A DNA stretch of 64,000 nt, from the NCBI GenBank assembly GCA_018304985.1, contig JAGVWP010000001.1, positions 3,913 to 67,912 on the forward strand, written 5' to 3'. Shown piece by piece: positions 1 to 64,000 of the stretch; the first letter of the stretch is position 1; every line of letters starts with the position of its first letter. A program made the position numbers and the translations under genes. The notes under the pieces are model-generated. The model saw only the letters and a list, made by a program, of their open reading frames with translations. It did no database searches and was not told the DNA's origin. The DNA is from Candidatus Pacearchaeota archaeon (GTDB lineage Archaea > Nanobdellota > Nanobdellia > Pacearchaeales > GW2011-AR1).

Positions 1-932
1 TAAAAAGAGCTAAAAAAGCAGAGTTAACAGGCAGGGATATAAACAAAATCTCAAAAGAAATAGTTGCAGAAGCTGGAGGCATTACAGTTATTCTTGGATT
101 TGTCCTTGGAGTTTTAATATATGTTGCTATAAAAACGTTTTATTTTAAATCTACAGATAATTTAATTGAGATATTTGCCTTAATCTGCACAATAATCCTG
201 GTTTCATTTATAGGAATGATTGATGATATATTAGGTTGGAAAATTGGGCTTGGCAAAAAAACAAGAATTTTTTTAGTTTTATTTGCATCAATTCCATTGA
301 TAGTTATTAATGCAGGAAATCCTGGAATTTCTATTCCTATTCTTGGAAAGATTAATATTGGGATAATTTACCCTCTAATATTAATTCCACTTGGCATTAT
401 AGGCGCTTCAACAACATTTAATTTCTTAGCAGGATATAATGGTCTTGAAGCAGGACAGGGCATAATTCTCTTGTCAACACTTGCAATTTTTTCTGCAGTA
501 ACTGGAACAACATGGCTTAGCTTAATTGCATTATGCATGATTGCTTCATTAGTTGCATTTTTGCATTATAATAAATATCCTGCAAAAATTTTTCCTGGAG
601 ATGTTCTGACTTATTCAGTTGGAGCGCTGATTGCAATAATGGCTATACTTGGAAATTATGAGCTTTTTGTATTATTTATTTTTCTACCTTATATTTTAGA
701 GGTTGGATTAAAGTTAAGAGGAAAGTTAAAAAAGGAATCATTTGCAATGCCTCAAAAAGACGGTTCAATAAAAAATAAATATAATAAATTTTACAGCCTT
801 GTTCATGTTGCAATAAAACTTCTGGAAAAAATCAAAAAAAGCAGAAAGGCTTACGAATGGGAAGTTGTTCTTCTTATCTATCTTTTCCAAATCATTATGG
901 TATTACTGGGTTTTTTTATATTTTTATACTAA
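1..932 (+). CDS. UDP-GlcNAc:dolichyl-phosphate GlcNAc-1-phosphate transferase family (MraY/WecA/AglH-like GT4), 5' partial
   Basis: The reading frame is open from the window start (frame 3) and stops at 932. It is polytopic, and carries the DDxxG and NxxAGxNGLEAGxG motifs typical of polyprenyl-phosphate hexose-1-P transferases. Confidence 0.7.
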   Translation, partial: KRAKKAELTGRDINKISKEIVAEAGGITVILGFVLGVLIYVAIKTFYFKSTDNLIEIFALICTIILVSFIGMIDDILGWKIGLGKKTRIFLVLFASIPLIVINAGNPGISIPILGKINIGIIYPLILIPLGIIGASTTFNFLAGYNGLEAGQGIILLSTLAIFSAVTGTTWLSLIALCMIASLVAFLHYNKYPAKIFPGDVLTYSVGALIAIMAILGNYELFVLFIFLPYILEVGLKLRGKLKKESFAMPQKDGSIKNKYNKFYSLVHVAIKLLEKIKKSRKAYEWEVVLLIYLFQIIMVLLGFFIFLY

Positions 933-980
933 TATGCTAAAAATAAACCTTTTAGAAAGGTTTCCAAACCTTAAAGAAAA

Positions 981-2243
981 ATGACAATAAAACGAATATT
1001 ATCCAATGAGTTGATTAAGGGAAGCATAATTCTTTCTATAATGTTTAATATTTTTAATTTTTTAAACTTCCTTTTTCAGTTTTTTATGGCAAGGCTTTTG
1101 GGTCCTGCAGATTATAGTGTACTTGCCGTTTTGATGGCTTTTCTTTATTTTGTGGCAATTCCTTCTGAAAGCATTCAAACGCTTATGACTAAATATTCAG
1201 CGAAATTTAACTCTCAAAGAAAAATTGGAGAGATAAATTACTTATTAAAAAGGGTTTTTTCAAAGGGATTATTAATTGCACTGGGAGTTTTTATAATTTC
1301 AATACCATTTACATATGCTTTTTCATATTTTCTTGGAATTAATTTTCTTGTTTTTTTACTAACCTCTTTAATGATTTTTTCAATACCTCTTCTTCCAGCT
1401 TCAAGGGGAGTTATGCAAGGAATAAAGAAATTTAATACTCTTGGATTCAATATGGTATCTGAAGCAACAATAAAATTAGCCATATCAATCGGCTTGGTAT
1501 TTATCGGATTTGGGGTGTATGGAGCAATGATAGGAGTAATTCTAGGAACAATTAGCGCTTTTGCCTTATCTTTAATACCATTGAAAAGAATTATCAATTC
1601 AAAAAAAGAGGCTGTTAACACTTCAAAAATATATTCCTACAGCATGCCCATATTATTTTCTCTTTTAGCTGTTTTTCTTGTTCAAAGCATTGACGTAATT
1701 CTTGCAAAAAGATTTTTTGATCCAGTTATAGCAGGGCAATACGCGGTTGTCAATCTTGCTGGAAAAATAATATTTTTTGCAACAGTTGCTATAAGCAAAA
1801 CAATGCTTCCGCTTTCATCTGAGAATTTTGAAAATAATAATGAATATAATACAAAAAAAATATTTTACAGGGCTTTAATAATGGTTGTTGGAATATGCCT
1901 TATTATCTCAGCGATTTATGCTCTTTTTCCTTCAAAAATAATCCAGTTATTATTTGGAAGCCAGTATATTGATGCTTCGCATATTCTTTTAAATATGAGT
2001 CTTGCATTTACCTTTATTTCCTTAGCCAATATTATATTAATTTACGGAATATCCATCAATAAATCAGTCAAGCTTAGCTTTCTTATTATATTTGTAGTTA
2101 TAGAAATAGGCCTATTATGGGGATTTCATCAAAATATTTATATGTATTCTCTTGCAATGATTGCTTCAAGCCTTTTGCTTTTGATTGGAAGTTTATTTGT
2201 TTTACTAAGAAAAAATAGTAATTTTACTATATCTCAGTATTAA
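981..2243 (+). CDS. Wzx-like polysaccharide biosynthesis protein / oligosaccharide flippase (MOP superfamily)
   Basis: 420 aa with about 12-14 predicted TM helices, located inside the glycosyltransferase cluster. Confidence 0.6.
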   Translation: MTIKRILSNELIKGSIILSIMFNIFNFLNFLFQFFMARLLGPADYSVLAVLMAFLYFVAIPSESIQTLMTKYSAKFNSQRKIGEINYLLKRVFSKGLLIALGVFIISIPFTYAFSYFLGINFLVFLLTSLMIFSIPLLPASRGVMQGIKKFNTLGFNMVSEATIKLAISIGLVFIGFGVYGAMIGVILGTISAFALSLIPLKRIINSKKEAVNTSKIYSYSMPILFSLLAVFLVQSIDVILAKRFFDPVIAGQYAVVNLAGKIIFFATVAISKTMLPLSSENFENNNEYNTKKIFYRALIMVVGICLIISAIYALFPSKIIQLLFGSQYIDASHILLNMSLAFTFISLANIILIYGISINKSVKLSFLIIFVVIEIGLLWGFHQNIYMYSLAMIASSLLLLIGSLFVLLRKNSNFTISQY

Positions 2244-2291
2244 CATTTTGAGTATAAAAATGTTTAAATGCCTTTTATACTGCGATAATTC

Positions 2292-3089
2292 ATGCTAAGC
2301 ATAATAATTCCTGCGCATAATGAAGAAAAAAGGATAGGACCAACACTTGAAGTGTATGGAAAATTCTTTTCTGATATAGAAAAAAAACAAGGATTAAGGC
2401 ATGAGATAATTATTGTGTTAAATGCCTGTAAAGACAATACTATTGATATTGTTAAAGAATATTCCAGGAAATACAAGAAAATAAGCTATATTGAGTTTGT
2501 TCAGGGCGGGAAAGGATTTGCGGTAACAGAGGGTTTTAAGCATTCTCTTAGAATAAATAATGAAGCTAGCAATTTAATAGGCTTTGTTGATGCAGATATG
2601 GCAACATCTCCAAGTGATTTTTATCAGCTTGCAGGCAATATTGGCAATTATGATGGAATTATAGCAAGCAGGTGGATGAAAAAATCAGTAATAGACACTC
2701 CGCAAACTTTTTTAAGAAAACTGACAAGCAGAGGATTTAATTTTATTACAAGAGTTTTATTTTTTATGCCATATAAAGACACTCAATGCGGGGCCAAGAT
2801 ATTTAAAAGAAATGTAATAGAAATTATAACTCCAAAAATAAATATAACTCAATGGGCATTTGATATAAATCTTCTCTATTTATGCAAAAGAAATAATTTC
2901 AGAATAAAAGAGCATCCAACAGTATGGAATGACAAATCTGGATCAAAAATAAATCTTGTTCAGACACCTATGAAAATGTTTCTTGGAGTTTTAAGACTAA
3001 GGATTTTATACTCTCCATTAAATTTTATAGTCAGGTTTTATAATAAAATACCTGAAGTGGCTAAGATACATCATAAATTAACTGGATGA
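2292..3089 (+). CDS. family 2 glycosyltransferase (dolichol-phosphate sugar synthase-like)
   Basis: N-terminal IIIPAHNEE motif and a DAD motif, typical GT-A/GT2. Confidence 0.75.
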   Translation: MLSIIIPAHNEEKRIGPTLEVYGKFFSDIEKKQGLRHEIIIVLNACKDNTIDIVKEYSRKYKKISYIEFVQGGKGFAVTEGFKHSLRINNEASNLIGFVDADMATSPSDFYQLAGNIGNYDGIIASRWMKKSVIDTPQTFLRKLTSRGFNFITRVLFFMPYKDTQCGAKIFKRNVIEIITPKINITQWAFDINLLYLCKRNNFRIKEHPTVWNDKSGSKINLVQTPMKMFLGVLRLRILYSPLNFIVRFYNKIPEVAKIHHKLTG

Positions 3090-3101
3090 AGAAAAATAAA
3101 A

Positions 3102-4133
3102 ATGGCAAAAGCAGATATTCTTATAGTGCATTTAAATGGGGAAGATATAATAAAACAGTGTTTAGGCTCTATTAAGAAAAATACAAAGGATGCAGATATT
3201 TATCTTCTTCTTAATAATAGCCAGGACAAGAGTGAAAATATTGTCAGAAAAAAATTTCCAAAAGTAAAAATATACAAAACAGATAAAACAATAGGATTTG
3301 CAGAATCATGCAATATTCTTGCAAAAGAAGCAAAATCCAGATATCTTATTTTTCTTAATAATGATACTATTGTTGGAAAAAACTGGCTTGATGAAATGAT
3401 CAAAACAGTGGAAAAGCATAAGAATTGTGTTGCATGCCAGCCAAAAATAAAATCTTTTTTTCATAAAGAGGATTTTGAATATGCGGGAGCTGCAGGAGGT
3501 TTTATTGATAGATATGGGTATCCATTTTGCAGGGGGAGAATCTTTAATATTATTGAAAAAGATAAAGGACAGTATAATGATGAAATGAGAATATTTTGGG
3601 GTTGTGGGGTTTGTTTACTGGTAAATAGAAATTTTTTTCTAAAATCCGGCGGATTTGATGAAGATTTTTTTATGTATGCTGAAGAACTTGATTTCTGCTG
3701 GAGAACAAATCTTTATAGTAAGGAAATATGGTTTGCTCCAAAATCAGAAATTTATCACATTGGAAGCTATACAACCAAACAATCTAATTTAAGTATTAAA
3801 AATGCAAAAAAAGACTATTTTATAACAAGAAATCATCTGCTTGCACTAATAAAAAATTATTCATTCATAGAATTAACAAAAATATTGCCTTTGAGAATAT
3901 TTTTTGAAATAGTTGCAGCAATAAGATTTGCGCCTATTAGGACGCTTTCATTTGCTAAAATATTTATTTCTATGCCTTGGATTTATATTTCTAAATTCCA
4001 TAAAAAAAGGTCTTTTATTCAGAAAAACAGAAAAGCAAGCGATAATAAATTAAAATCATTAATAAGCAAAAAAAGCATTGTTGTAGAGCATTTTTTAAAA
4101 GGAAAAGATAAATTTAACGAGATTTTCAATTAA
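3102..4133 (+). CDS. family 2 glycosyltransferase
   Basis: GT2-like N-terminal Rossmann region (LNNDTIV, DxD-like); 13 nt from the preceding gene. Confidence 0.7.
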   Translation: MAKADILIVHLNGEDIIKQCLGSIKKNTKDADIYLLLNNSQDKSENIVRKKFPKVKIYKTDKTIGFAESCNILAKEAKSRYLIFLNNDTIVGKNWLDEMIKTVEKHKNCVACQPKIKSFFHKEDFEYAGAAGGFIDRYGYPFCRGRIFNIIEKDKGQYNDEMRIFWGCGVCLLVNRNFFLKSGGFDEDFFMYAEELDFCWRTNLYSKEIWFAPKSEIYHIGSYTTKQSNLSIKNAKKDYFITRNHLLALIKNYSFIELTKILPLRIFFEIVAAIRFAPIRTLSFAKIFISMPWIYISKFHKKRSFIQKNRKASDNKLKSLISKKSIVVEHFLKGKDKFNEIFN

Positions 4134-4134
4134 T

Positions 4135-5145
4135 ATGATAAAAAATAAAATAAGCATTGCAATACCTGTATTAAATGAGGGAAGAAATATTGGAAAATGC
4201 TTAAGCATAATTTATAATCAGAATTATAATAAAAAACTTATAGAAGTAATTATTGTTGATGCGGGTTCAACTGACAGAACCATGGAAATTGTAAAGAAAT
4301 TCAGTAAATATGGAGTTAAAATATTAGATAATAGCCTAAAAAAAGATTATGATACCGGAAAAATGATTGCTTTAAAGAAAGCTGCAGGAGAATTTTTCAT
4401 GTATCTTGATGCAGATATGTTTCTTGATTCAAATAACTGGATTAAAAAAATGATTGTTCCATTTTCCAATAAAAATATAAGTGCCACATTCACGAAATTC
4501 GTAGTTAAGATTAATGATAATGCATTAAACAGGTATTTATCATATGACTCGCTTCAGAGAGATCCGCTTTACAAATTCCTCACTCCTGGAATAGAATCTG
4601 TAATTGTTAAAAAAGAAGATAGTTTTTATTTATGCAAGCTTAGACTTAATAATCCCCCTCCAATAGGGCTTTGTCTTTATAGAACTGAATTATTAAAGAG
4701 ATTTTTTAAGGGGGATAGATTCCAGGATCTTGAGGTTCCCCTTAAATTACTTATTGAGGGTTATGGGTATTTTGCTTACATTCCCAATACTGGAGTGCAT
4801 CACGCTCATGTAAATAATATTAAACACTTGATTAAGAAAAGAATGAGAAATATTAATATTATGAATGATAATACAAGAGGGTATATACCTGATTATGAAA
4901 AAAGGCTTTTCAAATGGGTGGATTTTACAAAGAAATCTAGCATATTAAAGATTGGTTTATGGGTTATTTATGCAAATTTACTTATTCCCCTATTTATTTC
5001 AGGCATTTACAAAATGCTTAAATATAAGGATGGTTGTTTTATGCTTGAACCAGTAGTTGGACTGGCAGTTACTGATTCTGTGCTATGGAGTTTTATTAAA
5101 AACAGGCAAGGGTTAAAGATAATATCTGGGACAAAAAATAAATAG
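4135..5145 (+). CDS. family 2 glycosyltransferase
   Basis: ISIAIPVLNEG...VIIVDAGSTDRT motif; 1-nt spacing from the previous gene. Confidence 0.7.
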   Translation: MIKNKISIAIPVLNEGRNIGKCLSIIYNQNYNKKLIEVIIVDAGSTDRTMEIVKKFSKYGVKILDNSLKKDYDTGKMIALKKAAGEFFMYLDADMFLDSNNWIKKMIVPFSNKNISATFTKFVVKINDNALNRYLSYDSLQRDPLYKFLTPGIESVIVKKEDSFYLCKLRLNNPPPIGLCLYRTELLKRFFKGDRFQDLEVPLKLLIEGYGYFAYIPNTGVHHAHVNNIKHLIKKRMRNINIMNDNTRGYIPDYEKRLFKWVDFTKKSSILKIGLWVIYANLLIPLFISGIYKMLKYKDGCFMLEPVVGLAVTDSVLWSFIKNRQGLKIISGTKNK

Positions 5146-5157
5146 ATATAAAGAAAA

Positions 5158-5796
5158 ATGAAATACGAATATTATGGCAGGGAGAGAATATGCAGGTCTT
5201 TTATAGACACAAAGATAAATGGAAAAACACTTAATATAGGAGCTGGAGAAATGCTTTGGATAGAAAATGATTTGTTTCCAGGAAACCCAAATTTTATCTC
5301 TTCAGATATAAATAAAAGAAACCTTGGCAAACATAATCTTGCTATAAATAAAATAGTGGCAAACGCTGAGAACCTTCCATTAAAAAACAATGAACTTTCT
5401 CAGCTGATAATTTTAGATGTTTTAGAACATATAAAAAATGATGAAAAGGTTATAAGAGAAATTCATAGAGTATTGAATAGTAATGGGAAACTTGTTATTT
5501 GCGTTCCTAATGATACTTTGCTTAGCTTCATAAATCCGATAAGATATGCTCAGCATGAAAGGCATTATACAATCAAACAAATAACCTCGTTGCTTAAGAA
5601 AAACGGTTTTGCAATTGAAAAAGTGCATGCTGGCGGAAGAATCTTGGATTTAGTGGATTTATACTCTCATTTAATCATTAAATACACAACTGGAAAAAAG
5701 ATTAAATTAAGTTTTCTTAATGGTTTGAGAGATAAAGAATATTCAAATCATATAAACAACGGCAATGAAATTACAGTTCTTGCTAGAAAAATATAA
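5158..5796 (+). CDS. class I SAM-dependent methyltransferase
   Basis: GxGxG-like motif I and the LDVLEHI motif (Methyltransf_11-like). Confidence 0.65.
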   Translation: MKYEYYGRERICRSFIDTKINGKTLNIGAGEMLWIENDLFPGNPNFISSDINKRNLGKHNLAINKIVANAENLPLKNNELSQLIILDVLEHIKNDEKVIREIHRVLNSNGKLVICVPNDTLLSFINPIRYAQHERHYTIKQITSLLKKNGFAIEKVHAGGRILDLVDLYSHLIIKYTTGKKIKLSFLNGLRDKEYSNHINNGNEITVLARKI

Positions 5797-5911
5797 CTTA
5801 TTATATTTAATAATTTTTTGAAAACTATACAATCCTAAATTTCTCTTTTATAAGAAATTTAACATTATTTATAATTGATTAAATTAATTAGTTTATTATA
5901 ATTAAGCATCT

Positions 5912-5986
5912 AAAAGGATATGTCATAAAAAGAACCTTAGTATTTTAAGAGGAAGTTATTATAGAAGAAACCTTGGTGTCTTCTAT
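5912..5986 (+). repeat. intergenic bipartite palindromic repeat element (aaaagg..cataaaaagaaccttag + ggaagttattatagaagaaaccttggtgtcttctat), copy A
   Basis: Near-identical copy, inverted, at 12571-12648. Related copies occur at 28996-29035, 47546-47626 and 50473-50520. Confidence 0.8.
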
Positions 5987-7602
5987 TACTTATTAACTTT
6001 ATATATCACCACAGCAGGCTGCTGCTGAATTTGGTCGAAGAAAACTATTTTCTGGGGTGTGAGCATAGAACTTAAATTATTATTTGCATAATTTGCGGAT
6101 TCCTGAGTCTGATGCTCGAATGCATGAATTACAATATAATCTGCTTTTTGTACAGATCCTTGAAGATCAGTTATATTCCATACTTCGTATTTCCTTTCTG
6201 AATAATATATTACATAGGGATCAATTCCATCCCCTAAAATAACTGCATCTTTAGGTGTGTTGTCTTTAATCCATAAAAATGCTTCTTTCATCTGAGAGTA
6301 ACTCTGAGCTTTGTTTTTTATCAAATTATTTCCAAAGCTTACATTTGAATAAAGAGCTGTTAAAATAACTAAAATTAAAAATATAATTGCAATATTCTTT
6401 GAATATTTTTTTATTTTATCATAAGCAAAGAAAATACCTGAAGAAGTCATAACTAATATTGATATAAGCGGAAGAATAACATAACGATCTTCAGCAGCCC
6501 GCAACACAAAAATAAAGAATATGAAAGAGAAAATAAAGATTAGAAGAAAGAATAGATTTGATTCCAGTTTCTTTACTTTTAATATAGAATCAAATCCAAG
6601 TACTGTTTCTATAAATATAATGATAAATCCAATTATGAAAAATATCATTAAATTACTTGATAAAATGTTTGAACTAAATGGGTTTATAAAAAATGGACTA
6701 AATCCGAGATAGGGTTTAGGGCTTCCAAAGGTTGAAGCCTGTGGGCTTATATCGTAGGTTATAAAATCCAGTACATAAATAGCTATAGGCTTTCCTTCTG
6801 TACTTTGGGCATAAAGAGATGATGCTGGCAGCAGGCTTCCATAGTTCATTAAGTTAAATATTAAAAATATAATAATTGGCAATACTCCGATAATTCCCCC
6901 TATCCAAAATTGTTTATTTGCTAAGAATTTATGCTTGTGCTTAAGCAATACAAAAACAAGAAAAACAGCCCCTATAATTCCATAAAAATACCTTGTCATT
7001 ATTGCCAGAGATATAAAAAATATCGCCAAAGCAAATTTTTTGGTATTAAAATTCTCGTATGATTTTATAAAAAAGTAAATTGCTAAAAGAGAGAAAAATA
7101 GAGATGGAATATCTGACATTATTCTCATAGTGTAAAATAAATTAATCCATAAAACTGAAAAGATAAAGGATGATAATAAAGCGGTTCTTTTATCATAAAA
7201 CTCTTTAACTATAAGAAAGACAAGATAAACTGATAATATAGATGGAATTATTTCTAATATTAAAAGTATTCCAATATCTGATATGTTTAATTTAAGTAAA
7301 AAAGCCCACATTAATGAAAATAATGGCGGTCTTAGGGCTAACTCGTGAATTATAAATGGGTCATTAGGCCATAAGCCCATGGTTATCTGCTTGGCAATGC
7401 TTCCAAATGCCAAAGAATCCCACCAGTGTGCCTGATCTTTGACAATTGAGAATAAGTAAATTCTTATAATAACTGCCAGAGTTATAATTCCAAACAAAGC
7501 CAGATTATATTTGTCCCTAAGCCATGTTTCCAGCTTTGATTTTTCACTTTTTACATTGGTTTCTTTGCTAGATTCTTTATTAAGCTCTTTTTTATCTTCC
7601 AT
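5986..7602 (-). CDS. GT-C fold glycosyltransferase (GT39/ArnT/PMT-like membrane mannosyltransferase family)
   Basis: 538 aa with many TM helices; an acidic motif sits in the first extracytoplasmic loop; located in the glycan cluster. Confidence 0.55.
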   Translation of the reverse strand: MEDKKELNKESSKETNVKSEKSKLETWLRDKYNLALFGIITLAVIIRIYLFSIVKDQAHWWDSLAFGSIAKQITMGLWPNDPFIIHELALRPPLFSLMWAFLLKLNISDIGILLILEIIPSILSVYLVFLIVKEFYDKRTALLSSFIFSVLWINLFYTMRIMSDIPSLFFSLLAIYFFIKSYENFNTKKFALAIFFISLAIMTRYFYGIIGAVFLVFVLLKHKHKFLANKQFWIGGIIGVLPIIIFLIFNLMNYGSLLPASSLYAQSTEGKPIAIYVLDFITYDISPQASTFGSPKPYLGFSPFFINPFSSNILSSNLMIFFIIGFIIIFIETVLGFDSILKVKKLESNLFFLLIFIFSFIFFIFVLRAAEDRYVILPLISILVMTSSGIFFAYDKIKKYSKNIAIIFLILVILTALYSNVSFGNNLIKNKAQSYSQMKEAFLWIKDNTPKDAVILGDGIDPYVIYYSERKYEVWNITDLQGSVQKADYIVIHAFEHQTQESANYANNNLSSMLTPQKIVFFDQIQQQPAVVIYKVNK

Positions 7603-7684
7603 TAAAAATAGAATTAAAAAGGGTTTTTATTGTTTTGCGTTTGAGAACAATAAAGTTTATAAAAGATTTTTTAATGGATATATA

Positions 7685-9238
7685 ATGAAAGTTTTATATG
7701 CTCATAAACATCATCCTATAGAACCTTTAGGAGTAGCTTATATATCAAGTTCTATAGCAAGAAGTGGGCATGAATCTAAATTAATGCTTACTCCAAGAAA
7801 TATAGATAAAGCGGTTGAGGAAGTATCAAGAGTTATCGATCAGGAGCATCCAGATATTTTTGCTCAAAGCATAATATTTGGAAGCCACAAATATGCTATT
7901 GACTTAAGTAGAAAAGTTAAAGAAAGATATCCAAAAATTATTAGTTTTCTTGGAGGGCCTGCTCCAACATTTACGCCTGGATTAATTTCAAGGGGATTTG
8001 ATGCTATATGTCGTTATGAAGGAGAAAATCCATTTCTAACTTTCTGTAATAATGTTGAATCTGGAGCAGATGTTGGAAACATCCCAAATATATGGGTTAT
8101 GGAAAATCCAGATTTATATAATACAGAAGTAAGAAAAGTAAAAAAAGTCTTAGATAAAAATGATCTAAATTACAAAAAAGAAAGTGGATATGATCCTCAA
8201 AGAAAAATGTTTGTAAATGATACTGGAGTACTTCTTGAAGATGAAACCTTAGAAAATATTCCATTTCCAGATAGAGAATTATTATATGAACATGAAATGT
8301 ATAGAGATAGTGATATAAAACATTATATGTCTACACGAGGTTGTGCATTTAAATGCTCTTATTGCCACGTACATGTTCAAAATGCTGATAATAAAGGAAA
8401 GGGCAGTCCTGTAAGAAGGAGACAGAATGAATCTGTTGCAGAAGAAGTATTAGCAATTAAGAAAAAATTTGGATCTAAAAATGATTATTTTCAGGATGAT
8501 ATTCATGGAGCTTCTTATAAATTAGAGTTTGCTAAAGAGTATGCAGAAGTTATGGCAGGAGTTTCTCAAAATGGGCACTGCCATGTTAGATTTGATCTTA
8601 TTGCCAAGCATCCAGATATCGCTAAATATCTTGCAAAAGCAGGAATTACTGGAGTTCATGTTGCAATAGAATCTGGGGACGATTATATTAGGAATCATGT
8701 TCATAGAAGAGGAATGACTATAGAAGAAATTCTTAAAGGAGCAAAATATTTACATGATAATGGAATAAAGATGATGACCCAAAATATTTTAGGAGCTGCC
8801 GGAGAAACAAAAGAACAAATGTTGAAAACTTTAGAATTAAACATTGCAGTTAGACCCACCTTTGCTTCTGCATCAATCTTCCAACCGTATCCTGGAACTA
8901 GTGCTTTAGAATATGCAAGAGATCATGGAGTTTTACCTTCAAATAGTGAGGATGAATTAATAGACCTTTTTGGAATGGAAACATTTTATAATAAAACTAT
9001 ACTAATTCAAGATCCTCAACATAAAAGATGGTTAGAACTTTTTCAGAAGTTTTTTGCAATTGCTGTCGCAAATCCTCAAATCTATCAATCTGGAGTTTTA
9101 GATAAAATAATTGCCACTTATCCTAAAGGAGAAGAAGCAAATAAAGAGTTGGAGCATATGTATAGATTACATAGAGCTGAAGCTGATGAAAAACTTTATG
9201 GTGTAAAACTTAAAGAGATAGTTATGGAAGAGAATTAA
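7685..9238 (+). CDS. B12-binding domain radical SAM protein
   Basis: The N-terminal region resembles a cobalamin-binding Rossmann domain. A CAFKCSYC radical-SAM cysteine motif follows. The start is moved to the ATG at 7685 (MKVLYAHK) to remove the overlap with the convergent gene. Confidence 0.75.
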   Translation: MKVLYAHKHHPIEPLGVAYISSSIARSGHESKLMLTPRNIDKAVEEVSRVIDQEHPDIFAQSIIFGSHKYAIDLSRKVKERYPKIISFLGGPAPTFTPGLISRGFDAICRYEGENPFLTFCNNVESGADVGNIPNIWVMENPDLYNTEVRKVKKVLDKNDLNYKKESGYDPQRKMFVNDTGVLLEDETLENIPFPDRELLYEHEMYRDSDIKHYMSTRGCAFKCSYCHVHVQNADNKGKGSPVRRRQNESVAEEVLAIKKKFGSKNDYFQDDIHGASYKLEFAKEYAEVMAGVSQNGHCHVRFDLIAKHPDIAKYLAKAGITGVHVAIESGDDYIRNHVHRRGMTIEEILKGAKYLHDNGIKMMTQNILGAAGETKEQMLKTLELNIAVRPTFASASIFQPYPGTSALEYARDHGVLPSNSEDELIDLFGMETFYNKTILIQDPQHKRWLELFQKFFAIAVANPQIYQSGVLDKIIATYPKGEEANKELEHMYRLHRAEADEKLYGVKLKEIVMEEN

Positions 9239-9249
9239 ATAAAATAATC

Positions 9250-11154
9250 TTACCTTGCAGATTCTATTCTTTCCCAATTATCAACACTTTTAAATTTTTT
9301 AATTTTTGTATTATAAAAAACAAGTATCCACATATATAATCGAGCTAAAATTAATTCCAATGTCCAAAATCCCTCTTTAAATGTAGTTGGATAAGTTATT
9401 ATATGTATAAAACCTTCTAATGTTTCATTTTTAAACGATTTTACTCTAGGAGTAATTTTAGTATCTGCATATTTATCCAGTGTTTCATGAGCTTTAGCAG
9501 TTCTTACTTTTTGTTTTATCCAATCTTTCCAGTTGCTAACATTTTTTACATAAACTCTAGCATTTTCAGCATATCCTATTTTATACCCCTTTTCCCAGAA
9601 ATAATAAGGAATAATTGTGTCCTCCGCAGTATCTAATGGTATCTCTATTTTATTATCTCCCCTAAATGCAAAAAGATATCCAGAACACTCTATAAAAGAA
9701 TTACTTTCAAATGCTTTCATTCTTAACTTATTTGCTGCTTCAAATAAAAAATTGGCCCAATAACCATACTTATCTTTTCTTGATTCTATAGGAACCGGTC
9801 TTCCAGTAACACATCCTATTTCAGGATCTAAGAATAAATTTGTTATTTCTTCAATTACATTATCACTTATAAATACGTCCCCGTCTGTCAATATTAAAAT
9901 ATCCTCTTTTTTTGTATTCTTTATTAACAGATTCAAAGCATACATTTTTCCTTTTCCAGGATCTTTAAATAATTTTATCTCTTTATTATGCTTAGAATAT
10001 TTTTTTGCAATATTCAAAGTTTCCTCGTCAGGAGCAGAGACGAGAATACCATAATCATATTTTGTTTTTTGGTTTAAAGCAGATTCAATTGCTCTGCCGA
10101 TATTTAGTTCTCTAAAAGCAGTTATAATTAATAAAATTTTAAAATTGATCATTTCTTCAATTGATCTAATTATTTCATGTAATGAAATTTTTCCCATGCT
10201 TTTACAATTCCTGCTATAACAGCATAAACAATTTGACTTTGCAATTATTTTTTTACCAAGACCATACATATCTATCTCATGATTTGATGTTGGTCCTATA
10301 AGCACAATTGTTTTCCTTTTCAAGGCAAGAGCAATATGAAGTCCAAGTGTATCCGAGGTTATAAATAAATTGCAAATACTCACTAATGCTGGAAATTCTA
10401 CTAGATCATTTCCACAACCAGTACTAATTATAGGCGCTTTAGCTAATTTAATTACCTCCATATTTCTTGTGGTTTCCTCAGGTCCTCCAAAAAGAAGAAT
10501 TTTTGCATTAAATTTATTATGAATTTCTTCAATTAATTTAACAGTCATTTTTATTGGCAGATCCTTGGGCCATCTTTCCCCAGATCCAGTATTAATACCT
10601 ACAATTAAATCGCTTCTGGACAAATTATGTCTCCTTAAAAAATCATTTGCAATAATTCTTTGGTCAGTATTTAATCTTAAAAATGGTTCATATTTTTCAA
10701 AATCTTTTATATCTATAATTGCAGACATAAGCTGTCTATGGGTCTTAATATTCTCTTTTTTTAAAATATCTGCTTTCTTTTTTCCATATTTACTAATTAA
10801 AGAGGTATTAAACCATTCTTCTGTCTCTGATGTATAAATTATTTTATTGTCTTTATCCAAAAAAGCCCCTAATAACTTTTTTGTATTTAAAAAAGAAACA
10901 AATTTTGCACTATCTTCATCTTCTTCAAGATTAATAACAAGATCAAAATTAATACTTTTCAGTTTTTCTTTATCTTCCTCTGCAACTATTTGATAAACAT
11001 AAGGATTATTAACAAACAAAGAAATTGCTTTTTTACTAGTAACCCAAAAAACCTTGGGGTCTTTATTTTTATACTTATCTTTTAAAGCTTGGGCTAAAAA
11101 ACTTGTTCTTACCACATCTCCCAAAGCTCCTGTCTTTATAATTAATATATTCAT
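9250..11154 (-). CDS. fusion of a GT9 (ADP-heptose:acceptor heptosyltransferase-like) domain and a GT2 domain
   Basis: The N-terminus MNILIIKTGALGDVVRTSFLAQALK matches the RfaC/RfaF family signature. The middle has GGPEE...SGCGNDL...SDTLGLHIA motifs. The C-terminal ~290 aa are GT2-like with DGD. Confidence 0.65.
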   Translation of the reverse strand: MNILIIKTGALGDVVRTSFLAQALKDKYKNKDPKVFWVTSKKAISLFVNNPYVYQIVAEEDKEKLKSINFDLVINLEEDEDSAKFVSFLNTKKLLGAFLDKDNKIIYTSETEEWFNTSLISKYGKKKADILKKENIKTHRQLMSAIIDIKDFEKYEPFLRLNTDQRIIANDFLRRHNLSRSDLIVGINTGSGERWPKDLPIKMTVKLIEEIHNKFNAKILLFGGPEETTRNMEVIKLAKAPIISTGCGNDLVEFPALVSICNLFITSDTLGLHIALALKRKTIVLIGPTSNHEIDMYGLGKKIIAKSNCLCCYSRNCKSMGKISLHEIIRSIEEMINFKILLIITAFRELNIGRAIESALNQKTKYDYGILVSAPDEETLNIAKKYSKHNKEIKLFKDPGKGKMYALNLLIKNTKKEDILILTDGDVFISDNVIEEITNLFLDPEIGCVTGRPVPIESRKDKYGYWANFLFEAANKLRMKAFESNSFIECSGYLFAFRGDNKIEIPLDTAEDTIIPYYFWEKGYKIGYAENARVYVKNVSNWKDWIKQKVRTAKAHETLDKYADTKITPRVKSFKNETLEGFIHIITYPTTFKEGFWTLELILARLYMWILVFYNTKIKKFKSVDNWERIESAR

Positions 11155-11248
11155 AGTAAAAGATGCTTATAGGTATTTAAAAACATTTAGACTCCATAAA
11201 TATGTTATATATAACAATATTTAAATAATTATTTAAAATAAGCTATAA

Positions 11249-11746
11249 ATGATAGAATTAGAAAAAAAACTACTCTCAATAGAAGAAATTAGTGAAATAA
11301 TTAACCCATTAAAAAATATTGGTAAGATAATAGTAACTACTAGCGGAAGTTTTGATATATTGCATTCAGCCCATGTCCATTTTCTTCAAAAAGCTAAAAA
11401 AGAGGGGGATGTGCTTATAGTTTTGCTGAATACTGATAGTTCAATCAAAAGAAATAAAGGAGAAAAAAGACCAATAGTCCCTGAAGATGAAAGAGCTAAA
11501 ATGCTTGTCTCTTTAGAATGTGTTGATTATGTTGTGATTTTTAATGAAGATAAGCCATTAAAATTACTGGAGATGATAAAGCCAAATATACATGTAAAAG
11601 GTGGAAGCTTTATTCCTGAAAGAATTAAAGAAGAAAAAGAACTCTTGGACTCATGGGAAGGAAAATATAAAACCTTTGAATTAGAAGAAGGATATTCCAC
11701 AACAAATATTATTCAAACTATATTAGAAAAATATAACAACATATAA
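11249..11746 (+). CDS. D-glycero-beta-D-manno-heptose-1-phosphate adenylyltransferase-like (HldE domain II / RfaE-II cytidylyltransferase-like)
   Basis: SGSFDILHSAHVHFL...NTDSSIKRNKGEKRPIVPEDER...VDYVVIFNEDKP...VKGG closely parallels the E. coli HldE C-terminal domain. Confidence 0.7.
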   Translation: MIELEKKLLSIEEISEIINPLKNIGKIIVTTSGSFDILHSAHVHFLQKAKKEGDVLIVLLNTDSSIKRNKGEKRPIVPEDERAKMLVSLECVDYVVIFNEDKPLKLLEMIKPNIHVKGGSFIPERIKEEKELLDSWEGKYKTFELEEGYSTTNIIQTILEKYNNI

Positions 11747-11749
11747 AAA

Positions 11750-12421
11750 ATGCCCGAAAAAATGAAAATAAAATTTCATGCAACGGAAAATCAATATAAA
11801 CCCGTAGTGAGATATTTGAGAAATTACAGAAAAAAAGCAAAACTTATTGAAATTGGTGCCGGAGGTAGAACACTGCAAAAATTTCTTCCAGAAAATATCT
11901 CTTATTATAGCCTGGATTTTGACCCAAACTATGGCAAAGCTTTTTTCAAAGCAAAGCATGATTATCATTTTGACTTAGATAAAGGCAAACTTCCAGTTAA
12001 AGACAAATCTTATGATATTATTGTCTGCCTTGAGACTTTAGAGCATGTTATGTATCCCCAGAAAGTTGTGGATGAAATGAAAAGAGTTGCTAAAGACGAT
12101 GCAATCTTCTTTATATCAATTCCCAATGAGTATAATATCCTTCTTAGGTTGTATTATCTTTTTGGAAAAAAGCATAAAATGGATGAGACTTTTATGGTTG
12201 TTGAGAAGCATCTACATATACACAAGCCAAGAGTCAAGGATATTATAGGATTCTATAACAAGAACTTTACTATAAAAAAACTAGATTATATCTGGCAGTC
12301 AAGAAGCAGCATGTATTCAAAAATGGTTTATTTTATAGACAGAATAATTGATATTTTTGCAAAGATATATCCCAGTTTATTTGCAAAGATAATTTTAGTG
12401 AGAGCTGAGAAGAAAATTTAG
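11750..12421 (+). CDS. class I SAM-dependent methyltransferase
   Basis: IEIGAGG and LETLEHV motifs. Confidence 0.6.
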   Translation: MPEKMKIKFHATENQYKPVVRYLRNYRKKAKLIEIGAGGRTLQKFLPENISYYSLDFDPNYGKAFFKAKHDYHFDLDKGKLPVKDKSYDIIVCLETLEHVMYPQKVVDEMKRVAKDDAIFFISIPNEYNILLRLYYLFGKKHKMDETFMVVEKHLHIHKPRVKDIIGFYNKNFTIKKLDYIWQSRSSMYSKMVYFIDRIIDIFAKIYPSLFAKIILVRAEKKI

Positions 12422-12570
12422 TTTTATTGTTATGTATTTGAAAACATGCCATAACTTTACATTATTTATATCTAGTAAGTGTCTGATATTCATTAATATA
12501 ATATGATTAATTATCTAAACATACTTAATAATAACCTAAAAATCAGGGAAAGATATTGCAGTATTTCAAA

Positions 12571-12648
12571 ATAGAAGACACCAATGGTTTCTTCTATAAT
12601 AACTTCCTTTTAGATGCCAAGGTTTCTTTTATGAAGCTTCCTTTTAAA
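12571..12648 (-). repeat. same repeat family, copy B (inverted orientation)
   Basis: Reverse complement reads ggaagttattatagaagaaaccattggtgtcttctat, preceded by aaaaggaagcttcataaaagaaaccttgg. Confidence 0.8.
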
Positions 12649-12669
12649 TTTTATTATTTTTCAAAAATC

Positions 12670-13818
12670 TTAATCTTCATTAAACAAAACAGTTATTTCT
12701 TGTATTATCTTTTTCCAGCTGAATTTTTCAACTGACTTTCTGGCATTTTTTCTTATATTTAATATTTTTCTTTGATTTTTCTTATTTAGAATATAATTTA
12801 TTTTTTCTGCAAGCGCTTTTTCATCTCCTATATTAAATAAAAATCCGTTTTCAGTATCTTGGATTAAGTCTTTAGAAGCAAAATTATTGCTTGCAATAAC
12901 AATTTTTTGCCTTGACATAGCTTCGACAAGAGCCTGAGGCATGCCTTCTGCCTTACTCGGTAAAACAAATATCTTACATGAGTCTATTTTTTTTATTTTC
13001 TCTTTTAAATCATAGATTGGAGATGAAAAAACAACACTTTCTTTTAAGTTTAAATTATTAATCAATAAATCCAATTTCTTTTTATATTCCTCTTCAGCAG
13101 GACCGACAATCTCAATAATTATTTTTTTATCATTAGCATAGACAAGAGATTTTATCAGTGTTTCAAGACTTTTAATGGGCGAGATTCTTCCCAAAAAAAG
13201 AATTTTATTAAATTCATTTTTTTTATTAGATTTGTATTTAAAAAAATCCTCTGGAATTCCATTAGGAATATATGCCATTTGCTCTTTTTTTAATCCCAAC
13301 TCAAGTAAATATGGCTCTTCCCATTTAGTTATTGTTATAACTTTATTAAAATTATTCAGTGTTAATCTACCAATTATATTGTCATAAAACAACACTATTG
13401 TCTCGGATAATAAGCCTCTTGTTCTTGCAAATGGAGCATGAGTAACTAAAAATACCTTGCAATTAATATTTGCTTCTTTTAACTTTTTTGCTAATTTTAA
13501 TGCTTTTGTAGTATGTAAGTGCCTGTAGCTATGGGCAATAATTATATCAGGATGAAAATCAAGTGCTTTCTGCTGCGCATTTTTATCAAACCAATACATA
13601 AAGCTCTCACCGCCAAATTTTCTGAATGGAAATCTTTCTATTTTTACATTTCCAATTTTATCTTCTGCTGAAGCAAGTTCATTTGTTCCTTTAACTGAAT
13701 TTGATGAGAAAACAACAACTTCGTGTCCTTTTTTAGAAAGCAATTCTGACTCCTGTTTCACTCTTTGCCATACTCCACAAATTCCTGCTGAGAAATGGCA
13801 TAATTCTAAGATTTTCAT
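12670..13818 (-). CDS. family 4 glycosyltransferase (GT-B)
   Basis: The C-terminal EGMPQALVEAMSRQKIVIA motif is typical of GT4. Confidence 0.7.
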   Translation of the reverse strand: MKILELCHFSAGICGVWQRVKQESELLSKKGHEVVVFSSNSVKGTNELASAEDKIGNVKIERFPFRKFGGESFMYWFDKNAQQKALDFHPDIIIAHSYRHLHTTKALKLAKKLKEANINCKVFLVTHAPFARTRGLLSETIVLFYDNIIGRLTLNNFNKVITITKWEEPYLLELGLKKEQMAYIPNGIPEDFFKYKSNKKNEFNKILFLGRISPIKSLETLIKSLVYANDKKIIIEIVGPAEEEYKKKLDLLINNLNLKESVVFSSPIYDLKEKIKKIDSCKIFVLPSKAEGMPQALVEAMSRQKIVIASNNFASKDLIQDTENGFLFNIGDEKALAEKINYILNKKNQRKILNIRKNARKSVEKFSWKKIIQEITVLFNED

Positions 13819-13838
13819 ATTAATCTATGTAATTTTAC

Positions 13839-14630
13839 TTAATTTATAAGTTCATTCATCTTGACAAAATCGTGTTTTTTCTTTAAATAACCTACCATAA
13901 AGTCAAAATTCTCTATAACTCGATTGTGTGGGAAATTTCTATCAATTTTGCTTCTTGGAAGAGATATAAAATCCCATGAATGAGCATAGAAAACAGCGTC
14001 TTTATAGATTAATTCAAGCAGTTTAAAATAAATTTTTTGAGCAGATTTAGGAAATACCCTTGGGAGTATTGAAACAAATGGCAAGCCTAAAGAACTTGTA
14101 GGAATCTCAATTAAATTATGTGATTTATGTTTTCTTGGATTTGAGCAAAAGTTCAATAAATTGCTTTTAATTCTTTTTGGGAAAAAAGCCACTTGCAATA
14201 AATTTAACGGGGTTTTTGATGAGTCATATTTAAAACCATGATGAGAAAGTATTTTTGAAGTATTTATATCAACAGAATGCTGAGCAGCCCTAAATCCCAT
14301 TGGATGCTGGTTGAGATATTTTTTAAAAACATGTATTGATTTTTTAATAGATTCTTCTTTCTGCTCTAAATTAAGATCATCAAACCTAACATGTCTGTAT
14401 CCGTGAGAAGCAATTTCATGGCCATTTTTCTTTAAATTCTGAAATATTTTTGGATAATTTTCAATGCAATCAGAGGTTGTAAAAAAGGTTGCTTTTACTT
14501 TATGTTTATCTAAAATAGATAAAATTCTTGGTATTCCTTCTGTTATTCCAATGAATTCTCCCGAATGCAGATCTGGCTCAACATCAAAACTTAGTGAGAT
14601 TCTCATTTTACTATCTCTTTTATTAAACAA
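13839..14630 (-). CDS. polysaccharide deacetylase (NodB homology domain)
   Basis: SFDVEPD, ATFF and HEIASHGYRH motifs. Confidence 0.65.
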   Translation of the reverse strand: MFNKRDSKMRISLSFDVEPDLHSGEFIGITEGIPRILSILDKHKVKATFFTTSDCIENYPKIFQNLKKNGHEIASHGYRHVRFDDLNLEQKEESIKKSIHVFKKYLNQHPMGFRAAQHSVDINTSKILSHHGFKYDSSKTPLNLLQVAFFPKRIKSNLLNFCSNPRKHKSHNLIEIPTSSLGLPFVSILPRVFPKSAQKIYFKLLELIYKDAVFYAHSWDFISLPRSKIDRNFPHNRVIENFDFMVGYLKKKHDFVKMNELIN

Positions 14631-14658
14631 TCAAGTTTATGTATTAAAATATAAAAGA

Positions 14659-16869
14659 TCAATCGACAAAAACCTTTTCTCCATTTTTTATCTTTTCAAT
14701 AATCATTTTGGATATTTCTGGCCTCATAAACCAGTTAGGTAGTTGTTTACCTGATTGAAGTATTTCTCGTGCTTGAGTTCCAGAAATATGAAGTTTATGT
14801 TCTTCAGGATGATCTAAAAATTCTGATTCATGAATATAATCATTTTCAAGATCTGAGTAAAACACTTTATCGAATTTTATTGGTTCTATTCCTAATTCCT
14901 CTTTTGTGAAATTATCAAATATTTTATGTGACATATTGGGATGATAAAAGTTTTCTACACCTGTATGATCTCTACCGATAATAAAATGTGAGCATCCAAA
15001 GTTTTTTCTAGCAAGAGCAGTAAAAACTGCTTCACGAGGACCACAGTATCTAGAGTAAGTTGCAAATGTTCCAAGAATTACTAAGGATTTAGGATAAAAT
15101 TCTTCTATCATCTTCTCGTAAGCATTTATTATTACTTCTGATTCAAAATCTCCTGATTTTTTCTTGCCTATAACTGGATGTACTAGTAATCCATCACACA
15201 ATCCTTTTTTCATACCTTCAAGTTGAATGAATTCATGAGATTTATGAATTACATTTCTTGTATGAAATCCGAGTACTTTAGACCAACCTCTCTCAGCAAA
15301 AATCTTTCTTGTTTGATGAGGAGTTAGTTCATATATTTTATTTTTTGAATTTCTTCTTTTTAGTAATGTAACTTTTCCTCCAAGAAAATTATTTCCTTTA
15401 TCCAAAAACATCCTCACCCCGGGATGAGTTCTATCAGTAGTGCCATATACTTTTTCAGCTATTTTTTCTTTATCTACTGAATATATCTCATCCAAATGCA
15501 TTATTCCATAAACTTCATTATTATAAGATAAAGCAACTTCTTCCCCTTGACTAAGGTTTTTTCTAACATCCTCATCAACCATTAAAACAATAGGGATTGG
15601 CCAGACTAACCCATTAGGTAACTTCATATTATCTGCTACAGAATTTAATTCTTCTTTATTCATAAATCCCTCGAGAGGGCTAAATGCTCCTATCGCAATT
15701 TGTTCTACATCCATTAATGTTTCCTCATCTACCTCTAATTTTTTCTCTGGAATTGGTCCAGGATAATTTGAATCTAAACGATTAATTAATTTACCACCGT
15801 GTGGTTTTGGAAGTAAGTCAGGAGTTTCTAAAGAAAGAGCGTAGTTTAACTCTTCAAGTTTGTCAATAAGATTTTCTTTTTTGCTTTTATCTAAAAATCT
15901 TATTTGATTTAGCAATAATAAAAGAGTGTTAACTGTTTCTACAGGGTATTTTCCTACTGCAGTTTCTTTAGTTAGGGCTATACCTGTTGCTCCATCTAAA
16001 ATCGTGTTAATTATATCATTAACTTCCCCCTTACTTGGTTTTAAAGCAAAGGCCATTTGTTCTAAAGTATTTGTTGCTACAAAAACTTCTTTTCCTAAAT
16101 CTCTTACTTTTTTGATAATTAATTTTTGAATAAATGGAATTTTTTCTAGAGGAACTTGACTGCTTAAATCTCCTCTATCTATTAGTATTCCATCAGAAAC
16201 TTGGGCTATTTTTTCGAAGTTCTCCAGACCTTTTTTTGATTCTATTTTAGAATACAATGTAACTTCAGGATAATTTTCTCTGAATTTTATAACACTCTCT
16301 GGGTTTTCCATGAATGATAAAGTAAAATGCTTGATATTATACTTTTTAGCAAGAGCTACTGCAGCATAATCTTTTTTACTAAAAGGGGGTAGATTAAATG
16401 TAGGACTATCTATTTGTACTGCTTTTTTCCCCCCGATTAATCCTCCAATAACTACTTTACATAAAATATACCCATTATCTCTTTCAGAAGTATCGAAAAT
16501 ACGTAGTAACACTGAATTAAAATCAATAGAAATTAGATCCCCTTCTTGTAATTTTTTAAATACTCCTTCAGGTTTTAAAAATAAATTTTGAGCATCACAT
16601 TCTATTTTATTTCCAAAGATTTTAACCATCCCTGATTCCTGAAATGTTATTTCCTTTATATTTCCAGATCTTATTTGTGACCCTTCTGTATCTAGAATAA
16701 TTGGCACTCCATAACCTAAAAGGTCTTTTATTCTCTGTTCTATATCTTTCTCTTCTGTATGAGATAGATTAATCCTGAAAAAATTAACTCCTCTGTCTTT
16801 AAGCTTCACTAATACCTCTTCTTTATTTGATGAGGGGCCAATAGTACAAATTATTTTATGATTTACCAT
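14659..16869 (-). CDS. sat: bifunctional fusion: pyruvate-kinase-like barrel domain (N-terminal) + sulfate adenylyltransferase / ATP sulfurylase (C-terminal)
   Basis: N-terminus: KIICTIGPSS...NFFRINLSHT...ILDTEGSQIRSG and DRGDLSSQVP...ATNTLEQM...DGATGIALTKETAVGKYP are PK catalytic motifs. C-terminus: HGGKLINR...AFSPLEGFM, GFHTRNVIHKSHE and ISGTQAREILQSG are ATP-sulfurylase motifs. Confidence 0.75.
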   Translation of the reverse strand: MVNHKIICTIGPSSNKEEVLVKLKDRGVNFFRINLSHTEEKDIEQRIKDLLGYGVPIILDTEGSQIRSGNIKEITFQESGMVKIFGNKIECDAQNLFLKPEGVFKKLQEGDLISIDFNSVLLRIFDTSERDNGYILCKVVIGGLIGGKKAVQIDSPTFNLPPFSKKDYAAVALAKKYNIKHFTLSFMENPESVIKFRENYPEVTLYSKIESKKGLENFEKIAQVSDGILIDRGDLSSQVPLEKIPFIQKLIIKKVRDLGKEVFVATNTLEQMAFALKPSKGEVNDIINTILDGATGIALTKETAVGKYPVETVNTLLLLLNQIRFLDKSKKENLIDKLEELNYALSLETPDLLPKPHGGKLINRLDSNYPGPIPEKKLEVDEETLMDVEQIAIGAFSPLEGFMNKEELNSVADNMKLPNGLVWPIPIVLMVDEDVRKNLSQGEEVALSYNNEVYGIMHLDEIYSVDKEKIAEKVYGTTDRTHPGVRMFLDKGNNFLGGKVTLLKRRNSKNKIYELTPHQTRKIFAERGWSKVLGFHTRNVIHKSHEFIQLEGMKKGLCDGLLVHPVIGKKKSGDFESEVIINAYEKMIEEFYPKSLVILGTFATYSRYCGPREAVFTALARKNFGCSHFIIGRDHTGVENFYHPNMSHKIFDNFTKEELGIEPIKFDKVFYSDLENDYIHESEFLDHPEEHKLHISGTQAREILQSGKQLPNWFMRPEISKMIIEKIKNGEKVFVD

Positions 16870-16927
16870 CTTTTCATTAAAAATCTCTGATGTAAAAGTA
16901 TTTAAACGTTTTTGTTATACCTCAATT

Positions 16928-17842
16928 ATGGGCTCTAATAACTCAAGTGTTGATTTTGTGGGAATTGGTGTTGGAAGATCTGGAACAATTTGGATTTTAA
17001 ATGCTTTAGCAGAACATAAAGGAATTTGGTTTCCTTATACTAAAGAATTAAACTATTTTTCAAACCCCCATGGTGGAGAAGTAAGCGAGTATGACAAAAG
17101 AGGGATAAATGGGTACTTAGATTTGTTTAAAGAGTGTCCTAAAAATAAGATTAAGGGCGAATTTAGTTCACATTATATGCCTGATCCAAAGGTGCCAAAA
17201 ATATTGAAGAAGCATTTTCCAAATGTGAAAATATGGGCCATATTAAGAGATCCTGTTGAAAGAGCATTTTCAGATTATGTTAGAGGAAAGGAGTTCCATC
17301 TGAAAGAGAAAGATAGTTTTGAAGAAGCATTTTTCGCTGAAAAAAACATATTGTATAAAAAGGGTGACGGATATCAAGAACGAGGGTATTATTATAAACA
17401 TTTAAAGAGATATTTTGAACTATTTTCTAGAGAAAATATTAAGATAATTCTATATGATGATTTTAAAAAGGATAATGAAAAAGTAATAAAAGAACTCTAT
17501 GAATTTCTAGGAGTAGATCCTCTTTTCAAACCATCAATTATTGGGAAAAGGATAAATGAGCGTACTGGAACAAAGTTTAGAGGAATTAAGAAAGTAATAA
17601 CTTTCTTAGCAAAAATTTCGCATAAATTGGAAGAGGGTATGATAGGTAAGTTGATTTATACAATTAAAAGAAAAACAGGAATAAACAGATTTTTTAATCA
17701 GCTAAATGAACTAAACACAAAGAAAGAGGTTGAAAAGGAGAAATTAGATCCAGAATTAAGAGATAAATTAAAAGTAGTTTATTTAGATGATATAACAAAA
17801 CTTGAGAAGCTTATAGGAAGGGATTTAAGTGAATGGAAATAA
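16928..17842 (+). CDS. sulfotransferase
   Basis: 5'-PSB-like GRSGTIW motif and 3'-PB-like ILRDPVERAFSDY motif. Confidence 0.75.
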   Translation: MGSNNSSVDFVGIGVGRSGTIWILNALAEHKGIWFPYTKELNYFSNPHGGEVSEYDKRGINGYLDLFKECPKNKIKGEFSSHYMPDPKVPKILKKHFPNVKIWAILRDPVERAFSDYVRGKEFHLKEKDSFEEAFFAEKNILYKKGDGYQERGYYYKHLKRYFELFSRENIKIILYDDFKKDNEKVIKELYEFLGVDPLFKPSIIGKRINERTGTKFRGIKKVITFLAKISHKLEEGMIGKLIYTIKRKTGINRFFNQLNELNTKKEVEKEKLDPELRDKLKVVYLDDITKLEKLIGRDLSEWK

Positions 17843-17900
17843 AGCATAATTTTTTATGAATAAATATTTAAATAGGTTTGATAATAATTTTTAGGTTAAA

Positions 17901-19061
17901 ATGATAAAAAATATTGGTATTGTTGCTACTCCAAATATTTCTACAGGAGGGGGTTTTCCAAGAGTTGTCAGAGATTTAATAGCTTCATTAAATGAATTAA
18001 ATTATAAAGTTAGTTTAATGACTCCTTTTACATTAGATTATGAAAAAATAAAGGAGTTATACGGTCCAATAAAACTTGAAAAAGTGCATTATCCAAGCGG
18101 TTTTAAGAAGAAATTCTGCAAAGAAGACAGTATAACAAGAAGGTTAATGAAATCAGAATTCTTAAAAATGTTTAATGAAAATGATTTGGTAATCGATATG
18201 GATGGGAAAATTTTGGATAAGTATCTTAGTACTGAAGAAAAAAAGCGGTATATTATATGGAGAGTTTCTTGCGCTTATTCAGATACTAAAAAATTTCCGG
18301 AGATGAGGAGAGGGTTGAGCAGAAAAGGGAAAGAAATTCTTAAAGATTTATTAAACACAAAATCTACAAGACCTGGAAAAGATATTAAAATATATTCATT
18401 AGATGAATGGACTGCTAAAGAACTTAAATATTATTGGAATTTAAATTCTGCTGGTTTTTTAAATCCAGAAATACAGGTAGAACATATAAAATACAAAGGA
18501 CAAAAAAAGAAAAATCAAATAGCTGTTTTAGGAAGAATAGCCAGAAATAAAAAAATACATGATTCAATAGAAATATTTTCTAAAGGAACTAGCAAATTTA
18601 AAGATTATAAATTAGTCATTCTTGGAGGAGCAACTCCTGATTCTGATTTATATATTAAAGAATTAAGTAACCAAATTGAAAGATTAAATATTAAAGAAAG
18701 AGTTGAGATGATTCCAAATCCTTCATTTGAGAAGATTAAGGAAATTTTGCTTAATTCAAAAATACTTATTGATTCACAACAAGGAGTTAGTTTGACAATG
18801 ACTGCAATTGAAGCTATGGCTGCTGGTTGTATTGTTTTAGCAACAAAAAATGGGGGAACATATTTAGAAGTTTTAGGCAAAGGTAAATATGGTTTTGGTT
18901 TTGATAATATTAAAGAAGGTGGAAATAAGTTAGAACAGATAATACTTGAATTAAATAGCAAAAAACTTAACTACCATAAATTTATTAAAGGAGCTGATAA
19001 ATTCTCTCATAAAAATTTTATTAAAAGGCTAAAAGAGATTATAAATAATATAAACGTTTAA
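17901..19061 (+). CDS. family 4 glycosyltransferase (GT-B)
   Basis: C-terminal GVSLTMTAIEAMAAGCIVLAT motif. Confidence 0.6.
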   Translation: MIKNIGIVATPNISTGGGFPRVVRDLIASLNELNYKVSLMTPFTLDYEKIKELYGPIKLEKVHYPSGFKKKFCKEDSITRRLMKSEFLKMFNENDLVIDMDGKILDKYLSTEEKKRYIIWRVSCAYSDTKKFPEMRRGLSRKGKEILKDLLNTKSTRPGKDIKIYSLDEWTAKELKYYWNLNSAGFLNPEIQVEHIKYKGQKKKNQIAVLGRIARNKKIHDSIEIFSKGTSKFKDYKLVILGGATPDSDLYIKELSNQIERLNIKERVEMIPNPSFEKIKEILLNSKILIDSQQGVSLTMTAIEAMAAGCIVLATKNGGTYLEVLGKGKYGFGFDNIKEGGNKLEQIILELNSKKLNYHKFIKGADKFSHKNFIKRLKEIINNINV

Positions 19062-19090
19062 ATATACAAAATAGGATAAATTAAAGTAAA

Positions 19091-19852
19091 ATGGCAGAAA
19101 AAGCTTTTGATATGGATTATGCAAAGTATTATGATATTTTTAATCAGGGAAAAAATTACGAGCAAGAAGCAGAATTTTTAGACCGGGTATTTAAGAAATA
19201 TTCAAAAAATCAAATTAAAACAATTCTTAATCTTGGATGCGGGACAGGAATGCATGATATAGAATTAAGCAAAGAAGGATATTCAGTTATGGGATTGGAT
19301 CTTTCTGCAGATATGATAGAAATTGCAAAATCAAGAAATATTCCTAATACTGAATTTGTTGTTGGAAATATGTCTAATTTTTCTCTTAATAATAAATTTG
19401 GCGCATGCATAAGCATGTTTGCGACATTTGGATACCAGCTTGAGAATAAAGATATAAAATCTTCATTTGAATGTATTAAAAATCATCTGCTTCCTGGAGG
19501 ATTAGTAATTATTGAAGTATGGAATGGACTTGGAGTTTTAAGAGAATTGCCAAGCAGCAGAAAAAAAGAAATAATCCATGGAGATATTTTAATAAAAAGA
19601 CAGAGTTTCCCAGTTTTTGATGCATTTAATCATAAAGTTGATATTAATTTTAAAGTTGATATATTCAAAAATAATGAATCTGTTGAAAGTTATGAAGAAA
19701 TGCATAAAATGAGATTTTTCTTCCCGCAAGAGTTCATAAAATATGTAGAAGATGCGGGATTTGAGGTTCTTGAAATATGTGATACTTTCAAGCTTGGAAG
19801 CAAAGTTAATGAGAACAACTGGAATATGGTTTTGATCGCTAGGTTAAAATGA
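19091..19852 (+). CDS. class I SAM-dependent methyltransferase
   Basis: ILNLGCGTGMH motif I and DLSADMIE. Confidence 0.65.
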   Translation: MAEKAFDMDYAKYYDIFNQGKNYEQEAEFLDRVFKKYSKNQIKTILNLGCGTGMHDIELSKEGYSVMGLDLSADMIEIAKSRNIPNTEFVVGNMSNFSLNNKFGACISMFATFGYQLENKDIKSSFECIKNHLLPGGLVIIEVWNGLGVLRELPSSRKKEIIHGDILIKRQSFPVFDAFNHKVDINFKVDIFKNNESVESYEEMHKMRFFFPQEFIKYVEDAGFEVLEICDTFKLGSKVNENNWNMVLIARLK

Positions 19853-19906
19853 TAACTAGTATAATATTATAATAAAGCTTAAAAGAGATTTATTCTTAGT
19901 GTTTTT

Positions 19907-21034
19907 ATGAAAAAAGCTCTAATAACAGGAATTACTGGACAGGATGGAAGCTATCTTGCAGAATTCCTACTTGAAAAGGGATATGAAGTTCATGGGATAA
20001 TAAGGAGAAGTAGCACTATAAACAGAGAAAGAATAGATCACTTAACAAAGCCAGAAATCCCTGCAGGACATACTGGAAAAGAAAAGGGAAGCTTTATTCT
20101 TCATTATGGAGATTTAACTGATTCAAGCTCTGTTGAAAAAATAATAAAAGAAGTTATGCCTGATGAAGTTTATAACCTTGGAGCACAGAGTCATGTAAGA
20201 GTTAGTTTTGACATACCTGAAAATACAACAAATGTTGTTGCTTTGGGAACATTAAGAATTTTAGAAGCTATAAAAAATGTATGTCCAAAGGCCAGATTTT
20301 ACCAGGCTTCTTCATCTGAAATGTTTGGGCAAGTAGCTGAGGTACCTCAAAAAGAAACAACTCCTTTTCATCCAAGAAGCCCTTATGGATGCGCTAAAGT
20401 GTATGCATATCATATAACAAGAAATTTCAGAGAGTCTTATGGAATTTTTGCATGTAATGGAATCTTGTTTAATCATGAGTCTGAAAGAAGAGGAGAGAAT
20501 TTTGTAACAAGAAAAATAACTCAATCATTATCGAGAATTAAAATGGGGCTTCAAACAGAAGTTTATCTTGGTAATTTAGATGCTGAAAGAGATTGGGGGC
20601 ATGCTAAGGATTATGTTGAAGCAATGTGGCTGATTTTGCAGCAAAATGAACCTGAAGATTATGTTATTGGTACTGGAGAAAAATATAGTGTAAGACAATT
20701 TCTGGAAGAGTCTGCAAAAACTCTTGGCATGAATATAAAATCTAATGGGAAAAGAGGAGTTGAAGAAGAATATTTAAATGAAAATGGGCAAGCAATTGTT
20801 AAAGTTCATCCAAGGTATTTCAGACCAGCTGAAGTTGATCTACTTTTATCAGACCCAACTAAAGCAAGAACTAAATTAGGGTGGATTCCAAAAATAACAT
20901 TTAAAGAACTAGTAAGGCTAATGTGTGATCATGATTTGAAACTTGCTGAAAAAGAATATTATCTTAAAAATAAAGTCAAGGTTGTTGATGATATTATAAA
21001 TATATTAAAAGATCAGAATAATAAATTTACTTAA
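19907..21034 (+). CDS. gmd: GDP-mannose 4,6-dehydratase
   Basis: [36 protein letters not shown] and downstream GMD-specific blocks ([24 protein letters not shown]). Confidence 0.9.
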
Positions 21035-21042
21035 ATAAAAAT

Positions 21043-22101
21043 ATGGAATATAAATATCCGGTTTCAAAGCCTTCTTTGAAAGGCAAAGAATTAGAGTATG
21101 TAACAAAAGCAATAAATGATGGATGGATTTCTTCTCAAGGACCTTATGTTCAAGAATTTGAAAAAGCCTTTGCAGAATTTAATGGAGTTAAACATGGAGT
21201 TGCTTGTTCTTCTGGAACAGCTGCGCTTACAATTGCTTTACGGGCATTAAATATAGGTCCTGGTGATGAAGTAATTGTGCCCGAATTTACAATGATTGCA
21301 AGTGCATGGGCAGTTACTTATACTGGAGCAAAACCTGTATTTGTTGATTGCAAAGATGATTTAACAATTGACGCAGATTTAATAGAAGAAAAAATAACTT
21401 CTAGAACACGAGCTATAATGCCAGTCCATATTTACGGAAGGCAGTGCGATATGGAAAAAATTATGGATATAGCTTATAATTATAACTTAAAAGTTATTGA
21501 AGATTCTGCAGAAGCCCATGGTGTGAAACCTACTGGAGATATGGCTTGTTTTTCGCTTTTTGCAAATAAAATAATATCTGCTGGCGAGGGGGGAGTGTGT
21601 GTTACAAATGACGACCATTTAGCGAAGCAGATGGTTCATTTAAGAGCAATGGCGTTTACTCCAGAACATAATTTTATCCATAAAAAAATAGCATATAATT
21701 TCAGGATGACTAATCTCCAGGCAGGAGTTGCTCTTGCGCAACTTGAAAGAATTGAGGAAATGCTTGCAAAAAGAAAAAAAATTGAAGATATTTATGATGA
21801 AAAACTAAAAAATATTAAACAAATAAAAGTAATGCCAAAAAGAAATGTTTTATGGATGTATGATCTTCTTGCAGAAAATAAACACGCCTTGCAAAAACAT
21901 CTCGAGGGATGTGGTATAGAAACAAGGCAGTTTTTCAAGCCAATGAGCCAGCAACCTATGTACTATGATCCTAATTGGAAAACTCTTAATGCGGCTAAAT
22001 TTGGGCACAGTGGCATTTATCTTCCAACATATGCTGACTTAACAGAAGAAGACCAGGAATATATTGTGAGCAAAATAAAAGAGTTCTATGATAAAATTTG
22101 A
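21043..22101 (+). CDS. DegT/DnrJ/EryC1/StrS-family PLP-dependent sugar aminotransferase (GDP-perosamine synthase-like)
   Basis: GDEVIVPEFTMIASAWAV, SLFANKIIS (the lysine region) and YNFRMTNLQAGVALAQLERI motifs. Confidence 0.8.
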   Translation: MEYKYPVSKPSLKGKELEYVTKAINDGWISSQGPYVQEFEKAFAEFNGVKHGVACSSGTAALTIALRALNIGPGDEVIVPEFTMIASAWAVTYTGAKPVFVDCKDDLTIDADLIEEKITSRTRAIMPVHIYGRQCDMEKIMDIAYNYNLKVIEDSAEAHGVKPTGDMACFSLFANKIISAGEGGVCVTNDDHLAKQMVHLRAMAFTPEHNFIHKKIAYNFRMTNLQAGVALAQLERIEEMLAKRKKIEDIYDEKLKNIKQIKVMPKRNVLWMYDLLAENKHALQKHLEGCGIETRQFFKPMSQQPMYYDPNWKTLNAAKFGHSGIYLPTYADLTEEDQEYIVSKIKEFYDKI

Positions 22102-22124
22102 TAAAATTTAGAGAATAGAGTAAA

Positions 22125-22919
22125 ATGAAAGATAAATTAAAAAAGCAAAGGTATTCTATATGCCTAACAACTTATTTTGATAAAAATTTCAGTGAAATGG
22201 GTGAAATAAGCTTGAAATCCATAAGAGAATATGCTGATAAGTTTAATATTGATGTAAAATTGCTGAACAATATAAATTCTAACAGACCTCCTGCTTGGAA
22301 TAAGATATTAATTGTAAAAAAACTTCTAGAAAATTATGATTTTGTTTTTTGGATTGATGCAGATGCATTATTTGTTAGATTTAATGAAGATATAAGAAAT
22401 GAAATAGAAAATGGAAAAGATTTCTATCTTGTAAAACATTATATAAAAGAAAGATGGGTTCCAAACAGCGGAAGTTTTTTAATCAGAAATAGTGATTGGG
22501 GCAAGAAATTCTTAGATGATGTATGGAATAAAAAAGAGTATATTTATCATAATTACTGGGAGAATGCTGCGATAATTGATCTGCTTGGATATAAAGAGGT
22601 AATGTACTTTAATAAATATAAAATGCTTGCTAACAAAATATTCTATAAATTAAAAATAAAAAAACAAGCTGTAAAAGCCTTTAACCTGTCTAAGAAAATA
22701 TTATTTTTTAATAAATCAAGAAAAGATGATAATGCAATTGTAAAAAATGTTAAATATCCTGAAAACCCTGAAATTATTAAAAAAGTCAAATGGATTGACT
22801 TAAAATGGAATAATCTTCCTGGCGTGGCAGAGACAAAAAATCCTATTATAAATCACTATCCTGCCAAACCTTATGAAGAAAGACTTAAAAAAATGCGTAT
22901 AGATTCAATTAAAATATAA
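22125..22919 (+). CDS. putative GT-A nucleotide-diphospho-sugar transferase (GT34/GMA12-like)
   Basis: PPAWNKILIVKKLLENYDFVFWIDADALF resembles the GMA12/MNN10 galactosyl/xylosyl-transferase block. Confidence 0.4.
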   Translation: MKDKLKKQRYSICLTTYFDKNFSEMGEISLKSIREYADKFNIDVKLLNNINSNRPPAWNKILIVKKLLENYDFVFWIDADALFVRFNEDIRNEIENGKDFYLVKHYIKERWVPNSGSFLIRNSDWGKKFLDDVWNKKEYIYHNYWENAAIIDLLGYKEVMYFNKYKMLANKIFYKLKIKKQAVKAFNLSKKILFFNKSRKDDNAIVKNVKYPENPEIIKKVKWIDLKWNNLPGVAETKNPIINHYPAKPYEERLKKMRIDSIKI

Positions 22920-22921
22920 AA

Positions 22922-23470
22922 ATGGAAAAATTAAATTTAGGATCTGGAATGGATTATCGGCAAGGATTTGTCAATGTAGATATTGACAAAAATGCGAAAC
23001 CAGATTTTGCCATAGATATTGAAAAGGGATTAAAAAAATTCAAAGACAATACTTTTGATTATGTATATTCTAGGCATGTTTTAGAGCATCTTGATCCAAG
23101 AAAATTAAAATTTGTAATGGATGAAATCTCCAGAGTATCTAAAAATGGAGCAATAGTTGATGTTTATGTTCCTCATTTTAGCTGTGGAAAAACCTATCAA
23201 TCGTATGATCATTTAAACAGCATGAGTTTTTTCACTTTTTCTGTTAAGGATTTTAAAACCTTCAAAATTTTAAAAAGACATTTGAGTTTTATGAGAGATG
23301 AATTGCCTTATACTGGCAATCCCAAACTAAATAATTTAGCTAAAATAATAAATCCTATTTTTTCATTTATACCTAATAAAATCCCGTTTATTTATGAAAG
23401 ATTCTTTTGCTGGATTTACCCTATGGAAGAAATTCATTTTAGATTTAAAATAATAAAAGATCAAATTTAA
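22922..23470 (+). CDS. class I SAM-dependent methyltransferase
   Basis: LGSG...YSRHVLEHLDP; 2 nt from the preceding gene. Confidence 0.6.
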   Translation: MEKLNLGSGMDYRQGFVNVDIDKNAKPDFAIDIEKGLKKFKDNTFDYVYSRHVLEHLDPRKLKFVMDEISRVSKNGAIVDVYVPHFSCGKTYQSYDHLNSMSFFTFSVKDFKTFKILKRHLSFMRDELPYTGNPKLNNLAKIINPIFSFIPNKIPFIYERFFCWIYPMEEIHFRFKIIKDQI

Positions 23471-23657
23471 AACTATTTAACCTATAAAGATTAATATCTC
23501 AAACTTAATATCATGTTAAATTTATCCTAGATGAAAAATTTAGTATTACATTACTTTCAAAACTTATTTTGAAATTATACACTATCTCTGCTTAATTTTA
23601 TTATAATAAGTTATTGATATTTATCAATTAAAAAGTAAAAACTTTAGGTCTTATTAG

Positions 23658-25220
23658 TTATATCTTAACCTTTGTTTTAATAAAATAATCTTTTATTTTT
23701 TCTATAGCCAACTTTAGTATAAAGTAATCAGTGCTGTCCAGACCTTTTAGCATCATTAAAGCTAATATATAAACAGTTGCTCCTGAAGAAACTAAAAGAA
23801 TTCCGTTGAATAAATTTATATCGCCAAATAAGACCTTTAGCACATATATTGATATTACCATAATAATTGAGGCAGATAATGGCTTTATAATAATGCCCCA
23901 TTTTATTCTCACTCCTAGTCTTTTTCTTGCTAAAACAGTCATGCCTATGCAATAAACAAGCCAGGTAAATGTTGTTGCTATTGCCGCCCCTGTAATTGCC
24001 AAAACATCTGAATATTTTGATAAGAAATAAACAAGACCTGCATTAAGTATTATATCTATTATTATGATTAATAAAATTAAATTAAAGTAATCTTTTGGCT
24101 TTTCTCTTGATGAAAAAAGCTCGGTTATAAGGCTAACCTGTGCTGCCAAAAATATAAACATAGCTAAAAAGTAAAGAGGGAATGCTCCTTCAATATATTC
24201 GTATCCGTAAATTAATACAATAAAGTAACTTCCTAGAGAAGCCAATCCAAAAGCTATTGGAAAAGACAACATCATTGAATATCTAAGAGATTTATTAAAA
24301 ATATACTCAAGTTTTTGTTTTTTAGCTTCAATAAATACTGGAAGCAATACCTGGCCAAATCCCAGTAACCCCGAGATGCTTGACATTAAAACAAATGCTG
24401 CTTGGTAAATTCCAATGTATTTTGCATCCTCAAGAATAACTCCAAGAGTTATTGTATCCACATTTCCAATAATAACTGTTGCTATAGAAGCTATTGTAAG
24501 GTAATATGCAAATTTAAGTACTCTGCTTTTTTCTTTTAAAGATAATTCACCTCTTAACTTAAAAATTCCCGGCTGAACCTTATTAATATTATAAATACTT
24601 ATTGCTATAGCTAAAAATGAAGAGGCAATTAGTATTAAAAACGCCTGGTAAGCTGTTGGATTTTTAATTAAAAATACCAGAAATAAAAGAGATAAAGAAA
24701 TTTTTAACAATTGAAAAATCAATTCTTTTACAGCAATATATTTAACTTTTTTTACACTAAAGAAAAAAGAAGCGAGAAACTGGTCTAATGAAAGAAAGAA
24801 CATGTAAAATATCACTAAAAAAAGAGGAAAAACCATTTCAGGCTTTTTAAAAATGTATACTGATAAAGGATATAAGAATATGCCAAGCATTAATGAAAGG
24901 AAGGCTAATATAGATAACTTAATTTTCAAAGTGTATGTAAAATAATCTTTTGCTTTTTTTTCATTTCCTTTCTTTAGTGAATTAGAAAAATAGTAAATAA
25001 GTGATTTATCTATTCCCACTTGTGATAACATAAAAAATATAAGGCCTACTGAAACTGCCAAATTAAATATACCAAATCCTTCTGGAAGAAGATAACGGGC
25101 AATTATTACTGTAAAAATCAATCCTCCAATCCTTTGAATTGCTGCAGCTATGCTGCTCCATATAGATCCGCTAAGAACCTGAGAGGTTGTACTTTGTTTG
25201 CTTTTTTCTATGTTTTTCAT
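23658..25220 (-). CDS. Wzx-like polysaccharide flippase (MOP superfamily)
   Basis: 520 aa with about 14 TM helices in the glycan cluster. Confidence 0.65.
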   Translation of the reverse strand: MKNIEKSKQSTTSQVLSGSIWSSIAAAIQRIGGLIFTVIIARYLLPEGFGIFNLAVSVGLIFFMLSQVGIDKSLIYYFSNSLKKGNEKKAKDYFTYTLKIKLSILAFLSLMLGIFLYPLSVYIFKKPEMVFPLFLVIFYMFFLSLDQFLASFFFSVKKVKYIAVKELIFQLLKISLSLLFLVFLIKNPTAYQAFLILIASSFLAIAISIYNINKVQPGIFKLRGELSLKEKSRVLKFAYYLTIASIATVIIGNVDTITLGVILEDAKYIGIYQAAFVLMSSISGLLGFGQVLLPVFIEAKKQKLEYIFNKSLRYSMMLSFPIAFGLASLGSYFIVLIYGYEYIEGAFPLYFLAMFIFLAAQVSLITELFSSREKPKDYFNLILLIIIIDIILNAGLVYFLSKYSDVLAITGAAIATTFTWLVYCIGMTVLARKRLGVRIKWGIIIKPLSASIIMVISIYVLKVLFGDINLFNGILLVSSGATVYILALMMLKGLDSTDYFILKLAIEKIKDYFIKTKVKI

Positions 25221-25311
25221 TCATCTGATAATTCATCGGGGTTTTTAAAATATTCCCGTTGTAACATAGGAATAATTATAAAGTAAAATTATATCATTAG
25301 ATTGCGATAAA

Positions 25312-27207
25312 ATGGAAGATGAAAAAAATAAAATAAGTGTTGTTGATAAATCTATAAATAAAGGAGTAAGCCTTCTTTTTTCCAATAGTAATTCTATGAC
25401 TTATCTTGGTTTAATATTAATATTCGGCTTTGTGTTAAGGATTATTGCTGCAATTAATTTAAATGTTGTTGCAGATGATATGGTCCATACAATTCATGCT
25501 ATTGGTTTTTTTAATTCTGGAAAACTTGTTGATTACAGCCAATCTGCATCATTATGGTTTTATATAACTGATATTTTTTACAGGGCTTTTGGAGTGAGTC
25601 AGTTATCCTCAAGAATGGCTGCATTATTATTTGGGACTTTTTCAATAATTGCCATGTATCTTCTTGGCAAAGAATTATTTAATGAGAAAATTGGCTTGCT
25701 AAGCGCATTTATCTTAGCTGTGTCTCCATATCACATAAAAAATACTGTTGGAGAGATGGATGTTACAGTAATGTTTTTTATTCTTCTTGGATCAATCTTT
25801 TTTATACGTTCTTTAAAAATCAATAAAAAAATTAATTTTATTCTAAGCGGAATTTTTATAGGTCTTGCAGTAATGATCAAGGTTTATGCTCTCTTATTCC
25901 TGCCTTCTTTAATTCTCTTTTATATATACAAGAAATATAAAAAAGATAAAAAGATTATGGATAAAAATTCTTTAAAAATAATTATATTATTTTTATTTGT
26001 AATATTTATATTTACAATACCTACACTGACACATAACTATCTTCTTTACAAAGATAAGGGAATAACTGACTTTATATTTGCTAACACATTAGGCATAATA
26101 AATAATCAAACTGAACAGCTTTATTCTTTTGATCTTGGATGGAAAGCACAACATGACTGGATGGGATTTATATTTGGGGGAAATAAAAGCTATCAATACC
26201 CATTGGCAATAGAAGGTTTAAATTTTATCTTATTTGGCGATCCTTTAATTTTTATTTTTGGAATACTTGGTTTGGTCTATGGATTGTATAAAAAAGATGA
26301 AAGTTCCATATTCTTGTTTTTAATGATATTATTTATATTTCCGTATTTGGCAACAATTATACTTCTTCCCAAGCATTACACATTTATGCCTATTTTGCTA
26401 ACTCCTCTTGCGGCCAGTTTTATAATAAATATTTGTGAAAATTATAACCGAAAGAAAAGAAATCAAGAAAATAAAAATAGTCTTAGACTAAGGTATCTGG
26501 CAATTGCAATTCTTATTTTTAGTGTAATCTACCTTGGTTTTGCCCCCGAAAGCACAATGCAGCATGTTTATGGAAAAAGCTCAACAGTGCAATTTATAGA
26601 TTTTAAAAACAATAATATTAATAATGCAGATTTAATTGTTTTAGACTCAAGGATTTATAGAGGAAGAATTAACTGGATGGCTTACGGCAAGCCATATCTG
26701 GAAGGAATTGATTTTATAGAAATTGTGAATAATCAGGATCAGATTCCTGGAAACTATATTCCTATAAAAGTCTATTATGTAGAATGTGTTGTTGATGATT
26801 GTGGTTGGGGAACTGTAAAAGATCAGCCAGAATTTAATCAGTCTATGGAGCAGTTAACTGAATTTTTTAGAACAAATGGCAGTCTTATTAAAAGCATTGA
26901 AGAGCCTTATAAAAAAATGCCTTATTACCCAATTATCTATGAAAATAATAGAGTTAATGACATAAACATATATTATAAAATAATCTATCTAAAACCTCAA
27001 ACACTGCTTTTAGCTGTTCAGCCAAAAAACTGGTTTCATTATAATATAGGCCACTTTCCTAAAGGAGGAGAATTTGATGATTATTCTGTTCGCAGCCTTT
27101 TTGACAGAATTTTGGATAAATTTGCACACTTGATTATATATATTTCAATCATACTAGCATTTTTAAGCGTGATATTTTTGATTTATTTGTTATTCAAAAA
27201 AAAATGA
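25312..27207 (+). CDS. GT-C fold glycosyltransferase (GT39/ArnT-like)
   Basis: 631 aa polytopic protein with an ADDM acidic motif in the first loop. Confidence 0.55.
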   Translation: MEDEKNKISVVDKSINKGVSLLFSNSNSMTYLGLILIFGFVLRIIAAINLNVVADDMVHTIHAIGFFNSGKLVDYSQSASLWFYITDIFYRAFGVSQLSSRMAALLFGTFSIIAMYLLGKELFNEKIGLLSAFILAVSPYHIKNTVGEMDVTVMFFILLGSIFFIRSLKINKKINFILSGIFIGLAVMIKVYALLFLPSLILFYIYKKYKKDKKIMDKNSLKIIILFLFVIFIFTIPTLTHNYLLYKDKGITDFIFANTLGIINNQTEQLYSFDLGWKAQHDWMGFIFGGNKSYQYPLAIEGLNFILFGDPLIFIFGILGLVYGLYKKDESSIFLFLMILFIFPYLATIILLPKHYTFMPILLTPLAASFIINICENYNRKKRNQENKNSLRLRYLAIAILIFSVIYLGFAPESTMQHVYGKSSTVQFIDFKNNNINNADLIVLDSRIYRGRINWMAYGKPYLEGIDFIEIVNNQDQIPGNYIPIKVYYVECVVDDCGWGTVKDQPEFNQSMEQLTEFFRTNGSLIKSIEEPYKKMPYYPIIYENNRVNDINIYYKIIYLKPQTLLLAVQPKNWFHYNIGHFPKGGEFDDYSVRSLFDRILDKFAHLIIYISIILAFLSVIFLIYLLFKKK

Positions 27208-27917
27208 AAGTTCTGTCTGTGATTATTCCAGCATATAATGAAGAAGAAACTATATCCAATTTATTGGAAAGGGTTTTAGCTGCAAAAATTAGTTTGAAAA
27301 AAGAGATAATAATCATTAATGATGGATCAACAGATAATACTAAAACAGAAGCAAAGAAAACTCTTGATAAATTAATAAAAATATACAAAAATGATTCTTT
27401 ATTGATAATTAGCAAGAAAAATGGTGGCAAGGGCTCTGCAGTCAAGCTTGGCTTTGAAAAAGCAAGTGGAGATATAATTATTATTCAGGATGCGGATTTA
27501 GAGTATAATCCTGATGAATATCAAACCCTTATAAATCCAATAATAGATAATCAATATAAAGTAGTATATGGTTCCAGAAGGCTTAATAAGAATAATAAAG
27601 GGTATTCTAACCTTTCATTTTTTATCGGAGGCATAATTGTAACAAAATTAACCAATTTACTATTTAATTCCAAATTAACAGATGAACCTACATGCTATAA
27701 AGTTTTTGAAGCAAATTTAATAAAAAATATCCGAATTATTGGAAATGGTTTTGAGTGGGAGCCGGAAGTAACTGCAAAAATATTGAAAAAGAAAATAAAA
27801 ATACACGAGATTCCAATTTCATATAATCCTAGGAAGAAAAATGAAGGAAAGAAGATAAACTGGAAAGATGGTATGAAAGCTATATGGACTTTATTTTACT
27901 GGAGATTTAAAAATTAA
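27204..27917 (+). CDS. family 2 glycosyltransferase (dolichyl-phosphate sugar synthase-like)
   Basis: VIIPAYNEE and IIQDADLEY motifs; 4-nt overlap with the upstream gene. Confidence 0.75.
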   Translation: MKVLSVIIPAYNEEETISNLLERVLAAKISLKKEIIIINDGSTDNTKTEAKKTLDKLIKIYKNDSLLIISKKNGGKGSAVKLGFEKASGDIIIIQDADLEYNPDEYQTLINPIIDNQYKVVYGSRRLNKNNKGYSNLSFFIGGIIVTKLTNLLFNSKLTDEPTCYKVFEANLIKNIRIIGNGFEWEPEVTAKILKKKIKIHEIPISYNPRKKNEGKKINWKDGMKAIWTLFYWRFKN

Positions 27918-27994
27918 TAATATATAATTTTATATACCTTAAAAATTTTCTGTAATATTAAAAAAGATGAAATGAAATATAAATTGGTTGTTAG

Positions 27995-28303
27995 ATGCAT
28001 AGAAACCCGCTGGAGGTTTTTATAATGACTGACTGGATAAATAATGCTATAGATCATAATGGAATCCCCTTAATTGTAAAAAGCCTGCATGTAGGAGATT
28101 TTATTGAGGTTATTTATGCTAATTCGGATGAAAGACTTATTGGAGGTTATGTAACAACTCTGACTTCAAATTCTCCCAAATCTGACAAAGGAACAAATAA
28201 AGTTTATTTTCTGGGAATAAGCGCAGAACACCCGAATAATAATGAGGATGAAAAAATGCTTTGGGTTACCAAAATAAAATTATTCAGAGTGGTACATAAA
28301 TAA
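27995..28303 (+). CDS. hypothetical protein
   Basis: ORF only. Confidence 0.3.
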   Translation: MHRNPLEVFIMTDWINNAIDHNGIPLIVKSLHVGDFIEVIYANSDERLIGGYVTTLTSNSPKSDKGTNKVYFLGISAEHPNNNEDEKMLWVTKIKLFRVVHK

Positions 28304-28316
28304 GATTAAGGGATAA

Positions 28317-28348
28317 ACGCCCCCGTGATTACTTAATCTAAGGATTAA
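28317..28348. repeat. 32-bp perfect direct repeat, copy 1 (acgcccccgtgattacttaatctaaggattaa)
   Basis: Identical 32-mer found again at 28759-28790. Confidence 0.9.
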
Positions 28349-28384
28349 CTCCCAAACTTTTTCCTTTAAAGTTTAGAAAATTAA

Positions 28385-28684
28385 TTAATCATTAATAAAT
28401 AAACTATGCAAAGGAACAAAAAGGATAGTAAGCAAACCTACAAAAATTGAAAAATAGACCAAAACTGAGCGTTCTTTGTTTTTTGTAACAGAGATTATTC
28501 CAGTAATAAAAGCAGCCATTTCAATGAGGAATGAAACAGGTACAATTACATCCCACCAATGATCATCAAAATTAAGTATTTTAAGCACTAAGACTGAAAT
28601 AACAGAGACACTAATTATTATTATAAACAAGATATTCAGTCCTGCAGACCATTTTCCTAATTTTGTTTTGGGTTTTATTATCAT
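28385..28684 (-). CDS. small membrane protein (3 TM)
   Basis: ORF with hydrophobic helices, lying between the two 32-bp direct repeats. Confidence 0.3.
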   Translation of the reverse strand: MIIKPKTKLGKWSAGLNILFIIIISVSVISVLVLKILNFDDHWWDVIVPVSFLIEMAAFITGIISVTKNKERSVLVYFSIFVGLLTILFVPLHSLFIND

Positions 28685-28758
28685 ATCATTCTTAATATAA
28701 GCAGTGTTATAAATCTTATTGCAATTTGTATAATAACATATGTAACAAAAAGTATTAC

Positions 28759-28790
28759 ACGCCCCCGTGATTACTTAATCTAAGGATTAA
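28759..28790. repeat. 32-bp perfect direct repeat, copy 2
   Basis: Identical to 28317-28348. Confidence 0.9.
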
Positions 28791-28839
28791 TGTCCCCACG
28801 AGATAATTAACTTATTAGATAAAGAAATAAATAAAAAAA

Positions 28840-28952
<113 letters not shown>

Positions 28953-28995
28953 AATACACATATAAGAGTATTTTTAAACCTTTTGATATTGCTAT

Positions 28996-29035
28996 TTTAA
29001 GGAAGTTATTATAGAAGAAATGTAGTGTCTTCTAT
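28996..29035 (+). repeat. same family half-element (ggaagttattatagaagaaa..gtcttctat hairpin) abutting the 5' end of tRNA-Leu
   Basis: 33 of 40 nt identical to copy A positions 5947-5986. Confidence 0.7.
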
Positions 29036-29119
29036 GCGGAGATGCCGGAGTGGTCAAACGGATCACGTTTAGGCCGTGATGGCTTAGTGCCTACGAAGGT
29101 TCGAATCCTTCTCTCCGCA
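29036..29119 (+). tRNA. tRNA-Leu (anticodon TAG), class II with long variable arm
   Basis: Acceptor GCGGAGA/TCTCCGC, anticodon stem TCACG/CGTGA with loop TTTAGGC, T arm GAAGGTTCGAATCCTTC. Confidence 0.85.
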
Positions 29120-29168
29120 TTTTTTTACATACATTTTTAAAACTCTTTTATCCTTGTAATTCTAGTAT

Positions 29169-29247
29169 GCGCCTGTAGCTCAGCCTGGAATCAAAGAGCA
29201 GGTCCGTCCTAAGGACAAGGTCGTAGGTTCAAATCCTACCAGGCGCA
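29169..29247 (+). tRNA. tRNA-Arg (anticodon CCT) with an unusually long D region (about 5 extra nt)
   Basis: Acceptor GCGCCTG/CAGGCGC, anticodon loop GTCCTAA, T arm GTAGGTTCAAATCCTAC. The D loop is 14 nt instead of 7-11. Confidence 0.6.
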
Positions 29248-29295
29248 TTTTTAAAATAATAACATTTAAAACCAATATAAAATAGATATCAATAT

Positions 29296-29367
29296 GCGCC
29301 GGTAGTATAATGGTTCGTATATTTGGCTTCCAACCAAATGATCCGGGTTCGATTCCCGGCTGGCGCA
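29296..29367 (+). tRNA. tRNA-Gly (anticodon TCC)
   Basis: Acceptor GCGCCGG/CTGGCGC, anticodon stem TTTGG/CCAAA with loop CTTCCAA, T arm CCGGGTTCGATTCCCGG. Confidence 0.85.
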
Positions 29368-29411
29368 TTTTAAATCATTTAATTTAAATACCCATATTTT
29401 ATAGATTTTAA

Positions 29412-30476
29412 ATGAAAGAAAAACAAGAAGTTAAAGAGAGTAAAGTAAGCAGTAAAAGAAGCTTAAGTGAAATGTATGACAAGTATTACAAAATAGCTTT
29501 AATTATCCCTATTATTATTCTTATCTTAAGTATTGGTTACTTATTTAATTTTGCACAGCAAAATGGAGATATAATTAAAAAAGACATATCTTTAACAGGA
29601 GGAACATCTATACAAGTTAATGCTAAAGCAGATATTAATGAGTTAAAATCTGCTTTAAATAATAAATTTAATGATGTTTCAATAAGTTATATTTCAGATA
29701 TTCTTACAGGAGAGCAAGTTGCAGTTATAATTGAAACTAGAGCACAACCAGATGAAATAGTTCCGGAAATTGAAAAATATTTTGGATTTAAATTAGACTC
29801 TAAAAACAGCAGCATAGAATTTACTGGATCTACAATAGGAGAGGGGTTCTATCAGCAGCTTATGCTTGCAGTGTTCTTCGCATTCTTATTCATGGGAACT
29901 GTTGTATTTTTTATTTTTTCAAGCAATAAAAAAATAAAATACTTGCTCATCTTACTATCACTTATTCCTCCAATTTTATTCTTTTTCACAAAATCAATTT
30001 CTTTAACACAGGCATTTATTCTTTCTGGAATTGTTCTCTTAATAAGTATTTATTTTTATATAAGATACAGTATCCCGAGTATGGCTGTTGTTTTTGCAGC
30101 ATTTGCTGATATTGTAATGACTGTTACACTTGTTGATCTTATGGGCATGGAGGTTTCAACAGCAGGAATAGTTGCTTTCTTAATGTTAATTGGATATAGT
30201 GTTGATACAGATATATTGCTGACAACCAGAGTATTAAAACATAAGGGAGAAAGTGTTAATAGAAGGATTTTGAGTTCTTTTAAGACAGGAATAACAATGA
30301 CTTTAACTGCTTTAGCTGTTGTTGTTATTGGCTTAATTCTAACTTCCTCATTCTCAGATGTTTTAAGCCAGATTTTTACTATTTTAACTATTGGATTATT
30401 ATTTGATATACCTAATACATGGCTTACAAATGCTTCAATGGTTAAATGGTATGTCACTCATAAAAAACTAGATTAA
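29412..30476 (+). CDS. secF: protein-export membrane protein SecF
   Basis: 354 aa. One TM is followed by a ~100-aa periplasmic domain and then GSTIGEGFYQQLMLAVFFAFLFM plus 5 TM helices. Adjacent to SecD. Confidence 0.65.
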   Translation: MKEKQEVKESKVSSKRSLSEMYDKYYKIALIIPIIILILSIGYLFNFAQQNGDIIKKDISLTGGTSIQVNAKADINELKSALNNKFNDVSISYISDILTGEQVAVIIETRAQPDEIVPEIEKYFGFKLDSKNSSIEFTGSTIGEGFYQQLMLAVFFAFLFMGTVVFFIFSSNKKIKYLLILLSLIPPILFFFTKSISLTQAFILSGIVLLISIYFYIRYSIPSMAVVFAAFADIVMTVTLVDLMGMEVSTAGIVAFLMLIGYSVDTDILLTTRVLKHKGESVNRRILSSFKTGITMTLTALAVVVIGLILTSSFSDVLSQIFTILTIGLLFDIPNTWLTNASMVKWYVTHKKLD

Positions 30477-30557
30477 AATGAACCTTTGAAAAGACAAGCA
30501 AAAAACCTATCGGTTTTAAAGGTTCCCAAAACTAATAAAAATTAAATAAAAAACAAA

Positions 30558-32105
30558 ATGATAAAATTAACATGGAGAATATGGGCTTTGGTAATATTGC
30601 TAGCCTTATCTATATTATCTATTTTTAGCTTTCCTCCTTTGTTCTTTTCAAAAGGAGTTATTGTAAAAAGTGTTGAAGTTAACTCTACTGCATTTAATGA
30701 AGGATTAAAGCAAGGAGAAATTATAAAATCAATTAATAATCAGCCTATAAATAATTTTGATGAATATTCAAATATAGTTTCTCCATTAAATAATAAAACT
30801 AATGAGAGTATTAAATGGGTTATTACCACAAATAAGAATACATATTCATTTTTTAATCAAGGTTCTTTACAAATAGTTGTTAGTAATATCCCTAAAACAA
30901 CTTTAAAAACTGGTCTGGATCTTCAGGGAGGAGCAAGAGCGTTAGTTTCTCCGGAAAAACAATTAACAACTAATGAAATGCAGGATTTAATAGCAGTTAG
31001 CAATGAAAGATTAAATGTTTATGGTATAAGCGATGTTGTAATAAAACAAGTTAGTGACTTGACAGGAAATAATTATATGTTGGTTGAAATTGCTGGAGCA
31101 ACTCCAAAGGATTTAGAGTCTTTAATAGGGCAGCAAGGCAAATTTGAGGCAAAAATAGGAAATGAAACAGTATTTGTTGGAGGCAATAAGGATATAACTT
31201 ATGTTTGTAGGGATGATGCAAGTTGCGCAGGCATTGAAGCATGTAATCCTATTCAAGGCGGAGAGATATGTAATTATAGGTTTGTTATCCATTTAAGCGA
31301 AGAGGCTGCAAAAAGACATGCAGATATTACAAGTAAACTTTCTGTAAATTCTTCATCACCTACTGCGGGAGATAGATATCTTGAAAAACAAATTGATTTC
31401 TTTGTAGACGATAAACTATCAACCTCTCTTTATATTTCTGAAGATCTAAAAGGGCAGGTAACAACACAAATACAGATTCAGGGAAGTGGAACAGGCGCTG
31501 ATAGAAACTCTGCAATTCAAAGTGCGGAAGATTCAATGAAGAAAATGCAGACTATCCTTATTACAGGAAGCTTGCCGTATAAATTAAGTATTGTCAAGTT
31601 GGATACAATTTCTCCAGTACTTGGAGAGAGATTTAATTATTTAATCTTACTGACTGGACTGGCAGGCTTGATTGCAGTAGCAATTATAATTTTTGTTAGA
31701 TATAGAAATTTTAAGGCTTCTATGGCTTTGCTTTTCACAAGCTTTGCAGAAGTAGTAATTATTTTAGGAGTAGCTTCATTAATTAAATGGAATTTAGATC
31801 TGCCAAGTATTGTAGGGATACTTGTCACAATTGGAACAGGGGTTGACCAGCAGATAGTTATTCTTGATGAATTCAAATCAAAAAGAATTGAAAGTTTAAG
31901 AGAAAAATTAAAAAGCGCTTTATTCATTGTTGTTTCAGCTTTTTTTACAGCAGTAGTTTCACTTCTTCCTTTATTCTGGGCAGGAGCAGGACTCTTAAAG
32001 GGATTTGCAGTTACAACAATCATTGGACTAACAATTGGAGTTTTAATCTCAAGACCAGCATTTGCAGATATGCTTAAATTTTTAGGGGAAAGACATACGC
32101 AGTAA
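30558..32105 (+). CDS. secD: protein-export membrane protein SecD
   Basis: 515 aa. An N-terminal TM is followed by a large extracytoplasmic domain and a C-terminal 6-TM bundle with a TIGTGVDQQIVI motif. Confidence 0.65.
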   Translation: MIKLTWRIWALVILLALSILSIFSFPPLFFSKGVIVKSVEVNSTAFNEGLKQGEIIKSINNQPINNFDEYSNIVSPLNNKTNESIKWVITTNKNTYSFFNQGSLQIVVSNIPKTTLKTGLDLQGGARALVSPEKQLTTNEMQDLIAVSNERLNVYGISDVVIKQVSDLTGNNYMLVEIAGATPKDLESLIGQQGKFEAKIGNETVFVGGNKDITYVCRDDASCAGIEACNPIQGGEICNYRFVIHLSEEAAKRHADITSKLSVNSSSPTAGDRYLEKQIDFFVDDKLSTSLYISEDLKGQVTTQIQIQGSGTGADRNSAIQSAEDSMKKMQTILITGSLPYKLSIVKLDTISPVLGERFNYLILLTGLAGLIAVAIIIFVRYRNFKASMALLFTSFAEVVIILGVASLIKWNLDLPSIVGILVTIGTGVDQQIVILDEFKSKRIESLREKLKSALFIVVSAFFTAVVSLLPLFWAGAGLLKGFAVTTIIGLTIGVLISRPAFADMLKFLGERHTQ

Positions 32106-32106
32106 A

Positions 32107-32553
32107 ATGCTTCCTAAAATCCATATTCTTCTAGGCATAATTTTCTCTTTAAGTTTCTGGTATCTTTTTCCACAAATCGGTTTTCTTGGCTTTGCAATAA
32201 TTTTTGCTTCTTCAGTATTAATTGATGTTGACCATTACTTATTTTATGCTTATACAAGGAAGGACTGGAATTATTTTCATGCTAAGAAATGGTTTATGGA
32301 TAAGACAATGGAATTTAGAAAAATGCCAAAAGGCAAGAGAAAAAAATTGGCAAGAGCGATTCCGTGCATTTTTCATGGAATTGAAGCTATAATTATCCTG
32401 CTTTTTTTATCATTGTTTTCAAATATTTTCTTTTTTATCCTTATAGGTTTTTTATTTCACGAATTTCTTGATTTAATTGGCATTATATATTGGGGCTATG
32501 ACTTGAATCATATACTTTCTCAAACGCGGAATATTTTACGATATAAAAAATAA
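32107..32553 (+). CDS. membrane protein, possibly YdjM/DUF457-like metal-dependent hydrolase
   Basis: Hydrophobic, with a DVDHYLFY motif; 1-nt spacing from secD. Confidence 0.3.
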   Translation: MLPKIHILLGIIFSLSFWYLFPQIGFLGFAIIFASSVLIDVDHYLFYAYTRKDWNYFHAKKWFMDKTMEFRKMPKGKRKKLARAIPCIFHGIEAIIILLFLSLFSNIFFFILIGFLFHEFLDLIGIIYWGYDLNHILSQTRNILRYKK

Positions 32554-32680
32554 GATCAAATGTAACCCTTACAGAAATGTTCTGAAAACATGCTATATCT
32601 CTTTTTAATTTATGCTTAAGCTACTGATGTTTATATTTAATTAGATAAAGTAAAATTTATTAATAAGCTATAAACCATGC

Positions 32681-32705
32681 AAAATTTCTCTCAATGAGAA
32701 ATTTT
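32681..32705. repeat. 9-bp stem hairpin aaatttctc-N5-gagaaattt (terminator-like) between convergent genes
   Basis: Same hairpin at 53254-53279; the flanks (ttctgaaaaYatKSYAtaWCT) are also shared. Confidence 0.7.
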
Positions 32706-32738
32706 ATAATGTAATGATTCAAACCTGTTTTAAAGATT

Positions 32739-32936
32739 TTAGAATTTTTTGAACTTAGTTGTTAATTCCAAAAGATCAACCTGTCCTAGAAAAGCTGCTC
32801 TGCAGCAATATCTTTCCAATCCCAGCTCATCCATTACTTTTCCAGGCTCTTCGCCAGATTCTACACGCTTTTTAAAATCGTCGTGCAAATGTGCTATCGG
32901 ACGACCGCAACTCATACACCTTATGGGACAAATCAT
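32739..32936 (-). CDS. rpoN: DNA-directed RNA polymerase subunit N (Rpb10 homologue)
   Basis: MICPIRCMSCGRPIA...LERYCCRAAFLGQVDLLE has the CxxC...CC zinc motif and Rpb10 length (65 aa from the internal ATG; the track ORF starts at an upstream GTG). Confidence 0.85.
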   Translation of the reverse strand: MICPIRCMSCGRPIAHLHDDFKKRVESGEEPGKVMDELGLERYCCRAAFLGQVDLLELTTKFKKF

Positions 32937-32951
32937 TGTATATTTATCCAC

Positions 32952-33896
32952 TTAAGGATATTTATAAAGCTTTTGATTCATAGTTTCTAAATTTTTAGTA
33001 CATGAATTCACAATATTCAAAAAAGATTTAATTTCTTCCTGCTTTCCTAAATTAAGAACCCAAATAGGTTTACGTTTATCTCCTGGAGGATATTTTCTTA
33101 AATTCAACCTTGGATGGAATCCAAGCCCCTCGATTAATTGTTTAGTTAATTGAATAGTGTTTTCTTCACAACTTACAATTATTAATATAAGATAGCTTCT
33201 ATTATATCTTTTATCATGATTTATGCTCAAACATCCTTCACTTTCATGTATGCCTTTTAAAAAATAAATTGGATAATCTAAGGCGATTTTTCTTATATCT
33301 TCTATAGTCAGGTTATTAAACCAATTATAAAATAACTTTGATGAAGCAATAGTTCTCCAATATTTTTTCTTTTGAAAAATATTTGGATTTAGACCTATCT
33401 TTTTTAAGGTGTCATAAAAACACTTACAAAAATTATAATCCAAAACATCTAATCCTATGAAAGAGTTATTTTTGTATTTATATGTCCAAGCATCACCAAG
33501 TAGAACTCCCAAGATATAAGATATATCGGGTGAGGAAGAAAGATTTGGATTTAGAGTGTTTCCAGGATCCCTCCATTTCAAAAATGAAGTTGATTTTCTT
33601 AATTTAATATTATTTTTTAAAAGATTTTCTCTTATTGTCCATTGTGAGCAATTATATTTTTTTGCTATATCCTTAAAAGATAAATTTTTATTTTCATAAA
33701 AATCTACTAAATCGTCTTTTTTAATATTTATCTTTATTTCATAAAGCCTTCTTTTTATTTTATACTCTATAAGCCTTCTTCTAATTGTTTCTGGGTTACA
33801 TCTATATATTTTAGAAATATCGCTTGTGGATTTTCTTTTTTTCAAATAAAGTCCCTTAAGTTTGCTTCTTGGGATTGTTATTTTTTCATTTTTCAT
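32952..33896 (-). CDS. free-standing LAGLIDADG-family homing-endonuclease-like protein with two N-terminal HTH modules
   Basis: Two LAGLIDADG-type motifs, YILGVLLGDAW and YFLKGIHESEGCL, about 90 aa apart. The N-terminus carries two resolvase-like HTH repeats. Confidence 0.6.
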   Translation of the reverse strand: MKNEKITIPRSKLKGLYLKKRKSTSDISKIYRCNPETIRRRLIEYKIKRRLYEIKINIKKDDLVDFYENKNLSFKDIAKKYNCSQWTIRENLLKNNIKLRKSTSFLKWRDPGNTLNPNLSSSPDISYILGVLLGDAWTYKYKNNSFIGLDVLDYNFCKCFYDTLKKIGLNPNIFQKKKYWRTIASSKLFYNWFNNLTIEDIRKIALDYPIYFLKGIHESEGCLSINHDKRYNRSYLILIIVSCEENTIQLTKQLIEGLGFHPRLNLRKYPPGDKRKPIWVLNLGKQEEIKSFLNIVNSCTKNLETMNQKLYKYP

Positions 33897-33961
33897 TAAT
33901 CTTTAGATCTCAAAATGGAGTCGAGGCATCACAGAATAAAAATAAAGGTATAAAAATATAA

Positions 33962-34795
33962 TTATAATCTGCTAAATAATCCTAATACCTCTTCAAGTTT
34001 TGAAGCAGGTAGTTCTCCTGTTCTGACACCTTCAACAATTTTTTTATGTTCTTCAATTTCTTGAGGAGTGTATTTTTTCACGTTTTCAGTTTCAGTAGTT
34101 TTAGAAACTTTTTGTGAAGCGCCTTCGGCGCTTACTTCACGCACCCCACGAACCCTATCGCCGCTATGAAGGTCCCTGCTGCCGCCATTAAGCACAGACC
34201 TGCTGTCAAGCCTGCTGAACCACAGCTGTCTAGCAAAAGGATAATTTTGTTTATTAACATAATCTTTATCAACTGCCCAAACAGGCATTTTCATTATTTC
34301 TGGTTCTCCATTTCTTAACCAATTTCCATAGGCCTGTGCTTTATCTGAATCTCCTGCTCCAAAAGCCCAGATAGTTAACGCTTCTTCATTAAACCTATTT
34401 GTTGGAATTCCTATATTATGCAAAGGAAAGTCAACAGAATCTGCTAAAGCTTTTTCAATAGCTTCTTTAGAAGGATAAAATTCTTTAATATCCCTATGTG
34501 CCTGTGTTGCTTCTTCAGCTGAATATAAAATTGGAGAATTTCTAACTAATTTAGTTCCTTTTCTAGGAATGTAAAGAACTCCTTCTCTTACATAATTTCC
34601 CTTTGTAGAAACATTATGCTGTTTACCTTGAATCATTCTTTGCTCAACATTTACAGGCAAAGAAATAATATCATAATTTTCACTTTCTAATTCTGCTTGA
34701 GCTAAATCAAAAGGAGCATAAACTATTCCAGATTGAAGTTTACTTGGAACTATATCCACATTTACTTCATACTTTGTTTGAGTTGCTGTTGCCAT
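33962..34795 (-). CDS. hypothetical protein (no TM, locally GC-rich coding patch)
   Basis: 277-aa ORF whose composition is unlike its neighbours. About 160 bp of ~50% GC at 34095-34260. A TATA-like element lies upstream. Confidence 0.45.
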   Translation of the reverse strand: MATATQTKYEVNVDIVPSKLQSGIVYAPFDLAQAELESENYDIISLPVNVEQRMIQGKQHNVSTKGNYVREGVLYIPRKGTKLVRNSPILYSAEEATQAHRDIKEFYPSKEAIEKALADSVDFPLHNIGIPTNRFNEEALTIWAFGAGDSDKAQAYGNWLRNGEPEIMKMPVWAVDKDYVNKQNYPFARQLWFSRLDSRSVLNGGSRDLHSGDRVRGVREVSAEGASQKVSKTTETENVKKYTPQEIEEHKKIVEGVRTGELPASKLEEVLGLFSRL

Positions 34796-34912
34796 ATTTT
34801 TTCTAGAAAAGTAGACTATTTAAACTTTTCTATTAATATTAATTTATTAGTAGTAACAATAAAAAGGTTTATAAGTAATTATTTATACTAATTAAAATAA
34901 GAGTAAGTAAAA

Positions 34913-35626
34913 ATGAAACACGAAATAGAACTGAAGAATGTAACAAAGTATTATTATATGGGTGAGAATATAGTGAAAGCTTTGGATGGAATTAGCATTA
35001 ATATTGAAACGGGAGATTTTGTTGCAATAATGGGGCCTAGTGGAAGTGGAAAATCAACAGGCATGAATCTTACAGGAAGTTTGGATTATGCAACAAAAGG
35101 AGAAATATACTTAAATGGAATGAATATTGAAGAACTTTCAGAATCTGAATTAGCCCAAGTAAGGGGGAAGAAAATCGGATTCATATTTCAGGGTTTTAAT
35201 TTAATTCCTAATTTAACCGCGTTGGAAAATGTAATGCTTCCAATGACTTTTCAAGGATTAGATAAAGATGAGAGAAGAGAAAGAGCTGAGAAGCTTCTTG
35301 AAAAAGTTGAATTAAAAGAAAGGGAAGATCACTATCCTAATCAGCTTTCAGGCGGGCAACAGCAAAGAGTTGCAATTGCAAGAGCATTGGCAAATAATCC
35401 TGAAATAATTCTTGCAGACGAGCCGACTGGAAATTTAGATACAAGAACCGGAGAGATTGTTATTGAATTTCTTGAAAAACTAAATAGTGAAGGCAAAACA
35501 ATAATTATGGTTACTCATGATCCTAATCTGGCACAAAAACATGCCAGAACAGTTTACTGGCTGAAAGATGGAAAAGTGGAGAAAGTTACTAAGAAAGTTA
35601 AGGGAAAGTGGGTAGTTGTAAAATGA
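34913..35626 (+). CDS. ABC transporter ATP-binding protein (MacB/LolD/FtsE-type)
   Basis: Walker [10 protein letters not shown], signature [15 protein letters not shown], Walker B ILADEPT, H-loop. Confidence 0.85.
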
Positions 35627-35757
35627 TTAAAATTTAGAGCAACATATTATAAGGATATACCAACAAGTTGTTACAGTTAGTAGAAATTCCTCTCGATTGA
35701 TATTTTTTATATGTAAATATTTAAGAATACTATGAATTTCTTGGTGTATAAGTTTGA

Positions 35758-36606
35758 TTAATAGTTCGAGATCGTTAGTCTGATTTTTGGATATTCGTTA
35801 TAGTAAACGTCTAGTCTTGGAAAGTTATTATTATCGGATTTAGAATACTCCATGCTTTGATCTTGATTCAAGAAATATTCTAAGCCAAGGTTATCCCAAG
35901 GAAATCTCCAATTGTTTTTAGTTAAGTATGAATGATGTTTTATGTATGTTTCGTTTAGTGGATAGACCGAATTATATTCACAAATTAAGTTGTAATATTT
36001 TGTTCCCCATGTGTCTGTTTTTACCTCGTATTTTATGGTTTCACATTCACCGTTGTTAGAATATATAGGTATATCTTCAAGATAATTTGAAAATTGTCTT
36101 TTATAAGAAAAGTAATTTGAGTTGTAAGCTACTAAAGATATTCCGACTACTATAAGCAATACAACTATTGACAAAATAATAATGTTTTTACGAAGGCTTT
36201 CTTTTTCTTTAACTTTAAAAAGTCCAATTATTCCAATTATGACTCCAATTGCGTAGATAATTCCCAGAACTGGACCACCAAAGATTATTGTAAATATAAG
36301 TACATAACCTACTTCCCCCCATCCAAAGAAAATGTAAGAAACTAGTGCAGCTCCTATAAGGGTAATTATTCCAAGTAAAATAGTAGCTATTAACACCTTT
36401 TTAGCTTTGTTATTTAGTGAGTTTTGTTCTGAATATGATAAAATAATCAAAATAGGTATATTTAATAAGAGTATAATAGAAACCAGATAAATAAATTGAT
36501 AAGCTTGACCTAAGGCGTCTGAATTCAAAATTACCAAGAAATAACGGGAGAAATACAACAATACTGACAAGACTAATAACCCCCAAAGAACTTTTTTCTC
36601 TACCAT
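35758..36606 (-). CDS. hypothetical membrane protein
   Basis: N-terminal multi-TM region followed by a soluble C-terminal domain. Confidence 0.4.
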   Translation of the reverse strand: MVEKKVLWGLLVLSVLLYFSRYFLVILNSDALGQAYQFIYLVSIILLLNIPILIILSYSEQNSLNNKAKKVLIATILLGIITLIGAALVSYIFFGWGEVGYVLIFTIIFGGPVLGIIYAIGVIIGIIGLFKVKEKESLRKNIIILSIVVLLIVVGISLVAYNSNYFSYKRQFSNYLEDIPIYSNNGECETIKYEVKTDTWGTKYYNLICEYNSVYPLNETYIKHHSYLTKNNWRFPWDNLGLEYFLNQDQSMEYSKSDNNNFPRLDVYYNEYPKIRLTISNY

Positions 36607-36760
36607 TTACATATTTATGTTTAATTAGATTTAAAAACTTTGTCTTATCCAGAAATAATGTTCATTCGACAAATAAGAATAGAAAAGTTCAATAAAGCTA
36701 AACTTAAAACACCTACATTTACATATTTTATTTAATTTCTTAATATATTCTACTTTAATT

Positions 36761-37420
36761 TTATTTTTTAGCATTTTTATCAATTTGCTTATTTAACAAA
36801 TTCCAAAGCTTATCTAAAACATATTCAGGAATAACCACTTTATTTTTATTTGTTAAATTTTCAAATGTTGTTCTAAGTTCTAAAATAGCTCTTTCACTTC
36901 CTAAATTAACCTGATTTTCAGCTTCATTAATTATCAAATCCCAATTTATTTTTGAATTATTTATTATATTCAATATATCCAGTTCGTCTTTCTCTCTTCC
37001 AGTAACTGCTTTCATTATGATTAGATCATGAATATCTGCAATTTTTATTATTAAATTATCATTAAATTGCCGAATAGTATCCTCGGATCTTTTTTGCATC
37101 TGCTTTGAAAAAGTCGAGGTTATAACTTTTAACAAAAATAAATCAATCCTTGCATCATCTAACTTAATTAAAATAGGTTTATTGCTTCTATCTCCGTAAA
37201 CTACCTTTGCATCCATTTCACCATACCCTAAAGATTCTGCAGCTTTCTTAAAAGCCTGCCTGTCTTTATCGTTTGTGAAAATTAAATCTATGTCTAATGA
37301 ATTTGCTTTTAATCCAAGAAACATAAGCGCTGTCCCGCCTATTGCATATATTGTAATTTTTTTGTCAAGTCTCTTCGCTATTGATGTAAATAAATTTGTT
37401 TGATCTACTAAAGATATCAT
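36761..37420 (-). CDS. Pol-beta-superfamily nucleotidyltransferase (AbiEii-like toxin candidate)
   Basis: AIGGTALMFLGLKANSLDIDL fits the GG-x12-DhD minimal NTase motif; 4-nt overlap with the upstream wHTH gene. Confidence 0.5.
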   Translation of the reverse strand: MISLVDQTNLFTSIAKRLDKKITIYAIGGTALMFLGLKANSLDIDLIFTNDKDRQAFKKAAESLGYGEMDAKVVYGDRSNKPILIKLDDARIDLFLLKVITSTFSKQMQKRSEDTIRQFNDNLIIKIADIHDLIIMKAVTGREKDELDILNIINNSKINWDLIINEAENQVNLGSERAILELRTTFENLTNKNKVVIPEYVLDKLWNLLNKQIDKNAKK

Positions 37421-38016
37421 AATTCATATTCCTCCAAATCGGCAGTATTTAACGGAATATAAACTTTCCATTTTTTTTCAAGGTCGGTAAAACTTTTAGA
37501 ACTAAATCCTTCAATAAAATACTTGTATTTATCAGATTTTTTTGGTGTTGCAAGAGTCTTGAATCTTTTAGGCATTCTTCTTATCTTTGGAATTACAAGC
37601 CTTGCAATATCATACAATATTGCTACTTCTCTTACCAAATCTTCTTTTTTAGCAAGTTTGTATAAACTGCTCCAGTCTTTTAATCCCCTAAATAAAGAAA
37701 GCGAGGCGATAAGAAACCTTACATCTCTGCGATTTATTGCATAAATCAGGGTTTCTTCTATACTGGGAATTTTGCCATAAATAATATGATTTCCATAGTC
37801 AGCTAATTTTATTCCAGCTGTAGGAGCATATTTATTTATAATATCTATATAACTTATGCCTTTAGCCGGATTTGTAACATAAATATAATACACTCTCATT
37901 TTGCTAGAAGTGTATTTAGTTTTAACATATCCTTTCTTTCGTAATTTATACACAATATAAACTGCTCTAGCCCTGTCTATATCTAACTGGTCTTGGATTG
38001 TCTGAATTGTGTGCAT
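37417..38016 (-). CDS. winged-HTH transcriptional regulator (AbiEi-like antitoxin candidate)
   Basis: Taking the internal ATG at 38016 (MHTIQ...) gives a 200-aa wHTH protein. It is translationally coupled to the NTase gene. Confidence 0.45.
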   Translation of the reverse strand: MHTIQTIQDQLDIDRARAVYIVYKLRKKGYVKTKYTSSKMRVYYIYVTNPAKGISYIDIINKYAPTAGIKLADYGNHIIYGKIPSIEETLIYAINRRDVRFLIASLSLFRGLKDWSSLYKLAKKEDLVREVAILYDIARLVIPKIRRMPKRFKTLATPKKSDKYKYFIEGFSSKSFTDLEKKWKVYIPLNTADLEEYEL

Positions 38017-38060
38017 TCCTTCTAATTTTTTAGCTAATTCGAATAATTTGGTTTTTATAA

Positions 38061-38143
38061 TTAAATGTATGCGAACTAATATATAAACTTTTCTATTATT
38101 TAAGCTAAATGTTAAATGTATGAGCAATAATATATAAATAAAG
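38061..38143. repeat. tandem direct repeat (2 x ~28 bp: ttaaatgtatgMgaaMtaatatataaa) in the divergent promoter region
   Basis: Copies at 38061-38088 and 38112-38143. Confidence 0.7.
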
Positions 38144-38271
38144 TCTTTATTTATATTATATCATTTGAATAAGCTTTTTTAGGATTAAAGATAGATATTT
38201 TAACTTCTTAATGGTAACAATAAAAAGGTTTATAAACTTAGATTTATGGTGATTTTAAGGAGAAAAATGAA

Positions 38272-38652
38272 ATGGAAAGCAGAACAAATGAAGAAAGTGA
38301 AATTGAAAGCGCAATAGAAAGTTATAGAAAGTCAACTTCTAAAAAAAGGTTTATGTTGAAACCTGAAGAAGTCCCGCAATTAATTAGAACTTTTCTTGAT
38401 ATGTTCTATCCTGATGAAGAAACTGATGAATGGTTAAGAACGAAAAATAAAGTATATGGCGGTAAAACTGGCTTAGAGATATTTAGTGAGTTAGATCCTA
38501 AAAAATTAAAGGGCTATATTCATAAATTTCATGATGGTGTATATAAGGTTCTTGCCTTTACTACAGTTCCTGAAGTAATTCCTGTTGAAAGATTTTATTC
38601 AGCAGTTAGAGAAGCGCAATATAAACAACTAAAAGAAATAGGTTTGATTTAA
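38272..38652 (+). CDS. hypothetical acidic protein, first gene of a 9-gene operon
   Basis: ORF; an aaaaggtttataa BRE/TATA box lies about 40 nt upstream. Confidence 0.4.
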   Translation: MESRTNEESEIESAIESYRKSTSKKRFMLKPEEVPQLIRTFLDMFYPDEETDEWLRTKNKVYGGKTGLEIFSELDPKKLKGYIHKFHDGVYKVLAFTTVPEVIPVERFYSAVREAQYKQLKEIGLI

Positions 38653-38653
38653 A

Positions 38654-39199
38654 ATGGAAAACGGAAAAGCTAAATTAGGAAAATTAGAAATTGGTTTAGA
38701 TCAACTTGCAAAGTTTATAGTTAAAGCTAAAAAAAATTGTTATGCTGGAAATGGTCAAGAAGAAAGATTAAGAGATGGCTCTAAAGTTCTGACTTTTCAA
38801 GATGGAGATTTTCATTATACTGATAATTATGCTGGTTTCTACCAAGCTCCCGGAACAGAAATTGTGAGATGGCAAAAAGCTGACGGGCAAAGGTTATGGC
38901 AGATGTCTTATCATGGAAGAATGTTGCCTGAATTTCGGGAAAATGAAGAATTTGCAAAACTAACTTTTAGATTTTTAAAATTAGCATTATCTGAAGCATC
39001 ACAAGACAAACCATTTAGAGGCCCTGAATGGGATAATGGATTTAGAATAGATGACTGGAGATTTAGTAATTGGTTGTATAAAACAAAGACTGAAGGCAAC
39101 CTAACAAACTTCAGAGGAAAAGAAAGAATATTCAATGAATTAGGAAATGAAGTATTTTCACAAGATTATATAGGAGGTTTAGTTATTCCTAAAGATTAA
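38654..39199 (+). CDS. hypothetical protein (possibly DUF5680-like)
   Basis: Motifs YAGNG, DGDFHYTDNYAGF, FRGPEWDNG and YIGGLV. The family assignment is from memory only. Confidence 0.35.
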   Translation: MENGKAKLGKLEIGLDQLAKFIVKAKKNCYAGNGQEERLRDGSKVLTFQDGDFHYTDNYAGFYQAPGTEIVRWQKADGQRLWQMSYHGRMLPEFRENEEFAKLTFRFLKLALSEASQDKPFRGPEWDNGFRIDDWRFSNWLYKTKTEGNLTNFRGKERIFNELGNEVFSQDYIGGLVIPKD

Positions 39200-39200
39200 A

Positions 39201-39458
39201 ATGAAAAGCAGACAAGAATCACATTTAAAGAATATCACAAGAAATATTGATAATTCTATAGCTAACCTAATTTCTCCAAATAGAGAAAGTAATATTTACT
39301 GTAATCTTAGTCTTTTTGAAAATGTAGTAATTGGGGGGTTATTAACTGGAGGAACAGCTAATGCTATAAAAGCAGGAAATGAAATCGGAATAATAAATGC
39401 AGGTATTCTAGCTATTTATTTAAGACATGTTTATTTAGCGAAAAGTTATGATAATTAA
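39201..39458 (+). CDS. small Gly-rich hypothetical protein
   Basis: ORF, 1 nt after the previous gene. Confidence 0.3.
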   Translation: MKSRQESHLKNITRNIDNSIANLISPNRESNIYCNLSLFENVVIGGLLTGGTANAIKAGNEIGIINAGILAIYLRHVYLAKSYDN

Positions 39459-39459
39459 A

Positions 39460-40353
39460 ATGGAAAATAAAAAAACATTTCAAGTTTTGGTATTAACATT
39501 TTTACTTAGCTTGGCTCTTGTTATTACCTTAAGTTCAGTTGCATCTGCAATAACTGTAAGCTCTTTAACTCAAGGAAAGCTTTATCCTGGAGAACAGGCA
39601 ACAATAAGCCTAAGTATAAAAAATACTCTAAATCAGGATGTTGAAGATGTTTCTATGAATTTGCTTTTAGAGGAAACTAAGTTTATTTCAGTAGGTGGAA
39701 GCGAGGAAAGTATTGATGAAATAAGAGAAGATAAAGACAAAAGTTTTGATTTTACACTTAAAGCTTCGCAAGATATTGCTCCTGGAGATTATAATATCCC
39801 TTATGTAATTAGTTATACTGATCCAAATCCTAGTTCTGATGGAAAAAAAATTGAGAAAAAAGGAAGTATTGGAGTTACTGTAAGCGCTAGAACAGAGCTT
39901 GATTATATTGCATCTGCTGAGAACCCTGTAATAGGCCAGCAAGGAAAAGTAAGCCTGAAAATTGTAAACAGAGGATTTGGAGATGTTAAATTTGTTTCTG
40001 TTAAAATAAAACCACAAGGTTTTACATTGCTGTCAAGTGAAGATGTTTATATTGGAAATGTTGATTCAGATGATTTTGAAACAGCAACTTATGATGTTTT
40101 ATTCAAAGATCAAACTGCTAGATTAAAAGCAAGTGTTGAATATAGAGATTTTGACAATAAAAAGCTAGTTGAAGAAATAGACCTTCCATTAAATGTTTAT
40201 ACAAGAGAAAAAGCTTTAGAACTTGGGATAATCCAGAAGAATAATACATGGATGTATGGAATTATTGTTGTATTTGTTGTTATTGCTTGGTTTGTTTATA
40301 GAACAATAAAAAAAAGAATGAAAAGAAATAAAAAAAGAGATGATGGGAAGTAA
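39460..40353 (+). CDS. secreted cell-surface protein (COG1361/CARDB-like beta-sandwich) with C-terminal TM anchor and basic tail
   Basis: Signal peptide (LVLTFLLSLALVITLSSVASA) and a C-terminal WMYGIIVVFVVIAWFVY-RTIKKRMKRNKKR segment. Confidence 0.5.
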   Translation: MENKKTFQVLVLTFLLSLALVITLSSVASAITVSSLTQGKLYPGEQATISLSIKNTLNQDVEDVSMNLLLEETKFISVGGSEESIDEIREDKDKSFDFTLKASQDIAPGDYNIPYVISYTDPNPSSDGKKIEKKGSIGVTVSARTELDYIASAENPVIGQQGKVSLKIVNRGFGDVKFVSVKIKPQGFTLLSSEDVYIGNVDSDDFETATYDVLFKDQTARLKASVEYRDFDNKKLVEEIDLPLNVYTREKALELGIIQKNNTWMYGIIVVFVVIAWFVYRTIKKRMKRNKKRDDGK

Positions 40354-40354
40354 A

Positions 40355-40657
40355 ATGAAACCTATTAACGAAAGGGAAAAAAGAAAAATTATAAAAGGAT
40401 TGTTAAGTATGTTAAAAGTAGAAGAAACTAGATTAACCCAAGCTGTTTCGGAGCATAATTCTAATAGTGTTTTGTATATAAATAAACAAATGGAAAGACT
40501 AGCAAATGAAATTAGTAAGAGGTATATTGATCCTCTTGAAATTAACAACTCTCATAGTCAAGCGTTTTATGAAAAAGTTGATAATGTTTTAATAAGATGT
40601 GGTATTAGAAAGGGGTATTATAGAAAACAAAGAGCTCAGAGGAAGGAAGATGAGTGA
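40355..40657 (+). CDS. small basic hypothetical protein
   Basis: ORF; the start at MKPINE is 1 nt after the upstream stop. Confidence 0.3.
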   Translation: MKPINEREKRKIIKGLLSMLKVEETRLTQAVSEHNSNSVLYINKQMERLANEISKRYIDPLEINNSHSQAFYEKVDNVLIRCGIRKGYYRKQRAQRKEDE

Positions 40658-40994
40658 AGAAAGAGAAGAAGATAGCCCTGTTTATGTTACAAGAATTGTT
40701 AGAGATAAAATGGGAGTAGAGAGTTTATTAAGTTTCTTAGGTTGCACATTTGAATGTGTTCAAAGAATTCCTGAGTCTACGAGTATAATAATCTACCTTG
40801 TTTCTCAATGCGGGGTAGATTATGAAAGAATAGAATATGAAATATTTGATCATGAATATAAAAAGTTAAAAAAGATATCTGAAGAAAATAGGTCTATGAG
40901 TTTGGTCCAAGATCTAGCATTACAAATAGATACTGCATTGGAAAAGGAAGAAAGACAATTTAGAAAAATAGAAAGAAGAAATCAGGAGGCATAA
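40650..40994 (+). CDS. hypothetical protein
   Basis: ORF starting at MSEEREED, overlapping the upstream stop (ATGAGTGA). Confidence 0.3.
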   Translation: MSEEREEDSPVYVTRIVRDKMGVESLLSFLGCTFECVQRIPESTSIIIYLVSQCGVDYERIEYEIFDHEYKKLKKISEENRSMSLVQDLALQIDTALEKEERQFRKIERRNQEA

Positions 40995-40999
40995 CCTCC

Positions 41000-42214
41000 A
41001 TGATAATTGATTATCTTGTTCTGGCATTAAAAAGTCTAAAACATAGAGGGCTGAGAACATGGCTTACAATGCTTGGGATTTTTATTGGAATTGCAGCTGT
41101 TGTTTCACTGATTTCACTTGGTAGCGGATTGCAAAGCGCAATTACAGGCCAATTTGGAGGATTATCTATTGATACATTAACAATTTCTAATGCTGCAACA
41201 GCTTTCGGGCCTCCTGGAAGCACTTCTGTAAAAAAATTAAATGATCATGATTTAGATATTGTTAAAAATACAGATGGAGTGAAACTAGTTGTTACAAGGC
41301 TTATTAGAATTATTAAATTTGAATATAATGATAATACTGCCTTTATCTATATTGCAGACCTTCCTGAAGAAAAAGAGCAAATGGATTTTGTTTACAAGGT
41401 TGCTAATTTCAAATCTGAAAAAGGCAGGATTCTAAATAGCAATGATCATGGAAAAGTGCTGCTTGGAAGCGATTTTCTAACTGACAGGTTTGGAAAAACA
41501 ATTGAGCCAGGAAGCAAAGTAAAAATTAATGGAAAAGATTTTGAAGTTGTTGGAATTTCAAAGAAAACAAGCAATTTCATATTTAATGGCGCGATAATTA
41601 TGTTAAATGATGATATGGAAAATCTTCTAGATATCCACGATAATATTGACTTAATTGTTGCCCAAGTAGAAGATCAAAATAAAATAAATGATGTTGCTAA
41701 TGAAATTGAAAGGAAACTTAGAAAAGACAGGAATAAAAGAATAGGAGAGGAAGATTTTTCTGTGCAGACGCCTTTAGAATCACTTTCAGCAGTCAGCACT
41801 GTATTAAATATTGTTAATTTAATTGTTATTGGCATTGCAGCAATTTCACTTTTAGTTGGAGGAATAGGAATTACCAATACAATGTATACTTCAACATTAG
41901 AAAGAACAAAAGAAATTGGAATAATGAAAGCTGTTGGAGCGAAGAATAAAGATATTTTATTTATCTTTTTAATTGAATCTGGTTTACTTGGATTAGTGGG
42001 GGGAATTATAGGAGCTGCTCTCGGATTAAGATTAGCATTCGCTGCTTCAAGTGTTGCTGGAAGCTTCTTAGGAGGCATTGATTTACAAGTTCAAGTATCA
42101 TGGCCTCTGCTAATCGGCTCTGTTGCATTTTCATTTTTGCTTGGAATTTTCTCAGGTTTGCTTCCTGCGTTACAGGCATCTAAGCTAAAACCAGTGGAGG
42201 CGCTGAGGAAATGA
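41000..42214 (+). CDS. ABC transporter permease, FtsX/MacB type
   Basis: N-terminal TM, a ~250-aa extracytoplasmic domain, 3 C-terminal TM helices, and the conserved TNTMYTSTLERTKEIGIMKAVGA block. Confidence 0.8.
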   Translation: MIIDYLVLALKSLKHRGLRTWLTMLGIFIGIAAVVSLISLGSGLQSAITGQFGGLSIDTLTISNAATAFGPPGSTSVKKLNDHDLDIVKNTDGVKLVVTRLIRIIKFEYNDNTAFIYIADLPEEKEQMDFVYKVANFKSEKGRILNSNDHGKVLLGSDFLTDRFGKTIEPGSKVKINGKDFEVVGISKKTSNFIFNGAIIMLNDDMENLLDIHDNIDLIVAQVEDQNKINDVANEIERKLRKDRNKRIGEEDFSVQTPLESLSAVSTVLNIVNLIVIGIAAISLLVGGIGITNTMYTSTLERTKEIGIMKAVGAKNKDILFIFLIESGLLGLVGGIIGAALGLRLAFAASSVAGSFLGGIDLQVQVSWPLLIGSVAFSFLLGIFSGLLPALQASKLKPVEALRK

Positions 42215-42744
42215 GAAAAATTAAAGGATATATTTGCGCAGCAAGAATTGAAGAAATTATTTATCCAAATATAAGAGAATATGTTTTATTTGGTAAAAAA
42301 CAAGATGCAAAGATTATAGGAAATCACGAAGCTTTAGCAACAAATAATCTAACTGCTTATGAAAATCTACCTGACGCGGAATTGGGCCTGCAAGATTTAG
42401 CAAAAATGGATGAATTTGATAGAGTTGAAGTAAGAAAATTAGAAATGTGGGTTGCAGAAAATGCTGAAGAACTTTATTCTTTTGAAAAAGAAAATTCTTT
42501 AGTTGTTATTTGGGATAATTTTATGGGAAAGCAAATAATAGGAGTATATACGGGCGGTAGGGGGTTGAGTACCTTACCTGGAGATTATATAATACGTAAT
42601 GGATTTAAGCCATTTAATAACTTTGAAAGAGCTAATTGGGCTAGAAGTGAAGCAAGCAGACAAAGCGGCAGTTCTCCTGCAACTTTGGCAAAATTCAAAA
42701 TTTCTAAACCTTTAAGAGTAATTGGAAGAAGAGGTGGAAAATGA
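42211..42744 (+). CDS. hypothetical protein between the two permease genes
   Basis: ATGA overlaps at both ends. Confidence 0.35.
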   Translation: MRKIKGYICAARIEEIIYPNIREYVLFGKKQDAKIIGNHEALATNNLTAYENLPDAELGLQDLAKMDEFDRVEVRKLEMWVAENAEELYSFEKENSLVVIWDNFMGKQIIGVYTGGRGLSTLPGDYIIRNGFKPFNNFERANWARSEASRQSGSSPATLAKFKISKPLRVIGRRGGK

Positions 42745-43952
42745 TCACAGACTACTTTAACATTGCGTGGAAGAACTTAAGAAAAAGAAAATTGAGATCC
42801 TGGCTGACAATAGTTGGAATTGTAATCTCGGTTGCAACAATATTTACACTTATCAGCTTGTCAATTGGACTGCAAAATGCTGTGAAAGAGCAATTTGAAA
42901 CGCTTGGAGGGGATAAATTTTTTATCCAGCCTAAAGGCCAGCTAGGCCCGCCACAAGCAGGGGGAGCTGTTCAGCTTACAATTAATGATATAGATGTTAT
43001 TGATAAAGTAACTGGGGTAAAAAGAACAGCTTATTTTACAATTGGAAATGCGCAAATTGAATTTGAAAAAGAAAAAAGATTCTTTTCAGTTTATGGTTTG
43101 CCTCCTGAATTCATGAATCTTTATATAGAAACAGGATCTTTTGAAATTGATGAGGGGAGAGTTTTAAAAAATGGGGATAGGAATAAGGTAATTATTGGAA
43201 ATCATTACAAAACAAGAAATATTTTCAGTACAAATGTAAAAGCTGGAGATAAATTTATAATTAATGATAAAGAGTTTGAGGTTGTTGGTATTTTTAAAGC
43301 AATAGGAAATCCGGATGATGATAGAAGTATAATAATGCCTAGAGATGATTTTATTGAAATGTTTAATTCTGGAGGCAGGGTTGATGCAATAATGGTTCAG
43401 GTAGATGAAGGAGCAGATGTTAAAGCTGTTGCTGAGGTTGTTGAAAAGAAATTACGTAAGTTTAGAAATGTTGATGAAAAAAATCAGGATTTTACAATTT
43501 TAACTCCTGAAGAAATTCTGGCTATTTTTGGAACAGTACTTGGAATAATAACCGCTTTTCTTGGAGCAATTGCTGCAATTTCATTATTAGTTGGAGCAAT
43601 TGGCATTACAAACACAATGTATACTTCTGTATTGGAAAGAACAAAAGAAATTGGAATTATGAAAGCAGTAGGAGTGAAGAATAAAGATATTTTATTTATC
43701 TTTTTAATTGAATCTGGTTTAATTGGTTTGGTTGGAGGGGTTATTGGAGTGGGATTAGGTTATTCGGTAAGCAAGACAATAGAATTAATTGCAACACAAT
43801 CTCTTGGAACAAATCTTTTACAAGCTGCTGCTCCATTATACTTAATTCTTGGCTGCTTGGCATTTGCATTCTTAATAGGAAGTGCTTCAGGAACATGGCC
43901 TGCATGGAGAGCTAGCAAGATAAAAGTTGTTGATGCGTTGAGGTATGAGTAA
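42741..43952 (+). CDS. ABC transporter permease, FtsX/MacB type (paralogue)
   Basis: Same architecture, with the TNTMYTSVLERTKEIGIMKAVG block. Confidence 0.8.
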   Translation: MITDYFNIAWKNLRKRKLRSWLTIVGIVISVATIFTLISLSIGLQNAVKEQFETLGGDKFFIQPKGQLGPPQAGGAVQLTINDIDVIDKVTGVKRTAYFTIGNAQIEFEKEKRFFSVYGLPPEFMNLYIETGSFEIDEGRVLKNGDRNKVIIGNHYKTRNIFSTNVKAGDKFIINDKEFEVVGIFKAIGNPDDDRSIIMPRDDFIEMFNSGGRVDAIMVQVDEGADVKAVAEVVEKKLRKFRNVDEKNQDFTILTPEEILAIFGTVLGIITAFLGAIAAISLLVGAIGITNTMYTSVLERTKEIGIMKAVGVKNKDILFIFLIESGLIGLVGGVIGVGLGYSVSKTIELIATQSLGTNLLQAAAPLYLILGCLAFAFLIGSASGTWPAWRASKIKVVDALRYE

Positions 43953-44368
43953 AAATTAGTAAATTTCTTAAATAAATTAGGCGAAATTATTTTATAAGTC
44001 GCGGACGGACAACATTCTCTAATCTTCCAGAACAAGAAGCAAGAAACTTTCTATCTTCATCACAAGCATCAAGAAATTTAGAAGTTGGTACCGCTTGATC
44101 AACAATATCCCACATTTCATGAGCAACTTCCCTAGTAGTTTTAGAAGAATTATATTCTGAAGCATTAATATCTGGATAATTATTCATCTATATACAGTCT
44201 ATTTCAAATATATAAAAATTTATATTTTCAATTGAAATAGTCATTTAAACCTCTTCTGCACAATAAATAAGTTTAAAAACATGGCTTTGTATTTTATTAA
44301 TCTGGTGATTGAAATAGATAAAACAAGGTAAAATAAAATAATAAAAAAGAGGAAAATAAAGAAAAGAG

Positions 44369-44542
44369 ATGAAAAAATGTATTTATTGCAAGGCTGAAAT
44401 TCCAAGTGAAAGTGTAATTGATTTCTGTGAGAGATGTGGAGTTGGTGTGTGGGGACCAAAAATGTTTAATACAATCAAAAAAAGCATGGAAGAAGCTAGA
44501 GATAAAGGTAATTTAGACCAGGGATTAATAAGCATGAAGTAA
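44369..44542 (+). CDS. small zinc-ribbon protein (57 aa, CxxC...CxxC)
   Basis: MKKCIYCKAEIPSESVIDFCERCGVGVW...; below the ORF-track size cutoff. Preferred over the low-complexity antisense ORF 44241-44459. Confidence 0.4.
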   Translation: MKKCIYCKAEIPSESVIDFCERCGVGVWGPKMFNTIKKSMEEARDKGNLDQGLISMK

Positions 44543-44856
44543 GGAAATTCTATTAAGGATATTAATTAAAACTCAGTATTTCAAGTGTAAAAATCATGGA
44601 AAGTTATTGTGATATTAACTAAACATACAATATTAAATTTCTTGTTTATAGAAATTTATGCCTTATTTAACATTATTTATATTAAAAGTAAATATTTAGT
44701 ATCTCTTAATTAACAATTAATTCTCTTAGTAATCCAAAGGTTTTTAGCCCTAAAAACCTTTAAAAAGCCACTATTTATAGATAATTAATAAAGGAAACCA
44801 AGGTTTACCCTTATCAACCCTTCCTTTTAATAGAACTAAATTACATATTTGGAAAA

Positions 44857-45141
44857 ATGCCGGGAAAAAGAAAACGAATTAAGGAACGTGGAAAAATAAG
44901 ATTTAGTGAATACTTCAAGGAATTAAAAACTGGAGATAAAGTGGCATTAAAACGGGAACAATCTGTTATGGAAGTTGGATTTCATAAAAGGATGCAAGGC
45001 AGAACAGGAGTCGTTGTCGGCAAGCAAGGAAGAAGTTATATTGTAAAAGTAAAAGATATTAATAAAGAAAAGACTCTTATACTTCCAGCAATTCATTTAA
45101 AAAGAATAGAAAATAAATCTATAAAGAAAGGAGAGAAATAA
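44857..45141 (+). CDS. rpl21e: 50S ribosomal protein L21e
   Basis: MPGKRKR...GDKV...YHGRTGVV pattern, and the conserved archaeal L21e-RpoF-DUF655 neighbourhood. Confidence 0.75.
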   Translation: MPGKRKRIKERGKIRFSEYFKELKTGDKVALKREQSVMEVGFHKRMQGRTGVVVGKQGRSYIVKVKDINKEKTLILPAIHLKRIENKSIKKGEK

Positions 45142-45142
45142 A

Positions 45143-45445
45143 ATGATACGAGAAATGAAACCATTAAGTTTGGCAGAAACAGAACATATTGTAAAAGAAA
45201 ATAAAGGAAAGGAAGAGTTAGGGTCATATTTCAAGAAATTTGTAGTTTTAAAATTAAAAGATGCCTTAGAACTAAGAAAAGAACTTGAGGCACTTGGAAA
45301 TCATAAAATAAAGCAAGAGTATGTTGTAAAAATAATTGACTTACTGCCAGAAGATGCATCTGATGTTCATAAAATTTTTATTGATGTTGGTTTAGATGAA
45401 AATGAAGTTAAACAAATACTTGACATTGTGTCAAAATATAAGTAA
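45143..45445 (+). CDS. rpoF: DNA-directed RNA polymerase subunit F (Rpb4 homologue)
   Basis: About 100-aa helical protein between L21e and DUF655, as in other archaea. Confidence 0.5.
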   Translation: MIREMKPLSLAETEHIVKENKGKEELGSYFKKFVVLKLKDALELRKELEALGNHKIKQEYVVKIIDLLPEDASDVHKIFIDVGLDENEVKQILDIVSKYK

Positions 45446-45447
45446 AA

Positions 45448-45990
45448 ATGACAAAGAAAGAAGAAAATGCAATAATACTAGAATACCTTCCTTATGGATA
45501 TCCATTGGAAGGAAAAATGATGCCTATAGCTCAGGCTATAGGAGAGGAAAACTTCACTCTTCTTCAGCTTATTCCTAGAAAGGGAGTAACACTTCAATTA
45601 AAGGAAAGGGTTTATATAGGAGACGGCAAGAGAGATAAGATATATTACATCCTAGGAAGACTGCCTGCTGAAAAATTGACAGAAAATGCAAAAATTCAGC
45701 TAGAAGAGTTTATTGCTAATGTTGTTGAAGAAAAAGAAAAACAGTTTGTAGAGTTTTTCAATAAAGCAACAGCGATTAACACAAGAATACATCAAATAGA
45801 ATTGCTGCCAGGGTATGGAAAAAAACACATGAAAGAAATACTTAAAACTAGAGAAGAAAAAGAATTTGAAGGTTTTGACGATATGAAAAAAAGAATTCCC
45901 AGCTTGCCAGACCCTAAAACTGCAGTTCAGAAAAGAATAATTAAAGAATTAACAGGAGACGAAAGACATAGGTTGTTTGTTCTTTCATAA
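45448..45990 (+). CDS. DUF655 family archaeal RNA-binding protein
   Basis: N-terminal EENAIILEYLPYGYP signature. Confidence 0.65.
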   Translation: MTKKEENAIILEYLPYGYPLEGKMMPIAQAIGEENFTLLQLIPRKGVTLQLKERVYIGDGKRDKIYYILGRLPAEKLTENAKIQLEEFIANVVEEKEKQFVEFFNKATAINTRIHQIELLPGYGKKHMKEILKTREEKEFEGFDDMKKRIPSLPDPKTAVQKRIIKELTGDERHRLFVLS

Positions 45991-46038
45991 AAACCCGCTG
46001 GTGGTTTTTATGACTCCTGCAACCACAATAATTAAAAA

Positions 46039-46572
46039 ATGAAACAAGAAACAGGACAATTACAAGTAAAGAAACAAGATAAAGCTGAAAAGCCTGAAAA
46101 ATATGAGAGAAAAGAAGAAAGCCATGAAATGCTAATTAGAATTCTTTCAACAGACATTCCTGGAAGCAGGAAAGTCAATATAGGCTTGACTTATATAAAA
46201 GGAATTTCATTTTCAATGTCAAACGCCGTGTGTTATATATTAAAAATGGATAAAAATAAGAAAATTGGAGAATTAAGCAAGGAAGAAATTGAAAGAATAA
46301 CTGCTGAAATTAAGAACCCTAAAGTTCCAGATTATTTTAAAAATAGAAGGAATGATTTTGATACAGGAGAAACCAGGCATTTAGTAACAACTGAATTAGA
46401 CTTAAAAAAGGAATTTGATATTAAAAGAATGAAAAAAATACACTCTTACAAAGGTGTAAGACATTCTCGCGGGTTGCCAGTAAGGGGTCAGAGAACAAAG
46501 AGCCATTTCAGAAAGAAAGGCAAGAATAGAGTTGTTGGAGTCAGTAAAAAACCTACAGGAAAAAAAGGCTAA
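46039..46572 (+). CDS. rps13: 30S ribosomal protein S13
   Basis: IRILSTDIPGSRKV...GISFSMSNAV...GVRHSRGLPVRGQRTKS. Confidence 0.85.
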   Translation: MKQETGQLQVKKQDKAEKPEKYERKEESHEMLIRILSTDIPGSRKVNIGLTYIKGISFSMSNAVCYILKMDKNKKIGELSKEEIERITAEIKNPKVPDYFKNRRNDFDTGETRHLVTTELDLKKEFDIKRMKKIHSYKGVRHSRGLPVRGQRTKSHFRKKGKNRVVGVSKKPTGKKG

Positions 46573-46622
46573 TTATGAACCTTTAAAAAAAGTTCCCAAA
46601 AATATAAAAATAAATAAACAAA

Positions 46623-47165
46623 ATGATCAGAAAACATAAAAAATTCAGCAAACCAAGAACAAGATTCGATTCAACAAGAATTGAGGAAGAAGATAAAATT
46701 GTTGAAAGATATGGATTGAAGAATAAGAGAGAAATATGGAAAGCAAAAGGTAAACTGGAGAGAATAAGAAATATTGCAAAAAAGTTAATAGATTCCAGCC
46801 AGGAAGAACAGGAAAAATTCCTGGTTAAGTTAAAAAAACAGGGATTTGATGTCAAAACAACTGTTGATGTTCTTGCTTTAACTGAAGAAGAAATTTTAAA
46901 GAGAAGGCTTCAAACAATTGTGTACAATAAAAAGCTTTCAACAACTCCAAAAGGAGCAAGGCAATTGATAACTCATAAAAATATATTAGTTAATGGAAGA
47001 ATTGTCAATATTCCTTCATACATGGTTGAAGTTGATGAAGAAAATATGGTAAAATTAGCTCATAAAAAAAGAATTGTAAAACCTGTTTCTCAAGAAATTC
47101 CAGAAGAGATTATTGTTGAAAATAAAGAAGAAATTATTCAAATTGGAGAGATAGAAAATGGCTAA
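46623..47165 (+). CDS. rps4: 30S ribosomal protein S4
   Basis: RRLQTIVY...GARQLITHKNILVNGRIVNIPSYMV S4 domain. Confidence 0.85.
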   Translation: MIRKHKKFSKPRTRFDSTRIEEEDKIVERYGLKNKREIWKAKGKLERIRNIAKKLIDSSQEEQEKFLVKLKKQGFDVKTTVDVLALTEEEILKRRLQTIVYNKKLSTTPKGARQLITHKNILVNGRIVNIPSYMVEVDEENMVKLAHKKRIVKPVSQEIPEEIIVENKEEIIQIGEIENG

Positions 47166-47547
47166 AGATGAAAAAGATCATACTGGAATTGCATATGTTT
47201 ATGCTACATTCAATAATACAATTGTACATATAACTGATTTATCCGGAAATACAATTGCAAGATGCTCTGGAGGCATGGTTACAAAGCAGGACAGGCTGAA
47301 AGCAAATCCAACAACAGCAATGTTTATAGCTAAAAAAATCGGGGAAGAGATAAAAGAGCTAGGAGTAAACAGTTTATATGTAAGAATGAGGGGAAAAACT
47401 GGAAGCACTGGACTGGGTCCTGGAGCACATAGCGTTGTTAAAACATTATCAAAAGACGGATTTAAAATATTGAGCATCTCTGAAACTACAAGAGTTCCAA
47501 GAGGCGGACCAAAGGCAAAGGGTGGAAGGAGAGGAAGAAGAGTATAA
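47158..47547 (+). CDS. rps11: 30S ribosomal protein S11
   Basis: GIAYVYATFNNTIVHITDLSGNTIARCSGG. Confidence 0.9.
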   Translation: MAKDEKDHTGIAYVYATFNNTIVHITDLSGNTIARCSGGMVTKQDRLKANPTTAMFIAKKIGEEIKELGVNSLYVRMRGKTGSTGLGPGAHSVVKTLSKDGFKILSISETTRVPRGGPKAKGGRRGRRV

Positions 47548-47626
47548 AGACAACCAATGGTTTTCTTTATGAAACTTTCCTTTTAGATGGACCAAGGTTT
47601 TCATTATGGGTTTTCCCTTAAGAAAG
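47546..47626 (-). repeat. same repeat family, copy between rps11 and rpoD
   Basis: agacaaccaatggttttctttatgaaactttcctttt + ccaaggtttt. Confidence 0.65.
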
Positions 47627-47667
47627 CAAATAATAAATTTAAATACCAAAAATAACTTAAATTTAAA

Positions 47668-48438
47668 ATGAAAAACGAACAAAAAGAAAAAAACAAAGCA
47701 AGTTTTATAATTGACGGAGATGAAACATTAGCAAATGCTATAAGAAGAAGTTCTAATGAAATAACAATTGCAGCAATTGATGAAGTTGAATTTCGTAAAA
47801 ATGATTCAGCGCTTTATGATGAAATTCTATCCCATAGACTTGGATTAATTCCACTAAAAGAGAATAGAAAATTAAATGAAATAGACAAATGCAGCTGTGA
47901 TGGCAAAGGGTGCAATAAATGCCAGGTTCAAGTTTCCTTAAAAGCTAAAGGACCATGCACTGTTTATTCTGGAAGTTTAAAGGGAGATGTTGAAGTAATT
48001 TATGGAAAAATGCCAATTACCTTGTTAGAAAAAGATCAGGAATTAGAATTTGTGGCTTTTGTAAGGCTTGGCAAGACTGTAAAGCACGCAAAGTTTTCCC
48101 CAGGATTGGTTTTTTACAGGCATATTTCTGAAATAACTGTAAAAAATGCGGATCAGGCAGAGAAGATATTTGAAAAATTAAAGGCAAGCATATTAAATCC
48201 TCCAAAAGGAAAGATAAAAAATGGAGAAACTTATCAATGCAGTGAAGATGTGGATTATATTGAGACATTTATTGAATCTGCTGAAAATAAAAGTAAACTA
48301 ATAGAAGTTAAATATGGTGAAGAGCTTGTATTTATTATTGAATCTTGGGGCCAGTTAGAACCTAAGGAAATTTTTACAGAATCTGTTAAGGCGCTTGAAT
48401 CAAACCTTAAAGAAGTTTTAAAAACCATTAAGAAATAA
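47668..48438 (+). CDS. rpoD: DNA-directed RNA polymerase subunit D
   Basis: FIIDGDETLANAIRR...HRLGLIPL, plus the CSCDGKGCNKCQ Fe-S cysteine cluster. Confidence 0.85.
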   Translation: MKNEQKEKNKASFIIDGDETLANAIRRSSNEITIAAIDEVEFRKNDSALYDEILSHRLGLIPLKENRKLNEIDKCSCDGKGCNKCQVQVSLKAKGPCTVYSGSLKGDVEVIYGKMPITLLEKDQELEFVAFVRLGKTVKHAKFSPGLVFYRHISEITVKNADQAEKIFEKLKASILNPPKGKIKNGETYQCSEDVDYIETFIESAENKSKLIEVKYGEELVFIIESWGQLEPKEIFTESVKALESNLKEVLKTIKK

Positions 48439-48447
48439 TCAGTGTAT

Positions 48448-48531
48448 GCGGGAATGTCAGAGCGGTCAAATGAACCACGTTAAGGCCGTGGTGGCTTAGT
48501 GCCTGCGAAGGTTCGAATCCTTCTTTCCGCA
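48448..48531 (+). tRNA. tRNA-Leu, class II; anticodon reads AAG by position (atypical A34)
   Basis: Acceptor GCGGGAA/TTTCCGC, anticodon stem CCACG/CGTGG with loop TTAAGGC, long variable arm, T arm GAAGGTTCGAATCCTTC. Confidence 0.75.
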
Positions 48532-48563
48532 TACATAAATATCTCAATAAAATAATAAATTAA

Positions 48564-48947
48564 TTGAAGATGAACGGAATAAAAAAAGCAAAAGTTGAGA
48601 AGAAATTAAGAAGAAAAACAAATCCAGAGCTAGTTGAGACTATAATTGCTGCTAAAAAAAATCCTAAATGGCTGGAAATTGCAAACTTAATTTCAAGGCC
48701 AAAAAGAAAACAGATTTCTGTTAATCTTGATCAGATAAATGAAAAAGTGAAAGATGGTGAAAGAGTTATTGTTCCTGGCAAGATTTTAGGTGAGGGACAA
48801 TTAAATAAGAAAATTGCTTTAGTTGGATTTTCATTTTCACAAAGCGCAAAGGAAAAATTAAAGAAAAACAAGATTGAAACATTAGAACTTTTAAATGAAA
48901 TAAAGAAAAATCCTGAAGCTAAAAATATTAAAATAATAAGAGAATAA
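48564..48947 (+). CDS. rpl18e: 50S ribosomal protein L18e
   Basis: Sequence pattern and its position upstream of L13-S9. Confidence 0.75.
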   Translation: MKMNGIKKAKVEKKLRRKTNPELVETIIAAKKNPKWLEIANLISRPKRKQISVNLDQINEKVKDGERVIVPGKILGEGQLNKKIALVGFSFSQSAKEKLKKNKIETLELLNEIKKNPEAKNIKIIRE

Positions 48948-48988
48948 TAAAATGAACCTTTAAAAAAGGTTCCCAAAATCATATAAAG

Positions 48989-49396
48989 ATGACGAATGAA
49001 ATTATTATTGATGGCAAAAATGCAACAATGGGAAGATTAGCAAGCTATAGCGCTAAACAGGCTTTGCTTGGAAAGAAAGTTGCTATTGTAAATTCAGAGG
49101 AGGTTGTAATAATTGGAGATAAAAGAAATATTGCTGAAAAATATGCAAGATTAGTTAAAAAGGGCGGTAGCAGCCAGAAAGGGCCAAAAATAATAAGAAC
49201 CCCTGAAAGAATTTTGAAGAGAGTTATAAGAGGGATGTTGCCCCATGATAAAGGCAGAGGAGAGGAAGCATTAGACAGAATAAGATGCTATAATCAAATA
49301 CCTGAAGAGTATAAAGAAACTAAAAAAATTCATGCAGGCAAGGAGAAAAGAGGAAAGTTTATCACATTAAAAGAGCTTGTATCCCTAATAAAATAA
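48989..49396 (+). CDS. rpl13: 50S ribosomal protein L13
   Basis: IIDGKNATMGRLASYSAKQALLGKKVAIVN. Confidence 0.85.
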   Translation: MTNEIIIDGKNATMGRLASYSAKQALLGKKVAIVNSEEVVIIGDKRNIAEKYARLVKKGGSSQKGPKIIRTPERILKRVIRGMLPHDKGRGEEALDRIRCYNQIPEEYKETKKIHAGKEKRGKFITLKELVSLIK

Positions 49397-49575
49397 AAAA
49401 TAATTTAAAACAAAATCAAGATAAGAATATGAAGATGAGTAAATTAAACATAAAAAACCATGTAAAAGTATTGCAGTATTTTCAGAATAAAAGTTTAGCT
49501 AAACACACAATATCTTTACCTAATTTAAATGAGAAAGCTACTGATATTTTATGTAGTGTAAACTAAATAATAAAA

Positions 49576-49983
49576 ATGACAGAAAAATTAATTATTGTGA
49601 GTGGAAAAAGAAAAAGAAGCATAGCTAAAGCAATAATTTCTAGTGGAACTGGAAAAATAACTGTAAATAATATTCCATACCAAAATCTTTATCATATACA
49701 TAGATTAACAATTGAAGAGCCTATAAGAATTGCAAAAAAAACACTTAAAGATTTTAATTATGATATAAAAGTTAAAGCAAAAGGCGGCGGAAGAGAAGGG
49801 CAAATGGATGCTGCAAGGCTTGCAATTTCAAAAGCTCTTGTTGCTAAAACAAAATCTGAAACATTAAGAAAAGCTTTCTTAAAATATGACAAACATCTTC
49901 TTGTTGCAGATGTAAGAAGAAAAGAGGCTTATAAGCCTGGAGATTCTAAGGCAAGAGCAAAGAGACAGAAGAGTTATAGATAA
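49576..49983 (+). CDS. rps9: 30S ribosomal protein S9
   Basis: SGKRKRSIAKA...GGG..GQ..A.RLAI..AL...SYR C-terminus. Confidence 0.85.
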   Translation: MTEKLIIVSGKRKRSIAKAIISSGTGKITVNNIPYQNLYHIHRLTIEEPIRIAKKTLKDFNYDIKVKAKGGGREGQMDAARLAISKALVAKTKSETLRKAFLKYDKHLLVADVRRKEAYKPGDSKARAKRQKSYR

Positions 49984-50025
49984 TGATCATTTTCTAAGTT
50001 AATTATCTCGTGGCATGTTACCTCA

Positions 50026-50472
50026 TCAAATCCCCAACTTTCTCTTAATTAAACCCAAGTCTATTTGAATATCTCTAATTTCTTTTTCAGCTTTTCTATT
50101 GACAGCATAATCGTATTCTGCTCTTAATCTATCACGCTCAGCTTCTCTAACCTGGCTCATTAATATTATTGGCGCTTGAATTGCAGCAATGCATGACAAA
50201 ATAAGATTTAATAGAATAAATGGGTAAGGGTCAAATGGATTTTTATTAGTCTGTATTAAAAAATAAATATTTGTAGAAATCCATAATACTAAGAATAAAA
50301 CAAATAGCAGGATAAACGGCCAGCTTCCTGCAAACTTCGTCATCATATCTGATGTTTTTTGCGAGAAAGTTAAGTGTTTTCTGCTGAAAAGCCGGTTAAA
50401 ATGCTCTTGAGAAAGAATATTTTTGTTAATAGGATAAGATTTCAAACTGCCAAAATCGCTCTCTTTTTGCAT
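50026..50472 (-). CDS. DUF1003 family membrane protein
   Basis: FDPYPFILLNLILS...QAPIILMSQ..ERDR..AE.D..VN.KAE.EI. Confidence 0.6.
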   Translation of the reverse strand: MQKESDFGSLKSYPINKNILSQEHFNRLFSRKHLTFSQKTSDMMTKFAGSWPFILLFVLFLVLWISTNIYFLIQTNKNPFDPYPFILLNLILSCIAAIQAPIILMSQVREAERDRLRAEYDYAVNRKAEKEIRDIQIDLGLIKRKLGI

Positions 50473-50520
50473 ATAAAGACAACCAAGGTTTTCTTTATTA
50501 AACTTTCCTTTAACAAATAG
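50473..50520 (-). repeat. same repeat family, single unit upstream of the DUF1003 gene
   Basis: agacaaccaaggttttctttattaaactttccttt. Confidence 0.6.
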
Positions 50521-50533
50521 ATTGAATGTATAT

Positions 50534-51040
50534 TTAAGATTTGCTCCATTTGCATCCTATTTTATTTTGTATTGCAAATTGCTCTGCTTCCTGGATCTCT
50601 TTTCTGTATTTTGTGTTATCCTCTCCTTCAAATCTTGCAATACAATACCCTTCTCTAACCATTTTCACATTTATATTTTCTTCATTTAGAAAAATATACC
50701 TTAATAGCCTTTTATACTGGTCTTTATCCTCTTTTCCGCTTTCTAAAATAACTTCCTTTCCGAGCAACAACTCATCAATCCTATTTTTTGCAATAGTATA
50801 ACATTCTCTTCCACGCTCGTCACAATCAATTCCAAGCAATCTAACATTTTCTCCCCCACTAACAATAACTGTATCTCCATCAATTATTTTTGTTACAATT
50901 CGTTCTTCTGTTTTTATCTTTCCATCACCAATTTTTATAATATCTCCAAGGATGCCTGAATTAGCATAATTTAAAAATAAATAATCTATTGCCAAAAGTA
51001 ATAAGATTAATATCAGGATAAGAATTTTTCCTCTTTTCAT
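50534..51040 (-). CDS. secreted thermonuclease (staphylococcal-nuclease-like)
   Basis: Signal peptide, then IDGDTV...VRLLGIDCDE SNase motifs. Confidence 0.65.
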   Translation of the reverse strand: MKRGKILILILILLLLAIDYLFLNYANSGILGDIIKIGDGKIKTEERIVTKIIDGDTVIVSGGENVRLLGIDCDERGRECYTIAKNRIDELLLGKEVILESGKEDKDQYKRLLRYIFLNEENINVKMVREGYCIARFEGEDNTKYRKEIQEAEQFAIQNKIGCKWSKS

Positions 51041-51070
51041 ATTTATTATTAGGCAAATTAGTATAAAAGC

Positions 51071-52228
51071 CTAACGATTCTCCACGCCAATTGCTTCTGA
51101 AATATCCTTATATCCGTCGCGTTTTAATAATTTTGTCAGGTCTTGATTTATTTCAGATATTGTTTGAGGTCCTTCAAATACCATTCCCGTAATTAATTGA
51201 ATTAATGAAGCTCCTAGCTTGATTTTTTTATAAGCATCTTCTGCTGAAAAAACTCCCCCAACCCCAATTATTATAAATTTTCCTTTTGTTTTTTTGTAGA
51301 TATAAGAAATATTTTTATTTGCAAGCTCTTCAACAACCTTTCCGCTAATGCCTCCATTTTCTGGCAGATTTTCATCTAAGATTTTATTCTTAATATTAAG
51401 ATTTTCTCTGTCTTTTGTTAAATTAGTGCAGACAAAACCATTAATTTTATATTTTTCAGCTATCTTTATTATATCATCAAGCTGTTTTTCTGATAAATCT
51501 GGGGCTATTTTAAGAAAAATTGGTTTTTTTGAAGGTATTTTTCTAATTTTAGATAACAATAGATTGAGATTTTTAGCATTGTGAAATGGTTGTCCTCCGT
51601 AAGCATTTGGGCAGCTTAAATTAATTGTTGTGTAATCTCCAATTTCTGCAAATGCTTTGTAAGCTTTCACATAATCTTTAATTCCGGCTTCAGTAGATGC
51701 TGTCAATTTGGAATTTGTTTTTGCAACACTTATTCCAATTGGTATTTTACATTTCTTAATGTTAAATTTTTCTTTAAGCCTTTTCGCGACTGCTTCACAT
51801 CCTTCGCTTTTTAATCCATAGTAAACAACTAGAGCTTTTGATTTTTTCAGTCTCCAGAGTCTTGGCTTGGGATTTCCATCGCATCTCTCTCCAGTAACTG
51901 AGCCAACTTCTTCAAAACCAAATCCAGTGCTTGGAATGATATCAATTAAATATCCGTCTTTGTCAAAGCCTGCAGATAATCCTATTGGATTCTTGAATTT
52001 AATACTTAAAATTTTCTGCTCAAGAATTTTATTTGAATAAGAAAAACAAGCTCTTGTTGCAAGCCTTGTTATGGGATTTGAACCTAAAATTTTTCCCAGC
52101 CTTAAGGTATTATCATGAACTTTTTCAGGATCAATTTTAAAAAATATCTGCTTAATTATTCCTTTGTATATTCCTCTTATTCCCTTGTTTCTTAGATAAA
52201 TAATTGCTTCTTTCATTTTTCTTATCAA
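51071..52228 (-). CDS. pyrD: dihydroorotate dehydrogenase, class 2-like
   Basis: FKNPIGLSAGFDKDG...GFGFEEVGSVTGE...GNPKPRLWRL blocks. Confidence 0.75.
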   Translation of the reverse strand: MIRKMKEAIIYLRNKGIRGIYKGIIKQIFFKIDPEKVHDNTLRLGKILGSNPITRLATRACFSYSNKILEQKILSIKFKNPIGLSAGFDKDGYLIDIIPSTGFGFEEVGSVTGERCDGNPKPRLWRLKKSKALVVYYGLKSEGCEAVAKRLKEKFNIKKCKIPIGISVAKTNSKLTASTEAGIKDYVKAYKAFAEIGDYTTINLSCPNAYGGQPFHNAKNLNLLLSKIRKIPSKKPIFLKIAPDLSEKQLDDIIKIAEKYKINGFVCTNLTKDRENLNIKNKILDENLPENGGISGKVVEELANKNISYIYKKTKGKFIIIGVGGVFSAEDAYKKIKLGASLIQLITGMVFEGPQTISEINQDLTKLLKRDGYKDISEAIGVENR

Positions 52229-52298
52229 AATTAACAGGTTTTTAATGGTTTCTATAAAATTAGAGAATATTTAAATAGTAATAATCTTATAATAAAAT

Positions 52299-52661
52299 AT
52301 GGATAAAAACCGAATTGCTGGAATTTACTCGCTAGTGATTTCTATTATTGGAATGGTATTAAGTCTAGCTTATTTTCTTTATCTCATTCAGATTTATGGA
52401 GGAATAATTAACAAAGAGGGGGCTGGAGCAATATTTATATTAGTTATAATTCCTCTTTTTTTCATATCTTTATTATTGCTTTTTTCGTCTTTTGGAATTA
52501 TGAAAAATAAAATGTGGGGAAAAATTGTTTCTTTGATAATATATATTATTATAATACTCCCTTTTTCATTCTCTATTTTTAGTTTTACTTTTTGGGTTTT
52601 ATCTTTAATTAGTCTAATTGGAATAATTCTTATAATATTAAGTTTAAAGCAAAAGAAATAA
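52299..52661 (+). CDS. small membrane protein
   Basis: Hydrophobic ORF. Confidence 0.35.
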   Translation: MDKNRIAGIYSLVISIIGMVLSLAYFLYLIQIYGGIINKEGAGAIFILVIIPLFFISLLLLFSSFGIMKNKMWGKIVSLIIYIIIILPFSFSIFSFTFWVLSLISLIGIILIILSLKQKK

Positions 52662-52673
52662 ATTATTTTTATT

Positions 52674-53195
52674 ATGAAAAAAGAAATGAATGGATTTAAT
52701 CTTATTTTATTTATTCTTTTTATAGTTATTTTAATCATTTTAGCAATTATTTATGTGTTTTTTATTAATTTTAAACAGCAAACACCTGTTCAAACAGCTG
52801 AAAATATTAAACAGGTGTGTTTTAAACAGGTAGATTTACCAATAAATAAGTGTTTTAGTGTTGAGGTTGCGCAAACAGCTGTTGAAAGAGAAAAAGGTTT
52901 GATGTTTAGAGAAGAATTAGGCCAAGATAAAGGGATGTTATTTATATTTCCAAAGGCAGAAAAATATGGATTTTGGATGAAGAATACGCTTATTCCATTA
53001 GATATAATCTGGATTGATGAAAATAAAACAGTAGTTGATATTAAAAAAGATGTTCAGCCGTGCAGGGCAAATAATTCAGATAATTGTCCTGTTTATGTTC
53101 CTGATAAAGAAGCAATTTATGTATTGGAAATAAATTCTGGTTTATCTGAGGAGAATAATTTAAGTGTTGAAGATGAAGTTAATCTTATAAGTTGA
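52674..53195 (+). CDS. DUF192 (COG1430) family protein
   Basis: N-terminal TM, then REKGLMFR...GMLFIF...FWMKNTLIPLDIIWID. Confidence 0.6.
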   Translation: MKKEMNGFNLILFILFIVILIILAIIYVFFINFKQQTPVQTAENIKQVCFKQVDLPINKCFSVEVAQTAVEREKGLMFREELGQDKGMLFIFPKAEKYGFWMKNTLIPLDIIWIDENKTVVDIKKDVQPCRANNSDNCPVYVPDKEAIYVLEINSGLSEENNLSVEDEVNLIS

Positions 53196-53253
53196 AAATT
53201 ATAAACAGAAATGAATAAATTTAAAATTAATTAAAATAACTAATAAATTATGT

Positions 53254-53279
53254 TAAATTTCTCCCAAATGAGAAATTTA
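53254..53279. repeat. second copy of the aaatttctc/gagaaattt hairpin
   Basis: See 32681-32705. Confidence 0.7.
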
Positions 53280-53384
53280 GTATGATATGGATTCAAGATT
53301 CTGAAAATATTGCAATAACTTTACCTAATTTATAAGTTCAATTAGTAGGTATTAGATTAATTGTAAGTATCTTATTTATCAGAA

Positions 53385-54014
53385 TTAAATTCTTATTCCA
53401 AAAACTCTCAACCTTTCTAAAAGCTGAAGATAATTATGAAATAAAATATATTTCATGCCAACTTTCTTAGCAGGAATTAAATTCCAGTCTCTATCGTCTA
53501 TAAATAGACATTTTTCTGGATGAAGTTTTAATCTTTTGGCAGTTAATTTATATATTTCAGGATTTGGTTTCCTAATTCCTTCTTTTTGAGACCAAACAGC
53601 AGTATTTACTCGCTTGTTTAGTTTGAATTTTTCATAAGCTTCGTAAGACATTCTTGTCTGGTCTGATAAAATGGCTACTTTGTATTTATTTTTCCTTAAT
53701 TTTTTAACAAGCTTAAACATTTTTCTGTCTTTTTTAAAATGTTTTTTAAATGCTTTAACAAACCATTTGTCTAATCTGCTTCTGGAAATATGAAAATGCT
53801 TGGCAATTTGATTTAAATGATGTTCTGTTGTGAATTCTTCTTTAACCATATCCTCCCAATAAGGATTAATAGCATCAAACCACTCTTCAAAACCTATGTG
53901 TAGTTTTTTAGCCATATATTCATGAATTGATCTTCCGTGACCTTTTAATAAAACTCCGTTAACATCAAATATTATTGCTTTGATCTCGGTTTGTTTTTTT
54001 GCTTGTTTTTTCAT
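53385..54014 (-). CDS. HAD-superfamily hydrolase
   Basis: IIFDVNGVL motif I and C-terminal LFIDDRDWN motif. Confidence 0.6.
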   Translation of the reverse strand: MKKQAKKQTEIKAIIFDVNGVLLKGHGRSIHEYMAKKLHIGFEEWFDAINPYWEDMVKEEFTTEHHLNQIAKHFHISRSRLDKWFVKAFKKHFKKDRKMFKLVKKLRKNKYKVAILSDQTRMSYEAYEKFKLNKRVNTAVWSQKEGIRKPNPEIYKLTAKRLKLHPEKCLFIDDRDWNLIPAKKVGMKYILFHNYLQLLERLRVFGIRI

Positions 54015-54018
54015 GTTT

Positions 54019-54846
54019 TTATAATCTATCTAAAGGAGATTTGACTTTTTTAATTTGACTGCTTGAAATATGAGTATATAATTCGGTAGTAGAAATATTG
54101 GCATGACCGAGCATTTCTTGAATAATCCTTATATCTGTTCCACTTTCTAATAAGTGGGTTGCGAATGAATGTCTAAGAGTATGGGGAGTCACTTTTTTGT
54201 TTATTCCTGCTTTCAGCGCTGTTTTCTTAATTAAAAGTTGTATGTTTCTGGTTGTTAAAGGCTTGTCCTTTGAAAAAATGAATTTATTTTCGGGATTGCT
54301 AGTTATCTGTTTTTCCAGTTGCTTTGAAATTGAATCTGCTAATCTAAATATTCTATCTTTTTTCCCTTTTCCTCTCCTGACCCAACCAATACTTTGTTTA
54401 AAATCTAAGTCTTTAGGAGTAAGGTTAACTAGTTCTGAAACTCTTAAGCCAGAGCTGTAGAGAAGCTGGATTAAAAGTTTTGATTTTTTGAAATTGGCTG
54501 AATCTATTAAAGATCTAACTTCTTCAACAGAAAGCACTTCTGGAAGCTTTCTCTCCCTTTTTGGGACTTCTAACTTAACAAATATATCTGGCCTGTCAAG
54601 AACTCTTTTAAAAAAGAATCTTAAACTTGAGACAGCCAAAGCCCTAGATTTATTGCTATATCTGTCAATTAAACTAGCTAGATAGGATTTAACTTCATCA
54701 AGACTTGTTTTTTCAGCAGAGTCTATTTTTTCTAAAAATGGTCTGAGAAAGAAAATGTAAATGTTAATTGTATTTTTACTATAATCTCTTAATCTTAATT
54801 CAGTCTTCACTTTATCCAAGTATTTTTCTATTTCCTCTTTTTGCAT
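54019..54846 (-). CDS. xerA: tyrosine site-specific recombinase (XerA/XerC/XerD-like)
   Basis: C-terminal catalytic box LRHSFATHLLESGTDIRIIQEMLGHANISTTELYTH, plus R and K box residues. Confidence 0.8.
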   Translation of the reverse strand: MQKEEIEKYLDKVKTELRLRDYSKNTINIYIFFLRPFLEKIDSAEKTSLDEVKSYLASLIDRYSNKSRALAVSSLRFFFKRVLDRPDIFVKLEVPKRERKLPEVLSVEEVRSLIDSANFKKSKLLIQLLYSSGLRVSELVNLTPKDLDFKQSIGWVRRGKGKKDRIFRLADSISKQLEKQITSNPENKFIFSKDKPLTTRNIQLLIKKTALKAGINKKVTPHTLRHSFATHLLESGTDIRIIQEMLGHANISTTELYTHISSSQIKKVKSPLDRL

Positions 54847-54991
54847 AATTAATTATATTAAACGAAGTTTTTAAATACTTCTTTTAGTGCTGATTAGGCG
54901 AAGTTCTTACACATAAAAATGGTTTTTGGTATGGTTTTTTAAGAATTTTACTTATGCAGAAAGTTTTAAGCTTTGATAAGAAGTTCTATTG

Positions 54992-55378
54992 TCATAATCC
55001 ATGTGATTTATAAGACCCTGAAGCGGGATCTGAATATTTTCCCATCATATTTCTTGAATCTCTAGGTTGTTTAGCTACTTCTTTTTCAAGTTTTGATAAA
55101 ACCCATCTTAATTGATCATTTACATGAATTCCATATTGTTTTAGATCTCTAGAATGCTTTAAATCTCCGATAAAAATATAACCTTTAACTTCTTCTTTTC
55201 TCATGAGTAATCTAGGGGTTCTATCTAATTCAAAAAAAGGATTTCCTTCAGTATCATATTCACCTGTAAAAATCATAAAGGTTGTAATGTTAGGATTAAG
55301 ATACACTCCCCCTTTTTCCAATGGCTGGTTACGATTATCATTTACATTATAATTTGACATTATTCTTTTAAAAAACAC
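54992..55378 (-). CDS. hypothetical protein
   Basis: ORF. Confidence 0.35.
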   Translation of the reverse strand: MFFKRIMSNYNVNDNRNQPLEKGGVYLNPNITTFMIFTGEYDTEGNPFFELDRTPRLLMRKEEVKGYIFIGDLKHSRDLKQYGIHVNDQLRWVLSKLEKEVAKQPRDSRNMMGKYSDPASGSYKSHGL

Positions 55379-55829
55379 TTATTTTTAATCATTTCTATAC
55401 TATTTTCACTGGTTTTTTAGCATTTTACACATGCTAAAACTTCTTGCTTTTGATTAAAGGTTTTAGCTGAATAGACTAAGAGTTAAGAATTAAGAATTAA
55501 AAACTAAAGGATATTCTAAGTTAAACTACATATCAATAACTTGACCTAATACTTGCAATAATCCTATTAAAATAAGATAAATACCTATGGCATAGTTTAA
55601 GATTTTAGGCCAGATAAGAATGAGAATCCCCACTATAATTGCGAGCAGACCAGAAATTAAAACTATTGATATATACACCATTATCTTATTTATTTAATCA
55701 TATTAATATAAATACACTAGCAGTCACATAAATACAAATTATACTAATTGCTAAGTTTGTTATTTTAACAATTTATATTACTACATTACCAATCTGTGCT
55801 TTGGTATAGGTTAATATTATAGTTATGAC

Positions 55830-56060
55830 TTATTTTCTCTTATTGCCTAGTTTGTAATTTCTTGCTAGCTTGCCAATACCTATTGCTAAGACGCCAATTG
55901 CTATAAGCCATGCTAGATATCCTTCAGTAGCTGTACCTAACTGATTAACACCTATTAGCGGCAGTAGCAAAAGTACTCCCAAGATAGTTACCAGCCATGC
56001 TGTTAGTTTTGCCATTTTTCCTCTTTTTGTTTTTGTTTCCTTTTTAGTGAACCTAATCAT
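55830..56060 (-). CDS. small membrane protein
   Basis: ORF with two TM helices. Confidence 0.3.
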   Translation of the reverse strand: MIRFTKKETKTKRGKMAKLTAWLVTILGVLLLLPLIGVNQLGTATEGYLAWLIAIGVLAIGIGKLARNYKLGNKRK

Positions 56061-56261
56061 AGAAGATCATCTTTTCAGCCCATACTGAATAATGCTGATG
56101 ATATTAGTATCAGCGAGACAATCGATCTTTAACTAATGGCTCTGTTAGTTAATGCCGTCTTTAACTCTTTTTAGTTGAAAGGTAAAGGGTTTTTAGCTAT
56201 TTAAAGGTTTAGAAAATAAGGTTGAATATATGCTAAAACATGTTATCTTTGCTTAAATGTT

Positions 56262-56447
56262 TTAAGCAATATCTGGTAAATATGAATGTCTAATTTTGCT
56301 TAAAACTCCTAAATATCCCTGCGAAATTGGATCAAAATCTGGATCAAAATCTCCCCTATCTAATTCTTCTAGTGAAAGAGTTCTAGAAACTTTTTCTTCA
56401 AGTCTAATAACTTTAATTGTTGGATTAGACTTATAATAATCCGGCAT
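56262..56447 (-). CDS. hypothetical small protein
   Basis: ORF. Confidence 0.25.
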   Translation of the reverse strand: MPDYYKSNPTIKVIRLEEKVSRTLSLEELDRGDFDPDFDPISQGYLGVLSKIRHSYLPDIA

Positions 56448-56534
56448 AATATAAAATAGTAAATTTGGTTTTTAAATTAAATGGTTAGAAGTTATAGGGA
56501 TATTTTTAATAGGCAAAATAGGTTCTTTATAAAT

Positions 56535-57085
56535 GAAATATAGCTGTTTATCGGGATTTTTGCTATGGGATTTTTATCGACGTAGTTTAGGTGTTTATTG
56601 GTGTTTAAACAGCTGTTTATTGTAAAATTAGTGCTGTTTAAAGTGTTAAAATAGCTGTTTATGGGTGTTTTTTATAAGTTTTTATAGTATTTTTTGCTGA
56701 AAAAACAAAACATTTAAATACCTCTTCCGTATATAAATTATAGAATGTTTAACTGGCTATTTAATCATAAGAAAAAAGAGGAGATGGAAGAGGTAAAAAA
56801 GGAAGTAAGAGGCTCTTTTGATCATGTTAAATCTGATATTGAAAGAATTAGCAAGTGGGTTAACCATCTAAACAACCAGGATATTTCTTTAAACAGCTGT
56901 TTAGATGATGTTAAACAGGATATATCGACGATAAAAAATGATCTTGAACAGGTTAAAGAAGTTATTTCTATGTTAAATGATGAGGTATCTAAACAGGTGT
57001 TTAAAACAACTAAGCCTGTTTATCGTAAACAAACAGCTGTTGAAGGTGTCCAAACAGCTGTCCAAACAGCTGTCCAAACAGGCAA
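56535..57085. repeat. array of at least 9 copies of the palindromic motif AAACAGCTGTTTA / CTGTTTA spanning the promoter and 5' part of the downstream HTH gene
   Basis: Copies near 56541, 56608 (perfect taaacagctgttta), 56632, 56653, 56890 (perfect), 56993, 57015 and 57030. A 3 x 12-bp tandem gtccaaacagct lies at 57049-57084. Confidence 0.8.
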
Positions 57086-57380
57086 AAATAATGATTTTTT
57101 AGGAATCTCAAATTTATCTGTAACTGAAAAAGCAATTCTTTGGGTTTTAATAAATAATGAATTAAAATTAAGTTATGATGATTTAGCTGCAATGCTTGGA
57201 AAAACTAGATCAACAATAAGAGGTCAGATAAATAGTATAAAACAGAAAAGTGATGGATTAATTGAAGAATATGTTGAAAGTAATGGTAAAAAAAGGGTTT
57301 ATATTCCTAGTGAAATAAAGGAAAAAATACTAAAAAATGTGAAAGTGAGAATTGATAAGAAGATTAAAAGAAAGGGATAA
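56745..57380 (+). CDS. coiled-coil / C-terminal winged-HTH DNA-binding protein with a TAVQ low-complexity linker
   Basis: N-terminal heptad-like region, (TAVQ)3 repeat, and a C-terminal LSVTEKAILWVL...STIRGQINSIKQK HTH. Confidence 0.5.
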   Translation: MFNWLFNHKKKEEMEEVKKEVRGSFDHVKSDIERISKWVNHLNNQDISLNSCLDDVKQDISTIKNDLEQVKEVISMLNDEVSKQVFKTTKPVYRKQTAVEGVQTAVQTAVQTGKNNDFLGISNLSVTEKAILWVLINNELKLSYDDLAAMLGKTRSTIRGQINSIKQKSDGLIEEYVESNGKKRVYIPSEIKEKILKNVKVRIDKKIKRKG

Positions 57381-57832
57381 GGTAGTGGATAATAGATTAA
57401 TTAAAGTTGTATAAGGGGGGTTTGTAGGACCTAAAATAACTCTAAAAAACGAAAAGTGAGAGTTCAAATATCCTAAAAACCTAAGGAAAATAGGGAAAAA
57501 GGTAAGTAAATAGGCAAAACAAAAAATAAATAGGTAAAAGTGAGGATAAAAATACTAAAAAATTTTAATATTGATTAAATAAAAAATTCAGAATGTAGTA
57601 AAGTGAGAAGAGAATAAGAAAAAATAAAAATAACTTGGTAAAAATATATTAAAAAATAAAGGAAAATGAGAAAAATGTAGGGGGTAAAAAGAGAAAAAGG
57701 AGGTGTAAATGTAGGGGATAAATAATAAGTGAGATAAAATAAAGGAAAACATTAAAAAAAATAAACTGGGAAATTAGAAGGTTAGTAGACTTGTTCGGTA
57801 TACCCATTAACTAGAAGTTTATATTTATGAAT
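57381..57832 (+). other. 450-bp non-coding polypurine (A/G >85% on the + strand) spacer with short internal repeats
   Basis: No ORF on either strand. Motifs such as aaataggYaaaa, aaagtgag and gtagggg recur. Confidence 0.6.
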
Positions 57833-58510
57833 TTATATCTCTCTAAGCTTGATTAAAGTGTCTAAAGAGGCTAATTTTTTGAGATTTTGAGATATGTGGA
57901 GGAGAACTTTCTTGTTATTAATCTTTTCTTTCTCAAGGGAGATACCCTTGGCAATTATCCTTTGAATATAGTCTCTAATTGAGCTTTCAGAAAGATTTAG
58001 CTTGGAAGATAATAAGGGATAATCGACGAGAAAGCCCTGATCTTCAAGCTGGTAAATAAGAGAAAAAACAAGCATTTCCTGGTTAGTAAGATGTTTAAAT
58101 TGAATGATAGTCTCTTTTTTAAGAGCATCCAATTGGTCTAAAATTAGGGAAGTATTAGGTAAATAACCCTGTCTGTCTGTCTGTTGGTTTGTCTGTCTGT
58201 CTGTCGAAACCCCCTTATTTCCTATGGAATTTAAGGTATTTTGACTTTTTAAGCCTTGAAATTGGTATTTATCTGTCGAAGTGTCTGTCGAATTGCTGGA
58301 ATGTGTTGGATTTATCTGTCGAAGTGTCTGTCGGTTTGTCTGTTTGAAATTAGGGTTTTTTTCTAAAATATTTGAGTTAGTTTTAACAGAAAAAAGAACT
58401 AGAATTGAATTTTGGATTTCATCAAGTTCTTTATGAATACTTGAAATTTCCTGCTTAAGAAGAGTTATATCTTCTTTTACTTTTTGAAAAGCTTCTTTTA
58501 CCTGATCCAT
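57833..58510 (-). CDS. coiled-coil / C-terminal HTH protein, paralogue of 56745-57380, with (GTCT)n-encoded TDRQ low-complexity region
   Basis: Same architecture as 56745-57380; C-terminal LTNQEMLVFSLI...SSIRDYIQRIIAKG HTH; tetranucleotide tracts at 58170-58204. Confidence 0.5.
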   Translation of the reverse strand: MDQVKEAFQKVKEDITLLKQEISSIHKELDEIQNSILVLFSVKTNSNILEKNPNFKQTNRQTLRQINPTHSSNSTDTSTDKYQFQGLKSQNTLNSIGNKGVSTDRQTNQQTDRQGYLPNTSLILDQLDALKKETIIQFKHLTNQEMLVFSLIYQLEDQGFLVDYPLLSSKLNLSESSIRDYIQRIIAKGISLEKEKINNKKVLLHISQNLKKLASLDTLIKLREI

Positions 58511-58576
58511 GTTTTAGGAATTAACTAGAATTTTATAAAGATTTGTATTATTTCATCTTATGTATTCTAAAGAGTT

Positions 58577-58846
58577 TCATTTGGTATGGTTAGAATAAGC
58601 TTCCTGGGCTTTATTTGATAATCTCCATCTAAGTCTTCTTAGGTATTTAGTTCCCTTTGAATTCTTATTTATAGGGATAACAATACCTTTTTTCTCTAAT
58701 TCCTGAATTAGAGTTTTTGTAAATTCTTCATCCCTAGCTATTTCATGGGCTATTTGAGAAGTAAATAGTGGTTTTGGGAATTGATCATAAAGAACTGAAA
58801 GAATATGTTCTGTTATTTTTTCCCTCTTTTTATCTGAAATTTTCAT
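58577..58846 (-). CDS. small winged-helix protein
   Basis: ORF with a helical pattern. Confidence 0.3.
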   Translation of the reverse strand: MKISDKKREKITEHILSVLYDQFPKPLFTSQIAHEIARDEEFTKTLIQELEKKGIVIPINKNSKGTKYLRRLRWRLSNKAQEAYSNHTK

Positions 58847-58907
58847 AAAAAGAGTTGGAAAAGTAGGTTTATAGTTTTTATTATCAAGATATCATCAAGA
58901 AAGACTT

Positions 58908-59312
58908 TTATGGTTTAACAACTCTTGGAAGGGGGATGTGTGGTGGAAGATTAAGGTCCTCTTCCAGCTGCAAGGCACGTAAGTTACATTTTGTAAAGAT
59001 AGCATTAATTACCTCGGCTTTTATATCTTCAGAGATTTTTTTGTCCTTCCAGTCTTTTAATATCTTTTTAGAAATTTCATTATTATCAACTAGAACAAAA
59101 ATAGTCCCTTCCATTAGTAAATTGGCAAAGTTTGGCTCGTAATCCACTTTAAATTCGTAATCAAACATTAAAGTGTCCTGGTTTTTGAATATTTCAGCTG
59201 TCTTTTTCTCAATATTCTTCACCTCAGCATTAAGATTTATATTAAGGCCTTTAGCAGAATCGCCTTTTCTTTCTACAGTAATTTTCTTAAAATTAAATCC
59301 AACAATCTTCAT
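58908..59312 (-). CDS. hypothetical protein
   Basis: ORF. Confidence 0.35.
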   Translation of the reverse strand: MKIVGFNFKKITVERKGDSAKGLNINLNAEVKNIEKKTAEIFKNQDTLMFDYEFKVDYEPNFANLLMEGTIFVLVDNNEISKKILKDWKDKKISEDIKAEVINAIFTKCNLRALQLEEDLNLPPHIPLPRVVKP

Positions 59313-59363
59313 TTTAATGAATTATTCTCTAAATTTTATAAAGTTTATTAATATCAAAAATAA

Positions 59364-59624
59364 TTATCTTAAATCTTCTTCAGAAACAACTACAAAATCC
59401 CCTATAGCCATGATAGAATTGTGAGGAATAAGCAATTCCCCTTGATTTGTTCTTTCAAGATTAAGGTTTTGAGAGTAAACTGTCGGGTTTTTAATAACTA
59501 ATTGTATTAATTCGCCACTTCTTGTTTCAAAAGTAATGTCCTGAATAAAACCTATTCTCTTACCTTCTTTTGTAACAACTAATTTTCCGGCAAGTTCCCT
59601 TAACGCTCTTTTTTCGTCTGACAT
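59364..59624 (-). CDS. PRC-barrel domain protein
   Basis: GKRIGFIQDITFETRSGELIQLVI pattern. Start taken at the ATG (MSDEKR), with an aaaagtttaaata BRE/TATA about 30 nt upstream. Confidence 0.5.
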   Translation of the reverse strand: MSDEKRALRELAGKLVVTKEGKRIGFIQDITFETRSGELIQLVIKNPTVYSQNLNLERTNQGELLIPHNSIMAIGDFVVVSEEDLR

Positions 59625-59830
59625 ATTAGGTAAAAATAGACTCAATATTTAAACTTTTCTATTATTTGTTAATGAGTATTCAATGATTAGTGTTATTAAA
59701 ATTAATTATAATAGATTTTGAATAGATTAATTCTAACAGAGTTGATTGTAAGGTTTTTGAATGGTTATAGTTTAAAAAGGGAAAGTAATGATTTGAAATA
59801 CCCTTAAAGGGTGGCATTGCACAAACTTGA

Positions 59831-59995
59831 CTCCACCCTGACCCCCTGGTTTCGTATAGAAATGTTTAAAAAGAAAATTGAAATTTTGCTTTTCTTTCTC
59901 TTCTTTTCTTTTTTAAATATATATATTATATATTATATATATTATATTATTATATATAGTAATATATATACTAAAATATATATGTTGATGAGAAT
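59831..59995. promoter_or_regulatory. oriC: predicted chromosomal replication origin region: ORB-like box (ctccaccctgaccccctggtttcg, 59831-59854) plus AT-rich DUE with (TA)n/(TATAT)n tracts (59906-59985)
   Basis: Immediately upstream of orc1/cdc6, in the canonical archaeal oriC-cdc6-polD arrangement. A pyrimidine run precedes an almost pure A/T repeat. Confidence 0.45.
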
Positions 59996-60254
59996 TTGTT
60001 AAAAGATTCTAAAATAAGTTATAAGAAATTATAAACTAAGTTATGGGAATTTTAAAGGGAATTCTGGCTATTTCAAAGGAGGAAAAAAGATATATTTCGA
60101 GGGTAAAGTTTTATTTTTAATGTATTTAATTCTCCATAAGAAACAGAGGTGTGAGTATAAAATAATTAAGATTTAAATTAAAGAAATAACCTATTATACA
60201 AAAGTTTATAAGAAATAAGATTATCTGATTTTGTAAAAAGAGGAAAAAGAGGAA

Positions 60255-61577
60255 ATGCCCAATATATTGCCAATATCAAAGACACCTAATTCAAAAATAC
60301 CTAATACCTTAAATAATTCAAATAAGTCTCAGGAGGGGATGAATAAAATTTTTGATTCTTTTATGCAGAATAGTATTTTTGAAAATAAAGCGGTTTTACA
60401 GACAAGTTATACTCCTGAAACTATCCCACATAGGGATGAACAAATAGGGCAGATTGCCAGTATATTAGCTCCTGCATTGAGGGGTGAGAGAACAAGCAAT
60501 TTATTTGTTTATGGCAAAACTGGGAGTGGGAAGACTATTTCTGTCCAGTGTGTTAGGGATGAATTGTTAAAAAGACAAGCAACAAACAAAAATAAATTAA
60601 TTATACAATATATTAACTGCAAGCTAAAAAAGGTTTCAGATACAGAATATAGGATTTTAGCCGAGTTAATAAAAAAGCTCGGAGGAAATGTTCCTGCTAC
60701 TGGTCTTCCGACAGACCAGGTTTATAATAAATTTTTAGAATTAATTGACAATGAAAAGAAATTAGTTATTCTTATTTTTGATGAGATTGACCATGCAGTT
60801 AATAAAATTTCAGATAATTTCCTTTATAACTTAACTAGATTAAATTCCGAGCTTTCTAAAAGCCAGATAAGTGTTGTTGGAATAAGCAATAATCTGACTT
60901 TCTTAGATGATCTTGATCCTAGAGTTAGGAGTTCTCTAAGTGAAGAAGAGGTTGTTTTTCCACCCTATAATGCTTTAGAGTTACAAGATATTTTAAAAAA
61001 AAGAGCAGATATGGCCTTTAAAAAAGGAGTTTTAGAAGAAGGAGTTATAGCAAAATGTGCTGCATTCGCTGCAAGAGAGCATGGAGATGCAAGAAGAGCT
61101 TTAGATTTATTAAGAATAGCTGGTGAAATTGCTGAAAGAAATAATCTCCTTAAAGTAAGTTTGAAAGACATAGATAATGCCAATGAGAAAATAGAGAAAG
61201 ACAAAATTTTAGATATTGTTAAAACAGAGCCAAAGCAATTTCAGCTTGTTCTTCTTGGAATTATGGAAATTCTTGAAAAAAAGGAAAAAAGCGAAAAAAC
61301 TTTGTTTGATAGCGAAAAAACAAAGCAAAGTGAGGTTTTTACAGGAGATATTTATAATGCTTACCAGATATTATGCGAGAAAACAAAAACAGAAGTGTTA
61401 ACTCAAAGAAGGGTTTCAGATATCTTGTCTGAATTTGACATGATGGGAATAATCAACAGCACTGTGATCTCCAAAGGAAGACAGGGAAGAACCAAAAAAA
61501 TAAAATTAGCTGTCCCGAAGAATCTTACAGGAAAAGTGAAGACTATTTTATATGATTCACTTGAATTAACTGCTTAA
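60255..61577 (+). CDS. orc1: Orc1/Cdc6 replication initiator (AAA+ with C-terminal winged helix)
   Basis: Walker A GKTGSGKT, Walker B ILIFDEID, sensor and arginine regions, winged-helix C-terminus. Confidence 0.9.
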   Translation: MPNILPISKTPNSKIPNTLNNSNKSQEGMNKIFDSFMQNSIFENKAVLQTSYTPETIPHRDEQIGQIASILAPALRGERTSNLFVYGKTGSGKTISVQCVRDELLKRQATNKNKLIIQYINCKLKKVSDTEYRILAELIKKLGGNVPATGLPTDQVYNKFLELIDNEKKLVILIFDEIDHAVNKISDNFLYNLTRLNSELSKSQISVVGISNNLTFLDDLDPRVRSSLSEEEVVFPPYNALELQDILKKRADMAFKKGVLEEGVIAKCAAFAAREHGDARRALDLLRIAGEIAERNNLLKVSLKDIDNANEKIEKDKILDIVKTEPKQFQLVLLGIMEILEKKEKSEKTLFDSEKTKQSEVFTGDIYNAYQILCEKTKTEVLTQRRVSDILSEFDMMGIINSTVISKGRQGRTKKIKLAVPKNLTGKVKTILYDSLELTA

Positions 61578-61647
61578 TTTGAAAGTTTAATTTAAATTAT
61601 GGAAATTAAAAAAGAAGTTACATCAGTAAATAAAAATAATTTTAACA

Positions 61648-63264
61648 ATGAAGCAGGAAATGCTAGATTTTTGCAGGCAAAGAGGCATTTTAATAGATAG
61701 GAGCATATTAGAACTGCTTGGAGATTTGCAGGATTTGGAGATTGCTAAGAATTTAATAGAAAGAATTGAATACCAATATAAACAAAAAATAATCACAAAG
61801 GCTTTCTTTTACAATAATCTCAATAAGGTTTCTGAAATTTTGATGAATTATAGTGGAGAGGATAAAAGAGCTATAGAAGATTTTTTAGAGAAGTTAGGTT
61901 TAGACTTAAAAATACTAGTTTTTGATGAGAAACTGCCTCAAAACAACAAAAAAGAAGAGTTTTTTTTAAATAGAAACAATCATGGAATAAATCTGCTTAA
62001 GATTTACCAAAATCAGCCAAAGAAAATTGAGGTAAATGATTTCGTTAAGAATTTTAGAAATAGATTTAATACTTTAAAAAATTTCTTGCAGGAGAGAACA
62101 GAACTGGAAAATTTAGCTTCTATTTCTAGAATTGAGAATAATAAAATTTTTTCACTAATTGCAATAGTTTATGACAAAAAAGTTACTAAAAATGATAATA
62201 TTCTTCTTGAATTAGAAGATTTAACAGGCAAGGTAACAGCAATAGTCAATAAAAATAGGCTTGATGTTTATGAAAAATCCAAGGAAATAATTTTAGATGA
62301 AGTTATTGGGTTAAAGTGCAGCGGCAGCAGAGATATGGTTTTTGTTAATGATATTGTATTTCCAGATATAAAATTACTTGAAAAGAAAAAATCAAATAAA
62401 GAAGAGCTTGTTGCTTTTACTTCAGATGTACATGTTGGAAGCGACAAGTTTCTTGAAAAAAATTTCCTGAAATTTATTAGCTGGTTGAATGGTAAGGAAG
62501 GCAGTGAAAAACAAAAAGAAGAAGCATTGAAAGTCAAATATCTTTTTATTACTGGAGATTCTGTTGATGGAGTTGGAGTTTATCCCGGGCAGGAAACTCA
62601 GCTCGATATAATAGATGTAAGAGACCAGTATAAAAAACTTGCAGAACTGCTTTTAATGATACGAAATGATGTGAAAATAATTTTATGTCCTGGGCAGCAT
62701 GATGCTGTTAGAGTTGCAGAACCACAACCAATTATTGGAGAAACTTATGGCGGGGCTTTGTATAATTTAGATAATTTATACCTTGTTACAAATCCCTCTC
62801 TTATTGAAGTTGGAACTGATGTAAAATTCAAGGTTTTAATGTATCATGGGGCAAGCATGCACGGAATTATAAACAGCATTGATAACTTAAGAATGAATAG
62901 GGCTCATGATTATCCAACACAAATTGTTAAATATATGCTGAAGAAAAGACATCTAGCTCCAACACACTCACTTGTAACTTATACTCCATTGGAAAACGAA
63001 GATGCCTTATTAATTAAAGAGATTCCAGATATTGTTGCAACAGGGGATCTTCATCGCCCGGAGATATCAGATTATAATGGAATATTATTATTTTCTGGAA
63101 GCTGCTGGCAATCTATAACTCCATTTGAAGAGAAAGTTGGCAATAACCCAGATCCATGCAAAGTTCCAATTTTAAATTTGCAAACAAGAGAAGTAAAAAT
63201 GCTTGATTTTTCAGATGTAAATGAATTAGATAATAAAGAAAATGAATTAGGGGGAGAGATTTAA
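61648..63264 (+). CDS. DNA polymerase II (PolD) small subunit DP1
   Basis: Calcineurin-like phosphoesterase motifs DVHVGSDKF, GDSVDGVGVYPGQ, CPGQHDA and GDLHRP; located next to cdc6. Confidence 0.85.
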   Translation: MKQEMLDFCRQRGILIDRSILELLGDLQDLEIAKNLIERIEYQYKQKIITKAFFYNNLNKVSEILMNYSGEDKRAIEDFLEKLGLDLKILVFDEKLPQNNKKEEFFLNRNNHGINLLKIYQNQPKKIEVNDFVKNFRNRFNTLKNFLQERTELENLASISRIENNKIFSLIAIVYDKKVTKNDNILLELEDLTGKVTAIVNKNRLDVYEKSKEIILDEVIGLKCSGSRDMVFVNDIVFPDIKLLEKKKSNKEELVAFTSDVHVGSDKFLEKNFLKFISWLNGKEGSEKQKEEALKVKYLFITGDSVDGVGVYPGQETQLDIIDVRDQYKKLAELLLMIRNDVKIILCPGQHDAVRVAEPQPIIGETYGGALYNLDNLYLVTNPSLIEVGTDVKFKVLMYHGASMHGIINSIDNLRMNRAHDYPTQIVKYMLKKRHLAPTHSLVTYTPLENEDALLIKEIPDIVATGDLHRPEISDYNGILLFSGSCWQSITPFEEKVGNNPDPCKVPILNLQTREVKMLDFSDVNELDNKENELGGEI

Positions 63265-63266
63265 GA

Positions 63267-64000
63267 ATGATAGCAGATGATAAAGTTTATGGTAGAGAAC
63301 AAGTAGAGGATCCTTTATTAGTGGAGCTTATTAATTCTCCAGAATTAATAAGGCTAAAAAGTATTTCTCAATATGGGTTGCCTCCAGAACTTTATCACAA
63401 AGAGGGGTTTTCCAGATATGAACATTCTGTAGGGGTATTAATTCTTTTAAGGAGATTAGGAGCTGATTTAAAAGAACGGGCTGCAGGATTAGTGCATGAT
63501 GCTTCCCATACGGCTTTTTCTCATGTTGTTGATTGGGTTGTAGGGGATCCTGCTAGAGAGGATTATCAGGACCGCACTTTTTTAGAGTTTCTAAAAAAAT
63601 CAAGCCTTAAAGGGATTTTTGATAGATATAGTATTAATTATAAAGAGATTGGTAATCTGGGCAATTTTTCCTTATTGGAAAGAGAGCTTCCAGAATTATG
63701 TGCCGATAGATTTGATTATACTGTGAGGGAAATGTTAGGTTTTGAAAGTAGAGATGTGATTGAAAGAATTGTTGGAAATGTTCAGAATGAGAATGGGTTA
63801 ATGGTTTTTAAATCTAGAGGGGTTGCAGAATTATTTTCTGCAGGATTTATGGAGTGTCAGGAAGAACATTGGGGAGGAGATGAAGCAAAAGCGAGGTATC
63901 ATATTTTTTCAGAAGCTATTAGATTAGCAATAAGAAGGAGATATATCTGTTTTGAAGATTTAATGGGAACCGATATGGAAGTTGTTGCAAAGCTAGAAGC
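63267..64000 (+). CDS. HD-domain phosphohydrolase, 3' partial (runs off the window)
   Basis: The frame is open to the window end; it carries an H...HD...H motif (RYEHSVGV...LVHDASHTAFSH). Confidence 0.55.
   Translation, partial: MIADDKVYGREQVEDPLLVELINSPELIRLKSISQYGLPPELYHKEGFSRYEHSVGVLILLRRLGADLKERAAGLVHDASHTAFSHVVDWVVGDPAREDYQDRTFLEFLKKSSLKGIFDRYSINYKEIGNLGNFSLLERELPELCADRFDYTVREMLGFESRDVIERIVGNVQNENGLMVFKSRGVAELFSAGFMECQEEHWGGDEAKARYHIFSEAIRLAIRRRYICFEDLMGTDMEVVAKLE

Follow-up and report, generated by a model that had tools for sequence, protein, structure and literature searches.

A helically phased array of candidate protein-binding sites on purine-rich DNA of predicted curvature between two convergent winged-helix genes near the replication origin of Pacearchaeales

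The element described here lies within a 64-kb stretch of Pacearchaeales DNA (64,000 nucleotides, hereafter the window) and fills the exact gap between the stop codons of two convergent genes, HTH1 and HTH2, as the first-pass annotation had correctly placed it:

56745–57380, + strand: HTH1 gene, 211 aa (Pfam HTH_11; AlphaFold model).
57381–57832, + strand: the whole spacer, a purine-rich, A-tract-rich platform with a site array, between convergent HTH1 and HTH2.
57833–58510, − strand: HTH2 gene, 225 aa, of the same predicted architecture as HTH1 (AlphaFold).

On a rough gene call, this spacer is both the longest convergent intergenic gap of the window (452 bp, against a median of 158) and the most strand-biased gap of at least 150 bp (purine fraction of 0.71, against at most 0.63 elsewhere). 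The strand asymmetry initially reported is thus real, but not the accompanying figure of more than 85% A+G, a level reached nowhere in the tract: purines make up 71.5% of the spacer, 74–81% of its central 100-nt blocks and 78% of its best 300-nt window, and that segment (57483–57782) is the most purine-rich one of its length in the 64 kb (about 3.3 sd above a mean of 0.529, sd 0.077). The near absence of C was fairly described (5.1% over the spacer, 2% in the central blocks), and the recurring words were all found again, namely aaataggcaaaa at 57508, aaataggtaaaa at 57528, aaagtgag at 57453, 57537 and 57600 as well as at 57342 within the coding sequence (CDS), and gtaggg at 57677 and 57711. 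It is also essentially right that neither strand holds an ORF, since the only ones detected are of 45–54 aa and lie on the pyrimidine-rich strand, which the composition leaves without stop codons. The same 452-nt spacer, equal in length and composition, is present in three independent assemblies, and it is therefore no assembly artefact.

The two flanking genes encode candidate DNA-binding proteins. HTH1 is predicted to start with an 80-aa N-terminal helix that forms a coiled coil; a disordered linker joins it to a winged helix-turn-helix at the C-terminal side, which is followed by a basic tail. The flexible linkers of HTH1 and HTH2 are predicted to span 40–70 aa. The HTH1 family comprises 2,386 proteins, all of Pacearchaeota type, and HTH2 has 1,677 homologues. 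The claim that the two genes are paralogous finds no support from BLASTP (E = 0.057) but does from profile–profile comparison (hhalign probability of 95%, E = 3.6e-8 over 157 columns) and from the identical predicted architecture, which together support HTH2 as a distant paralogue of HTH1. The recognition helices of both proteins are invariant across the family. A sequence search of HTH1 against PDB chains returned coiled-coil noise only, and its scores fall far below the NCBIfam cut-offs for Sta1 (23.4 bits against 80) and Lrs14 (16.5 against 90). Foldseek matched it to the winged helices of MarR, MepR and AbfR2. Archaeal winged-helix and coiled-coil families of the Lrs14, Sta1, AbfR and Sso10a types include architectural DNA-bending proteins (PMC11841832; PMC4941522). 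The HTH1 DNA-binding domain structurally resembles AbfR2 and MarR and weakly matches the Sta1 and Lrs14 models; unlike in these families, its long coiled coil is N-terminal and set off by a disordered linker. An HTH_69 protein is encoded next to HTH2, at 58577–58846, and NCBIfam and PDB sequence searches with a neighboring 134-aa protein were uninformative.

Relatives of HTH1 are encoded in 408 species-representative genomes, and we examined 80 orthologous loci, in about 73 of which the next ORF after HTH1 is a convergent HTH2. The order that recurs in Pacearchaeota-type genomes is HTH1, purine-rich spacer, convergent HTH2, oriC and cdc6. Among these loci, where HTH1 identity is about 50–70%, the spacers range from 49 to 727 bp, have a purine fraction of 0.60–0.80 on the HTH1 strand, are poor in C and can barely be aligned: 75 spacers fall into 70 clusters in the final clustering, which was redone because an earlier one, including CDS tails and low-complexity matches, was too lax. 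The first-pass annotation had named unrelated, unconstrained orthologous spacers as the observation that would speak against it; what we found instead is that strand bias, motifs, orientation and helical phase are all kept. A mobile-element origin was rejected, as viral contigs hold no HTH1 relatives and the syntenic position is conserved.

What the spacers have in common is an asymmetric motif of about 14 bp, AAAAGTGAG(A/G)GTTA, hereafter the A-site. The 73 spacers analyzed for it contain 121 copies, all on the same strand and in the same orientation, pointing to oriC; its core AAGTGAG occurs in 63 of the 73, an enrichment of about 40-fold, and in the rest of the loci the motif does not exceed its chance frequency. 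A locus typically carries three to five exact copies, and more with degenerate ones. The array site word, a candidate target of HTH1/HTH2, is AAAAGTGAGRGTT. In the window, the array starts with two copies in the last third of the HTH1 CDS and continues with four in the spacer:

57248–57254, + strand: A-site overprinted on the HTH1 CDS (codons K-S-D-G); core AAGTGAT, one mismatch from AAGTGAG.
57339–57356, + strand: A-site overprinted on the HTH1 3′ end (codons K-V-R-I); core AAGTGAG at 57343, PWM score 13.5.
57450–57467, + strand: A-site 1, CGAAAAGTGAGAGTTCAA; best PWM match of the window, score 19.7.
57534–57551, + strand: A-site 2, GTAAAAGTGAGGATAAAA; 84 bp (8.0 turns) past site 1.
57597–57614, + strand: A-site 3, core AAGTGAG at 57601; 63 bp (6.0 turns) past site 2.
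57723–57740, + strand: A-site 4, core AAGTGAG at 57727; 126 bp (12.0 turns) past site 3.

As these distances illustrate, successive A-sites lie whole helical turns apart, mostly four to eight. Across loci, the gaps between successive copies vary from 28 to 156 bp and peak near 43, 53, 64, 74.5, 84.5, 94 and 105 bp, with a period of 10.2–10.5 bp (Rayleigh R = 0.53, p ~8e-15). None of 2,000 nulls with a jitter of ±5 bp was phased as strongly as the observed data, and the phasing holds after de-duplication to 45 lineages (period of 10.4, p ~8e-9). The tract does not qualify as a CRISPR array, its repeats being short, degenerate outside a 7–9-nt core and irregularly spaced.

The A-sites that reach into HTH1 are under selection at the nucleotide level, at synonymous sites. 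At the position of the 57248 site, orthologues read AAACAGAAAAGTGAGGG, with S encoded by AGT in 61 of 61 and E by GAG in 48 of 55, and this copy lies 95 bp upstream of the next one in 44 of 49 loci. Across loci, 67 A-site copies fall within the final 60 nt of HTH1, and at the 3′-end copy V is encoded by GTG in 73 of 79; the codon backgrounds are 26% for AGT, 33% for GAG and 19% for GTG. The CDS copy is moreover in phase with the first spacer copy across loci (n = 58, R = 0.62, p ~2e-10), the window itself being an exception, with a CDS copy half a turn off the four spacer copies (111 bp). Within the spacers, the AAA-GTG-AGA copies show no preference for any of the three frames (37/37/36), and the tract is full of stop codons; we accordingly rejected both hidden coding cassettes and read-through.

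Between the sites, the DNA is packed with A-tracts that share their 10.5-bp register. A-tract starts are periodic at 10.5 bp solely in the spacers (normalized power of 5.2, against 0.1–1.2 in the flanks), and the power is still 4.0 once the sites are masked. A segment with A-tracts in such a register should be intrinsically curved, and in a wedge model the most curved 126-bp segment of the 64 kb is predicted to be centered on 57474, in the spacer (z = −7.4). Over 55 loci, the predicted maximum of curvature falls within the spacer or the array upstream of HTH1 in 24, against about 10% expected, and elsewhere in the other 31. Because every site and nearly every A-tract is on one strand, the purine excess that first drew attention to the tract is a by-product of this organization. 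Three further elements accompany the A-sites:

56544–56662, + strand: companion array preceding HTH1; six [GC]TGTTTA sites, among them the palindrome TGTTTAAACAGCTGTTTA.
57676–57722, + strand: module B, two direct copies of TGTAGGGG(G/A)TAAA (57676–57689 and 57710–57722); clade-specific.
57790–57811, no strand assigned: module C, an imperfect 20-bp palindrome just past the HTH2 stop codon; end of the array.

The companion array has spacings of 10, 12–13, 20–21 and 31 bp (R = 0.62) and ranks second in predicted curvature within the window. The HTH1 CDS that follows carries three palindrome-like sites in addition to its two A-sites. Module B is present in just 19 of 74 spacers, from closer relatives, and encloses in the window a Shine-Dalgarno-like GGAGGTG (57699–57705) and an ATG–TAG start–stop pair. 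Module C has the family consensus GTTATTCGGTA followed by TACCGAATAAC and reads CTTGTTCGGTATACCCATTAAC in the window; its left half-site is found, with at most two mismatches, in 67 of 75 loci and its end is usually no more than about 20 nt away from where HTH2 stops, the right arm being weakly conserved. Helix pairs occur at 68.9% across loci, against 69.7% in shuffles, and no compensatory change was observed: module C thus has a palindromic consensus without excess pairing and is therefore to be read as a DNA site, not as a covarying RNA hairpin, and we rejected a hairpin or terminator on the same grounds. None of the phasings of module C, including its distance from the last A-site, is significant. 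Xer/dif sites consist of two 11-bp inverted arms 6 bp apart and are unique sites in the region where replication terminates (PMC2958812). Module C, a unique repeat whose imperfect inverted arms measure about 9–10 bp, lies some 2 kb from oriC and not at a terminus. An Xer-like gene is found near the spacer in some loci only.

From the perspective of chromosome architecture, the spacer forms the left outer border of the origin region. In all 37 loci that reach cdc6 (37/37), this gene is on the same strand, 2.2–3.2 kb downstream. Orc1/Cdc6 is encoded at 60255–61577 in the window, and some 2 kb separate the spacer from the unwinding element that ORBs flank upstream of cdc6. It is also a meeting point of transcription, where HTH1, the sole gene directed toward the origin, faces genes transcribed away from it. 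The canonical origin consists of two inverted ORBs around a (TA)n stretch immediately before cdc6, and an ORB PWM has three matches in the 64 kb and no others, at 58232 (−), 59864 (−) and 60129 (+). One of these falls within HTH2, about 370 bp (0.4 kb) from the spacer:

58203–58232, − strand: putative ORB in HTH2, TTCCATAGGAAAT-AAG-GGGGTTTCG, overprinted on the disordered linker (S-I-G-N-K-G-V-S-T).

Judged by its sequence, this box, TTCCATAGGAAATAAGGGGGTT, qualifies as an archaeal ORB, as it combines a TTCC-N-GGAAA dyad and a G-run with proximity to cdc6 and conservation at the nucleotide level. Its synonymous sites are frozen in 65 of 65 species (S as TCC, against 11%; G as GGG, against 23%; T as ACA), and its consensus recurs as cdc6-proximal matches in other loci. 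Pyrococcus ORBs share the TTCC...GAA core and the G-run with it, and a second ORB cluster in Pyrococcus lies inside the dp1 CDS and is bound in vivo by Cdc6/Orc1 (PMC1904270). Initiator-type boxes overprinted on an origin-flanking gene and conserved across related genomes are found in both cases, so that the dp1 cluster is a direct precedent for the HTH2 ORB and for an origin region that spans neighboring genes. Unlike the dp1 ORBs, however, the motif of our array lacks the TTCC...GAA dyad and presumably has another binder. The spacer itself has no ORB-PWM match and does not qualify as an archaeal oriC; conversely, the motifs of A-sites and module C are absent from cdc6-upstream regions (for the A-site, 1 match in 27.7 kb), where separate TTCCATAGGAAA-type boxes occur, and the A-site motif was accordingly rejected as an ORB.

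From these observations, we consider it probable that the tract acts in cis as duplex DNA, through an oriented and phased array of candidate protein sites on curved DNA, and that it is not an RNA gene. The whole-turn spacing would place all sites on one face of the helix, where a sequence-specific protein would bind them cooperatively and, by bending or wrapping the curved DNA, would assemble a stable higher-order nucleoprotein complex. The most plausible candidate binders are one or both of the flanking coiled-coil winged-helix paralogues, a proposal made through guilt by association; co-variation between motif and protein offered no usable variation, the motif and the recognition helices both being invariant. 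In such proteins, the coiled coil would hold two DNA-binding domains on flexible tethers, which would explain why the spacing varies by whole, and not half, turns. The earlier suggestion that the tract binds a protein would thus survive for duplex DNA, but not for RNA.

That the tract acts at the RNA level, as the HTH1 3′ UTR or as a noncoding RNA whose AAAGUGAG words bind or titrate an RNA-binding protein, seems unlikely to us. Such an element would recall CsrB and RsmZ, protein-sponge RNAs in which a short word recurs many times along a transcript without other structure, and several observations are in line with it: every copy is on the HTH1 sense strand, two lie inside the mRNA and are synonymously constrained, an unstructured purine-rich RNA would expose its motifs, and 37 of 67 spacers have no T5 terminator on the sense strand, on which account transcription probably extends over the tract as the 3′ UTR of HTH1. 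T5 runs are, however, not depleted relative to composition (48 observed, 14 expected), so that avoidance of terminators was rejected as the cause of the low T content. More importantly, a spacing of 10.4–10.5 bp is the pitch of the double helix and is meaningless for RNA; this register, the phased A-tracts and the palindromic DNA site point, unlike what is seen in CsrB and RsmZ, to duplex DNA, and no rationale for them exists in a single strand. Searches for RNA signals gave the same picture. Over the whole window, Rfam 15 at gathering threshold returned only 5S rRNA and tRNAs elsewhere, and over 56200–58700, with E up to 10, only subthreshold chance matches, none within the tract, where no tRNA or tmRNA was found either. 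Of 100 shuffled versions of the purine strand, 99 fold better than the strand itself (z = +2.38), and the − strand folds like the average (z = −0.59). With no Rfam match, no fold signal, no covariation and a helical-pitch spacing, the structured or protein-binding noncoding RNA that had initially been envisaged is not borne out.

We give equally little weight to the idea that the tract is itself an initiation site, be it an iteron-like origin with HTH1 and HTH2 as Rep-like initiators or an unwinding zone served by the HTH2 ORB. Iteron arrays are known from theta-type plasmids such as pPS10, F, P1 and R6K, whose Rep initiators are winged-helix proteins, and the layout here is reminiscent of such replicons: direct repeats in a single orientation and in helical phase, with A-rich bent DNA adjacent, lie beside the gene of a winged-helix protein (the iteron protein dimerizes through an N-terminal zipper), a palindrome of related half-sites is nearby, inverted half-sites also form an array in the HTH1 promoter, and an ORB is within 370 bp. 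Yet iterons are contiguous, about two turns (~22 bp) apart, when the gaps here are variable and span 4–12 turns; copies reach into the CDS; the locus belongs to the chromosome and is universal among members of the lineage, with HTH1 relatives not found on viral contigs; and a complete canonical Orc1/ORB origin lies 2 kb away. Besides, the spacer has an A+T content of only 75%, against 70% genome-wide, and the HTH2 ORB appears to turn toward the spacer its G-run, which in the two oriC ORBs points away from the unwinding element.

Still less credible is the absence of any function, with decayed duplications of the HTH1 3′ end, or a minisatellite slipping by ~10–11 bp, combined with a mutational strand bias. 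The motif does coincide with the codons of the conserved C-terminal KVRV (AAA GTG AGA GTT) in the Lys/Arg-rich end of HTH1, two families of weak internal repeats include the CDS end, and the tract contains weak tandem repeats with periods of 12 and 20 nt; these are of about two copies each, and we rejected a tandem-repeat or minisatellite origin on that basis. Duplication leaves unexplained the frozen synonymous codons at the CDS copies; a second CDS copy is in another reading frame (KSEG), the spacer copies are frame-independent, and neutral indels would erase a register that, like motif and orientation, is kept where spacers no longer align. These genomes are also very small and compact (median of 739 kb; bioRxiv 10.64898/2026.05.13.725050), and a long gap is kept in them. 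Finally, H-DNA formed by a polypurine/polypyrimidine tract that itself stalls forks or polymerases, as the strand-asymmetric purine content had suggested, can practically be set aside, since the purine runs are short (18 nt for the longest, 11 nt for the next) and broken up by a T every few bases, the tract contains no mirror repeat with arms of at least 8 nt (spacer of at most 8 nt) and longer R or Y runs exist elsewhere in the window (26, 23 and 21 nt).

Returning to a phased array of sites on duplex DNA, its role may be considered under several headings. We would attribute about a third of our expectation to origin-proximal chromosome organization, tethering or control of initiation, another third to a protein roadblock or insulator with feedback on the expression of HTH1 and HTH2, and the rest to other roles. 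In the second case, a protein-loaded array could act here as a barrier between convergent units.

With regard to the first case, direct-repeat partition centromeres of plasmids, such as parC bound by ParR in R1 or tubC bound by TubR, and the origin-proximal parS sites inside parB/spo0J offer an informative comparison. In archaea, SegB sites adjoin segAB (PMC8682754; PMC12139799). Like these centromeres, the array is unique and origin-proximal, is accompanied by small dimeric DNA-binding proteins, lies beside and inside the gene of its own candidate binder and would be expected to form a curved nucleoprotein complex of higher order. Unlike them, it has coiled-coil winged-helix proteins in place of ParB, ribbon-helix-helix or SegB folds, and Pfam annotation of every gene within ±6 kb identified no NTPase of the ParA, SegA, ParM or TubZ type; this lack of a motor ATPase weakens a classical centromere reading. 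A broader and more speculative view, which we hold to be rather doubtful, though worth stating, is that the whole 2-kb block is an unrecognized origin-proximal chromosome-maintenance module of Pacearchaeales. Its parts would be the palindrome array upstream of HTH1, HTH1 with its sites, the A-site array, the palindrome and HTH2 with its ORB; HTH1, HTH2 and Orc1/Cdc6 would meet in one complex that tethers, segregates or licenses the origin, and the module would act in a centromere- or datA-like manner, without a ParA-type motor, on a single origin. If so, the linker “islands” of HTH1 and HTH2 would be conserved as DNA sites and not for a role in the protein.

The smallest genomes among archaea are those of DPANN lineages such as Pacearchaeales. 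These lineages are uncultured, and their chromosome organization, replication and segregation are almost uncharted; literature searches returned neither a prior description of the array nor one of origin elements in Pacearchaeales. A lineage-wide phased array by oriC, together with two dedicated DNA-binding paralogues, thus offers an entry point that is accessible through recombinant proteins and synthetic DNA. The case also indicates that an anomaly of strand composition can reflect oriented sites and phased A-tracts instead of RNA or non-B DNA. Lastly, as illustrated by the A-sites and palindromes in HTH1 and by the ORB in HTH2, overprinted DNA sites may dominate a coding sequence, even what appear to be “conserved motifs” of a linker, and they therefore matter for the interpretation of conservation and codon usage.

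The first-pass annotation had drawn the spacer at 57381-57832, which is the exact gap between two convergent ORFs:

56745-57380, + strand: HTH1, ORF of 211 aa
57833-58510, - strand: HTH2, ORF of 225 aa, convergent to HTH1

The window is part of the chromosome of a Candidatus Pacearchaeota (DPANN) archaeon and has about 30% G+C. On its + strand, the tract consists of A (51%), G (20%), T (23.5%) and C (5%). Purines make up 71.5% of it overall, 74-81% of the central 100-nt blocks and 78% of the best 300-nt window, so that the marked purine strand bias initially described stands while the figure of >85% A+G was too high. The tract holds the most purine-rich 300-nt window in the 64 kb (about 3.3 sd over the mean), and a rough gene call yields no longer convergent gap in the window and no intergenic region with a stronger strand bias. 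The recurring words reported in it were located at their places, and the claim that neither strand has an ORF needs amending only for ORFs of 45-54 aa on the pyrimidine strand. As for the supposed paralogy of the two HTH genes, profile comparison bears it out (distant paralogues, probability 95%, E = 3.6e-8), whereas BLASTP revealed no evident relationship between HTH1 and HTH2. Both proteins give weak HTH_11 matches and, in AlphaFold models, share a long N-terminal helix, a disordered linker and a C-terminal winged helix, to which HTH1 adds a basic tail; MarR, MepR and AbfR2 superpose with the HTH1 DNA-binding domain, and the recognition helices of both proteins are invariant. The HTH1 N-terminus (56745-56765) is a nearly invariant hydrophobic M-F-x-W-L-F, and in a sub-clade of the relatives (loci L038, L050, L054, L061, L062, L064, L081 and L084) its C-terminus is a conserved ...(I/V)SEY; these termini may act as short peptides that dock to partners or to the membrane.

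From a comparative perspective, HTH1 has 2386 database relatives and HTH2 1677; the source-given organism names of the HTH1 relatives are all Pacearchaeota among the matches listed, the search of viral contigs found no HTH1 relative, and several independent assemblies contain the identical locus. To the right of the tract lie, in order, HTH2, a small winged-helix gene (HTH_69), a 134-aa gene and a PRC-barrel gene, and beyond them a 610-bp A+T-rich gap with a (TA)n stretch, cdc6/orc1 and the small subunit of PolD. The order HTH1 (+), 290-490 bp gap, HTH2 (-), PRC-barrel gene, long gap, cdc6, PolD is kept at 91%, 67%, 66% and 60% HTH1 identity. When relatives were scanned with one genome per species (408 genomes with HTH1 relatives, 80 loci fetched), a convergent HTH2 was the next ORF of at least 110 aa in about 73 of the 80 loci; across these roughly 73 loci, the gap measures 49-727 bp and carries, in almost every case, 60-80% purine and 2-12% C on the HTH1 strand. 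All 37 loci extending far enough (37/37) have cdc6 on the HTH1 strand, at a distance of 2.2-3.2 kb past the HTH1 stop. Elsewhere in the neighbourhood, a XerA-like tyrosine recombinase adjoins a HAD hydrolase gene in the window (54019-54846), a serine recombinase (Resolvase) adjoins one in the relatives L007 (2361-3122) and L009 (1411-2163), and in L008 a tyrosine recombinase (398-1231) lies beside an SNase gene, the HAD gene being outside the fetched stretch. Farther off, at 29169-29247, Rfam calls a tRNA (53.9 bits) that ARAGORN does not report and that may be intron-containing or otherwise atypical.

Whole-spacer alignment fails, 75 spacers falling into 70 clusters, and what the spacers have in common are words. 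Of 73 spacers, 61 contain AAAGTGAG, an enrichment of about 43-fold over flanking DNA; the extended consensus of this word is aAAAA-n5-AAAAGTGAG(a/g)gTTAAa. AAGTGAG, the core of the array motif (hereafter A-site), has 121 spacer copies, 121/121 on the HTH1 strand, against an estimated chance expectation of about 4 from spacer composition. Two further elements recur:

just past the HTH2 stop, 67 of 75 loci: module C, GTTATTCG(G/T)T...CGAATAAC
only 19 of 74 spacers, closer relatives: module B, TGTAG(T/G)nnnTAAA, two copies around GGAGGTG

The stretch 57699-57714 holds a perfect Shine-Dalgarno-like GGAGGTG and, 4 nt beyond it, an ATG-TAG start-stop pair; the closer relatives L011, L015, L016 and L019 show similar arrangements of GGAGG + (A/T)TG-TA(G/A). 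HTH2 is bracketed by an 18-nt direct repeat, ATTAACTAGAA(G/T)TTTATA (57806-57823 and 58520-58537), which resembles a TATA box when read on the - strand. The position of the upstream copy would suit an HTH2 promoter; the downstream copy is directed into module C and towards a T8 run some 40-60 nt away, and could thus conceivably give rise to a very short antisense transcript. Outside the HTH1 locus there is just one other strong A-site-like match, AAAGTGAGG at 61327-61335 in the cdc6 CDS (position weight matrix [PWM] score 12.6), which falls in a lysine/glutamate-rich insert and probably arose by chance.

The gaps between successive AAGTGAG copies are unevenly spread, with peaks at about 43, 53, 64, 74.5, 84.5, 94 and 105 bp, and best fit a period of 10.2-10.5 bp (Rayleigh R = 0.53, p ~8e-15). 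A jitter of ±5 bp was applied in 2000 data sets, none of which attained this phasing. When the motif is defined more loosely, the period is 10.4 (p 1e-15 to 1e-18), and it is the same after de-duplication to one locus per 75%-identity HTH1 cluster (p ~8e-9; 45 lineages, 78 gaps). The spacer copies of the window are as follows:

57454, + strand: A-site
57538, + strand: A-site, 8.0 turns from the preceding one
57601, + strand: A-site, 6.0 turns from the preceding one
57727, + strand: A-site, 12.0 turns from the preceding one

The window's CDS copy at 57343 lies 10.6 turns before the first of these, an exception to the family rule. Since the register is the pitch of B-DNA, the sites all face the same side of the helix, a signature of cooperative protein binding, bending or wrapping; for an RNA such a register is without meaning. 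A-tract starts in the spacers also show a periodicity of about 10.5 bp (peaks at lags 10, 20-21, 31 and 41), with a normalised power of 5.2, or 4.0 with the sites masked, versus 0.1-1.2 in 350 kb of flanking DNA. In a wedge model of DNA curvature, which is indicative only, the most curved 126-bp segment of the window is at 57474, inside the tract, and the second at 56654, in the HTH1 upstream region; in 24 of 55 loci the most curved segment is the spacer or the HTH1 upstream region, when about 10% would be expected from length.

AAGTGAG also occurs twice in the HTH1 CDS, in different reading frames, as AAA-AGT-GAG (K-S-E) and, 95 bp on, as AAA-GTG-AGA (K-V-R), with the following codon usage:

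Ser at the CDS copy: AGT in 61/61, versus a 26% share elsewhere in the gene
Glu at the CDS copy: GAG in 48/55, versus 33% elsewhere
Val at the CDS copy: GTG in 73/79, versus 19% elsewhere

Of the two CDS copies, the 3' one keeps helical phase with the first copy of the spacer (n = 58, R = 0.62), and this phase together with the frozen synonymous codons indicates that the nucleotide word itself is selected. These observations rule out copying of the gene end into the spacer as the source of the pattern. The spacer copies are, moreover, frame-independent. In L038, L040, L046 and L052, relatives with very short spacers, the HTH1 strand carries AAGTGAG within the HTH2 CDS, some 30 nt from its 3' end; the array seems to be kept through overprinting as the gap shrinks. 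The 300 bp upstream of HTH1, G+T-rich and C-poor, hold a companion array:

56544-56662: [GC]TGTTTA sites, among them the palindrome CTGTTTAAACAG; present in 60-68 of 77 loci

Its sites are spaced by 10, 12-13, 20-21 and 31 bp; TTATCGACG lies within it at 56574, and a conserved TTATCGACGA motif is also found in this upstream region. A word of the companion array recurs in tandem in the HTH1 CDS (57045-57080, (GCTGTCCAAACA)x3), where it encodes VQTAVQTAVQT in a linker predicted to be disordered, with codons frozen across species (CAA 192/192, ACA 181/193, GCT 70/70) and a DNA sequence identical to the upstream palindrome save one base, which would otherwise make a TAA stop. This suggests that what looks like a conserved linker peptide is in fact a DNA site. 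Phased site arrays thus lie on either side of HTH1 and overwrite part of the gene.

The origin recognition box (ORB) PWM, derived from a part of HTH2 that is strikingly conserved, has only three matches in the 64 kb, listed here with the (TA)n stretch:

58203-58232, - strand: match at 58232, inside HTH2
59835-59864, - strand: match at 59864, left of the (TA)n stretch ahead of cdc6
59890-59995: (TA)n-rich stretch, directly upstream of cdc6 (60255-61577)
60129-60158, + strand: match at 60129, right of the (TA)n stretch

The inverted boxes bracketing the (TA)n stretch are probably oriC, inverted ORBs flanking such a stretch being the classical archaeal layout. The HTH2 element is a canonical box that reads TTCCATAGGAAAT-AAG-GGGGTTTCG and shares the TTCC...GAA dyad and the G-run with the Pyrococcus ORB sequences of PMC1904270. 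It encodes S-I-G-N-x-G-V-S-T, in a low-confidence/disordered linker, with synonymous sites frozen in 65/65 species (TCC, 11% background; GGG, 23% background; ACA); some relatives have two copies of it, 43-57 bp apart. In Pyrococcus, a second ORB cluster lies within the dp1 coding sequence and is bound in vivo by Cdc6 (PMC1904270), a precedent for the box inside the HTH2 CDS. By these positions, the array lies some 0.4 kb beyond the auxiliary ORB, with the unwinding element at a distance of about 2 kb. It is on that side of the HTH2 ORB which carries the G-run and which, in the two oriC boxes, would face away from the unwinding element.

On this basis, the tract is best explained as a protein-binding platform on curved duplex DNA. 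Structured RNA was rejected as an alternative: 99 of 100 shuffled sequences fold better than the purine strand, the folding of the opposite strand is average, and Rfam returns no known family in the tract even at E up to 10. The module C consensus is palindromic (69% of cells pair, versus 33-50% with one arm slid), and a covarying hairpin was rejected because this pairing is no better than with partners shuffled among sequences (69.7%); its left half is conserved far better than its right, and the module behaves, by these patterns, as a DNA site for a dimeric protein. H-DNA (longest purine run 18 nt, mirror repeats absent), a set of ORBs (none of the three PWM matches being in the array), a CRISPR array and a minisatellite were likewise rejected.

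For the protein-binding platform, HTH1 and HTH2 are the natural candidate binders, since they are encoded on both sides in every genome, are DNA-binding by fold, have invariant recognition helices matching invariant sites, and combine a coiled coil with a flexible linker of 40-70 residues. Two DNA-binding heads on flexible tethers could reach sites several turns apart, but only where these lie on the same helix side, in keeping with gaps that may be of any length as long as it is a whole number of turns. The principle, in which direct repeats set in phase on bent DNA are occupied by winged-helix proteins from next door, is known and shared with iterons, centromere arrays and enhanceosome-like assemblies. 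A full-text literature search on origin elements or such proteins in Pacearchaeota/DPANN returned nothing relevant, a recent survey of complete Nanobdellota genomes having used Orc1/Cdc6 only for rotating genomes. What appears undescribed is the motif, the wide, variable whole-turn spacing, the overprinting on coding sequence and the fixed place beside an archaeal origin.

Two roles are about equally likely. The array may be an origin-proximal architectural, tethering or initiation-control element, as it is unique, conserved together with oriC, next door to an ORB and, like parS within parB, has sites inside the gene of a candidate binder, although a partition ATPase is absent within ±6 kb. 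With about the same likelihood, it may be a roadblock or insulator that feeds back on HTH1 and HTH2; such a barrier, consistent with a + strand without a T5 terminator in 37 of 67 spacers, would act where the sole origin-directed gene meets the outward-transcribed origin genes.
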